This document shows, in pieces, positions 1 through 64,000 of a stretch of 64,000 nt of DNA. The position numbers were made by a program, and so were the translations under genes. How positions within the stretch are numbered: position 1 is the first letter of the stretch; each line of letters begins with the position of its first letter. The notes under the pieces are model-generated. The model was not told the origin of the DNA and made no database searches. It saw only the letters and a list, made by a program, of their open reading frames with translations. Origin of the DNA: Proteromonas lacertae (taxonomy: Eukaryota); the NCBI GenBank assembly GCA_002245135.1, contig NGBS01001167.1, positions 124,001 to 188,000 of the forward strand, in the 5' to 3' direction.

Positions 1-1957
1 TATTTATTATACAAAGAATTTGATCCATTCTCTACTTCGCATTCTCCATTCACATTAAACCACAAATATGGTTTGTAATTAATATCAATATGATAAATAC
101 TATTTCGAATGTTTATTAACTCACAATAATCTTCTATACTCTTATTATAAAAGTAATATGATGGAAATCTAGAGATTTCAGGATGCATTCTGTATTGAAT
201 ATTCAATTGAATAGGTTTAATATCATTATTCTATTATTCATAACATATATAATAATAATAATCATTTATACTATTAATCTTTCAAATAAACTTCGATTGA
301 AATTTATATTTTGCATATACGGATTTGTGATTGTTGCATTTAATTGATTTTCATCTCCAACCATTATCAACGATTTATGATTTATATATAATGGAATTAA
401 AGTAGATGGTTCTGTTGACTATTCATATTATATATATTTATTAACAGATATACCATTGCACATTCATCCATTATTATTAATGGTAATGGAATATCTTTAC
501 TTATATTTTGAAGAAATTTATTGTAGCAACTACTAAAAGTACTACATATTATATCACTACTACTCATTTCATTATATATAAATTTACCTATCATTCTATT
601 ATCTTTACAATTCTATAGATATATATGATATTTAACTATGATGATATATATACATTTTCTTCTTTATATTCTTTTATTAATCTCTATATATATTATTATA
701 TTATTTATATCATATAATATATATATATACATTCAATTCAAAACAATTACATTCTTCATCATCACTATTTCCAAGTCTTAGGATTTTGGGTAAATAAACA
801 TTTCCATTAGATAATTCATAATGACTATTCATTTGTTTTAATATATTATCAATTGCTATATTCGTTGGACTACATACTAAAATTGGTCTTTTATGATTCT
901 ATCAATAAACATAAATAATGGAATTATACAATCAATATTTCTATATAATATCTCAGTAATGAACATATTGTACTTGTTTTACCTGTTCCTGGAGGTCCTC
1001 TTATCAATTCAATATTGTTATTATGTGACGATAAAAAACTGTTGTATTGAGAATCATTCAATCCATTTAAACACTAAATAATTATCATTTTTATATTCAT
1101 ACTTTGTATTTTTTATATTTCTCTCTATCTGTTCTTTCATTATATTGTGTTTTATACATTGATGGTTTAAGAATATATTTTATCTCACTTATATTTTCAC
1201 TATTGTTTAGTATATTCATCTCTCTTATATATGTTGTTAAATCACTACAATAATATATTCTCAATGTTATATTATTACTATCTTTATCATTACATCCTTC
1301 TTTTAAATATCTAAAAAATATATTGTCATAGAATAATCTATCATTATATATTATAAATGAATATTGTTGATATGATTGTTGTTTTTGCAATAACATGAAT
1401 TTGGGATATTCTTTATTATTCTATATATATATATATATAATATAAAATAAATCATACAGATGTTGATATTAAGAATAAACTATTTGGAAGTAATAATTTA
1501 GTATTGACTTCTTCAGAAAACTAAACATTAATCATATGATTATATACACAAACACATATTTCAATGTAGTTTTTATCGTCATCTCTTTCTGATACTGAAT
1601 AACTCACTGGAACTAGAAAAGCTTCTTCATTTATTGTCAAAAGCTTTGCTTTCAATGAAGATATTAATTCTTGCTCATTGCATAAACAAAATATGTTTTT
1701 ATATATTTCTATACTAGCTACAGTCATATTTACTCAAATACTTTTCAAATTCATTTGGTATTGATCTCAAACTATTCTTTTGTAATAGTGAATCAATCTT
1801 TGATAAATAAATGGATAAATCAGAAGAAATAAGAAAACTAGGAACAATTTGGAGGAATTCGTTCACATTGGTTGTTGTATTACCATCATTCTATTGAATT
1901 TATATTAATGAGCAACATTACATTCTCATTTTCTTCTTCATTCTCTTCTAATTCCAT
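1..1957 (-). CDS. Sen1/Upf1-like superfamily-1 helicase, multi-exon, runs off the left edge
   Basis: Spliced translation gives Walker A ELIRGPPGTGKTST (~970-1010), IIMDECAM-STEPSTLIP, MVGDENQL, SLFERL and LNIQYRMHPEIS. ATG at 1957; short GT-AG introns. Confidence 0.85.
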
Positions 1958-2034
1958 TTTTAATTATTTATGAAACGAATATATTTTTGATTTTTAAAAA
2001 CACAATGATATAAACAACTATTACTATTAATTTA

Positions 2035-3288
2035 TCAAAAAGGAGGATTTGGAAAATGATCTATATGTAAATTAGATATTAATTCAGTATTGTAAATTGG
2101 TTTAGGAAGAAGGTTTATATTTGATTGTTTTTTATATTGTTGCTGATTTTTCTTCATATCTTCATTCAATATTATATCACTTTTATATTTTGATGGTAAG
2201 GATATTAGAGTGTAATATTTATTTCCAATATAAGAATTACTTATTGAATAAACGATTGGTATTGATTTATTCTTTCCTATTTTTATCTCTCTTAATAAAT
2301 AACATTTCTCTTTCATTTCTTTCATATTTCTATTATTGGATAGAGATATATTCTTTTTTGTATTGTAATTCATATTTTTATTCACTTTTATATTATTCAA
2401 TTCTTCTTTGTGTTTCTTTAATTTATCATTCAATTGATTTATATTGATTTGAGGTATTTCTATATTCTCTTTTTCTATTGAATCTAATGATACACAATTT
2501 AAATCTTCATAATTTATCAAACTGAAGGATTCAGACACATAATCATTATTTTCTATTGAATTAATACTATTGGAAAAATAATTATCTTTTCTTATATTAT
2601 TTATATTCATCATTTTTGATTGAGTTGGATTTATTATTCTTACATTCTATTATTAATATAACATTAATATATATATATTCATACATTATATTTATTTACA
2701 TAATTACATTTGTAATATTCTTCAATTTCTTTACAACTTTCTTTATACATCATTATCTCATTTAAATATACTTGTGGTCCACCATAGGAGGAATTTAAGG
2801 TTATTATTATATATTCATCATTACATATACACACTTCAGGAATATTTAATATAAAATAGCATACATCCAATGGTAAACTATATTCTAATCTTACTCTCAA
2901 TTCATTTGAAGATGAATATAATGACATTTCTATATCTTTTGGATTACAACTGTGTTTATTCCAACAATATAAAACGATCTATGATATTTTTATCATAATA
3001 TAACAAATATACACTGTTAATTATTATTATGCGATTGGTTTTACTTGATTTTTTGGTTAGTACTATGTTTTGAGGAAATTCTGTTGAAGATAGCCAAATA
3101 TTCTAATTATAATACTAAATTTGATATACTTTATTATTTTTATATAATATATTATCTGGATAACATGTCTTTGTGAAAGAAGAAGAAGAAATCTACATAT
3201 TTACAATAAATATTATTACATTGAATATATCTGATTTAGCATAATCAAAATATTCTAATTGTTTGTTTGAATAACTGTTGTGAATCAT
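2035..3288 (-). CDS. Hypothetical multi-exon protein
   Basis: ORFs 2035-2613 and 2679-2927 plus upstream exons joined by short GT-AG introns; ATG at 3288; no recognisable motif. Confidence 0.45.
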
Positions 3289-3465
3289 TAAAAATTCAAA
3301 AAAAGAGAATTGGGTTATCCAAAATTTTTGAAACCACATTTTATTTTTATTTTTTATTTTATGGTATAAATCATAAATAACATCAAAAAATAATTAAAAA
3401 CACCTCTTACTTTTGATTTTGGATAGTTAGAGTATAAAATATTTAATCCATTTGAATTAATGTTT

Positions 3466-5001
3466 ATATTGCCTGTAATATCATTGATTCATCATTTAAA
3501 TCCATGAATCTAAGATTCAATTCATTCTCTTTGTTGATTAATAAGTGTAAATATGGAAGTAATAGACTAAAACCTTTTGGAACCAATTGGATTATCTATT
3601 TAAATATAATACAAAAAGAATAAGAAAATACATGATAGATTAACATATTTCAATTTCAGTAAATGGAATTGATTTGATGAAAGATTCAATGAAATTAGAA
3701 GTAAGATTACATTTTGATAAATCTAATTCTCTTAAATTTGATAGTTGAGAAAAACATAATCCAAATGAAGATTGATATTGGAGTGGATAACTAACATCTA
3801 AATATACAGAAATGGTTTGAATTATACTAAAAATGAGTTTCTTTGGATTGATATTCTGAAAAATAATTAATAACATTTGAATAAATTCAAAATAAAACTG
3901 TGAATATAAAACATCATATCATCTAAATAACAATCTAATCTTTCTTTACAGTTGTGATGAATCTGAAATTTCAGTTTATCTTTTATTGATTTATCTTTTT
4001 TGTTTAATTTCATCATCAATAATATTGATAATATTCTTTCATTTGGTTTATTATTGTAAGATTTTATCATATCATCTCGAATATTTTCCCATTTATTGTA
4101 TTGTAGATAATACTCTGATGGAAATAATATTGGCAAAACTATAATTGATAAATCATTATTATATATTATTTCTTTTCTTTCTTTATACATCATCAAATTA
4201 TTATTTCTGTCTCTCAATATCTCATTCTATCTTCACTCTTCACTTTCAACATTCTTTTTATCATTTCTTTCATTTCATCACATTCTATATCAAAACTGTA
4301 ATTACATCTCAGTATATTATTCATTGTTTTAATCACACTATTATCTTCATTGAATGGTAATTTCTTATTTATCATTTCATATAATATACAACCAATTGAC
4401 CATATCACACTTCTCTCATTACATTCATATCCATTCAACTCTTCTGGGTTTTTAAAACATATATCATATATTCTCATTTCTTCTTCTTTTCTCAATATAT
4501 TCAAGCATAAATCACATATCTTTATTTTATCATCATCTTCATATATTATGTTACTACTCTTTAAATTACTAACCACTATATCAAATTCACTCAATACCAT
4601 CACTATATCACATATTGAATATATCACATCGCAAATTTCACCTCCTGTAAAGGATTTACTATAAATTATCTCTTCTAAATCTCTAAAGTAATATTTTCTT
4701 TCTAATAATATATATTTACCATATTTATTCACTTGAAACACTGTTGATGGATAGATGAAAGAGAAACAACAATCTGATAAAAATGAGTTATTTTCACAGA
4801 ATTCTGATATTCTTTTCTCTTTTATTTCCTCAATATTTAAGATTTTCATCATTTTAACATCATCTGCATACTCTAAAACTAAATCTATTTCATTATCTCC
4901 CTTTTCTACTCATTATTTCATTTACAATAATAATTCAGAGTAAATATTTGAGTATCAGGTGGTAAAAATGAAGATAATATATCATCTACAAAAGATTTCA
5001 T
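3466..5001 (-). pseudogene. Degenerate kinase-like + LRR gene, copy 1
   Basis: Kinase-fold remnants (VSNLKSSNII, KICDLCL, WSIGCILYEM) and LRR (LRELDLSKCNL). First-intron splice sites are mutated, TAA TGA lie in frame near 4908-4916, and there are several frameshifts. Confidence 0.7.
3476..4855. repeat. Direct near-identical duplication, copy A (copy B at 7691-9066)
   Basis: Sequences and ORF translations match almost exactly; flanks diverge. Confidence 0.95.
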
Positions 5002-5209
5002 TGAAAAAAGAATATTGGGTTATTCAAAATTTTTGAACCTAATTTTATTTTATTTTTGCTATTCAGTGTGAAATGAATAAGGTATAAGTATGTTGATATA
5101 TAATTTAGATTACTGAAGAAATAAAATTAGATGAAGGATATGACTAAAATACATACTATAATACATACTTATTCTATTCATTTAGGAAAAGTTATTAAAT
5201 CTTTTATAA

Positions 5210-6925
5210 TCATTTATTGCATATATTACAAAAGTAATTTAAACCTTCACTAACCTTTTCTCTTTTGCTATATGAAAAGCAGTTACACCACCAATAACAC
5301 TTATGTATATTCTCTTTGTTTAATAAATCTGCTTTTATATCAAATACTGAATTTAATAACACAGAAAACAACATTTGGATATTGGTATTTGACTTATCCA
5401 ATTCATCACAATTTTCTTCTTGAAATGGATTAGTTAAAGGCCAATGAAGATAAGAATATTTATTAAAACCATAATAATATTCAGAATTCTCTTTTAACTC
5501 ATCTCCTTCATATAAATAATACTTCGGTTTTCCTGCATTTCTGATGAATTGACAAGAAGCTTTCCATCCAATATTATTTCCTCTAAAAGGATATATAAAC
5601 CATTTACCACAAAATTCTTTTGATTTATCACATCTTAATCTTAACTGCAATATTTCATTATAACTATGAGAATAATATATATTCTTAGTAAATAATTTAT
5701 CACTACAAATATCAAATATAGTTTGATAATCCTTATTAATATCATCACTTTCACTACATATAACATCGTATTCATTGTTATTTGCATTGTTATTCTTATC
5801 ACTACATTTAGTAGTTGATAAAAACACTATATCCTTATCTGACGTTTTGCATTTCTGAATATTGCTATTCATATTGCTTATTCTTAATCCCTGGACTATT
5901 TTACAATATTCAACAAGATTCTTAACTACATCAATTGAATCCTTTTCATAAGCAGTTTCATTTATTGATGTTGGATGTAATAATCCTTTACACCATCCTA
6001 AATTAAACAAATTTGTTTTATCATAGTTAAAATACACTTCATAATCATACAATAGATTAAAATACAACGTATAATATGTATGTGGATAATAATTTAATTC
6101 TTTATTAAACTTTATAGTTGAATATAATGTTTTAAAATTAGGAGCAAATTTTATATTCTGTGGTTTATGAATCCATGTTTTATATAAATATTCACTTCCA
6201 TAATTATAAGAATATTCTATATTATCTGACATTAAATCAGATGGAATTGATTGACTATTACTCATAATCCATTTTTCAGCTGAATATCTATCACCATTAT
6301 AACCATTTAATCCAGTAGTATATCTTTTACCAAATATTGTATATTTTGGTTTTTTTAATGTTTTTATATAACTGCATTTCGACCACCACATATTGCCCGA
6401 GTAATGTCTATATGGAAGCAGTGAATATCTTGATCCACATACATCAGCACCATGAAATAGTTTCTTAATACATTTATGATAATTCTTTATCACATAATAA
6501 ATTAACATTCTTCTTAATTCACGATTCTCTCTAGTGTTGTGATATGAACCTTTGAAATGAATGTATAATACATAATCATCTTCATTCTCATCATCACTAC
6601 AATGTTTCATCATCTTTTCTAATACATTAAATTCATTAAAATTTGGTAAGATTTCAATACTCTTAAATCCATATTCATTTAACATTTCTTTTGTTTGTAC
6701 ATCTCTTGCAATAGATACACCTTTTGAATAGGTTAATAAACGACTAGAATTTAATACATTCATAAATTCTTGATAAACTAACGAATGTGGTGGTTTCCAT
6801 GCATTTAAAAATATAACTATATTATGTCTTTCTTGTAATAATTGTCTTCTTTTTGATTTTGACGAAAAGTGACATATTACCGTTATTGAAACAAATATTA
6901 TAATAACTATAAACGCATTATTCAT
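5210..6925 (-). CDS. Intronless type II membrane protein, glycosyltransferase-like (YxHxKG ... HYSGNxWW domain, internally duplicated)
   Basis: 571-aa ORF with N-terminal TM anchor, motifs YVLYIHFKG, HYSGNMWWSKCSYI and RYSAEKWI. Function is inferred. Confidence 0.6.
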   Translation of the reverse strand: MNNAFIVIIIFVSITVICHFSSKSKRRQLLQERHNIVIFLNAWKPPHSLVYQEFMNVLNSSRLLTYSKGVSIARDVQTKEMLNEYGFKSIEILPNFNEFNVLEKMMKHCSDDENEDDYVLYIHFKGSYHNTRENRELRRMLIYYVIKNYHKCIKKLFHGADVCGSRYSLLPYRHYSGNMWWSKCSYIKTLKKPKYTIFGKRYTTGLNGYNGDRYSAEKWIMSNSQSIPSDLMSDNIEYSYNYGSEYLYKTWIHKPQNIKFAPNFKTLYSTIKFNKELNYYPHTYYTLYFNLLYDYEVYFNYDKTNLFNLGWCKGLLHPTSINETAYEKDSIDVVKNLVEYCKIVQGLRISNMNSNIQKCKTSDKDIVFLSTTKCSDKNNNANNNEYDVICSESDDINKDYQTIFDICSDKLFTKNIYYSHSYNEILQLRLRCDKSKEFCGKWFIYPFRGNNIGWKASCQFIRNAGKPKYYLYEGDELKENSEYYYGFNKYSYLHWPLTNPFQEENCDELDKSNTNIQMLFSVLLNSVFDIKADLLNKENIHKCYWWCNCFSYSKREKVSEGLNYFCNICNK

Positions 6926-7198
6926 TTTCTATGTATATATTGAATTAATTCGTGGTATACTTACTCTATTCTCGAATACACAATTGTGTATGTATTAATA
7001 TGTATTTAAGTTCTACAGTTGCTAGAATGAAAATAAACAAAAATATTTATAGTATTGATAAAAATTATTATTTTAAATTAATATAGTTACATCCTCCAAC
7101 CATAATCTGAGCTTTTAAAGATAATAAGCCAAAAAAGACACATCTATCAAATTATATTCTTCATTTAGCCGTAATACATTTGCATATTTATATATCAT

Positions 7199-9222
7199 TT
7201 AATCGTAATTCAATTCACCTAATGATTGTTCAAAATTTTCATAAAACCGACCATATATTAATTTACCTTGTCCTCTTTTATCTTCAGGCATATTTGTTTT
7301 TTCAATTCCAAAATCATTTATTAGAATTGATTTTACATCTATTTCTGGACTAAGTTCATCACCATATGATCTTAACATATACATTAATAAGAATAAAAAG
7401 TTTAAATCACCTAAGTCCATAACTTCAGATTTTTCTTTACTATACCAATCCATATAATAATCTACTAATGCTTTATTGATTCTATCTATACATTCACTTC
7501 TTTGTTTCTCATTTTCAATATCACAAATATTTTCAATCCACAGTTGGGAGTGGATAATGTATAGATAAATTTCATTAATCTGTTCATATGAGTAATCTTT
7601 CACTTCTAGTATTATATTTCTGTTAATATTATTATTTCCTCTTAGATTTATTGTTTCAATATTTGGATATTTACATAATTCTTCTGATAATAATATCATT
7701 GATTCACCATTTAAATCCATGAATCTAAGATTCAATTCATTCTCTTTGTTGATTAATAAGTGTAAATATGGAAGTAATAGACTAAAACCTTTTGAACCAA
7801 TTGGATTATCTATTTAAATATAATACAAAAAGAATAAAAAATACATGATAGATTAACATATTTCAATTTAGTAAATGGAATTGATTTGATGAAAGATTCA
7901 ATGAAATTAGAAGTAAGATTACATTTTGATAAATCTAATTCTCTTAAATTTAATAGTTGAGAAAAACATAATCCAAATGAAGATTGATATTGGAGTGGAT
8001 AACTAACATCTAAATAAATAGAAATGATTTGAATTATACAGAAAAAGAGTTTCTTTGGATTGATATTCTGAAAAATAATTAATAACATTTGAATAAATTC
8101 AAATAAAACTGTGAATATAAAACATCATATCATCTAAATAACAATCTAATCTTTCTTTACAGTTGTGATGAATCTGAAATTTCAGTTTATCTTTTATTGA
8201 TTTATCTTTTTTGTTTAATTTCATCATCAATAATATTGATAATACTCTCTCATTTGGTTTATTATTGTAAGATTTTATCATATCATCTCGAATATTTTCC
8301 CATTTATTGTATTGTAGATAATACTCTGATGGAAATAATATTGGCAAAACTATAATTGATAAATCATTATTATATATTATTTCTTTTCTTTCTTTATACA
8401 TCATCAAATTATTATTTCTGTCTCTCAATATCTCATTCTATCTTCACTCTTCACTTTCAACATTCTTTTTATCATTTCTTTCATTTCATCACATTCTATA
8501 TCAAAACTGTAATTACATCTCAGTATATTATTCATTGTTTTAATCACACTATTATCTTCATTGAATGGTAATTTCTTATTTATCATTTCATATAATATAC
8601 AACCAATTGACCATATCACACTTCTCTCATTACATTCATATCCATTCAACTCTTCTGGGTTTTTAAAACATATATCATATATTCTCATTTCTTCTTCTTT
8701 TCTCAATATATTCAAGCATAAATCACATATCTTTATTTTATCATCATCTTCATATATTATGTTACTACTCTTTAAATTACTAACCACTATATCAAATTCA
8801 CTCAATACCATCACTATATCACATATTGAATATATCACATCGCAAATTTCACCTCCTGTAAAGGATTTACTATAAATTATCTCTTCTAAATCTCTAAAGT
8901 AATATTTTCTTTCCAATAACATATATATACCATATTTATTCACTTGAAACACTGTTGATGGATAGATGAAAGAGAAACAACAATCTGATAAAAATGAGTT
9001 ATTTTCACAGAATTCTGATATTCTTTTCTCTTTTATTTCCTCAATATTTAAGATTTTCATCATTTTTAACACTTTGACATCATTTTTGAGTTGAACAACT
9101 AAATCTACTTCACTAACACTCTTTTCTTCCCGTTCTTTTATCTACATAAAATAATTTAATGAAAATACTTTAGTATCAGACAGTAATATTGTTGATAGTA
9201 ACTCATCTACGAAAGAATTCAT
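7199..9222 (-). pseudogene. Pseudokinase + LRR gene, copy 2 (frameshifted; pseudogene or assembly error)
   Basis: Intact first exon and intron (ATG 9222); kinase-like ORF 8425-9072 lacking HRD and DFG; LRR ORFs 7810-8088 and 7199-7735; frame breaks near 8425 and 8099. Confidence 0.6.
7691..9066. repeat. Direct near-identical duplication, copy B
   Basis: Matches 3476-4855. Confidence 0.95.
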
Positions 9223-9227
9223 TTTAT

Positions 9228-9244
9228 AAAAATATAGTCGTTTC
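9228..9244. promoter_or_regulatory. Candidate upstream element AAACGA(C/A)TATATT
   Basis: Also at 1973-1988, 18987-19004, 30853-30866, 34920-34934 and 38936-38946, each intergenic and close to a start codon. Confidence 0.5.
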
Positions 9245-9373
9245 AGAATTCATTTTTCTGATTTTACATAGTAATATAAAGCATTGATTCTAAAATAAAC
9301 AATCATTCAAACATCAATTTTAACATCTTGTCAATCAATATATAAAAAATATACATATAAATAAACAAATAAT

Positions 9374-10513
9374 TCAATCACACACAAAATTATATTCTTC
9401 TCTCTTCTTTCTTGGCCATCCTGTTAGAATTTTCAATACTTCATTCTTTCTTTTCTCATATTCTTTATTCTCATTCTTCAACTCCATATAATTCAATCTT
9501 TTATCATCTTTCATTATTATATCATTATACATTTGTAATGTTTGTAAAAATGAATATCTACATAATGAACTTTTATTATTTTTCATATCTCTTTTATTTC
9601 CTCCTTCTTTTATTCCAGTTTTACCATTTATTATTTCCATTTTATTACCAATTGTATAGATTATTGATAAATTACTTGATTTTATATCATCTATTTTATC
9701 TTTTCCATTATTCTTTATTACTTCTTTTTCACTTTTATTAAACAATATATTTGTATGAATGATTGTTGGTTTATTATTTGTTGATATTCTTTCATATATT
9801 CCTCTCTTCATTGCTTTATCATTGAAATTATCACCAATTATATATGAATCTATTGTTATTCTTTCAAAATATTTATTTAATATATTTCCTTCTATTCCTA
9901 TTTCATTCCATAAACACATTTTATCACTACAACTAACACAATCATTCTTTTTACCTCTTCCTGGTTTCAATCGTAGTTTACCGGTTATATATAAATTATT
10001 TATATCAATTTTATCACTTTTACTATCACTCATTACTAATCTAGCTCCTGTTCTGTGCATTTTGTCATATTCTATTTTACTTCGTTTTCGAGGTGGTTCT
10101 AACTCATCATTCTCATCTTCAAAGATACTACAATCACCACAAGGACTTTGACTAATATACAAATACAATTTTACATCATTCTTTACTTTAAACTTATCTC
10201 CGACTTTTTCAAATATATCTGGCTCTATTGATGTTTTTTGTGCTGTTTTCAATAAATAATCATAACAATACTTCATGAAACCTCTTCTTACAAGAATTTC
10301 AGCATGACAGTCACTAATTACAAATCCATTACACACATCTTTATGACTAAGACATTTTGTACCACTACATAAACATAATAAAGTATATTTTGAATTGAAT
10401 TCACAAATTAAACCACTTAGGATAGTCCATTCATTCTTTTTTAGTTTTCTATCAAATAACAATTCTTTGTATTTATCATTACATAACTTTGCAATTTCAT
10501 CATACTTATTCAT
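9374..10513 (-). CDS. ADAT1: tRNA-specific adenosine deaminase 1 / ADAR-type deaminase domain without dsRBD
   Basis: Motifs SGTKC, DCHAEIL, SQSPCGD, LRLKPGRG, SCSDK; intronless 379 aa. Confidence 0.85.
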   Translation of the reverse strand: MNKYDEIAKLCNDKYKELLFDRKLKKNEWTILSGLICEFNSKYTLLCLCSGTKCLSHKDVCNGFVISDCHAEILVRRGFMKYCYDYLLKTAQKTSIEPDIFEKVGDKFKVKNDVKLYLYISQSPCGDCSIFEDENDELEPPRKRSKIEYDKMHRTGARLVMSDSKSDKIDINNLYITGKLRLKPGRGKKNDCVSCSDKMCLWNEIGIEGNILNKYFERITIDSYIIGDNFNDKAMKRGIYERISTNNKPTIIHTNILFNKSEKEVIKNNGKDKIDDIKSSNLSIIYTIGNKMEIINGKTGIKEGGNKRDMKNNKSSLCRYSFLQTLQMYNDIIMKDDKRLNYMELKNENKEYEKRKNEVLKILTGWPRKKREEYNFVCD

Positions 10514-10670
10514 GATGAATAAAAGACGAAAATAAATGTTAAATAGGTTTGATTACTTGGTTTGATTTTCTCATTTTCTTTCTTTCCTTTTTTCTCAAGT
10601 AAATGAAGTTTCATGAAAAAAATATGATAATTCAAACATAAAACCCTACTAAAAACAAAATACATATAAT

Positions 10671-13600
10671 TTATAATTCAATTTGTTCTTTAATCTTATT
10701 CTGTAGATCTTTCAACTCGGTTATATCATATCTATACTTTTTAATCAAATCAACATATGATAATTCTTCTCCATTCAACATCTTACTTTCAAATTCTTCA
10801 GATTTCTTTTGAGCTTCTTCTATTACAGATGGAGGTAATTTAGCAATTCTAGCAACATTCATACCATAGCTTCTAGGACAACTTCCACTTTTTAACTTAT
10901 ACAAAAATACTATTGACATAATATTATAAATTGATTATATACTCAATGATTCTTCTTCAGAATCTTCATTTGTAATGCAATCCATGTGCTGTAAACTAAT
11001 GTTAGGATCATTACTAAAATCTTCAACTAATGAATGATAATGAGTTGAAAATAATGTTAAACATCCAATTCTTTCAGATATATACTTTAACGTAGAATAG
11101 GCTATTGCTGTTCCATCATATGTAGAAGTACCTCTTCCCAATTCATCAATAATAACAAGTGATTTCTCAGTAGCATGAGATAATATAGTGGATGTTTCAG
11201 ACATTTCAACATAGAATGTAGATTGTCCAGCCAAAATTTTGTCACTAGCCCCAATCCTTGTGAATATTCGATCTACTGGTGTTAATTGGCAAGATGATGC
11301 TGGTAGATAACATCCTAAATGTGCTAATATCACTAATACACAGGTTTGTCGAAGTATTGTTGATTTACCACCCATATTTGGACCAGTCAATAACATACAC
11401 TTTGAATCTATAAATAAATAAATAATTAATAATAATATACTATTGGATTCTTCTACACCCAATGCAATATCATTGGATATAAAATCAGATTTTGAATAAG
11501 TCTCAATAACACAAGGATGTCTAGATTCAGTAACTTTGAATAAAGGTTTATTATTAGATTTAACAAACTCTGGTCTACACATTTCCCCTCTGTTATCTCC
11601 TTCAGAAGAAACAATAGAAAAACTACAAAGTATATCTAACTGTGATAGAATAGATAATAAAGAATTCCATATTTCAGAATTCTCACAGAATTTAGCAAAT
11701 AGTGTTCTAATGGTATTATTTAATGCAATATCTCTTTTTTCTTCATTTGCTAATATCCCATCAAATTTTTCATTTATGAATTTAGTTTTATATCTTCTAA
11801 ATCCTTTCTTTTGCGATGTTAATATATAATCATCAGGAAGTTTATTACAGGAAGATTCTGGTACTTCTAATTGGTATCTATCTTTACCTTTTCCAAAATA
11901 TACTATTCTATTATTATTTAATATTTTTCTTTGTTTTTGTAAATATTCTTCTAATTCTTCCTCATATTGATGTATTAACTCTATTGAACTATCATATAAT
12001 TCATCAACTCCTTTATTTGGCTTGATTTGACCTGTTAACTCGGCTTGTTTATGATCAAATGCTCTATCAAAGAATAATAAAACATGTTGATAATTTGGAA
12101 ATAATTCATTGTCAGTAGATATTATTTTCTTATCATCAGGTGATTTTACTAATCTTTTCAACAATTCAGATTTCATTTCTGGAAAAATCGAAGAAAATAT
12201 TTCTGGAATTTTCTGAACATTTTTAAATGCTGTTATTGTCTTTAAGAATGTAGATATTTTCTGTTTATTATATTTAATTTCATCTTGTAATATAGCTCTT
12301 AAATCAGGATGACTTGGATGGTACTTTAAACAACCAATTCCATTTAATTGAGCCAGTGATCTTTCTAAGTCAGGTAATTGCTTTAATATATTTTGTAGAG
12401 ACTCTCTTTCATGTGGATAATTCATTAAATCTTCAACTGAATCAAGTCTCTGATTAATTACATCAACATTCCTAGGTGGATTACAGATAATACTCTTTAA
12501 GTTTCTTTTGCCAAATAATGTCTTGCAATGATCTAAATAGTGATATAATGTACCAGCTGAATCATTATTCATGTTATTATTAAATAATTCTAAGTTTTGT
12601 ATTGTTATTCCATCCATTATTACTGTTTCTTCATTATTTAAGTTGTTTAATGAATTTGATATTTCTTTAGTTACATTATTATTATTATTATGTGTTAATG
12701 GTGGTGGTGTAAAATATGATATATTCTTCATTGACATTACTTGATAATCAATTACACAATAATGTAAATAGAATAATAATCCACCAAATGATCTGATTGA
12801 TACTTGATATTCCTCTTTAAAACTATATATATTATAACAAATAATAATATATTTATATATTTATACTCTGTTTTATATTCATTCAATAAATCTATCAACT
12901 GTTTTGGCCATTTATTATCTCTATTATTCTCACTAACAAAATATCTCTCTTTATTAATAATTTCAACTACTTTCTTAGTAGTGTAATAATTACGTAAATT
13001 GATTTCAGTATATGCAGCATTAGGCACTTCATATTTAATTATTGACATTGTATTATTACTTATATTATTTCTATCAAATAATATTTCAGATGGATGTATT
13101 TCTATTATTAATGTTCTAAGTATTGATTTTTGGTCATTATCTATAAATTCAGTCATTTTTATCATTCCTGAGGCTGTATCACTCCAACATAAACCTATCT
13201 TATCTCTATCTTCATAGATTGATAGTAAATATAAAGGTTCAATTGATCTCTTATAACTATCATCATGAACAGTGTATATTTGAGTTCCTTTTGAAACGAT
13301 ATTACATATTTCTCTTTTTACACATTTATCTTTCTTTCCACTGGATTTGGAGTTTCTTTCTTTTAACATTAAAGGTGTTTCAGTTTGTTCAATTCTTGCA
13401 ACTCTATAACCTGCATCGATTAATTTTTTAGAATATTTTGGATAAGCAGGTTCAGGAAAACCAGCATGAGCAAATTCACCTTTCATATATCTATACATAA
13501 TGAATAATAAAATATAAATATACATTAAACCCAATTCTTTCACTGCAATATCTGCATCAAAATGATATAATTCATAGAATTTACCCAACTAAATAATGAT

Positions 13601-14937
13601 AATAATAATATAGAAATAGTATACTTTAAAGAATAGAATTGTATCATAATAATCAGTTTTAAATCCCCACCATTGCTGTAAACCAGGTGTTTGTTTATAC
13701 AAATAATCATTTGGTACTTTCAAAGTATGACAATCATAATTAGGATCAGTTGGTTTATTACCATATTTATCTCTTAAATCTTCTTTTAACCATTTATATG
13801 TATTATGTTCATGATTTCCATTATCAAAAGTTGCTTTTCCACTTCCTCTTTCAGTAATTGGTGAAGTAAAATTGCTATTATCACTATTATTATTATTATA
13901 GCTTGGACTACTAGTTGATCTCTTACTATTTGAAGATGAAGGAGTAGTTACTATATTCTTAACACTACTTTTATTTCTTTTAGGTGTTGAATATTTAGCC
14001 TTTTTCACTGGAGAAAAGGAGATAATTTCTTCTTCATCTATTTCTTCACTATCATCATCATCATCTACAACTAATCCTTTCAATAAATTATCATCATTTT
14101 CTTCTTCTTCTGTATCACTTTCACCGTTATAACTATCATTATCATCATCTATTATCTTAAACTTTTGTAAGTTTCTTTTTAAATCTTCTTTCTTCTTTAT
14201 TGATGCTTTTATTAATCTTTTCTTCGCTGATGATGGTGCTGATGTTATTGAAGGTGAATTACTACTACTAGAAGAGGATTGTTTTATAGGAGTTGGCATT
14301 TTTATTTCTTCTTCACTATCTGCTTCTTCAATTTTCTGTGATGATGGTTTGGATGGGATAAATAATGTCTCATTTTCATCATCATCTGATAGACTCTCCA
14401 TAGTTTCCACTTTAGGAACTTTGGTGATTGATGAATTGTTGGATTTGAATGTTATACTACTGTTATCTTCAGGTTCTGTGTCTGATTCTTCTAATTGGGT
14501 TAATTTGGGATATGTTATAAAACGATACTTTTCATTTGATAAATCTATTGTCTCTAATTCATTATCATCATATCTATAAGATAATTAAATGATATATTTA
14601 TTAAATACTCGACTGAAAAAGTATTCACTCCTTCTTTAGACTTAATAGTACCTGGATACCATTCTTTATCCTAATTAAATTATTAATCTCGTTTAATTTA
14701 TACTTTAGGCCAGTATACTTCGATTCTTTTACCTACTATACTTTCATTTAGTTGTTGAGGTAAATTATTCACTTTTATAATTTTAGCTGGACTTTGATTT
14801 ATTTTACTTTCCTGTTTTCTTTTCATGGGTGAATCATTCTTTGAAACTATATTATATAGAATAATAATAACTCTACTGGATGGTGATTGTGTATTACTTT
14901 GGCTTGATGAGAAAAATGATAAAATACTCTTCTGCAT
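10671..14937 (-). CDS. MSH6: DNA mismatch repair protein MSH6 with N-terminal Tudor domain
   Basis: PIP-like MQKSILSFF, Tudor VGKRIEVYWPKDKEWYPG, FFKLGKFYELY, GPNMGGKST, DELGRGTSTYDG, FSTHYH, SYGMNVARIA; multiple short introns. Confidence 0.95.
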
Positions 14938-15379
14938 TTTAGCAAAACAACAAAAAAGAAATTTCCCTCCAAAATTAATCAAGCCAAATATTTTATCATC
15001 ATTACAATTTTAATTCTTTCATTTTATTTCATATATTGACAAAATAAAGATAAAATTATTTATTTGAATATAACTATGAATATGAATAGATTTTTTTTGT
15101 AATGATAAATAAACATTTTTACAAAATTAGTCTAGTATAAATGCAGAGTGGTGTATTTATGGTTATTAATAATTGATTATTTATAATTATTACTAATTAT
15201 GTTAAACTTTATTTTTTTCACTCATTTGCCAATGAATTGTAATGGTATAGTTACGGTATGTACAATGAATCAAGTGCTATAGGTATAGATAAATAGAAGT
15301 AGTTTTTAAATTGATTTGCAGGTTGTACAAAAACTATCAAACAATAATCAAGCTTTTGAATCTTTTGATTTATCAAATA

Positions 15380-15656
15380 ATGAGTATTGGTATAGATTTA
15401 GGTACTTGCTTATCATTGATTGCGATTAACAAAGATAATGTTATTAAAATATTACCAAATGAAAGTGGAGTAAGAGTTACTCCGTTTACAAAATTTTCTT
15501 CATAAATTTTTATTTAGTGATATAACTAGAACTCCAGAAGGAAGTCCAATAGAAGTTGAGTTTTCAATAAACGAAAGTGGAATGTTAATAGTAAAAGGAA
15601 TTGATTTAAGTAATCCATATCACACAAAAGAAATAAAAGTAGATATTAGTAAATAA
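15380..15656 (+). pseudogene. Hsp70 remnant / 80-aa mini-Hsp70 (first exon joined to a substrate-binding-domain fragment)
   Basis: Exon 1 MSIGIDLGTCLSLIA...PNESGVRVTP; intron 15484-15517; exon 2 ...GSPIEVEFSINESGMLIVKGID...stop. Confidence 0.7.
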
Positions 15657-15774
15657 ATATGATTATAAATGGTGAATGATATATTATTTTTATGATTATA
15701 ATTATTTATTAAAAAACAAAAGAAACATATTCACATAACAAAATGTCAAAGAACATTAAAAATATAAAGAAAAT

Positions 15775-17337
15775 TTACTTCTTTTCTTCAACTGGATGTT
15801 GTAATTTATACTCTAACAACATATGATTATCAGGTTTTAATCCAAGACATGCTCTTAATATATTAACAATACATTCTCTTTGTTTGAATAAAGCATTAAT
15901 AACTGGTGTACCTCTTGGAACTTCTGGAGCTTTAGTCAAATAACTTAAGATAGACAACACTGAATTCATTCTTTCAAAACCACTACTACCTGGATATTCT
16001 ACACTTATTCTCTCCATTAATTCAGTAATAACAATAAGATCTAAGATTATAGGAGCAGCTAATAAGGAATCTTCACACGTATTATGCATTGAAATGGTAT
16101 TAATTCCTCCCATAAATATCTCAGTAGTATATTCATCAATAGCTCTTTTACTATCACCAACATATGGTACATATTTAATAACTACAATATGATCTGGTTT
16201 TTCACCTTCTTTATATAATATTCTATTGCTATTAACCATATCATCAATCACTGTTGATTTACTAATCTCTTTAGATCTGAATTGTTGTGGAGCTGATAAA
16301 TTCTTACCATCGTTATTACCAAGATGATTATAACTACATACACTTACTGGCTTTAATCCACTGGATATTAAATAATCAACCATTACAGACTTCATCTTAG
16401 TTTGTCCAGACTTTAAGTCACTTCCTCCAATGAAAGTATTATGTTTTGTTGCTAATTCTACAACACCTGGTACTAGTGTATTTTGAGGACTTGCATTGAT
16501 AAATGAACATCCTTCTAATATTGCAGCTACTGCAAATACAGTGGATGGAGCAACTTCACTCTCACTTCTATCAATTGCTTTTAATAAATTATCAGCTGTA
16601 TCATTAACACCATCTTGTAATTCGCTGAATCTTTCTGTATTGGCTGTCCAGAATACAATCACTTTATCTACACCATTATTCTTCTTAAAATTTCTAATAT
16701 CTTCACGAATCTTTTCTAAATGCTGTTTCTTATCATCACCTGGTAAGACGTTATCTACTCTGTCTGCTTGATTTCCTGCTATGAAATCAGGGTAATAGAT
16801 TGATGGTAATGGAATCATATCTTTCATAAATGGATAGACTTTCTCTTGGAAGGTAATATCATACACTCTGGCTCTTTTCATTGCATCACCGATATTCATT
16901 GAACTAATATCCCAACCACCCACTACCATATCGTTTGGATTGACCATTGGTAAAAGACTGTTGAATGGGACGTAGACTTCTTGAGCTCCTGACACACCAA
17001 TCTTTACTGTTGATGCTTGAGTTAAAGAACCTACATAATCAGCATGTCTTGTTCCTTTCTTTGTTTCCCATGAGATTTTTTCTCTATTAGCAATAATTCC
17101 TCCTGTAACTGTTGTTCCATTATTACCTCCCCAACCAATGAACATAACACCAAGCTTTGGCACTTTTCTGTTTGTTTTGAAGGTGTATTGAGTGGTCTTT
17201 GGCTTTACTTTTAATTTGCCACCTTCACGAACAACTTGTGTCTCATCATAGCTGTATTTAGCTGTAATCTCATCAGGTGTGTAGTTTACTGCATCTGAGT
17301 CGATCTCTATTGCTTCATTTGAAAAGGATGTTGCCAT
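15775..17337 (-). CDS. INO1: myo-inositol-1-phosphate synthase
   Basis: [41 protein letters not shown]; intronless 520 aa. Confidence 0.98.
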
Positions 17338-17521
17338 TCTTAAATAGAAGAAAAATTATAAAAGAGAGAATATTCTAGAAAATCAAACAAAATCTTTTTC
17401 ATTTTAGATTTTAAAATTAAAATTTTATACTTCAATAAATACAACAAATCAGTTGAAAATTATATTATCAGAATAACTATATTAAATAACCATGTATGTT
17501 CTTTACAATAATAATGAGTAT

Positions 17522-18921
17522 CTATTTTGTTTTCTTTTTTGCAGAAGCTGTTTGTCTTTTCCCAGTTGTTATTACACCATGAGCACTATACAAAACATAA
17601 TTGATATGGATATACTCATTCCAAGCAGTATATTTTGCTAAATGTCTTGGATCTAGACTTGGACCAACCTAGATACATTTACATAATATTATATACATTC
17701 TTCATTGCTTTTTCAAAATCACTGTACTTGATTGGAGGTATATTTTCTGGTAAAATCTTTGACACATCTTTATTTCTTATCTATTCATTCAATATATATC
17801 ATACAGACTATTAATATAACAATATATACAGGTATAAAGGCAGCTTCTCTACATAATGCAGTTAAATCACTACAAGAATAACCTGATGTTTCATCAACCA
17901 ACTATTAATATAAAATAATAATATAACAATAAAAATATACAACTTTAAATTCTCCATCACTTATTTTATATTTTTCATTCTTCAATAAATTATGTATTAA
18001 ATTATTTCGACATTTATTATCTGGTAATGGAACTAATATTCTTTTACTAAATCTTCGTAAGACTGCATCATCTAATTCCCATGGTATATTCGTTGCTCCC
18101 ATTACTAATAAATGATTCTCTATTTCATTAGAATTAGAATTATCATTATTTAATCCATCCATTTGAACCATAAATTCAGTTTTCAATCTTCGACTTGATT
18201 CATTTTCACCATCTTTTCTTGATGTCAATAATGAATCAATTTCATCTATGAATATTACTGAAGGACTCATTTTTCTTCCTAATTCAAATAAGGCTTTTAT
18301 TAACTTTTCACTTTCACCCATCCATTTCGATGTTAAACTTGAAGCACTTACACTAAAAAATGTAGCATCACTTTCTGTTGCTACTGCCTTCGCTAATAAT
18401 GTCTTACCTGTTCCTGGAGGTCCAAATAATAATATTCCATTTGGAGGTTTTCTTAATCCAGTAAATAAATCTGGTCTTTTTGATGGTAATATTACTGCTT
18501 CATCCAATGCTGATTTGGCTGTTTCTAAACCTGAAATAGATGAGAATGGAACATTGGGATTGTTTACTACTAATTCCTGAAGCATTTTCTGTTCAAATTC
18601 ATTAGCAGGGTTTATTTTGCGTTTCACAATTGGCATATTTTTTATAGACTCTGCTTTTGATACAAAAAAATTCAGCTGTTGCAACCTTATTGCATATTCT
18701 GGTAAATTTTGTGGTATAGCTAAAATAACATCTTTAAAATGTAATACTTTTTATTCTATTCATTAACGCTTCAGCAGTAGATGTGTATTCTCTATTGGCT
18801 TCCTTAAACAAACCATTTCTTTCAAATTGCTGTCCCTACACTAATAGATACAATTATATACATTTATATTAGCCTGATTTACTAGTACATCTAGTTGTGC
18901 CACTGATGGATTTATATTCAT
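17522..18921 (-). CDS. Spastin/fidgetin-family AAA ATPase with MIT-like N-terminus, paralog 1
   Basis: GPPGTGKT, LTSKWMGE, FIDEIDS, SRRLKTEF, GATNIPWELDDAVLRRF; multi-exon. Confidence 0.9.
17731..18582. repeat. Inverted repeat arm A, 852 bp (arm B at 39304-40155)
   Basis: Reverse complement matches arm B including introns; one amino-acid difference seen (LDE vs LNE). Confidence 0.95.
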
Positions 18922-19178
18922 AAAGAAAAACGTAAAAATTAAAAATTAAAATGAATAAATAGCAGATCGTGCATCCTTTTTTATTCAAAAAATATAGTCG
19001 TTTTATTTTTATTTTTGATTTTATTATTTAACATCAGCATTAAATACATATATCAGCAGATTATAATATAATCAATTTATACAAGCAATATAAAAGTTAA
19101 AACATAATTTTTTAAAAATATGTAACGGATTAATTTTTTATTAAAATCAAAAAAATCATTTTATAAACACAAATAATT

Positions 19179-20420
19179 ATGAAGGGGGTATATATTACAA
19201 TTGTCATAGTATTAACAGTCACTATAGCTACACTTATACTCTTTACTATTGGTGGTAGAAATGTACAGGTTGTTATTAAGACTGAAGATAAGATGTCAGA
19301 AATTCAATTAAGTGAAGATATCTATATACAAAATTGTATTTATGATTATCGAATAAAGTCATTCAGAATCTTTGTTTTTAGTCCTCCTGTATTTCCTAAT
19401 TCCTCCTGTGTATTGGATTATGATACTACGAAAGTGAACTGTTCATACTATTATAAACCCTACAGAATATTTACAAGTCCATATGGTCATTTAATCATTC
19501 CAAACATCTATACACGATTTCCTAAATATATAATAATAAATGAAACAAGAATTCCAGTAAATATACCATATCAAGGAGATGAACCAATATATAATTTAGA
19601 TTTGTGTATTTGTAAGTTAGTGAATTATACAGCTGTAAATCGATTAATTCAAACAATTGAAGCATATAGACTGTTTGGAGTTGATCATTTTACTCTATAT
19701 TTAACGAGTGCCTCTGAAACTGTATTAAAAGTAATATCATATTACCAATCATTAAATATAATGGAATTAGTGATAAGTAATAAATCATTTATATTCAGTA
19801 AATATATGATAGATCAAATGTATGGTCAACTAGCTAAAGGAGATGATTGTATATATCGAAATATGAAAAGATCTAAAGGAGTAATAGTAGCTGATTTAGA
19901 TGAAATACTTTGGCCTGTAAAACATAAAACTATAACTGATTTGATTGATTATTATAAGAAATATAATTACTTTACACTTCGAAGTTTTCAATTTCATACT
20001 GAAGTGGTGAATGGTTATGATAGATGGACTCATAATATACCTGATACAGATATATTTATATATCGAGAATATTGTCGATATAAACAAGGATGGGTTCAAA
20101 AGAATATTTATACCAAATTAGATGCAATCTATTCAATATTTATCCATTGGATATTGGATGGCACAAACGAATTGAAAAGGATATATGTACCTCATGAAAT
20201 AATGTATATTCGACATACAAGAAGATTGAGAAGCTTGAAAGAAGTATCTTGTGAATCAAACTGGACAACAATGGCTGTAGATCCTAGAGAAAAAATAATA
20301 AACAAATTTGCGAAGAAAATACGAAAAATACTCCAAATCAACCCTCCTTCTATAATACAACCTCCCATTTTGAAAGATATTTCCCCTCTTAAACGATTAT
20401 TGTATAAATTGATTTATTAA
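19179..20420 (+). CDS. Glycosyltransferase family 92 (DUF23)-like type II membrane protein
   Basis: N-terminal TM, IEAYRLFGVDHFTLY, GQLAKGDDCIYR, DxD motif VADLDEIL; intronless. Confidence 0.8.
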   Translation: MKGVYITIVIVLTVTIATLILFTIGGRNVQVVIKTEDKMSEIQLSEDIYIQNCIYDYRIKSFRIFVFSPPVFPNSSCVLDYDTTKVNCSYYYKPYRIFTSPYGHLIIPNIYTRFPKYIIINETRIPVNIPYQGDEPIYNLDLCICKLVNYTAVNRLIQTIEAYRLFGVDHFTLYLTSASETVLKVISYYQSLNIMELVISNKSFIFSKYMIDQMYGQLAKGDDCIYRNMKRSKGVIVADLDEILWPVKHKTITDLIDYYKKYNYFTLRSFQFHTEVVNGYDRWTHNIPDTDIFIYREYCRYKQGWVQKNIYTKLDAIYSIFIHWILDGTNELKRIYVPHEIMYIRHTRRLRSLKEVSCESNWTTMAVDPREKIINKFAKKIRKILQINPPSIIQPPILKDISPLKRLLYKLIY

Positions 20421-20538
20421 AGTCGTCTCGTTTGTTTATATATGTTTGTATTAATTTCTAACATCATTAGCATATGAAAAACTAATAATACATTAATACA
20501 ATATTCTTATCGTATTATTGTACTTCCTTTATTTCTCG

Positions 20539-21846
20539 ATGAAGAATTTGCTAATAATCTTTTTTTGTTATATATCATTATATTTGTGTCAAGAAATTCC
20601 AAATCCCAACAAAGAACCACTGAAATGTGGGGATTATAGAGATATTACAATAGGTTCAATATGTGACCCAGATAAATATCTAACATATGATCAAATAAAA
20701 GAGTATTAATAATTGTTGTCATTGTAATAGAGAAATGTCAATAGTAAACCAAATTCAAAATAAATACATTATACAGTGTAAAACCCCAAGAAATGTACAA
20801 GTTGGAATAGCTTTACTAAAAACATATACAGATGGTAAATCAATAATAAAGAAAGCAAAAAGTATTTATGATTCATGGGGTATTGGATATGAAGACTGTG
20901 GTTCAGGAATATTACTACTACTGTCCGTAGAACATCATAAATTTCATGTTGTGACAGGTTCAAAAATAAAACAAAAATTAACAGATCAATTAGCTAAAAG
21001 AATCTTGGGAAGAATGACAGTAGAATTACAAAATGAAAATTACCATAAAGCAATAATGATATTCTTAAATGTATTATTATTATTATTATTATATATAAAT
21101 AGTGTACAGATGAAGTTTTGAAAAATGGTGATTTAAAAGAAGATGTAAATTACTTTTCTGTATTTTGTGTGTTTGGATTGATATTTGCAATGATTGCATT
21201 TATCTGTAATGATTATTATAAATCACAAAAAGAGTAATAATATATATATATATATTTAAATATATATATTTAAATATAATTATTTAATAGACAAAAACAA
21301 TTTGAAAAATTATTAACTTCATTAAAACAGATAAAAAGACAGAAAGAACATCCTGAGAATTATGAGTGTAATTCATGTCCTATATGTTTAGAAGATTTTG
21401 ATGATTCTAAAGATATTATTACATTGTTGTGTGGACATAAGTATTGCAAAGAATGTCTAAAGAAATATTGCGAAAGTGGGAAAGAAAGCTGTCCAATATG
21501 CAGAAGAAACTTATTTTCTAATGAAGAACAAAAGCGAGATGATGATTCTTCTGCTCCTTCAACTTCGAATGATAATTGTAATAATAATAGTAGTACAATC
21601 CCAGAAGCAGCGAATAACATTGACTCAGAATTGTATTTTAGATTTAATAGTTTGAGAAATATACACCCTGGTTATATCAGTAATTCAACAATAGAAAGGT
21701 GGCGTAATAATAATTTTGAAGAAGATTTTGTTGTTGAAGAAAGAGAAATGCCAATGAATCACACAAGAGAGTATAACACTTCAGATTATTCTGCTTTTGG
21801 AGGAGGCAATAGTAATGATAGTGGTGGTGCTAGTGGGAGTTGGTAA
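20539..21846 (+). CDS. Signal peptide + TPM (MOLO-1-like) domain + TM + RING finger, paralog 1
   Basis: IPNP...CG...SICDPDKYL, YDSWGIG..CGSGILLLLS, TM, CPICLEDF...CGHKYCKEC...CPICR, C-terminal GGASGSW; three introns. Confidence 0.85.
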
Positions 21847-21973
21847 ATGCAATCATTATTAAAATAATTATTTTTGTTATATGTTAATGTTTAAAACAAG
21901 AAATATTCAAAATGAAAATGAAAAATAGTCAAGCCAAATTATATTTTTGAATTTTTGAATTGATTTTATCTCG

Positions 21974-24900
21974 ATGAATGACTATAACAAAGGAATTAGT
22001 AGTGACAGTGAACTCTCAAGCGTAAGTTCGCATTCTAATTTCAAAGCTGACATAAATGCAATACAAATAGTAAAAATTGTTTTGTTTATAATGTAGTTAC
22101 AAAATAAATTAGAACAAGAAAGAGCAGAACATGAAACTCGATCAGCTAAAGCTTTAAGAGCTTTAAAAGACCAGAAACAACAAATCTTAGTTTTAATGAA
22201 TACTGTACAAGAAGAAGAGAAAGAAAACAATCAATTGAAACAGGAACTTGAGACATTCAATTCTGTAAAACAAACAGTTAATCAAGTAATTGTATTTCTA
22301 ATCAATATTATCCTACTAGAGTGAAAATGAAACACTCAAATCAACAAATGAACAATATAAAAAACAAATAGATGAGATGACAGATTTAAAGCGACAATTA
22401 GAAACAAAATATAATGATTTAACAAATCAATATTCAACACTTCAATCAAACTATAATATTCTTTCAACTAATCAAAAAGATCTTCAAAGTAAATATGAAT
22501 TACTAAAATCAGAGAATAATAACACAACAATAGATAATATGAAATATACAAAGGATTTAGAATATCATAAAAATAGAAGTGACAAATTAGATGAAATAGA
22601 ATTAGAATATAAAAATTTTAGAGTATTATATATATATATATATATACAATTTATAATAATAGAATGATTTTGACCAATTAAATGAAGTGTTAAAACAAAA
22701 AGACACAGAAATATTATCGTTACAACGTAAAAACATGGAAATAGAAAATGAAATACATAGATTAGAATTAGAGAAAGAAAAGATAAATAACGAATATAAT
22801 TTATCAATAAAAGAGAATTCAATAACAGGAAAAGAAGAAATAGAGAAACTACAATCACAATTGGAAAGTTATATATCTAAAAACAATGAAACAACAATAG
22901 AATTAGAGGATTTACATAATAAAATAAATGAATTAGAAAATGATAATAATAAACTAAAAGAAGATCATCAAAAAGCAGAAGAATTAGATAAAACAAAAGA
23001 AAAATTAACTGTATAGTTATTTATATAATTTTTAATTCTACATATATATAGTCAATAGCTGAACAGTTTGAATCTTTTAAGCAGAATAAAACCTCTGAAT
23101 ATGAAAAATTAGCAGATGAATATAGCTCATTATTAGGTCAATATAATAAACTAGAAGCTGAATATCAGAAGATATTATCCATCAATGAACAGTTAAATAT
23201 CCAATTGCAAGTAGTTCAAATACAATATAGTGATAAATATAACTCATTATCTACAGAATATCAGAATTTATTGAATAAATTTCAAGAGAAAGAGAAAGAA
23301 AATGAAGGTAAAGTGTTAGTCCCATCAAGTGAATATAATGAGTTAAAAGTATAAATATATAATATATATTTGAATAGAAGTTTTCATCTGAATTAAAAGA
23401 TCATTATTTACCTTCACTAAATGAACAAATCAAACAACAAAACAAAGTAATAAGTGATGATAAAAAATACATATCTCAATTAGAAGTATATTATTTATTA
23501 TTTATTATTGTAAATAGAATGAATTAAAAACTATAAAGAATCAATACAATGAAACAAAAATATCACTGTCTAAAGATGATGAATTGATTGATACTTTGCA
23601 ACATCAAATAGCAACAATATCAGCAGTTGTATTGTTAATAATATATATTTATAATTATTAAATAGAAAGATAGTCCATTATTCGAAGAAGAATATAAAAA
23701 ACTTAAAAATGATTGTAATAAAAAAGATAATAAAATAAAACAATATGAAAATGAGATTTCTACATTAAATGAAAGAGTAAAAGTGTTAAGTACAAACCAG
23801 CCAGAATTAATATCAGAAAATGATAGATTAAAAGAAAGAATAAATGATTTAATAAAAACAAAGAAATCAATGAAACAATCTGTAACAAAAATGAAAAAAG
23901 AAAATGATGAATTTAATACTCAGAGAACTGAATATGATGAAAAGATTAAAGAATTATCATCCCAAATATCAGATCTTCAAAATGAAAATAATAAACTAAA
24001 CTCTGAGGTTAATGATAGTAAAGAGAGATATAATAAAGATATGGAATTATTAAGACAATCAATTAGTGCAGTAACAAATAAAGAAGATAATTCAACAGCA
24101 ACTAATGTTTCAGTATCTAATGAACAGATTTCCACTTTGAAGAAATTGAATAAATCATATAAACAGGAGAAGAATAGAATATTGGCAGATTTAACTCAAG
24201 TGAAAAAGGCTAAAAGTGAATTGTATTGTTTGTTTATTTGTTATTTTATAGAGAATTAAAGATAAAGAGTTTGTCTGATCAAAATACAGCAAATGAAAAA
24301 AGAATAAAATCACTTCAACAAGATATAAAGAGAAAAGATGAATATGGAAATGAATTGAAAAAACAAATCGAAGAATTGAAGAATAAATTTGAAGAAGATA
24401 AGAATAAGAAAGTTCAATTAGAAAACAAGATGAAATTATTACAAAGTAAATATCAATTATCCAATTCAGCAACTGAAGGATATAAAATCAAAATAAATGA
24501 GTTAGAAACAAAAGTATAATTATATTATATGTTATTGTTTATTAATAGATGAGAGAATATGAAGAAAAGATGAACAACTATGACAAAGAGATTGATAATG
24601 CAAAAAGACTGTCATTAGACAGTCGAAGAAAAGAAATGGAGATAACAACAATAAAACAGAAATTAAATGATACTATTGAAGAGTATGAATTGTACAGAAT
24701 CAAAGCTGAAGAATGGGAAAAAAGACATGAAAAAGAGTTGACGATTATCACATTCTCAATCAGATGCAAAAGTACAGCAATTAGTGGATGAACATGCAAT
24801 ACAAATTAGCCAATTAGAACAATTGATTCAAGTTTTATCTAATACAATTATTAATATATACACTTGTATATTAACCAAGAATAGTGATTTGAAAGTATTA

Positions 24901-25403
24901 TTATTATTATATTCATTTATTTAGAGTGAAATTGAATCATCCACATAAAGTCGAATTTTACATCTTCTAATTCAGTTGGTATTGATAATAATAGTTATTT
25001 GAAACAAGCTTCTACAATATTGGATATAGATGAAAAAGATGTTATGAATGTTTTACATCCTAATTATAGTAAAACACAAGTTGTATAATTCTTATATATT
25101 AATTTATAGATTATTGAATCAAATATAAACAGAATGAAAGAAGCATTACAAGATCTTAATACAGATACAATACATGCACTAATAATAGATGAAATAAATG
25201 AAAGAGAAAGGTTGTGTGTTTTAAGTTATAATATGAAGAATAATGGTAATAATGATAATGAAGTAATAAACAAACTGAAAAATTCTCTATCACAGTATGA
25301 GACAATAGTGAATAATATGAAATATCAAATGGAAAAAGAACATTTGGAATATCTATCAATGTCTAAAGAAAAAGAGTTGATGTTGAATCTTTCAAAAAAT
25401 TAA
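21974..25403 (+). CDS. Large coiled-coil protein, many exons
   Basis: Heptad-rich E/K/L/N exons joined by short introns; probable homopolymer frameshifts near 24735-24950. Confidence 0.7.
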
Positions 25404-25454
25404 AAATAACAAACACATACAACATTTTAATTTAAGTAATTAAATATTAGTGAA

Positions 25455-27286
25455 TTATTTTTGTATTGTTGATTTTATTTGAGTTATATCAAATACATAC
25501 ATCACTTTTTGGCTTATTATAATCAATTCATTCTGATTCACAAAACAATTCTATTTAAACATATATAAAATACTAATCAAATACCTTCACAATATCATTC
25601 TTAAAAGGCAATTCCAAAAATCCAATAATCTTATGAGAAGCTAATTCATATATATAAATATATTTACTATCTTTCATTATATTAAGGTATATATACTACT
25701 TATTTATTAAAAAAAGATATTGTAATTACATATATAAGTGATTGATCAGAATTGTATTTGAATATACAAGTCTTGTATTCAATTCCCATCTTTTGATTAA
25801 CATCATAATACACTCCATCATTACTAAATGTATATTGATTAGTTGCAGAGGAAGGTTTATCTTCATAATTTTCACAACGAATTGAACCATCTTCACAACA
25901 AACAAGAACCTTATTTTCTTTCTTCAATATATTTATGATGTTAATAGAAACTGGTTTTGGTATATTATCATTTTTATTATTTGTATTTTCTGTTAGTGTT
26001 AATTCTTTTGTAATTGAATCATCTAATGATTTATCTTCACAATTTAATGGTTTAATAATATCCATCCACTTTTCTTCAAGTTCAACTTTTATTCCTTTAT
26101 ATTCATTGATTATTGTAGAGTTATATTCTTTCATTCCTGTTTTACCAATACTTAGTTCAATTGAAACTAATTGACCATTCTATTTAGTATAATAATTATT
26201 ATTATATTATATACTTTTAAACCGCATATATAGTGATTCATATCCAATACTTTGAATTGTGTGACTTTAAAATAGTTTTTATTTGAATTAATTACACTTC
26301 CTTTCTTTCTTGGAGATTTGGCTTTATTCATTTGATTATTATTTAATTCTTCTTCTTCTTCTTTTTCTACATTTACTAGTTTAGGAGGTGGTACTGGTTT
26401 GATTGGTGCTTTTATAATTGAATCTTTCTCATCTTCATCTCCACTATTACTTTTAGTATTTGTTGGTATTATTAATGATTCTGTTATGGATTTGAATAAT
26501 GTTGGAAATGGAATGATATATAGCAAATTTAATGAAAAATCAAAACAATATAAATCATTATTATCTTCTGATGTAAGCGTACCATATATCCACTTTGATT
26601 TCTATAAAAAAAAAAATAATATAAAAACTATATACACTCTCTTTAGTATTATTCACTACTTCTAAATTAGTGATAATTCCATTATGATTTTGATATCTAC
26701 TCTTTATTTCTCTATTATTAATATATTCATCAATATGAGTTCCTATTTTACCAGCAATAGTATGAAAATTAATCTTTAAAACTGCTAATAGTTGAATTTT
26801 AAGTGAAAAAACAAATGTTTTTGACATTGGTGTATCTTCATTTAAATCAGCAACATCAACTAAAATTGGATTGTTTTCATCTGGTGGAGCATTTAATATC
26901 ATAGTAAAATCAACTAATTGGAAATTAAAAGGTGTATGACTATATTCTTTTTGGTAAAGTACTAAATATCCTGATGAAGTGATAACAAGAATTAATCCTT
27001 GATATTCTTCAAGAAGTAATGGGTAACCAAGATTATTTGGCAGAGTTTGAACAAGCTTTGGTACATTTTCATAAATGTCAATATACTCATCAAAATATTT
27101 CTTTGTTTCTTCTATTCTGGTATTAAATTGGTTTAGAAACTCTTTATCCAAGTTCTATATAAAGAGTATATGAATATAAGTCAATACAGATAATTTTTCT
27201 TTCAATTCATCTCTTTTATCATTTCTAGGATTATCTTCATTTATTTTTTGTAGTTTTTGTTCCACTTTAGACTGAGTTTCATCCAT
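25455..27286 (-). CDS. Hypothetical multi-exon protein
   Basis: ORFs 26561-27151, 26167-26526 and 25700-26134 join through canonical short introns; ATG at 27286. Confidence 0.6.
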
Positions 27287-27356
27287 TAAAAAGAAATGTA
27301 ATAAAAACAGTTTGACATGTAATAATTACATAATCCAATTTAAAATTTTAAAATCA

Positions 27357-28332
27357 ATGGAATCAAAGGATCCACTCTTTCAATTATCTCCAAATGATGT
27401 GATTACTATTTCATGTATTGAATATTATTTTAATTTGAAAAATACATAGTAAAAACATGTCTAGGAGAGTATAATCTCAAAAACATATCAGAAAAACCGG
27501 TATTTGTTATTATTTTATAATTAATAAAGATCATGTACAAAATTAGAACAAATAATGCAAACAGATTTAGAGTTATGCAATCAATTGGTGTTTTAGATGT
27601 AAATGAGACAAGAAAAATGAAGGGTATGTTTATAAAATGATTTATTCAATTTAGTCCAAATGCAAAACAAAGATCGTGAAGTTATTCTACAGTCAATGAA
27701 AGAAGGAACATTTGATGAAAAGTTGTATGATACATCCTAGTTAATATAATAATAATAGAGATCGTTTTATGATAGTAGCCGCGCCAATAGAGACTGAGTT
27801 TTATAACAACGTAAAAAAGAACAATTCAGAAGCAACAAAGGATGTATTAGCAAAAACATGGAATGAAAAGCATGATGAACAATATTCAATAAAAATACAG
27901 ACAAACTACATAACAGAAGGCGATATAGACTTAATGACAACAGTTCGAAGTTTAGATGAATCTACTACAACTGCTTCTTCAACTATAAGAAATGATAATA
28001 AAGTGAATTCAATGGAGTTATTAGAGATTCGTGAGAAATATGATAAGCTAGTAAGCTGGACAACAGAATTAATTTCACAGAAAGATGAATTATTGAAAAG
28101 ATGTGAACAACTAGAAGAGGAATTGAAACATTCTAAGAATGAGTATGAGAACATGACAGGAGAGAATGATAAGAAGGTAAATAATAAGGATAGTAAGAAT
28201 AGAAATGAATTAGACGATATTGACATACCACCTGATTCTAGTGATGGATTTTCACTATGTGCATTGATATTTGGTATTGTAATGTCATTTTTAATTGGTA
28301 TTGCTATTAACAGAACGTTAAAGTTGAATTAA
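27357..28332 (+). CDS. VAP-family protein (MSP domain, coiled coil, C-terminal TM)
   Basis: LKNISEKP...YKIRTNNANRFRV resembles the MSP signature FKVKTT.PKRY.V; DRFMI; coiled coil; tail anchor. Confidence 0.8.
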
Positions 28333-28413
28333 TATAATTATTTATCTTAATTACACATATATATATTTTTTTGTTTGGTACATAAAAAAATAAACAAAAT
28401 TATTTGAAGAGAA

Positions 28414-29688
28414 TTATTTATCTTCACCTTTAATCAAATCCAACATACTTTTATAGAATTCTGGATTACTTGTTTTCAAATGTTTATTTGCAATATGCAA
28501 TCTACCTATATCTGCCTTTCTTTTAGGTCTTTTCCTTTCTTTAACAACTGTTGTCTTTGTTTCATTTTTATTATTCAATTTTTCACCAATTATTTTTAAA
28601 TCTATATATAAAATAATAATAATAATATATTTAATTACTATTTCTTCTCATTTCTTCTTCAATACGAGTATAAGTCATATTTCCAGTCTCTAATTTAAAC
28701 CACATATCTCTTATATCATTTGTTAATCCCTCTTTAAATACAACTATTCCTTTTTCACTATTTCCTTCATATGGTCGATCTAATGGTAGTCTTTTATTTG
28801 AATATTCATATCTATATTCTACTCGAACATTGGCTATTTTACTACTCATTTTTGTACCTTCAGATTTGGCTCTATTTATAAAAAATAAATAAAATATATA
28901 TATTTATAATGTTTTACTTTTCTTTTTCTTGTAAAGTTTTATTGAGATCTGTAATAGTTGATAACGAATATAATTTTTTATTAGTGGATGTTGTATCAGC
29001 ATTAACTCTGTACATTTTATTGTTAATATAAATTGCATCTCCTCTTCTTATTTCATCTTGCAAATCTACTGTTGTTTCAATAAAAATATCACCTTTCTTT
29101 ACATTTACTGTACCTGATAGTTCTGTTTGGAAATGACTACCTCTATTGAATATTAAGGATGATTTATCGTTCTCTGCTTTTCGTAGATGTATTACATCAC
29201 CTTTATCTATTAAAGATTTTAAATCTCTTTCACATTCTCGATATCTATATACATTCATTTATAATAAGTGAATTATTAATACGATTCAATCACTTCACTA
29301 TATTCTAAACCACCTTTTTCTGCTTCTATTAACTCATTTATTTCTGTTTTGTTTGAAACAGCGAATTTTGACTATTATTTTTTGAATATTTATGTATAAA
29401 TATATACATTATATTTCATATTATTCCCATCAGTTAATACCCTTGGACTAGAGAATATCGCATTTCGGAATTCTTCTACATTATCAACATTAATATTTGC
29501 ATAAGCTATTAATTCATCGAATGAAACTACACTGCCATTCCTTTTCAGATATTCATAGGCTTTATGTAGAGCCTGTTGTGTGCTTTGTCTGATATTATCA
29601 GCAGCTACTTTAATTCCTATGAATAATACATTCAACATATAATAATACTTTTATTCGCACCGTATGCTTCATCTTGCCAATTAATCAT
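28414..29688 (-). CDS. Transcription initiation factor TFIIE beta subunit with a large insertion
   Basis: Winged-helix region ...IESYRECERDLKSLIDKGDVI...LIFNR, then DIRDMW...IEEEMRR and basic tail ending ANKHL, as in TFIIE-beta/Tfa2. Confidence 0.7.
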
Positions 29689-29737
29689 AAATTTTGTCCG
29701 TTTCAATAATTTTAAATTACATTTTTGATAAGTAAAG

Positions 29738-30791
29738 ATGGACTCCGAACAGTTTGATTCAGTATTATTAGGAATAGCTCAGTATTATAAACTCATTCAT
29801 CTGCTATTATAGGCAACATAATGGTATTGAACCACTTATGAATACTTTTTTTTCATTTTTAAGAAGAAAAACCGACTTCTTCACAGGAGCTGATGAAAAG
29901 ACAATTTCTGACTTAGTAATGAAAGTGATTAAGAAACACAGCAACATCGCAAAAGAAAGTAGGATTCAGATTGAAAAAGAAAGAGCTATCCGTCAAGAGA
30001 AGGAGAAAGTATTGTTTTATATAGATTGATCTATCTAGGAAAGAATAGCAAGAGAAAATGCGTTAAAAGAGAAAGCTAAGAAAGAAGAACCAAGAGTAAT
30101 AGAGTTAGATGAAAATGACCAACCAATACAACCAGAAAAAGACTCAGATTCAGAAAAGGAAGAAAAACCAGAAGGAGAAGAAGGTGAAAAGAAAGAAAAG
30201 GGATTAAAACGTATAAATATTTATTTATCTATCTATCTATATAGCTAACAGTGGTAATGGTTTAACATGTTCAAAATACAAGTGGGTTCAATCCTTAAAG
30301 GAAGTAACATTATCAATAAGACTCTCATTAAGCACTAGAGTGAAAGATGTAATTTGTGAAATAAAACCTCAACATATTAAAGTAGGAATTAAAGGTCAAG
30401 AACCTATTATTGATAATAAATTACCAGGTCGTGTATTAGTCGATGAATCAGTGTGGGCATTAGATGAAGAAGGTGAGTTTAAAGTGTTGAGTGTTGAATT
30501 ATTGAAAGAGAATCAATCAGAGTGGTGGAATAGAATTGCAGATGGTGAACCAGTTATTAATACATCGAAAGTTGAACCTGAAAATAGTAAGTTAAGTGAC
30601 TTAGATGGAGAAATGAGAAGTACTGTTGAGAAGATGATGGTATATTTATATATTTATATTGAATTTAGTTTGATCAACAACAAAAAGCTGCTGGATTACC
30701 TACTAGTGATGAAATGAAGAAACAAGAGATGTTGAAGAAGTTCATGGCTGCTCATCCTGAAATGGACTTTTCTAAAGCAAAAATAAATTAA
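29738..30791 (+). CDS. NUDC: Nuclear migration protein NudC (CS/p23 domain)
   Basis: [54 protein letters not shown]. Confidence 0.95.
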
Positions 30792-31562
30792 AAACTTATT
30801 GTTTTTATAAATTTTGTTGTATAGGATGAATAAAATAAAAATATAAATTTGTGAAACGAATATATTCAAAATATTCAAAATAGAATTTAAGTAGTAAAAC
30901 ATGGAAGCTAATGGACTTATAAATCAAATAATCAATGCTTATAAATCATTAATTCCAGATTAAAGAATAATCGATATTAAACAAGTACATCAAAAATAAC
31001 AATAGAATGAAAATACATTTTGACATGTAATAGAAATATATTACAAGAAAATTCTTTTTTTGCAATGGATATTAACACCATTAAGTATCATGAGGAAGTA
31101 TTATAGAAATATCTTTTTGAATATGGAAGGGAGGGGAAAATATGAAAGAAAATGTGATAGAATGAATAATGATATGAAAGATTCAAAATAGAAATCTAAA
31201 ATGATATATGATTTTTATAAAGATGATGTATTTTTTAGAAAAGATAAGCTAAATCAAAAGTCCATATCATTATAATTATATAAATAAAATAGTTTGTTTT
31301 AATTTATGAAGATAATGAAGTATATAAACAGAAATAGAATTATAAATTAGATGAAATAAGAATTAATGATAAGAATCTTTATATTTACATTTGTAACTGT
31401 AGCAGTTTCAGTATGTGCTGTTGTATATGTTAAAGACAACAAGAGTGATTTAATTGACGACTTTTGTTCTATAGTGTCTAAATTGTATAAATAAAATTAA
31501 ATATTATAACTATTGACTGTTTGTTGTAATTTTTAAATTTGAACTGACTTGATTTAACAGAA

Positions 31563-32553
31563 ATGTCATTTTTGAAATGGAAAGAATTGATATTCCCATC
31601 ACAGCAATTATTAAATGTTGAAAAAACTGTTTTTTCGTATAAATATACTATACTAGTGATTTATAGAGGTCAATGTTTCAATTGGAGTAAAAATAATGAC
31701 GAAGGAGTAATTGGAGTAATTGGATCAAATGCAGTAGCGATAAAAGCAGAGACCAACAAATCTTTTCAATATTGTTGTCTTAATAACGCTTCTCTTGATT
31801 TAGAATCAGAATTGGTAAAATATTTCAGTTTAGATGTAAATATAAATGAAGAATGTAAAAATTGGTCAAAAGAGCTAAAATCTAAATCAAGTTTACAAAT
31901 TAATAAGCTGGATATCCGAATAATGAATCAAGACTTTCATGAATGTTTATTTTCATATATATGCAGCTCGAATAATAATATAAAAAGGATAACACAAGTA
32001 TAAAATCATATTTTAATGATATTAGTTAATTAATTCACTTCGAGAGAATTATGGAAGTTATATAATGACATATAATGACAAAAAGTATTACACATTTCCA
32101 TCATTAGAACAATTATACGAAATAAAAGAAGAAGAATACAATAAAATGGGTTTTGGTTATCGAAGTAAATATTTTCTCAGTTCATTGAAATATATCAAAG
32201 AAAATGGAGGAAATGAATATTATAATAATATAAAGAATATAAAAGATGATAAAAAGAAAGTGAAAGAATTGTTATTAGAGTTAAATGGAGTGGGAAATAA
32301 AGTAGCTGATTGTGTGATGTTATATTCTTTAAGATATTATAATATAGTTCCAATTGATACTCATATGTATCAAATAGCTCAACGAGATTATGGTTATAAA
32401 AATTCAAATAAATCATTAACACCAAGTAATTATGATGAAGTTCAAGAATTATATGAAGAATTATTTGGTAAATATGCAGGATGGGTTCAACTGCTATTAT
32501 TTCAAAATGAAATTTCATCAACAACAAAAGCAATAAAAAGAAAACGAAAGTAA
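31563..32553 (+). CDS. OGG1: 8-oxoguanine DNA glycosylase
   Basis: GQCFNW, ICSSNNNIKRI, GFGYRS, HhH-GPD GVGNKVADC...VPIDTH, YAGWVQ. Confidence 0.93.
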
Positions 32554-32584
32554 ATCTTAATTTACTATTTAAATAAAATTGTTA

Positions 32585-33228
32585 TTATTTTGAAAGTTCA
32601 TCTGGCAAATTTCCATTTATTATACCACTCTCACTCACACCTCTCTCAATAACATTAATATGAATATATACAGTTTCAGTAGGCTCTGTTGATAAATCAG
32701 GCCTACTTTCACTGGAATATATTAGAGCTGGATCGACTAGTTTTGGATAACCTCCAACAAAGAAACACTTAAACTGATCAAACCAATCACCTAGCGGTCT
32801 ATATAAATGACATTCCATATCATGAGACCCAGGTATTACAGGCATAGGAATAACACCATAACCAAGAATCTCCTTTCTTCCATAAGTATCTTCATAAACA
32901 ACCTATATGAATAAATAAATATTTGCAATACTGTCATTCCCAGTTTTGGCCATCCAATTATATCTGTCATATTGTATTGTATATCGATTAACACATTCCA
33001 GTAAGATCTTCCATCCAACTATGAATATTTAATTATAATATTATACACCAGGTTTTGATAAATGCGAAACACCATAGTTTTCTCCCTTTATTATATCCCA
33101 AGTGGTATCACCACATTTAAACTCCCAATAACACCTTAAACTATGACTTTCTGATGAGCAGCCAACAATTTCACCAACGAAATACACTATTGGTCATTAG
33201 ATTATGATTAAATAATACCTTCAGGCAT
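32585..33228 (-). CDS. B9D2: B9 domain-containing protein 2 (ciliary transition-zone MKS module)
   Basis: Spliced MPEVYFVGEIVG...GWPKL...D.YGR.E.LGYG...PG.H...C.LYRPLGDW...FFVGG.P.L, colinear with B9D2. Confidence 0.88.
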
Positions 33229-33269
33229 TCAAACAGGTTTGAAGTTTAAAAAGGCGCCAAATAGAAAAT

Positions 33270-34338
33270 ATGAAAAAAACAATATTAGAACCATGCATTG
33301 TGGGAAAAGATAATGTATTATATGATGCTGTCATTAAATTGGAAGATAAAAATGTATAAAACCACTTATATAAACGAATATAGATGATGTTAGGAAGAGG
33401 GAAAGATTGTAAATCTAAAATTATATCATCGTGTGAGAGACCACCAAAAGTCAGTAGGTATTTTACTCAGAATGTTATAATTAGACGACATGCTGTTATA
33501 AACTGTGAGAATGATAAATATTACATATGTGATAATATGAACACGCTGGGAGTATTTGTAAACGGTGATAAGATTGATAAAGAGAAATATGTTCAATTGA
33601 AGTATAAATAACATTCTATATGCATTTTTATAGAGAAAATGACATATTGACATTTGGTACATTGCCGTATGAAGGTGGCATTGCATATAAGTTCAAACAG
33701 TATGATGTTGGTGATGAAGAAAATCCACATATAAACAAAAAACTGAAAATAGATCAATCTACATCAGTGAACGATACAGATTTAAACACATCAATTTCAT
33801 TTAAAAATTGGAAAGAAAATAATCAATCTACAGATAAGTATACGTAAATTATTTACATATATAGAATTAAGCTATTTGATGATATAAAACAACAACTTAC
33901 ATGTGCTTTATGTCATAAAATGTTCATATTACCAACAACCTGTAATTGCACGCATACTTTTTGGTATATTTACAAATTCTATATAATTGTAGTAAATATT
34001 GTTTATTAAATTACTATAAAAGTAATGATGATAGTAAATGTCCAATATGTAGTGAGGTATTATCAACTCCTTTTCACCCTTCTCACGATCTTGAGGTTAT
34101 AAGTAATATCGCATTGAAATCTTTAAATGATTTAGAACAAATTAAGTATTTTGAAAGATTAAAGCAGTATGATGTTGAACTATCAAAGATGGGATATTCA
34201 ACTGAGAATATGAATAAATTGAGTGAAGAAGAAGAAAAAATAGATAGTGATAGTAAAGAAGAAGATGATACTAATGATAATGATGGATATGAATCAAGTG
34301 CTTCTGTTGATTCTACATTGTTTGATGAAAATGATTAG
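33270..34338 (+). CDS. FHA + RING E3 ligase (CHFR/RNF8-like)
   Basis: FHA LGR...SR.HA...N.LGVFVNG...L.E.D.L.FG; RING CALCHK...C.CTHTF...C...CPIC; acidic tail. Confidence 0.85.
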
Positions 34339-34413
34339 TTTACATGTTATTTATTAATAATTTTTATAATTATACACATATTTTATAACAAGAAAAAAAA
34401 AAAAACATCTTAT

Positions 34414-34872
34414 CTACTCTTCGAATTTGCCAAGAATATCTTGATCATAATAAATCATAAACTCTTCTTTAGTTTCTTGGTTAGCTACATCCAATGCAGT
34501 TCCACCATATGATGGAAGAAGAATTCTAAGATAAAATAGAGTAAATATTCAATACACATCACCAACTTTGCAATTCATTGGTTCTCTTTCTCCTTTATCA
34601 TTAATTCTACCTGGACCTACAGAAAGAACCTAATAAATAAGAATCATAATGAATGTGGTATATACTTGTCCTCTGTTACCTTTATCAACTACTGTACTTG
34701 GTAATAATATACCTCCAGCTGTCTATAAAACAAATTATATAAACAAATATGAATACTTTAGCTTGTGGTATAATTCTTTTGACTAAAATACGATCAGCAA
34801 GTGGAATAAATGTTTTAGTTATCTTATTCTATTCAATTATATTGATTGATATGAAAATTAATGCAATACCAT
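34414..34872 (-). CDS. 10-kDa chaperonin Cpn10/GroES
   Basis: FIPLADRILV...KTAGGILLP...VLSVGPG...KVGD.ILLPSYGG...QDILG across five small exons. Confidence 0.93.
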
Positions 34873-35149
34873 TTACTAATGATGAGAAAATGAAGAGTGA
34901 AACTTCTAGAAGAAATTATGAAACGACTATATTTCAAAATAATTTTGATTCTTTTATTTTGTGAGAAATCCTCTTCAATAATCATGATAAATAATCAAGA
35001 ATATCTGTATGTATATGAATAAAAATATTTAAACTTTATATTCTTTTATTCAATAATAAAGACATTAGAAACTACACAAATAAGAATATGAAATGAAATT
35101 TTATGTATCTTTTACTTAAATCGATTTTAATCTATCCAATCACAACTTT

Positions 35150-37264
35150 TTATTCGTAGTGAGAAAAAGATATTAATTCTACTTGGCAACCATGAGGACC
35201 TGGTTCTACACAAGTAAATAACGGATAAGGTAAATCTTTAACAAGTAAAGCAGGAGATGAATTATTATGACTTATCCAAAATTCTCTTTTATTCATATCA
35301 ACTATCACTTCATAAATTGAACCATCTCCATGATTTTTGAAATTTGGATTTTTATTAACAACTCTTCCAATATGACAATAATCATTAATATCTTGACTTT
35401 TACCACCTTTTGCCCAATAACGACAAGAATTTTTCTTATAACCATATATTGCTGTTGTTATTCTCAACCTAAGTGAATTATATACTGATCCATTTCTATA
35501 AAACTTATATTTAAAATGGTAAATTCCTTCTTCCATCTTCAAATCTATAAAACACTGGTAATATCGAGATCGTTGTGTATTATTAATAATTGTTTTACCA
35601 TCATCGCTTACTCCAACATTTTCATTCTTATATTTTTCAGAAAAATTAATATCTTTATGAGCAAATGACAATTTATATACCATTTTATTTATACTATTCT
35701 CGCATTCAACTGTGTAATTTCTATTAAATTCTTTCTTCTTTATTTTACCTCTTATTTCTCCTGTTAAAGGATTTAAACTGATGTTTTTGGGCAATTTTGG
35801 GTTAATTAAAAATTTACATTTAAATCCATCATTTTCAGGTTTTATAGTGAAACTTCCACATACTTTGACAACTGAAGATGGATAAGAGAAAAATGTTATT
35901 CTTGGAATAAATTGCGAAAGTATGACTTTATCTCTTATTATATTTATCATATTCTTATAATCTTTCTCTGATATATTTTGAGCTTTTATAAAATCTATTA
36001 TAAGATTTTTCAATTCATTTGATAAATGACAACTATAATTCAATATTTGAAATAATATTTCAATTCCACTTAAATAATTGATTATTGTTATAATTTCTTC
36101 ATCTCTTATAAACATACATAAACATTTATATATTCTTTCATAGGGATTATTTTTATATTCATTTAATAATACAAAAATAATATCAGATATTACACCTTTA
36201 TCTAATTCATTACTTTCATTTATATTTTTCATTCCACTATCAAGAATGATCATCATTCCTATCTCTTTCATTTTTATATCTTCATGTTTTAATAGTATCA
36301 TCGTTATTTCTTTAATTCCATATTTCTCTAACACTTCTATATCTCTTTCTTCAATCAATATTCTCTCTTGTTCGACATAATATTTACTAATTATATCTTC
36401 TATTTCTTTTTCTTTGATGGTTTCCAATTTGATATATACATGATTCTTACTATCTTTTTCCTTTCTGCATAATTCATTAAAAATATTAATATTGTTATTG
36501 ATAAAACGAACTTCATTTTCTTTTAGTTGTAACATATCTATCTTTTCGAAATTAATTGTGTTAGTTATTATTTTGGCATATTCATTTTCTAATTCTTTTC
36601 TTTCCTTTTTTCTTCTTTTTTCTTTTTTATTTCATTTTCATATTTCTTAAACAATGCATTAAATAACCAATTCTCATTGTTCTTTACATATTTCATTTCT
36701 TTTAGTATAATTTTTATATCATTCAATTCTAATTCATATATAAATTCTTCATTTAATATCTTATATCCATTATTCTTTACATATACATTTGCCGTAATTG
36801 TTATTTCTTTCATTATATTATTGTTTCTGTTTTCATATAGATTTATCAATCTTATTAATTTCGCTACTACATCTTCATTTAAATGATGTTTAATAAAACT
36901 TAAACATATTGGAATTATTCTATTTTCATCGTAATAAATACACATTGATAGTATTTCACATGCATTATTCACATTTAAGTTCATGCATCCACCACTATAA
37001 TATTTTTCTAACTCTAATAATGATTCTATTGAGCATTCTTCAAATAATTCAAGTGTTTTACCATTTTCGCTATTTACTATTAATTCTTTGAATTTAGGGT
37101 TTGAAGCCATGAAAACGGCCTTTGAGCAAACAATTTCTTCTCCTGCGACATATACTCTTAAATCTCCAAAACCTTTGCTTGCAAATAATCTACCAAGTCT
37201 ATATTATAAATATTCTATAGATTTAATACCCATTTTCATTGAGGTCTGAATTACATACTTTCAT
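35150..37264 (-). CDS. BTB/POZ(-BACK) protein with putative Ig module and SPRY-like C-terminus
   Basis: GDLRVYVAGEEIVCSKAVFMASNPKF, YYSG, NVNNACEIL; LPKNISLNPLTGEIRG; beta-rich end (VDMNKREFWISHN). One frameshift in an A-run near 36600. Confidence 0.7.
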
Positions 37265-37418
37265 TTCTGCAATTGAATTAATGACTAATTATTGACAATG
37301 TCAATGTCATAGAATATTTAAATATTTATTTTGAAATATAACATTATATGAAAATTATATAATCTCTAGTATGATATTTGTAAAAATAGTAATAAACAAA
37401 ATTATAACGATTATTCTT

Positions 37419-38643
37419 TTACCAACCACCACTAGCACCACAACAACCTCCTCCACCACAACTCCCACCACCACAACTTCCACCACCACCTACATATCCT
37501 CTTCCTCTATTATTAGAATTATTTGTTTCATATATTATAATAATATCATCTTTAAAATCATTACTACGCCATTTCTTTATTGTTGATTGATTTATAGAAT
37601 TTGGATAAATTGTATTCAAACTACATAATCTAAAGTATATTTCTGAATTTATTTTATCAGCTGCCTCTGATGTTGAGTTGTTATTATCACTGTGATTATC
37701 TTCATTAGCAAATGCATCACTTCTGCATATTGGACAATTTCTTATTCCATTTCCATTATATTTATTAAGGCATTTTTCACAATATTTATGTTGACATGAT
37801 AATATAATCATATTCTGTTTTCCATCAAATTCTTTTAAACAAATTGGACAGGAATTACATTTATAACTCTCATGGTTTTCTTTATACGTTTTGATTTGAT
37901 TTATCGATTTTAATATTTCATCAGTATGTTCTTTCCTACATAATAATATAAATGCTTATACCTCTTCTGTTTATTATAACATAGAAAAACAAATATTATA
38001 CAACATATAAATATTGTTACTAAATCTCCTATTTTTGATTCTTTATTAGAGTAATAATTCTTCATTATTTCATCTACACTCTATTACTATAAACTATATG
38101 CAATTATACATTTAAGAATATTAATATTGCTTTATGATAGTTGTCATTCCTCAATTCTTCTTTCATTCTTTCCAAAATTCCTTCGGCTAATTTATCTGTT
38201 ATTTTATTTTTTATATTTGCACCAGTTACTATATGCATTTTCCTATATTTTATTGATAAAAATAATAATATTCCACTGTCACAATATCTACTTCCAACGC
38301 CCCATGAATAGTAAATATTTTCAGCTTTTTCTCTAATTGATTTACTATCTGCATATGATTCTAATATAGCTACTCCAATTTGAATATTTCGACCATTCAT
38401 TTCACATTTTATTCTATATTGATCTTGAATTTTGTAAATATATGACATTTCTCTATCAATATTATTATTATATTAATACTCACTTAGTTGCTCATGTGTT
38501 ATGTATTTATGCGGGTCACAGATTGAACCAAACACTAAATTGTCGTAATTACCACACTGCTGAGGTTTTTTTTTGGGATTCGGTATATCTTCACTTATAC
38601 AACAAGATATAAACCATAAAAGGACAATTGATGAATATTTCAT
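37419..38643 (-). CDS. Signal peptide + TPM + TM + RING protein, paralog 2
   Basis: IPNPKKKPQQCG...SICDPHKY, YSWGVG..CDSGILLFLS, CPICLKEF...CQHKYCEKC...CPICR, Gly/Cys tail ending GASGGW. Confidence 0.85.
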
Positions 38644-38963
38644 ATTTAATAATAACAATACAGTTAGACAATGTATAAATGTATTATTTAAACACTTTTA
38701 TTTCAGAAATGTTTTCATTTGAATTATTTGTATACCAAATTCGATCATAAATAAAAGTATTAAAAATAACTGACTATTCTGAAACAACAAAATTGATAAT
38801 ATATTTTGAAAAGACTAATCTGGCATAAAATTGATAACATTATCAACGATGTGATAATTATCAATTCTCATTTCTCTTTATAGCCTTTCTGTTTCATCAT
38901 ATATATGTTTCAAAATAATGAGTCGTTTAAAATGTAACGAATATAATTTAATATTTTTGAGAA

Positions 38964-40795
38964 ATGAATAGAAAAAACATAAATAAAGAAGAATTAACAC
39001 AAAGCATATATCAAATGAAGTGTGAAGTATAAATGCTATAGATATATGTAATAGGCAAAAGCACTAGAGAATAAAGGTAATTATAAAGAAGCAGTGATTA
39101 TATACTCAAAGATTTGTTCAGTGTTGATGAATTATACAAAGAGTATAACTATAATATTTAGAAGAATAGATCTTCCTGAAAATTCCCCAGAAAGAAATGA
39201 AAAGTTGAATCTAATAAATGGATATGTAACATATGCAGAAAAAATAAAGAACATAAAACAACAGAAGAGAGTAATACCAACAAATGAATTTGAGCAGAAA
39301 ATACTTCAGGAATTAGTAGTAAACAATCCCAATGTTCCATTCTCATCTATTTCAGGTTTAGAAACAGCCAAATCAGCATTGAATGAAGCAGTAATATTAC
39401 CATCAAAAAGACCAGATTTATTTACTGGATTAAGAAAACCTCCAAATGGAATATTATTATTTGGACCTCCAGGAACAGGTAAGACATTATTAGCGAAGGC
39501 AGTAGCAACAGAAAGTGATGCTACATTTTTTAGTGTAAGTGCTTCAAGTTTAACATCGAAATGGATGGGTGAAAGTGAAAAGTTAATAAAAGCCTTATTT
39601 GAATTAGGAAGAAAAATGAGTCCTTCAGTAATATTCATAGATGAAATTGATTCATTATTGACATCAAGAAAAGATGGTGAAAATGAATCAAGTCGAAGAT
39701 TGAAAACTGAATTTATGGTTCAAATGGATGGATTAAATAATGATAATTCTAATTCTAATGAAATAGAGAATCATTTATTAGTAATGGGAGCAACGAATAT
39801 ACCATGGGAATTAGATGATGCAGTCTTACGAAGATTTAGTAAAAGAATATTAGTTCCATTACCAGATAATAAATGTCGAAATAATTTAATACATAATTTA
39901 TTGAAGAATGAAAAATATAAAATAAGTGATGGAGAATTTAAAGTTGTATATTTTTATTGTTATATTATTATTTTATATTAATAGTTGGTTGATGAAACAT
40001 CAGGTTATTCTTGTAGTGATTTAACTGCATTATGTAGAGAAGCTGCCTTTATACCTGTATATATTGTTATATTAATAGTCTGTATGATATATATTGAATG
40101 AATAGATAAGAAATAAAGATGTGTCAAAGATTTTACCAGAAAATATACCTCCAATTACATTTGAAGATTTTAGATTAGCATTAACAACAGTATGATATGA
40201 TTTATAATATTTAATGTTTTTATTTCTATAGATTCGTCCAAGTCTGAATGATTCTACTTTAAATAAATTTTATGAATGGAATAACACACATGGAGTTGTA
40301 GAAAATAAAAGAAATAATGATAATAATAACAAAAAACCACCTTCTCCTCCTACATCTAACAATAATAATCCAAACTTTCCACCACCAAAAGAAAATGGAA
40401 TATTTTCATTTATTAAAAGTGTTTTTAAACCATTAAATAATGATAAACCTTTACCACCACAGCCGCCACTACCACCACCACAACAGCAACAACAACAGCC
40501 AGTTCAACAAATACAGTCTTTATCTTCTTCATTACCATCAAATCTTCAATATCAAAATCCTCCATACTATAATCAACCAATATCACCTTCATTTCCTTCA
40601 GCGCCATCATTATCATCTTCATTACCGTCTAATTTACACCAATCCTATCCATCACTTCCTCTACCTTCATCAATACCACTTCAACCAAATCAAATGAATA
40701 GATCAACTTCACTAAATGTTATAAACAATCCTCCTTCATATCAAAATCTGAATCAGTCATGTACTTTATACCCTAATAATAGTGCTCAATATTAA
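38964..40795 (+). CDS. Spastin-family AAA ATPase paralog 2 with Pro/Ser/Gln-rich C-terminal extension
   Basis: AAA core identical to paralog 1; last exon 40232-40795 is open for 188 codons and low-complexity. Confidence 0.9.
39304..40155. repeat. Inverted repeat arm B, 852 bp
   Basis: Reverse complement of 17731-18582. Confidence 0.95.
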
Positions 40796-40863
40796 AATCA
40801 GCAAAACCCAAATAAATAAACATTAATACAAAAATTAATAATATCCATTATAATAATTATTGT

Positions 40864-42073
40864 TTAATAGAATGCAAAATCTTCAAATATATCTATGCAA
40901 TCTTCTTCAATCTTCTTTATACTGTTTGTTGGAGATGAATTTTCATAATTCGACAAAAAGTCTTGTTCTATTGTACATTCATTGTCTGTTTGTATATTCT
41001 CATCTATAAAACATTTCTTTTCAGTCTATTGTGACAAATAAAACATAAAAATGTAAATACTTGAATAAATTCATCATTTACTGGAACTACAACGTCATTC
41101 AGTTTGGACATATCAAATGATACATTACTATCCTATAATAACATATATAATAACACACTTTATCATACATTCTGAATTAATTCTTTAATTCTGTTTAATA
41201 CAGTCATATAATACTGAGATCCAGTAATTTCGATTGATTTCTTTGCAATATACTCTTCTGATAACTTTATATTTTCTTGCATCTATATATATATATATAT
41301 AAATATGAGAAAATATACTTTGGAATAATTTTCATTCAACTCTTTTTCTTTTAATTGTAATTCAATTGATCTTATTGTTATATTCTTTATGTTTCCTTGT
41401 AGTTGCATTATTCTATTGGATATTTCTTCAATATTTCTGTTTATTTCTTCATAATTTTGAGTTAAAGTAATTGATTGTACTTGTTTCTCATTATACTATT
41501 ATAAACATAAATATTATTTATACTTGTTGTTTTAAATCTTCTAACATTGTAATTCTAAGAGATAACTCATTTTGAAGAATTGATATTTGAGCTGTTAATG
41601 ATTTAGTACTATTAAATGAGAAGATTAGAACATAATATATACGTGCTGTCATATTGATTGGATTCTGCAGTGAACTTTTGCAATTCAGTTTGTAAATTAC
41701 TTATTATACTCTTGTCATTTGCACATTTTGCACTTATTTCGTCAATCTCTTTCTGTATTTGTCCTTTCTTAATTAAAAGTGATTCACTCTCAATTTTCAT
41801 CCTAATTAAATGCATCTTTCATAACTTACTTTGCTCTTTCTGATTCTAATGCGATTAATGACTTCATGTCCAATTGATTCTACAACTAACAACAATAGTG
41901 ATACTCTACGATTATGTATATCCTGATAGTCACACATAAATTGGTCATTGTTCTCGAAATTCCCCGAATACAACTGTTTTATTACTGAATACTTCTGGCT
42001 AATAACTGAAAGCAAACTAGATGGTTATTTTGATAATATAAAACTTTTCAATCACCTCTATGCTTTGAGACAT
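40864..42073 (-). CDS. Hypothetical coiled-coil protein
   Basis: Series of short exons with canonical introns and heptad pattern. Confidence 0.55.
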
Positions 42074-42144
42074 TAAATAAAAATCGAAAAAAGGATCTGT
42101 GGGTTGTATTCGGCTTGACAGCTTGTGTCTAAGCATTTTAATTT

Positions 42145-44654
42145 ATGAAATTAATAGGCTTCGTCTGTCTTTTTTTCTCCGTTCATGCTTTCAGAGCATA
42201 CTTAGCAACAATACCTAATTCTGCTGATGGTATACTAATCATATATCAATAAATATAGTTCCTTGTCCTAATTATTCAAGCTGTCTTGATAAAAAAACAT
42301 GTGGTGCACCAGGACACAAAAATTGCATAAATGGTGAGTTAGATTCTTTTGGTATACATAATTCAATATATTTTATGTTATTAGGAATTGATTGGAGAGA
42401 TGGACCAAAGAAAAATACCACTGGTTGGAGAATAATAGAAGACTTCCAGAAGAGAGGAATAAATATCACTACAACCCCAAGAAGATGGAGTGAATGGTTA
42501 TGTCTTCAAGATAGTGATGGTGATGGTAGAACAAATGGTGATGAATTGGGTGATCCGTGTTGCACATGGAATTATGAAGATACTCCTCTAAGATCAAAAT
42601 ATCTAAGTCATCCAGGTGATAAATCAAGTGTAACTATACAACCGTCGTGTTATTTGAATGGTCTACCACCAGAACCAGTTATAGAAACATTTAAATCAGG
42701 TAAAAATCAAGTTTTACTGAAATTGAAATTACAGTTAGATTACTGTATATGTCATTATGAATTTGATATTGATAATCAGTATAGTTATTGTAATTATTAT
42801 ACATATAGACATTATACTACTTTATCCTATTCAGACATAGTAATACCCAATCTACAGTCAAATCACACATATAATCTAACAATAAAGAGTTATAACTTAG
42901 CTGGATATTCTAAAGACATAATTTATCCAATAAATACAGTTAATGAGAATAATGAAGTAGATGATTTAGAATATGACAATTATACTGTAAGTCATGCAGG
43001 TACAGTGGAGCCATGGATTCTATATGATCCTGATGTAGTAATGTCATTTTATGGAATTCTAATAACAATATTAATGTTTGAAATTCTGCTAAGATTAGTG
43101 AAAAAACCTTCAAATAGTATATACAGATTCTTCAATATTCGAGTAACTAAAAGGTTCAATTTAACACCACTCACTATCATCATTTCATTCCTGATATCAT
43201 CAGCATCGGTGTATTTAGCATATGCAACAATGATAAATGTATCACATATGAATTACCCATATTCATATTCAGACGGATCATTATTAAGAGGAATTGGAAG
43301 GTTTGTAGAAGTATCATTAGGAATCGTGATATTGCCAATCAATAAAATGACAATCTTAAACAGGTTATTTGGTTGGACAATTGTTAATAATTACCGTCAC
43401 CATAAACTGATGGGAGAAATAATATTTTTCTTTATTTTTGTACATGCTGTTGGAATGTTTATGAATTATTTTATATCTACAGGTTTGACATTGATATTCT
43501 CATTGAATGGTGATGAATATGTTATATTATATGCAATGATTGCTTTCTTAATGTTAATTATTAGTGCTATAACTACAACGAAATGTATTAAGAAGAATTC
43601 ATATACTTTGTTTTATTATGTATATATATATATATATATATATAATTTCTTCTAGAGTCATTTGTTGTTATATCCGTCAATGGTATTACTTTGTCTTCAT
43701 ATTCCTAATTTAATATACATCTTATTACCAGGGTTTATATTGAAAATAATTGATGGCTTTAATATGTTATATCAATTGTTATGGAAAGCCAATGTATTGG
43801 ATATAAAGACATTATCATTTCCACCAACTGACTATATTAAAATAAAACTAAAAAAATCATATTTTTCATATACACCTGGTCAATTTTGTTATATTTCTAT
43901 ACCAGATATTCAGTTTTCATCTCGACCATTCTCTATTGTTTCTTCTCCTTATCATAATAAAGATGAAGTTACTATCTATATACAAGTGAAAAGTTTATGG
44001 AGTAAGAAGTTGTTGAAATATATTAATACTGAACCTACGTTTTGTATATTATAATTTTTATAATAAATAGTGATAAGAACAACTTCAAATCCAATTTCAT
44101 CATCTTCTGAACATTTATTATCGGATCATTTCCCTCCTTTGGCTTTTAATAAAGTATTTCTATATGGATGTTATAATTATTTGAATATAAATCCTAAAGA
44201 TTATCGTTACTTGTTATTCATTGGTGAAAATATGGAATCTATTCCAATGTTCTCGATTTGGAGTAATCTATCAGCTGATACTGAAATATGTGATAGTTTT
44301 ATTGAATGTAAATTTATTTGTACAATTAAAGACACATTTCTATACTCAGAATGGAAGGAGATAATACAGAAAATTGTTTTATCTCATCCTAACTTTAGTG
44401 TAGATTTTTATTCTTCCAATCCACCTCAAACTCAATTATTTAACATTCAATTACCTATTAATTTGAATTTACCAAATTATAATTCGATTATTGGCAGTAT
44501 TGGATCAAAAGCAAAATCGAATAATGATCATTATGTTGGTGTATTTGTATGTGGCAATGAAAAGAGGTTAAATAAGATACAAGATATATGTGAAGAATAT
44601 AATTATGATTTGGATGTAGAATATGATTTGTATTTAGATACTTTTACATATTAG
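42145..44654 (+). CDS. Signal peptide + temptin-like domain + FN3 + ferric reductase/NOX-like TM, FAD and NAD(P)H domains
   Basis: IPN...GH.NC...FG.DW...W...LC..DSDGDGRTNGDELGDPCCTW...SHPG; NLQSNHTYNLTIKSYNLAGYS; heme His pairs HKLMG...VHAVG and SHLLL...CLH; PGQF, RPFSI, VFVCG. Confidence 0.85.
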
Positions 44655-44709
44655 TAATGTATGTTATTTATAGATTAGTTTAATGAAATAATTGATTTTT
44701 TCTATTATG

Positions 44710-47483
44710 TTATTTTTGGTGTGCTATAAATCCTTCACAAACTATTTTTTTAAAAGATACAACAACCCTCTGTCTTTTTCTCTTCAGAATTCTCATCCAC
44801 TGATATTTCTGAAGATAAATTTTTATCATTTTCATAATCAACATTCATACATGAACCTCTTTCATCTGTAACACTTTTATCTATTCAATTGTAATTCATA
44901 CTATATACTTAATACACTTTCTCTTGATTTTACAATATCTGTAACTCTGTGGTTATTCTTTCTCTTATCAAAAGACATCTTCTTTTTACTTTTGTCATTA
45001 TTACTATTATTATCGAATTCCATTGGTTTATTCTCTTTGTCATTATTACTTACTAAATGATTATCTTTCTTTTCATTTATAATTTCTTCACTATGCTTAT
45101 CATCATTTTTACTGTGATGTTTATGATGATTGTGTTGATGTTTGAAATGATGTGATATTGGCGGTGTAATTGTATTAGGAATTGCTGTTGTTAGTGGTGG
45201 AATTATATTTGATGGTTTTATTTCTTCTTGTTTGGAATGCCTCCGTTTATTCTTATCCTTTTTCACTTTATCTATTATCTTCTCCTTCTCTTCTTCTTCT
45301 TCTTCTTCTGGAAAATTTCTTTTATCTTTGTCTTCTTTTCTATCTATTTTTTGACGCTTTGAAGTGTTTTTATCACCATCTTTGCTATTCACTTTATTTG
45401 CTCTTTTTTCTCTCTTTTGTTTTACTTTTTCAATTATCTTTTCATCTTCTTTATCCTTATCATCAATTACTACTTTTATCTCTTCTTCTTTTTCTATATT
45501 TTTCTCTAAGTCTTTTTGTTTTATTTTTTTCTCTTTTTCCCCTCTTTTCTTCTTATCTTTCACCTTTTCTATGATTTTTTCTTGTTCTTCTTCTTCTTCC
45601 TTTTCATTTTCAATAGGTGATATTGTTCTTTTTGCTCTTTTTGCTGCTGAACTTGACTTTGGTATTTCTTTACCATCATCTTCTCCTTTATTTTCTTCAG
45701 TTTTATCAGATTTATTTGCTTTTCTTCCTCTTCTTTTTTTCACTTTTTCAATTATCTTTTCATCTTCTTTATTCTTATCATCAGTTATTTCTTTCTCTTT
45801 GTTTAATACTTTAACAGGTGAATTAGTTTTTGGTAAAATAATATCATCATCATCACTTTCTTCTTCTTCTTTATTAATTATCTTTTCCTTTATTTTTTCC
45901 TCTTTTTTGCTTTTCATTTCATCTTCATCACCACTATAAACATAACTCTCTTCACCTTTTTCATAATCATAATCACTATTCTCGTTTTCATCACTTTCTT
46001 CATTATCACTGCTAGTTTCTTGATCTTGATTTTCTTTTTCTATTTTCTCTTCTTTATCTTCTTCTTCCTCTTCTTCCTCTTCTTCCTCTTTTGGTTTTCT
46101 TTTATTCATAACCCTCTTTTGACGCTTTGGAGTTTTTTCTTCATTTTCACTATCTTCTTTTGCTGTTCTTCCTCTCTTCTTCTTTTCTTGCACTTTTTCA
46201 TCATCATCTTCTTCTATAATATCAACAACATCAGATATATTTTGTAATATTTCTTTAACTTGTTGTTTAGGAGGTCTTCCTCTTGGTTTTTTCTTTTCTT
46301 CGGGTTTATCTTCTTCCTTTTTCTCAATTTCACTCTCTTCTTCTTCTTCTTCTTCTTCTTCAATTGCTTTGGATTGTTTTGATGATAATTTCCTTTTCTT
46401 TGATGTAGTAACATTATCATCATTATCAGTTGCCTTTCTCTTAGATTTTGATGATGAAATATTTCTTGCTTTGGATGAAGTTTTAGTCTTCTTTTTATAC
46501 TACATAATAATAATAAATATTATTATATACAAAATCAAAATTATTTTCATCTTTCAACTCTTTCTTAAACAAATCAATCAAATTTTCATAATTGATCTCA
46601 ATAGTTTCATCATATAAAATATTTAAGTATTCCTTCAATGGTTTAGTTACATCCTTACATAATTCATTTATATCAATTCCATTCATCATCTTTGACACTT
46701 CATCACTCGATTTACAATTACTCCAAGGCAATTTACCATTTAATAATTTTATCAATATATAACCAACTGATATCAAATCATCTCGTGGTAAAGATGATGC
46801 TCCATTGTGTACACGATAACTAGCATACTCTGGAGTACCAGCGAATTTACCATTACCTTTAAATATACCATTTATTGTCTTGTATGAATCAATACTACCG
46901 AAATCTATGATGTACAATATATTCTGTTTAGGAGGTAAACCAAACATAAAATTTTGAGGTTTAACGTCTCTATGTACTAGATTTCTATTATGCAGATGAT
47001 GTAATACACTTATCATTTGTATTGCACATCTATATACATCATTAGCTGACATCTTTCCTCCACAATTTTCAAGGACTTTATCAAGCGGTAATCCCAATAA
47101 ATCCATTGCAAAATATCTTACCTTATGTTCTTTATCATCACCGTATGGATTTTGAATAGGGAAAGATGGTATATCTATATATTTTATAATTGATATAATA
47201 TACTTGGATGTTTTCCTACTCTTACTCTGTAACAATTAGATTCATTGTATAATTGATTAGCTTCATCTGAATGTACAGATATCACTTTACCTTTCTTTGG
47301 CTTTCCTGATTTTTCAAGAGGAGCTATTTTTAATGCGAAATATTCATTTGGAGCGTTTGATTTATATGCTAAAAATAATAATAAATGTAATATACCTTTA
47401 AAAATCACACCAAAAGCACCTTTACCAATTTCTTCTTTCAAAGTGTATGGTCCAACTGTATCTCCTGGATGTAAACTGTTCAT
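44710..47483 (-). CDS. CK1-group (CK1/VRK/TTBK-like) kinase with long charged tail
   Basis: IGKGAFG, MDLLG..L, HRDVKPQN, IDFG, GTPEYAS, RDDL.S.GY, LPW; tail has KPRGRPPK and E/K repeats. Confidence 0.92.
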
Positions 47484-47663
47484 TGCTTATATATAAAATA
47501 TTAAATGTCACTTTTAAATGAACTAGCACAAGCTAATTTTTGAATTATAAAAAAGCGGCTTGGTTCGAATAATCAAGCTTTTCATTCTTAAAAACTCTTT
47601 TTTGTCTCTTCTGAATATCGTCGTCGGAAAAACAAAACAAATCAATAATTTAATCAACAAAAT

Positions 47664-49263
47664 TTATATTTCTACATTTTTATCTTTTGTTTTCAACTCT
47701 CTCAATTGATTTTGAAACATAGAATTCTCTTGTTTTATCACTTTTAAATCTCTATTAACTGTCTCTATTCTATTACTATCAATTGTTCTCAACAATGCTT
47801 CTAATTTCTTCTCATATCCTTTAGTATCATTTATTATCTGCTCATTTTCATATGCATTATCTAAAAACTCTCTAAATGCCTAAAATAATAAATCAAAAAA
47901 TAAATACATTCTTGATATCCTTAAATTTCGTATAACACTTTTCTATCACTTCATCATTCCCTTTACTACTCTCCAAATACTGTAATGCTCTTTCTTCACT
48001 TCTGACTTAATCTCACTTTAATTGCACTTATATCATTTTGCAGTTTTTTTATTGATTCTATTACATTATTCATTTCTGTTTGCTGTCTGTTTAATTGCTT
48101 AAATACTGACATTATTCTTTCAATATACACACTTCTACCAATATACTATGACAATAATATAATAATAAAAATAATGTATTTATTATTATTGTAATATACA
48201 TCAGGCAATTGTTCATAATGACTTACTAACGATTTATATCTATTATCTTTCACTTCCACTACTTCTGTTAAATGTGACAATTCTTTTTCATATTTTCTTA
48301 TTTCATTTACATTACTATGATAATCAATTTTCTTTTTATTTTGTTTGAGTTTATCAATTTCATTTCTCATTGTTTCTTTTTGTTGTAAAAACTCTTGTTT
48401 TCTATCAATTATACTCTGTTGTAGATCCTCCATTTCTTGCAATAATAATTCCTTACCACTATTCAATTATAAATAAAAATATAATTATACTTTGATTTTT
48501 CTATCATTTCTTTAGCATATTTAAATATTTCATAATTCTGTCTTTTACTTTCCAAGTTGAATTTCAATTGATTTAATTCAATCTCTTCTTGATTTATATT
48601 CTTTTTCATTGCATTTTTGTCATATAGCATATTCTTATAATCACTTGATAGTTTTTGATAATCTGTTAATTTGTTTTTCAATTCTACATATGATGGTTCT
48701 TGTGGTTCATTGAAATGTTCTATTATTTATATATTATAATATTTATATATACCTTTATAATAATGTTCTATTTGTGTTACATATTTATGTATCTCTGAAT
48801 ATTGACTGAAATATTCTGATGTTGAATCATCATCCTATAAATATTATAATCATTCATTTATTATATACTAAAGTTATATTTGGCACTTTTTCTAATAAAT
48901 ATGATATAATTGATAGGCTTGTCTGGCTTTCTGGATATAGAAAGTGATTATAATCACATTCTTTATCATAACCGATATTCTAAACAGTTTCACATAAATT
49001 AGACAATACTTTCATACACACACTCAGTTGCTTACAGAATTTCTGTCTCAATGCAATTGATGTTGGTAATGTTTCTGGAAAATATATAGGATTATCTTTG
49101 TTGAGTATTTGAAAACATAAAACACATATATTATAGAGATTTTCTGGAGTTATTGTCTTATGAGTTGACGCTGAGCTATCAATTGCTCTACAGAAATAGA
49201 TATTGTTCATACAATTTATAATCTTTAATTGCTTTGAGTATTAAATTATCTGCTTCTTCCATT
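47664..49263 (-). CDS. CCDC22: Coiled-coil domain-containing protein 22 (CCC/Commander complex)
   Basis: MEEADNLIL, GYDKECDYNHFLYP...YLLEKVP, GRSVYIERI, DLKVIKQEN. Confidence 0.85.
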
Positions 49264-49433
49264 TTATCAAAAATTAATTAATATCCTCACCTTAAATAAG
49301 AAAACAAGTTTATTTAAGCCTCATTTTCTTATTCTTCTATTTTTAGTGATACAACTCACTGTTGTCTGTTTTTATGTTATTGTAAAATCAAAAGAATATG
49401 CTGACAATAAAGTATAATAAAAAATAATAAAAA

Positions 49434-52400
49434 CTAATTATGTTTTTGTTGAGTTCTAAGAGTAGTTGTATGAGTTATCTTAGAAGACAAAAATGCAGAT
49501 TGTGACAATAAACTTGAATTGGGCATCTTACTAAGTGATGTTGTTGTTCCATGAACTCCTGTTGTTCCTAATGAACCATTCACTCCAATATGTTTACTAC
49601 CAGACTCAGTTGTAAGGTTTGCTGTTTCATCCAAATACAAATTAACCAATTTAATACCATACTGCAATATAACCATCAACCAAATGATTAATTCTGTTCC
49701 TAATGTTCTTAACAGCAATATTGAATCTGGTTCACTACTAATGCTGAAATCTAAAGCAACCATAACTCCTCCTAATAATGTCAATATCAGCGTGGAAATA
49801 AACATTCCAATACTATCATTCTGTTGATTTGCAGCATTCTTTGTTTTTCCTGTTAAATATATGAGGACTAATAATAATAATCCATCTATTACCAATTCCA
49901 CAGTTCTAATAAAATTAAATTAATAATAAACAATATATAAATACAAGAATGGAGTTGAGACTGAACATTGACGAATTGAAACATCTACGAAGTATGATGA
50001 ATATTTTGCAGTTTCAAGTGGCTCATATTTTGGTACATCAGCTAAGAACCATATCATTACAATAATAATCTCTAATAACATAAAACCAACATAGAATATC
50101 ATAACTCTTATCAAAGTAATACGTGACTATTACAATTAAATTAATAAATAATATATATTTATACTTTCACTATCATCTTATGGTTTCTGATGTATTTACG
50201 ATATATTTTAGTTACTTTTGCATAGAACAAACCTAAAATACCTTTAAATGCAATACCAACAACAGCTACACGAGCTACACAAATACCATTAGTATCACTT
50301 GGTGGAATAATAAAAGTTAACACAGACAATGAGCAGAATATTAAATGGATTGATAAAGTAAAAGCATAAGGTCTTCCAAATGCTCGAATTACTTGTTTCT
50401 TCTGTTTGATAATAGTAAACACTAATGCCAGTAAGGAAAATAAAATACCAACTGCCATCATTAAATAACAAACTGCTACAATAGAACCACTAAATTCAAA
50501 TAAGCCTTTACTTTTACCAAATTTGGAATAATCAGGTAAACCTTCTGGATATGGTCTTGGCTCAATCAATATACTTTGTCCTGTATCAGGATATACTTGT
50601 AAATAATCACCATTTGCATTTCCTTCCATTATAAATATATTTCTCTGTAAATGCAAACTCTCTTCAACATATACTGAACCACTTGGTGCTTTTACATCTT
50701 GGCCTATTATACAAGATCTAAGATATTCAATTGGTGGAATACTACTTCCACTATCTTCAGCTGCTTGAATCATTGCAGATTTCCATATATCAAAACTAAC
50801 TTTAATATATTCCATTTCTTGTAAAGTCTCTGCTGTATTACCTAAATTCTCTTGCACATCACTTACAAATGCTTCAGATAAAGATGTTGTTAGAAATGAT
50901 GAATAACTTACAGTAATCAAACTTCCAGGCATTCCAGTTAAGAATCCATCACTATAATCTGATCTTGTATATCTAATAAGAATGGCTATATATTCGTGGA
51001 AATTAATTCCATAATCTTTCAGTGCTTGTAATGTGAATCGAGAAGAATTACCATCCAAGAAATATAATACTATTTATAATAAATAAAAAAATAAAAAAAT
51101 ATACAACATATTCTTTTACCTGTTGTTTTTGAACTAGCTATTTTTGAAACAATTGATTTATAATAACTCGTATCAGTTCTATTTGATTCAACAGTTATAT
51201 AATTCACTTTAGCATAATTCTCTTCCTCTTTTAATACATGTTGAGCATTTGTCAAATACTTTTTCATCTTTGGATCATCAGATAAAATCAATAAGAAATC
51301 ATTAACACCTTGAGTTGTCATATAAGAAACAGAAGCACGAATCTTTTGATAAGCTGTGTTACCAGTAACTAACATATTCTTACTTGACATATAACCTTCA
51401 GAAATACCAGTATAAATAAAGAACATATTCAATCTTTCTGCTTCAGCTAATACTGTCTCTCTACATGGATCTCCTCTACATCCCATATATAATATAATAT
51501 TTGTATCATTTTCAATCTTGTGAATTTCATCAATAAAATCTTGAGCTGTTGTACCAAATATAATAATTGGTTGAATATAATAACCATTGATTTTATTATT
51601 ATTAATATCATTAATTAAATACTCTTCTAAAGTTAATATTCTCATTTCTCTATCATGTGCAGCAGATGAACCATCATGGAATAATGCTATTTTCACTGAA
51701 TCATATGTAAATTTTTCACCTTTATCAGTAAAATCACAAATATACTGTATATTCTTTCCTTCAATTAATGGATTATAAGCTTGAGCTACTTCTGGTTGAG
51801 GTGAATAACTTGTTACTCTTGTTTTACCATTTCCAGATACTTCAAATCCATAAATTACACGATTAGAAAAACCATTTGGATTAACAACTAATAAACCAGA
51901 TGGTGTTGTTGTTGATAAGCCATACAGGGCTGTTCTTACTTTATCAGTATCGAATGAAAATGATGTTTTTGCTGCTTCTGCCCATACCTTCACACTTGTA
52001 TAAGCTGCTTCTAAATGTTGAGTAAAATAGGATCCTTCTCCATACAAATCATTCATTGCAGTAACAAATGAAATGGCAGTGTCTTGTCTTGTTTCATCAT
52101 CTGATGTAGTCAAACCCATATCATTTGTGAATGTTGCTAACATTCTATAATGATTTAGACATTTGGATGGAATTGATTTTGCATGTAATTGTTCCATAGT
52201 CAAGGAATACATGCTATAACCTGCATCAGGATATATTCCGTATTCACAATATCGATTAACAGCCTCAATAACATTATCTATTGTTATAACCATTATAATT
52301 GCACTTTTCTTTCTTATACTTTCTGGAATTGCCATAAACTCAGTCATGTTTTGATAATTAACAGCATAAATATTTAATTTTATTTGATCGGCATAGTTTA

Positions 52401-55400
52401 AGAATGATTTCGTTATGTTAACAGAGAATATTGTACTATCATATACTACAATAAAAGTATCTACTCTCATTGATAAATATTTCTTCACAGCTGAAACCAT
52501 CTGATAACTTATAAAGCCAAATGAAAATGTATTCTTTGAACAAAATTCAGCAGCTGACATAGCAGGATAGAAATATAAAATATCATATTTAATAGCTATT
52601 TCAGATATTTCTAATTGTTGTGAATATCTTGAACTTCCAAACAAAGCAACAACTTCTGATAATTTTCCTAATTCTGTTGCATAATTGACGTAATTCTCTA
52701 ATTCAGATTTACAATCACGTACTTGTGTCAATATCATTCTATCCAAAATACCACCAGCATTATTCAACTCTGTTACTGCAGCTTTAATACCACTTAATAT
52801 AAGTCTATCAGTACTTGCTAATGCTCCACTAAAACTGGTTAACACACCTATAGTAACTGTTGATTGTCTTGCATATTTACCAATTCCTGGACGTGAAAAA
52901 TCACATATATAGTATCCATCGTTCATTTCAATCTTCCAAGGATTGGATGAAACAGGGGAAGAACTTTCATATATTTTTTCAAAGTCATTTGATCCTTTTT
53001 TATGATAACCAAATCGAATATAATGAGTCATATAATTATTGGAATTAATTTTGATATTTCCTTCTGGTGCATCGAAATTAACAGTGTATAAAGCTTGTTG
53101 ATATTTTGAAAATACTACAGTATTCATTTTAGTCACAGCTTCTGCCCATAGATGGAAAACTGCATATAAACTTGACATTCTTTCTGTTATTGGATTCTTA
53201 GTATATTGAGCTACTCTATTAACAAATGCTGCATTTGTATCACCATCTATTGATTGGAAATATGATTGTATTGAGTAGAATGGTTGGTTGTTTGCATCAC
53301 TCATTGATTCACCTGTTGTATATGATATTATTTTGTACTTTTCTGGATCTAAGTTTCTATCCGAATAAGATTTATCAATATATTTATGTAAATTATCACT
53401 ACCAAATAACAAAATAAAACATGCTTTTGATCTTTCAGTTATTGAAACAACAATACCATCAACTTCTTCTTGTGATATTGTTGATGTAAAAGTTCTTGTA
53501 AGAACAATTGTTCCACCTAAATTTCTCACTACTTTTTGAGCATATTGATTGGCTCTTGAACTAGCTTCATCGTATGTTGATAATATTGCATAAGCTAATG
53601 TACTTTCATCTGTTACATCATTCAATATATTCACTACTCTTTCTACAATACTTGGCTCTTTATTGGCATAGATGATGTTATTCTCACATGATTCACCAGG
53701 TGACATACCAATATGTATAATTGGAATATCTCTTTTCTCAACTTCTGATTGAATGAAAGTGATGCAATCAATTGTAGCAGTAGTAATAATTAGATTGATT
53801 GTGTTATTTACATCATATTCAAGATTTTTTGTTAAAGTGTCGGAACATGTTTTATCATCACTACCAATATCAATATCAGTTACATATATTCTATGTCCAA
53901 TTATTCCACCTTGAGCAACATTGTATTCATCCAGTAATATACTCATTATACTTGATAAACCTTTATCCATTGATTGTTGAATACCTGTTAATGATGTTGC
54001 AAATAATATATTGATTATATCAATGTCATATTCATATTGACCAATTGTATGATCACATATTTTGCCATGTGTTTCTTCAATATCCCAATTCCAAGCCATT
54101 GGCTCGATTAATATATCTTGTGAATAGACAATATCAAATTTTCGTGTTTCTACATTGACTTTTCCTAAATAGAATGGTAATGATGCATATTGATTTTTAT
54201 TCAATTTCAATATACCAGATCCAGTCTCATATTCCATTCCCATTATCGCTTTTCTCCAATCTTCAGTTTCTAAACTATTCGCTTTTAAAACAGCTCTATA
54301 CCAAAATCTCATTCCTGCATATACTGAACTTTCATATGCTGAATTTATTTCTTTTATTGTATATTCAATAGAAGCTAAAAGGAATGCATTTGTTTCATTT
54401 ACTTCATCGAAATAATAACTTGGTTCATAAACATCAACATAATCGTTAATAGGAAAATCTAATATTTCTCTATCAGATCCAAAACATATAATTTGTATTT
54501 GATGTCTTGACAAAATCTTCTCGTTTAATGCAACTATAAATTCATTTAGTGGATCACCAATCAAAGTTGAAATAATAATACCACCAGTTGGTAAATCAGC
54601 TAATACTTTTGTTACTAATGATCTAGCACTTCCACTCTTACTATCTATTCTATATTCACCTTTTATTTCCATTATATCTTCTACTTTGTATTTCGTTATA
54701 TTAAGTATCGTATCTGTAAATTCAGGAGCAAAATCTGATGATCCAACTAATAATATTTTGTCATATTCTGATATTACCTTCAAATATGATATAAATTGGT
54801 CAAACAATTGATTTGCTACAGCTCCAAAGTAATAGACACTCGAATAACATTCTTGACCTTCATATGTTTGTGGATAAAACAAATATTTATTTACTTTTTG
54901 TAATTCTTTAGCAAATGCAATACGACATTCAGATACATAACAACCAAAGAAAACTGATACTTCATCATCTTCAGCTGCTATTTTTGCTATTTTTTCATAA
55001 TCATTACCGTATGCTGAAGGATCATATATTTTGAAATTTAATGTTTTACCTATTACACCACCTAAATCATTAATCTTTGATGTCATTGCAATTAATAAGT
55101 TTAAGCCATATAGTTCAAATGGAGAATCATTATTTTCCACAGAAAATATTGCACCAATGAAGTAATTATCTTCCTGCAATTGTTCACCTCTTACTGCAGC
55201 TTTTGTATCCCAATTACATGATAACTTTGGAACAACTGGATCACTAGATTTCCAAGGATTTGGTGCAGTAATGTCAGATGAATGATATTCATAAGCAGCG
55301 TTTGCTTCAAGATAACCTGTTGTTTCATTTTCTATAATCTGACACATACTAATTGAGAAACTCATATAATTGTTAGTGAAAACTTTGACATTTCTTCCTC

Positions 55401-58400
55401 CTTCAACAATCATAGCATTATGAATTGCATCTAAAGCATCAGTGAATGAATAAGGAACTTCTAAACCTTCATAATCATTAAACTGAATATTACTAAAAGC
55501 ATTTTCAAATATCTTTGCAGCTAAAAATACATTTTCACTTCCATGAGTTGTATTAACTGCAAATGAATATTCTTTATTGAATATTTCTCTTACATCTGTT
55601 AATGGATAATAATCTTTATGAAAACTAACCCAAATATAATGACCAATCATATATTTACCATATGGACCATCAATATCTACTCTTCTCACCTTTTCAGATA
55701 TTACTGTAAACTTATCGGCAGTCATTCCTAAATCATGCATTGCTTTGAATATATCGAATCTAGCATTACCATTTAATAATGACAATATTACACCGCTACT
55801 CATTTTAGATTGTAATAAAGTCAATATTTTTTCCATATCATAACCAGTAATTGGAATTTCAATAACAGCAACTGGAGTAACTGATCTAATTCTTAATTCA
55901 CCCTGTATATACTGCATTATAGTATTTTGAGAAAGTTTATTTGTATATAAAATAGCAATATTAGATTTATCAAATGTAGAGACAATCCAAGGAATATATG
56001 CTGTTCTAAGAGAGAAAGGCATTCCACAATATATAATATTCTCTTTACATTCAAAACCTTCAAAATCATGAGGATAAAACAAGATAATACCATTCTCATT
56101 CAAATTTTTAGAAATTTCATTTCTTGTAAATGAATCATAACATCCAAATGCAATTCTTGTGTGATATAATCTCTTCATGTCTTTAATAGTTGTATATATA
56201 TCTTCATCATCAGTCGAATCAATTACTAATGGACTAATATATCTTTCTTGAATACCACCTTTTTCATTAATCAAGTCAAAGCTAGACAAGAATGAATAAA
56301 CCATTTCATTTCCTATATAAGCATCAGCATTTGATAATGGTCCAAATATAATCACATTAAATTTCTTTTCTCTAATCTCACCTTCTCCTTCATTTCTAAA
56401 ATTACATATATACTGTTCAGTAGTTGAATCAGAAGTTAAATAAAATGTCTCTGCTGGGAAATAACTTGATAATTTATTAACCATAACAATATTTCCATCT
56501 TCATCACTTGTCATTATTGAAATCTGTACTTGTATATGAAAATCTTTATCAACTGCCAACTCACCAAAAGATGTCTTTATTTTATTATTTAATATATAGT
56601 TTCTAACAATTTCATAATCATCATTCAATGTATTACCCAAAACATCAATTATAAATTCATATCCTAAAATAGCACGAGATTGAACTGATGTTGGTACAAT
56701 ATTATCACCAAACACTTTACTCCACAAATATTGTATATATTCAGCATTATAAGCATAACTACTAACTAATAACAAATTACCAATTCTTAAAGTTGAATTG
56801 ATATTTGTATAAATATCTATTCTATCAGTTACAATAACATATTTATCAGTATAAGCATCAGAACTTGAACAATCTTTGCTTTTATAACTTTCAGAATTGC
56901 ATATTATTTCATTGAATGTAGTATATAAATATTCAGAATATTTATCCAAATAATTAAATATAACACCACCATCATTCATGTATCTTAATACCTTAGCTAA
57001 CACTCCAAATATTTCTTTTTCTACATCTTCTTTACTTTTACTTTCATCAATAACAACATCTACTGGAGTATAATAACCACTTTCTGATAAATCTTTTATC
57101 AGAATATCATGAATAAGTGAATTATTGAAATTATCAGCCATTATGACAAATGCAACAAGTGGATAATTATCTGATACATAATTTAATAGTGGAAATATTT
57201 GTTGATAAGGAGATAAACCTAAATTCAATGTTGAATCATTACAAGCTGATGTTTGTTGATCTTCTGCAATTAACATAAATGACTTGCTCAATTTTCCAAT
57301 ATATTTATTATTCACTTCTGCAGAACATGCACTTATAATGAATCTATATGATTGATTGAATGACCTTTCAATTGCTTCTTCATCTTCACATAAAGTCCTT
57401 TTCAATTCATAATTTAAACCTCCAAAACCACCTTCTTCATTGGTAATATCTTGATATTCACTCATTAAGAAGTATATTGATTCATCATATTTATCATGCC
57501 AAACTGCAAATGTATATGTCTCTTTCTCATATATTGTATCACTAACACCTTCATCAAAATCACAAACTTGATTTTTATTACTTATCTATTAAAATTAAAT
57601 AAATATATAAATATGAATAAATACTACAACAGAAAATGGTGATCTATCAAACATATGATTCTGATATAACAACAATGAATCACTATCACTACCAAACTTA
57701 TGAATATTGAAATAAGATTTCATTACATTGGAGGTAGATATTTCAGTTACACCATATGGGGTATTTTCTGATAGTTTATACAACTTATATCTCAATTCAG
57801 CAGATGATTCAATATACATATTTCCCATGGCTGTACTTACTAATGTCATTGCATTAAAACTATAAATAAATAAGATAGATAGATATATACGCAGCAACAG
57901 AATCTTCATGCATTTGTATTGGCAAATCTGCATAAAACAATTCAATTATTGATTTCATCTGAGTATTTTCAACAATATCTTTATATAATGAATAAGATGA
58001 AATATAATAATAACCTTCATAATTGCTTTTATTTTCATATATAAAATACTCTGGATATAATAAATCTAATATAACTACTGGATAATCTTCAGCATCAAAA
58101 CCCCAATTACGCATATTATCTACAAATTCACGTGTCTTACTTCCTAATAAAGTATAAATTGTAGTAGAATTGAATTCTGACTTTAATGTTGTTAAGTTTG
58201 TTTCTAATATATCAAAATCAATAAAAGGGATAATCTCACAATTATAAGAAGCATATGTCTTAACAACTTTGTACAAATAATCAGCAATATCAACATTTGT
58301 ACTATATATATAATATAATAATAATAGATACGTAAAATTATCACTAATAATTCTACATTCAGATTGTCTAGCTGAAAAATAACCAAACATTGAAAGTGCA

Positions 58401-61344
58401 TATTGGTGAGGAAGTCTACCAATTTGGATAATTTGTTTATCACAATCTTCACCTTGACTTTGATGAATACTAAATAACAATTTATCTTGTTCAGCTAATA
58501 TTGGTTTTATTGCTGCTCTTTCTTCTTTAGTAAATTACAATTAAAGAAATATAAAATTACAATAAAACAGTAAATAAATAAAAAAAAGATATGATGTTGT
58601 TCCAATATAACATAATACATCAGTTGGATCTATACCTTTCATATAATTAACCATTTCTTCAATTGAATCAAATGGTGGTACAATTATTTTAACCATATTT
58701 CCAGCAATGCCTCCTTGAGAATTCATATATTCACCTATTTGATTAGCTGTATATCCATAATAATCAACTCTTTTACTATTCAATTCAGTTTTCACATATA
58801 TAAAATATATTATTTTCACAGTCAAATGATCTAATTTACCATTTACCCAATCACAGTAATCAGATGGATCATAAAAAGCAGGTGCAATTTGTGTACCTTT
58901 TGATTTTGCTGTTTCATGAATTGTTCTATTTACAACTACACCTGAATGGAATAAATAACTAACGTAACCAAAGGTACCAACATAACAATGACCACCAGGA
59001 CCATCAAAATAACTATTTCTTGCACCTCTATATATATATATATATATATATGATAATGTAATAATAATATATAATAATGAATAAAATATACAATAAAAAT
59101 GATTGTAAATTATCAGTTCTTCTTGCTCTATTGAACGATCTTGACATAATAAACGCTGTTGAATACAATTGTGCCATATTTGAAGTGATTGGCCCAAAAT
59201 AATTCTCATTTCTCACTTCTCTTCTTAATTCTTCACTTACTTCAGAAACCATTGTATCAAAGTAATAACTGACAACATAATGGCCATTGGTAGCTTCTTC
59301 ATCAATCATTTCTAACGTTTCTTCATCTAAAACATAGGATATAATATGGAATTTATCAGATGTAATATTCCATTGTTTTACAGCATTAAAGAAATTGACA
59401 TAATAACTTCTTTCTAATACATTAATTACATAACAACCTTCTTCACACCACGATTTAATCTCACTACAAGCGTTTTGAGCGTTTTGTTCAGTATTATCAT
59501 CTAAATAAAACGGTTCAGCATCTAACATAATTCCATTTTCTTCAGCACTACTTGCAATAATATTGGATGCATTAATAGAAGTAACACTATTACAATATAT
59601 TATCATAATATGTTTCATTTCATATAATTCCATTGTCGATCTCCACAGTGTTTGTATATTAACTCCCATTGATAATACTCTGTTATTACATTGTTCACCA
59701 CCTGTTATACTGTAACTAATAATAGGAATATCATAATTCAATAATTTAATCATATCATTTAAAATATTATCTGGACCAAAGTATAATATTGCAATTACAT
59801 TGAATTTTTCATAATATTTCTTTATATCATTCATTACAGATTCACTACCTTTAGCAGCATCCACAGGAATAGTTAATGTTTTAGTTTCTAAGATTGGTTC
59901 TTCATTATTTATTTTATCTAAAGCAGCATCAATTGTATATTGTACTCCACCAACTAATTTCTTTGATGGACCTGATAAAAGTGTAATAAATAGTACATAT
60001 TGATAAGTAGACCTAAAATTAGTATCAGATATTAAAAAATCACAGAGTAATTCGATTGGCTCACCATTTAATTCTTTTTCTTGAATATCATTACTTATTG
60101 GAAGAGTTCTATATGGTTTATCAGCTAATTTATTTGCACCACTATCTAAAATTACTTCATAACCATCTACATTGCTTACAAGGACGTTATTCGATAATAA
60201 ATAATAATTAATTTCATTAATAGTCCTAACTTCATTATATAAACTATTGATAACCATTTCTGGATCTGTTATTCCTTTTTCTTTTACTTCAGTTAAATAT
60301 AACAATAAAAGTTCATAACTATATGAATAATAATATATAATAATAATTTATATATATTTATACAATATTTTTTCCTCTGTTGTAAAATCATCTATTGATA
60401 CTTTAGCTGGAAGTGTAGCTGGAGCAGATGGAGATGGTCGATTATCTATTACATCATCATATGCAGTTACAAACGCAGTGTCTTTAGAAATATCAAGTGA
60501 TAATATTTGTGAAGCCATATAAAATGAATATTTACCATCTGCATCTCTAGTTGTAGGGAAATGAGAAACATCTCCAGATGAAAACTCTTGAAAGGAAATC
60601 ATGGTTATATTTAATACCTCTGTTGATATATAAGTAGCAACAGGAGTAGTTTCATCAGCTGTTAATAGGTTTATAAATATTGCTTCATCGTTTTTAAATT
60701 CATCCAATACACTTTTCCATAATTTATCATCAGCTGGATCTAATTTGATAATTCTGGTTAAATTCATTTCACTTGTTTGAAAGAATTTTGTGTAAACATC
60801 AACACAAGCTTTCATATCGCTTGCTTCAGAATACATTAGTATAAAATTTGTGTAATTGTTCCAATAATAATTCATATCTATTAAGAAAATGTAGAAATTT
60901 TACAATCATACATTGAAATGACGAATCACACGTCAGATAACCTCTAACTATACGATTATAACATATTGGAAGTGTTCCAAGCACTGAATTAACTATGTAC
61001 ATGTTATATTGGTTATAAATTTTGTTAGATTCCTCAATAGCACTCATATTACTTCTTATACCTTTATATTTAGTAAATACAACACCGCATTTACCTGATT
61101 TCCCTAGACTGGTAAAAGTATCAAGATTATCCTTGTAACTAGTTGTCCCAAATTTCTTAACCTTCATATTATTCTTATCCTTAATCCCCATCGATTTAAA
61201 TAGGGCTTGACTTATATAAATGAACACATCGGCGTACTGGTCATCTTCAAACGCAAAACATACATTATCCAACTCTATATCATCATCTGTTTTACATGTA
61301 CATAAAAAACTAAACAACACGATAAATAAGAATAACGATTTCAT
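49434..61344 (-). CDS. Giant class C GPCR-like receptor: signal peptide + 9 tandem UrtA/AmiC-type binding domains + 7TM (about 3830 aa)
   Basis: Introns 60878-60911, 60319-60363, 59028-59091, 58530-58592 (AT-AC), 58302-58331, 57860-57890, 57586-57624, 51070-51104, 50127-50164 and 49906-49944 leave 11493 nt in one frame. Repeats of about 385 aa; class C 7TM motifs (CVAR, AKVTKIYRKY, W...P, KTKN...ND). Confidence 0.9.
58530..58592 (-). other. U12-type (minor spliceosome) AT-AC intron, 63 nt
   Basis: 5' ATATCTTTT, branch-like TTTCTTTAAT about 10 nt before the terminal AC; removal restores IGTTSKEERAAIKPIL and deletes an in-frame stop. Confidence 0.85.
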
Positions 61345-61442
61345 TTTGATTTTTGTAACGACCATTTCTTCAAATGTATCAATTCTTGAATTTATGATGA
61401 GACACAAGAAATAAAGAAAGAGACATATGCAAAATAATTAAA

Positions 61443-64000
61443 TTAACTATCATTGCTTTCTTCGCCTTTACATCTCGTTATATGATCAACCATATCTTGG
61501 TGGTTTGTGAAAAATGTCTTCTTGCAATACACGCATGTCCATTCTTTAGTCATAAATTCATTGAATCCAATCAATCCCATCTTCTTATCAATGTGATACA
61601 AACTATCAAACCACAAAAACTCAATAATTTGTGTTCCCTTCCTTTTAAAACTATTTGTATTAATAATTGCCTGTGATTCAAGGTCTCTCATACTATCGCC
61701 CTTACTAATCTCATTCAAAACAGGAATTCCACTCTATACGATAATAAATCAATAATTAATATAATACTATCATAGTTTCTGCTTCATTTGATGGGATATA
61801 ATCAACATGATAAGATATCTTTTGATTATAAAACTCAGAAATATCATCACATATATCATGTGCAGTTGTTGTATGTGGAGGTGTATTACTTTTATATGAT
61901 TTATTAATTTCTATTAATTCAGGAGGAATAGTTGATATATTTTGAGTTGTAAGTTCAATATTAGTTAAAGGTGGTGGAATAGTTTCAAGTTTATTATAAA
62001 TTAAGAAATGAATTCTCCTTTCTTATTTTCAATGCTTTTGTTAGAACCTAATAACAATAATTATTCTATAAGTTATACTTTCAAAGATTCATGTTGTGTT
62101 TTAAACTTTATCAAAATCCATTTATCGAGGAATAATTGTGTTAAATCATTGTTAGTATCAATGGAAGAACATAACAGCAAAAGTGTTGGTAATAAATCAA
62201 TTCTATAAGTATTCATTAAATATGGTTTTAGAGTTTCTAATATTTCTTCAAAACATAATATCTCATGATAAAACATTGTTTTTGTCTATTAAAAATAAAT
62301 GAATATGATAATACTTTTGAAATAGCTTCTCCCATATAAGGTAATAAAACTGATGTTGGATGTAAGAATAAATACATTTTATATGGTGAGTGAAAAAGTG
62401 CATCAGCTGGAGTTCTATTTATATTTCTAGTGATAAATATAATATTATTAAATAAAATACCCTTCATCTGGAAATGCAAAGTTTGGATTTAGTCCAGCAG
62501 CCATTATAAATGATAAAATTCTTTTATCTTTATGACTTATTTCTGTTATTTCTTTTGATATTGCTCTAAAATCAAATGATTCTCTTTCATTAGTAAAAGC
62601 AAAAGATTTTTTATCTTCTTTTTCTTCCTCTTCTTCTTCATTATCTGATCCATAAGTTTCAGAAAGTCTTAAAAATCTTTTATCTTTACTTACAAATAGA
62701 TTTGATGGTTTTTTATGTCTTCTATCTTCTCTATTCAAAATAACAATAAATTCAATATATATAGATATAGATATATACTTTGTTATTGGTTTTAGATATA
62801 ATTTCTGTTCACTTAAAATCTCTAAGAATTGTTGTCTTAGTTTCAAAATATCATAAAGTCTCTGTTCATTCAAATTATGTCTTTTACACCAATGATAACT
62901 GTTTTTCCCTTCTTTCTTTGTTTTAACCCATTGATAGAATATATTATATAGTGTGAAAGGATCTCCTGAATAATCATCAAATACTCTTTTGTTATATAAA
63001 TCAACACCATTTCCTGCTTTTTTGTTAATATATGGAGACTATGAATTAACAAATGTAAATATATATATATATATATATACTTGAACTGATATAATTCCAG
63101 CTAATAAACATATTTCTTCAGTATAATTTAATATTGATCCATATATTAACATCTTACCAACTGATACTTCAACAGGTAATAATGACAGCAAATTACCTAA
63201 TGGTGTTAATAGTTTATGTTCAGAATGATCTAATGCATCGATTGATTCTAATAGTTCAATTGCTTGTGATATTGTTTTAAATGGAGGAGTTTGATAAAAT
63301 GGAAATTCAAATGGATCAGATGATGGTAATATTTTATGGAGAAATAGAGTTTTAATCTAATTTATAATATATTATTAATAACAATACTTGCAAAACTACA
63401 CTTTCTAAACTAATTCTACATATCTCTGGTATATTATAATCCTCAAAATCATTAAAATTTTCAATTGCATATATTCTAAAACATTTCCCTGGTCCAGTTC
63501 TTCCTGCTCTTCCTTTCCTTTGTTCAGCTGATGCTTTACTTATATAATATTCTTTCAATTGATGTGTATGACTGGATATATCATGATTCATTTCTTTAAC
63601 TTTTCCAGAATCAATAACAAATCTTATTCCATCAATTGTTATGGATGTTTCTGCAATGTTTGTGGATAGAATGCATTTACGAATTCCTAATGGAGCAATA
63701 TCAAATACTTTATCTTGTTTGTCTACTGATAAAGTACTATGTAATGGTAAAACAATCCATTTCTTTGATAACTGAACATACTAAATATTTACATTATAAA
63801 TGAGTAACTATATACATCTTTAAGACTATTAGCAACATAATTAATCTCTTGTAAGCCACTTAAAATATCAAAACATCGCCTCTTTCATAAGATGGATATT
63901 CTTTATCAATTCTTTGTAATAATGATAAATATGGTGAAGTAAAAGTAGAACCATTTGATTTCTATATATAATAAACAATAATAATTATTATAAATACATC
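61443..64000 (-). CDS. DHX34: DEAH-box RNA helicase DHX34-like (5' part outside the window)
   Basis: [67 protein letters not shown]-terminal CxxC...H..RC zinc finger. Confidence 0.85.

Follow-up and report, generated by a model that had tools for sequence, protein, structure and literature searches.

An AT-AC intron with U12-like splice signals in a bacterial-type domain of a class C GPCR-like receptor gene

The closest described counterparts of the intron reported here are the minor introns of Blastocystis. In subtype ST1, 346 U12 introns among 35,412 (about 1%) and all four minor snRNAs have been reported (Gentekaki et al. 2017, PMC5608401), and a later survey lists 253 U12-type introns in Blastocystis, 77% of which are AT-AC (Larue and Roy 2023, PMC10639083). 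The ST1 table of the former study (PMC5608401, supplement 32) contains at least 284 introns that start with ATATCCT and at least two that start with ATATCTT, and the 29 ATATC introns among those listed end in AC (15), AG (12), AT (1) or AA (1) (PMC5608401). According to the cited sections of the latter, there is very little to suggest that minor introns have newly arisen outside Physarum; for the Blastocystis introns, recent gain is raised there as no more than a possibility (PMC10639083).

We analysed a 64,000-nt stretch of DNA (the window; all coordinates are positions in it) with a GC content of about 26%, in which an AT-AC intron interrupts a receptor gene. One AT-AC intron in the Blastocystis group would be ordinary in itself. 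Since the domain that it interrupts appears to be bacteria-derived, this intron would not come from the eukaryotic ancestor and its site would be a datable gain, and the receptor family would record how the intron was later lost and how its 3′ dinucleotide changed.

Placement of the host rests on one gene of the window, INO1, whose best named match is Blastocystis sp. Blastoise (66%). In a quick INO1 tree (51 rows; 50 of the 120 matches listed, P0015 left out), the window sequence forms the deepest branch of a group that it makes up with Blastocystis sp. Blastoise and four other rows (SH-aLRT 97). A gene for a B9-C2 ciliary basal-body protein lies at 32585-33228 (-), and Blastocystis is described as having lost nearly all cilia genes (PMC12129017), so that a flagellated relative of Blastocystis is a possible host. 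If the host is such a relative, the range of the minor spliceosome would be extended to it.

Boundaries and splice signals of the AT-AC intron

The stretch 58592-58530 contains two in-frame TAA stops, which rules out read-through, and the reading frame continues once 63 nt are removed; an unspliced transcript would run into a stop inside module 3 and encode a truncated receptor. All 4,444 excisions that keep the frame and leave no stop were scored with a profile built from twelve other modules. The AT-AC excision ranked third at 50.6 bits, preceded by two slides of 51.1 and 50.6 bits whose ends are not spliceosomal; it exceeded the next AT-AC excision by 6.4 bits and the best GT-AG excision by 12.3 bits. 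GT-AG alternatives were rejected: the best of 23 ranked 332nd of 4,444 (38.3 bits) and keeps T-rich intron sequence in the exon, and none of the 25 slides of the 63-nt excision has GT-AG ends. P0124, an intronless relative with 65% identity, aligns gap-free over the spliced junction, and it can be taken as a genomic open reading frame because it reads on into what corresponds to the next intron (intron 5). On grounds of sequence and homology, a real intron with these boundaries is confirmed.

Table 1. Features of the receptor gene and its AT-AC intron
Feature	Position	Strand	Remarks
Receptor gene, 11 exons, 3,830 aa	49434..61344	-	start codon and first exon called manually
GT-AG intron 2, 45 nt, phase 2	60319..60363	-	in module 1; site homologous to intron 6
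GT-AG intron 3, 64 nt, phase 2	59028..59091	-	also in P0184 and P0183; absent from P0182, P0135, P0130 and P0128
Upstream exon	58593..59027	-	end of module 2 and start of module 3; last letters TC of Ser870
Module 3, UrtA-like Venus-flytrap	57568..58864	-	about aa 780-1157; in one clade with P0135 module 3
AT-AC intron, assigned to the U12 type, 63 nt	58530..58592	-	fourth of the ten introns; splits Ser870 in phase 2
5′ splice site ATATCTTT	58585..58592	-	U12-like; T instead of C at +6
Branch-site-like TTCTTTAAT	58540..58548	-	adenines at -13 and -12 relative to the 3′ end
Downstream exon	58332..58529	-	resumes after the AT-AC intron
GT-AG intron 5, 30 nt, phase 2	58302..58331	-	present in 6 tree rows, absent from 7
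GT-AG intron 6, 31 nt, phase 2	57860..57890	-	column and phase of module-1 intron 2
Intronless exon, 6.5 kb	51105..57585	-	modules 4 to mid-9; P0001 is a 38%-identical long ORF

A preliminary description of this DNA had given the same sequence, coordinates, length, AT-AC ends and phase-2 position in a Ser codon, all of which stand. It had also assigned the split codon to the Ser of a G.xxS..R motif. A Ser codon is indeed split, but it is not that of the conserved motif Ser: in the G-x-x-T-S-x-x-R motif of UrtA-type modules, the split residue immediately precedes the conserved Ser and is T in UrtA.

U12 branch sites follow a TCCTTAAC-like consensus near the 3′ end of the intron. The branch motif found here, TTCTTTAAT, is two C-to-T changes away from TCCTTAAC and weaker than that consensus, and the donor ATATCTTT differs from RTATCCTT by one mismatch, at +6. 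Both signals are U12-like, as had been proposed, but each departs from the consensus quoted in the preliminary description (ATATCCTT for the donor and TCCTTAAC for the branch). Neither ATC[CT]T at +3 to +7 nor TC[CT]TTAA[CT] near the 3′ end occurs in any of the 90 predicted GT-AG introns of the window, while the looser [CT]TTAA[CT] is found in 8 of them. The AT-AC intron is 65% T. The splice signals, together with homology, support its assignment to the U12-type class, in agreement with the preliminary description. The next intron downstream starts with GTATCT, a start unique among the 90 predicted GT-AG introns, and is without the U12 branch motif.

An ab initio intron model seeded with the ten introns of the receptor gene predicted 91 introns in the window, 90 of them GT-AG and one the AT-AC intron. 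When the model was trained without the AT-AC intron and AT-AG, AT-AT, AT-AA and GA-AG ends were also allowed, 99 introns were predicted: 97 GT-AG, the AT-AC intron again and one AT-AT call at 63899-63865, which was discarded because it bridges a frameshift in a helicase motif. With this artefact removed, the AT-AC intron is the sole non-GT-AG intron predicted in the window, as originally noted, and it is longer than most local introns (window median 34 nt; only 2 of 91 are at least 63 nt, the other being the 64-nt intron 3 of the receptor gene). The frameshift itself, at about 63860 (-), falls in a T run within a conserved DEAH-helicase motif and is probably an assembly indel. At a U12-type share of about 1%, as in Blastocystis, one such intron in 91 is expected in the window; the probability of at least one in 91 is 0.59 on the count of 346 and 0.48 on the count of 253. 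An Rfam search of the 64-kb window gave no match, a result that is confined to the window and says nothing on the minor snRNAs of the genome.

The receptor and the origin of its modules

The manual gene model contains ten introns of 30-64 nt and a single terminal stop, and encodes a hydrophobic N-terminus, nine Venus-flytrap modules of the Peripla_BP_5/6 type and a 7tm_3 domain. Pfam scores are 49.2 bits for 7tm_3 (cut-off 33.5), with a second part at 17.9 bits, and 477 bits for Peripla_BP_5. The predicted protein has the make-up of a class C GPCR-like receptor, 7tm_3 with a large N-terminal binding domain. Its architecture of nine UrtA-like modules joined to 7tm_3 may merit separate study.

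The nine modules are only 7-18% identical to one another, and in the module tree, which includes one bacterial sequence only, modules 1-8 cluster by position with the modules of relatives. Three alignments put introns 2 (module 1) and 6 (module 3) at one column and in one phase, although these two modules are only 13% identical. The AT-AC intron has no counterpart at the matching column of the other eight modules in module alignments, as the preliminary description had stated, and a module-level search of the window, P0001, P0134 and P0135 found it in no module but module 3. Its presence in only one repeat had also been read as a mark of youth, a use that does not hold at such divergence between repeats and with eight of the ten introns of the gene likewise confined to one position. 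The 6.5-kb intronless exon adjoins an intron-rich 5′ part of the gene, an arrangement that fits 3′-biased intron loss.

The best matches of the long exon are UrtA proteins (402 bits over 5 stretches, below the cut-off of 492.75), and matches of the modules in the PDB are bacterial UrtA and AmiC (7s6f, 8hic, 7s6e, 1qnl); Pfam ANF_receptor gave no match to the long exon of the window. P0125, a protein of 3,745 aa from a compositionally different eukaryote, carries nine near-bacterial, far less diverged UrtA modules together with 7tm_3. The receptor domain was likely imported from bacteria. In that case the intron postdates the eukaryotic ancestor, and its origin after import of the bacterial-type domain is plausible and the best reading of these data. 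The earlier proposal of a de novo gain in a bacteria-derived domain thus survives as a gain after import, with modules that match UrtA, and loses its claim to recency (see below).

A fusion of 7tm_3 to a solute-binding-protein-like ectodomain is likewise described for class C GPCRs of anaerobic gut fungi, whose binding domains resemble those of prokaryotes (Seppala et al. 2016, PMC5168858). The receptor of the window differs in having nine tandem type I, UrtA-like modules in 3,830 aa, as opposed to the type II sugar-binding ectodomains and N-termini of 200-1,600 aa given there (PMC5168858). Within a literature search that left most subscription journals outside its scope, no paper was found on Peripla_BP_5 together with 7tm_3, and nothing was found on a minor intron in a bacteria-derived receptor domain.

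Elsewhere in the window, two near-identical AAA ATPase genes, which we take to be spastin-like, lie in opposite orientation with identical introns at 17522-18921 (-) and 39127-40795 (+), and paralogous genes with TPM and RING-like domains, also in opposite orientation, at 20735-21846 (+) and 37419-38643 (-). A near-identical duplicate of kinase-like and leucine-rich-repeat-like sequence occupies 3640-4909 and 7810-9141 (-), about 4.2 kb apart, and a Temptin_C domain is fused to a ferric-reductase/NADPH-oxidase-like membrane protein at 42228-44654 (+).

Relatives with a break at the same codon

A HMMER search of 1.84 billion representatives returned 18 matches and a profile search 7, four of them new; cluster look-ups added further members, and the 21 homolog clusters looked up are all Logan ORFs. 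Among 78 proteins, 34 read straight through the site, the upstream motif is missing from 31, and in the remaining 13 the site carries an S-YL read-through. These 13 proteins represent three genes, P0184 (65.5% identical), P0185 (27%) and P0151/P0183 (26%), which together with the window make four carriers known, outside the window, from protein read-through, P0184 and P0185 revealing the 5′ end only. All four carriers have the YL start, of the +6 T type, and not the consensus YP. Among the 90 GT-AG introns of the window, YLFF would be expected on read-through from one and YLF from two.

In P0151, a 20-residue in-frame insertion sits at exactly the codon equivalent to Ser870. When two reading frames of the intron in the P0151/P0183 gene are combined, only one offset fits over 15 residues; it gives TTCTTTAAT and an AA end, so this intron is probably of the AT-AA kind, the AA being the part that the frames give. 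In its start and branch 9-mer it matches the intron of the window, and both are 60-63 nt long. P0138 (41%) has non-homologous residues up to the same codon and is compatible with an AG end. In P0133, non-homologous residues give way to homology two codons ahead of the site, which might reflect an intron that has shifted or an artefact of the contig. Ten relatives are without an intron at this codon. The split residue is Ser in the four carriers and in intronless P0124 and P0182, and Thr in the other eight intronless rows, a pattern that would be compatible with one gain or with two. Two metagenome scans for homolog DNA yielded 281 and 160 pattern matches, none of which was confirmed as a related locus, and a search of a protein atlas gave no usable match.

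The preliminary description had proposed that the intron was gained recently, and had itself named sharing by distant homologs as evidence to the contrary. Such sharing is what we find at the protein level: because relatives at 65.5%, 27% and 26% identity break at the same Ser codon, a recent origin is not supported. Human Blastocystis subtypes have an amino-acid identity of 65-75% in the comparison given in PMC12129017. A recent de novo gain restricted to a single species, or an assembly artefact, is accordingly the least credible of the explanations considered, and we give it almost no weight; the absence of the intron from 65%-identical P0124 and the presence elsewhere in the window of at least one probable homopolymer indel speak for it, but P0184, which is equally close, has the same read-through start, and homologs at 26-27% identity break at the same codon.

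Number of gains and comparison with described minor introns

A careful tree was built from 20 rows, leaving out P0133 (unclear) and P0137 (a near-duplicate of P0179); P0138 was included and counted separately for losses. The four carriers fall into two clades, and their grouping as one clade is rejected (AU p about 1e-109). Under plain parsimony, three changes suffice, whereas a single gain entails six losses, or seven with P0138. The neighbouring GT-AG introns 3, 5 and 6, whose states were scored by eye from ORF ends, require 2, 4 and 2 losses under a single gain and are all shared, in a patchy way, across distant modules. Since these neighbours are also patchy, with several losses each, repeated loss appears normal in this receptor family, which favours one gain over two gains or a transfer. 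On balance we consider it fairly probable that the AT-AC intron with its minor-type signals was gained once, in the ancestor of module 3 after import, and was then lost many times, even though its six losses exceed the two to four of its neighbours.

Two independent insertions, one in the clade of the window, P0184 and P0124 (with loss from P0124) and one in the clade of P0151 and P0185, would need only the three changes against one gain and six losses and would accommodate the rejection of the carriers as a clade, and Ser in the carriers, P0124 and P0182 with Thr in the other eight rows would fit a target site having arisen on two occasions. They are opposed by the equal patchiness of the three GT-AG neighbours, by the agreement of both introns in start, branch 9-mer and length, and by P0138, on whose account the intron may go back to the base of the group; a transfer between paralogs, the related alternative, is countered by the lack of a visible conversion tract and by flanks of P0151 that resemble its own clade. 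We therefore hold it to be unlikely that the intron was made twice at one codon of the imported domain, or moved between paralogs only about 26% alike, with the 3′ dinucleotide (AC, AA, AG) varying afterwards. Were this the case, it would show directly that new U12 introns continue to arise at preferred sites in the Blastocystis group. Quite improbable in our view is an intron older than the Blastocystis group, which the founder module or an ancient eukaryotic receptor would already have carried and which the other eight modules and most lineages would have lost. The GT-AG position common to modules 1 and 3 implies that some introns predate module duplications, the almost intronless exon of modules 4-9 suggests wholesale loss, and the layout of nine modules and 7tm_3 recurs in P0125; yet across the window, P0001, P0134 and P0135 the intron is seen in module 3 only, and modules that match bacterial UrtA, with no ANF_receptor match, make descent from the last eukaryotic ancestor unlikely. 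Very little credence attaches to a real intron spliced by the major spliceosome despite its AT-AC ends, or to a degenerate minor intron in a host without a minor spliceosome: the off-consensus donor and branch and the 65% T content would suit either, but the major donor pattern of the host is missing, both U12-like signals are present as against none in 90 major introns, and the branch motif is kept in a 26%-identical homolog.

A single gain followed by losses implies the following course of events. A bacterial urea-binding-type domain would have been imported into the ancestor of the receptor, the AT-AC intron would have been gained once in the ancestor of module 3, and many descendant genes would have lost it by precise deletion. 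In minor introns the donor and the branch are read by U11 and U12, and the choice of the 3′ site depends on the branch, with AC, AA or AG tolerated. By this known chemistry, U11 would read the donor of the present intron and U12 would pair with its branch motif, leading to removal by the minor spliceosome. With the 3′ end set by distance from the branch, the terminal pair could vary among carriers: AC here, probably AA in P0151 and possibly AG in P0138.

The U12 introns of Blastocystis ST1, as far as the cited sections describe them (PMC5608401, PMC10639083), resemble the intron of the window in their AT-AC ends, ATATC-type donor and pyrimidine-rich branch, in being longer than the short major introns, in their share of about 1% and in their flexible 3′ dinucleotide. 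The two differ in that the host here is AT-rich and in the +6 T of the donor, which is rare there (at least 2 as against at least 284); the window intron is also longer (63 nt vs. a median of 39 nt), its branch is more distant from the 3′ end than those of the ST1 examples, and it sits in a bacterial-type domain, which would make it datable. Minor introns that end in AT-AA are described in plants and animals (PMC10639083) and are paralleled by the P0151/P0183 intron, although the AA end of the latter is deduced from two reading frames alone. Physarum polycephalum, as cited in PMC10639083, likewise has minor introns created after the eukaryotic ancestor; there the expansion was genome-wide, whereas here a single intron occurs at ordinary density (1 of 91), old in its family and often lost.
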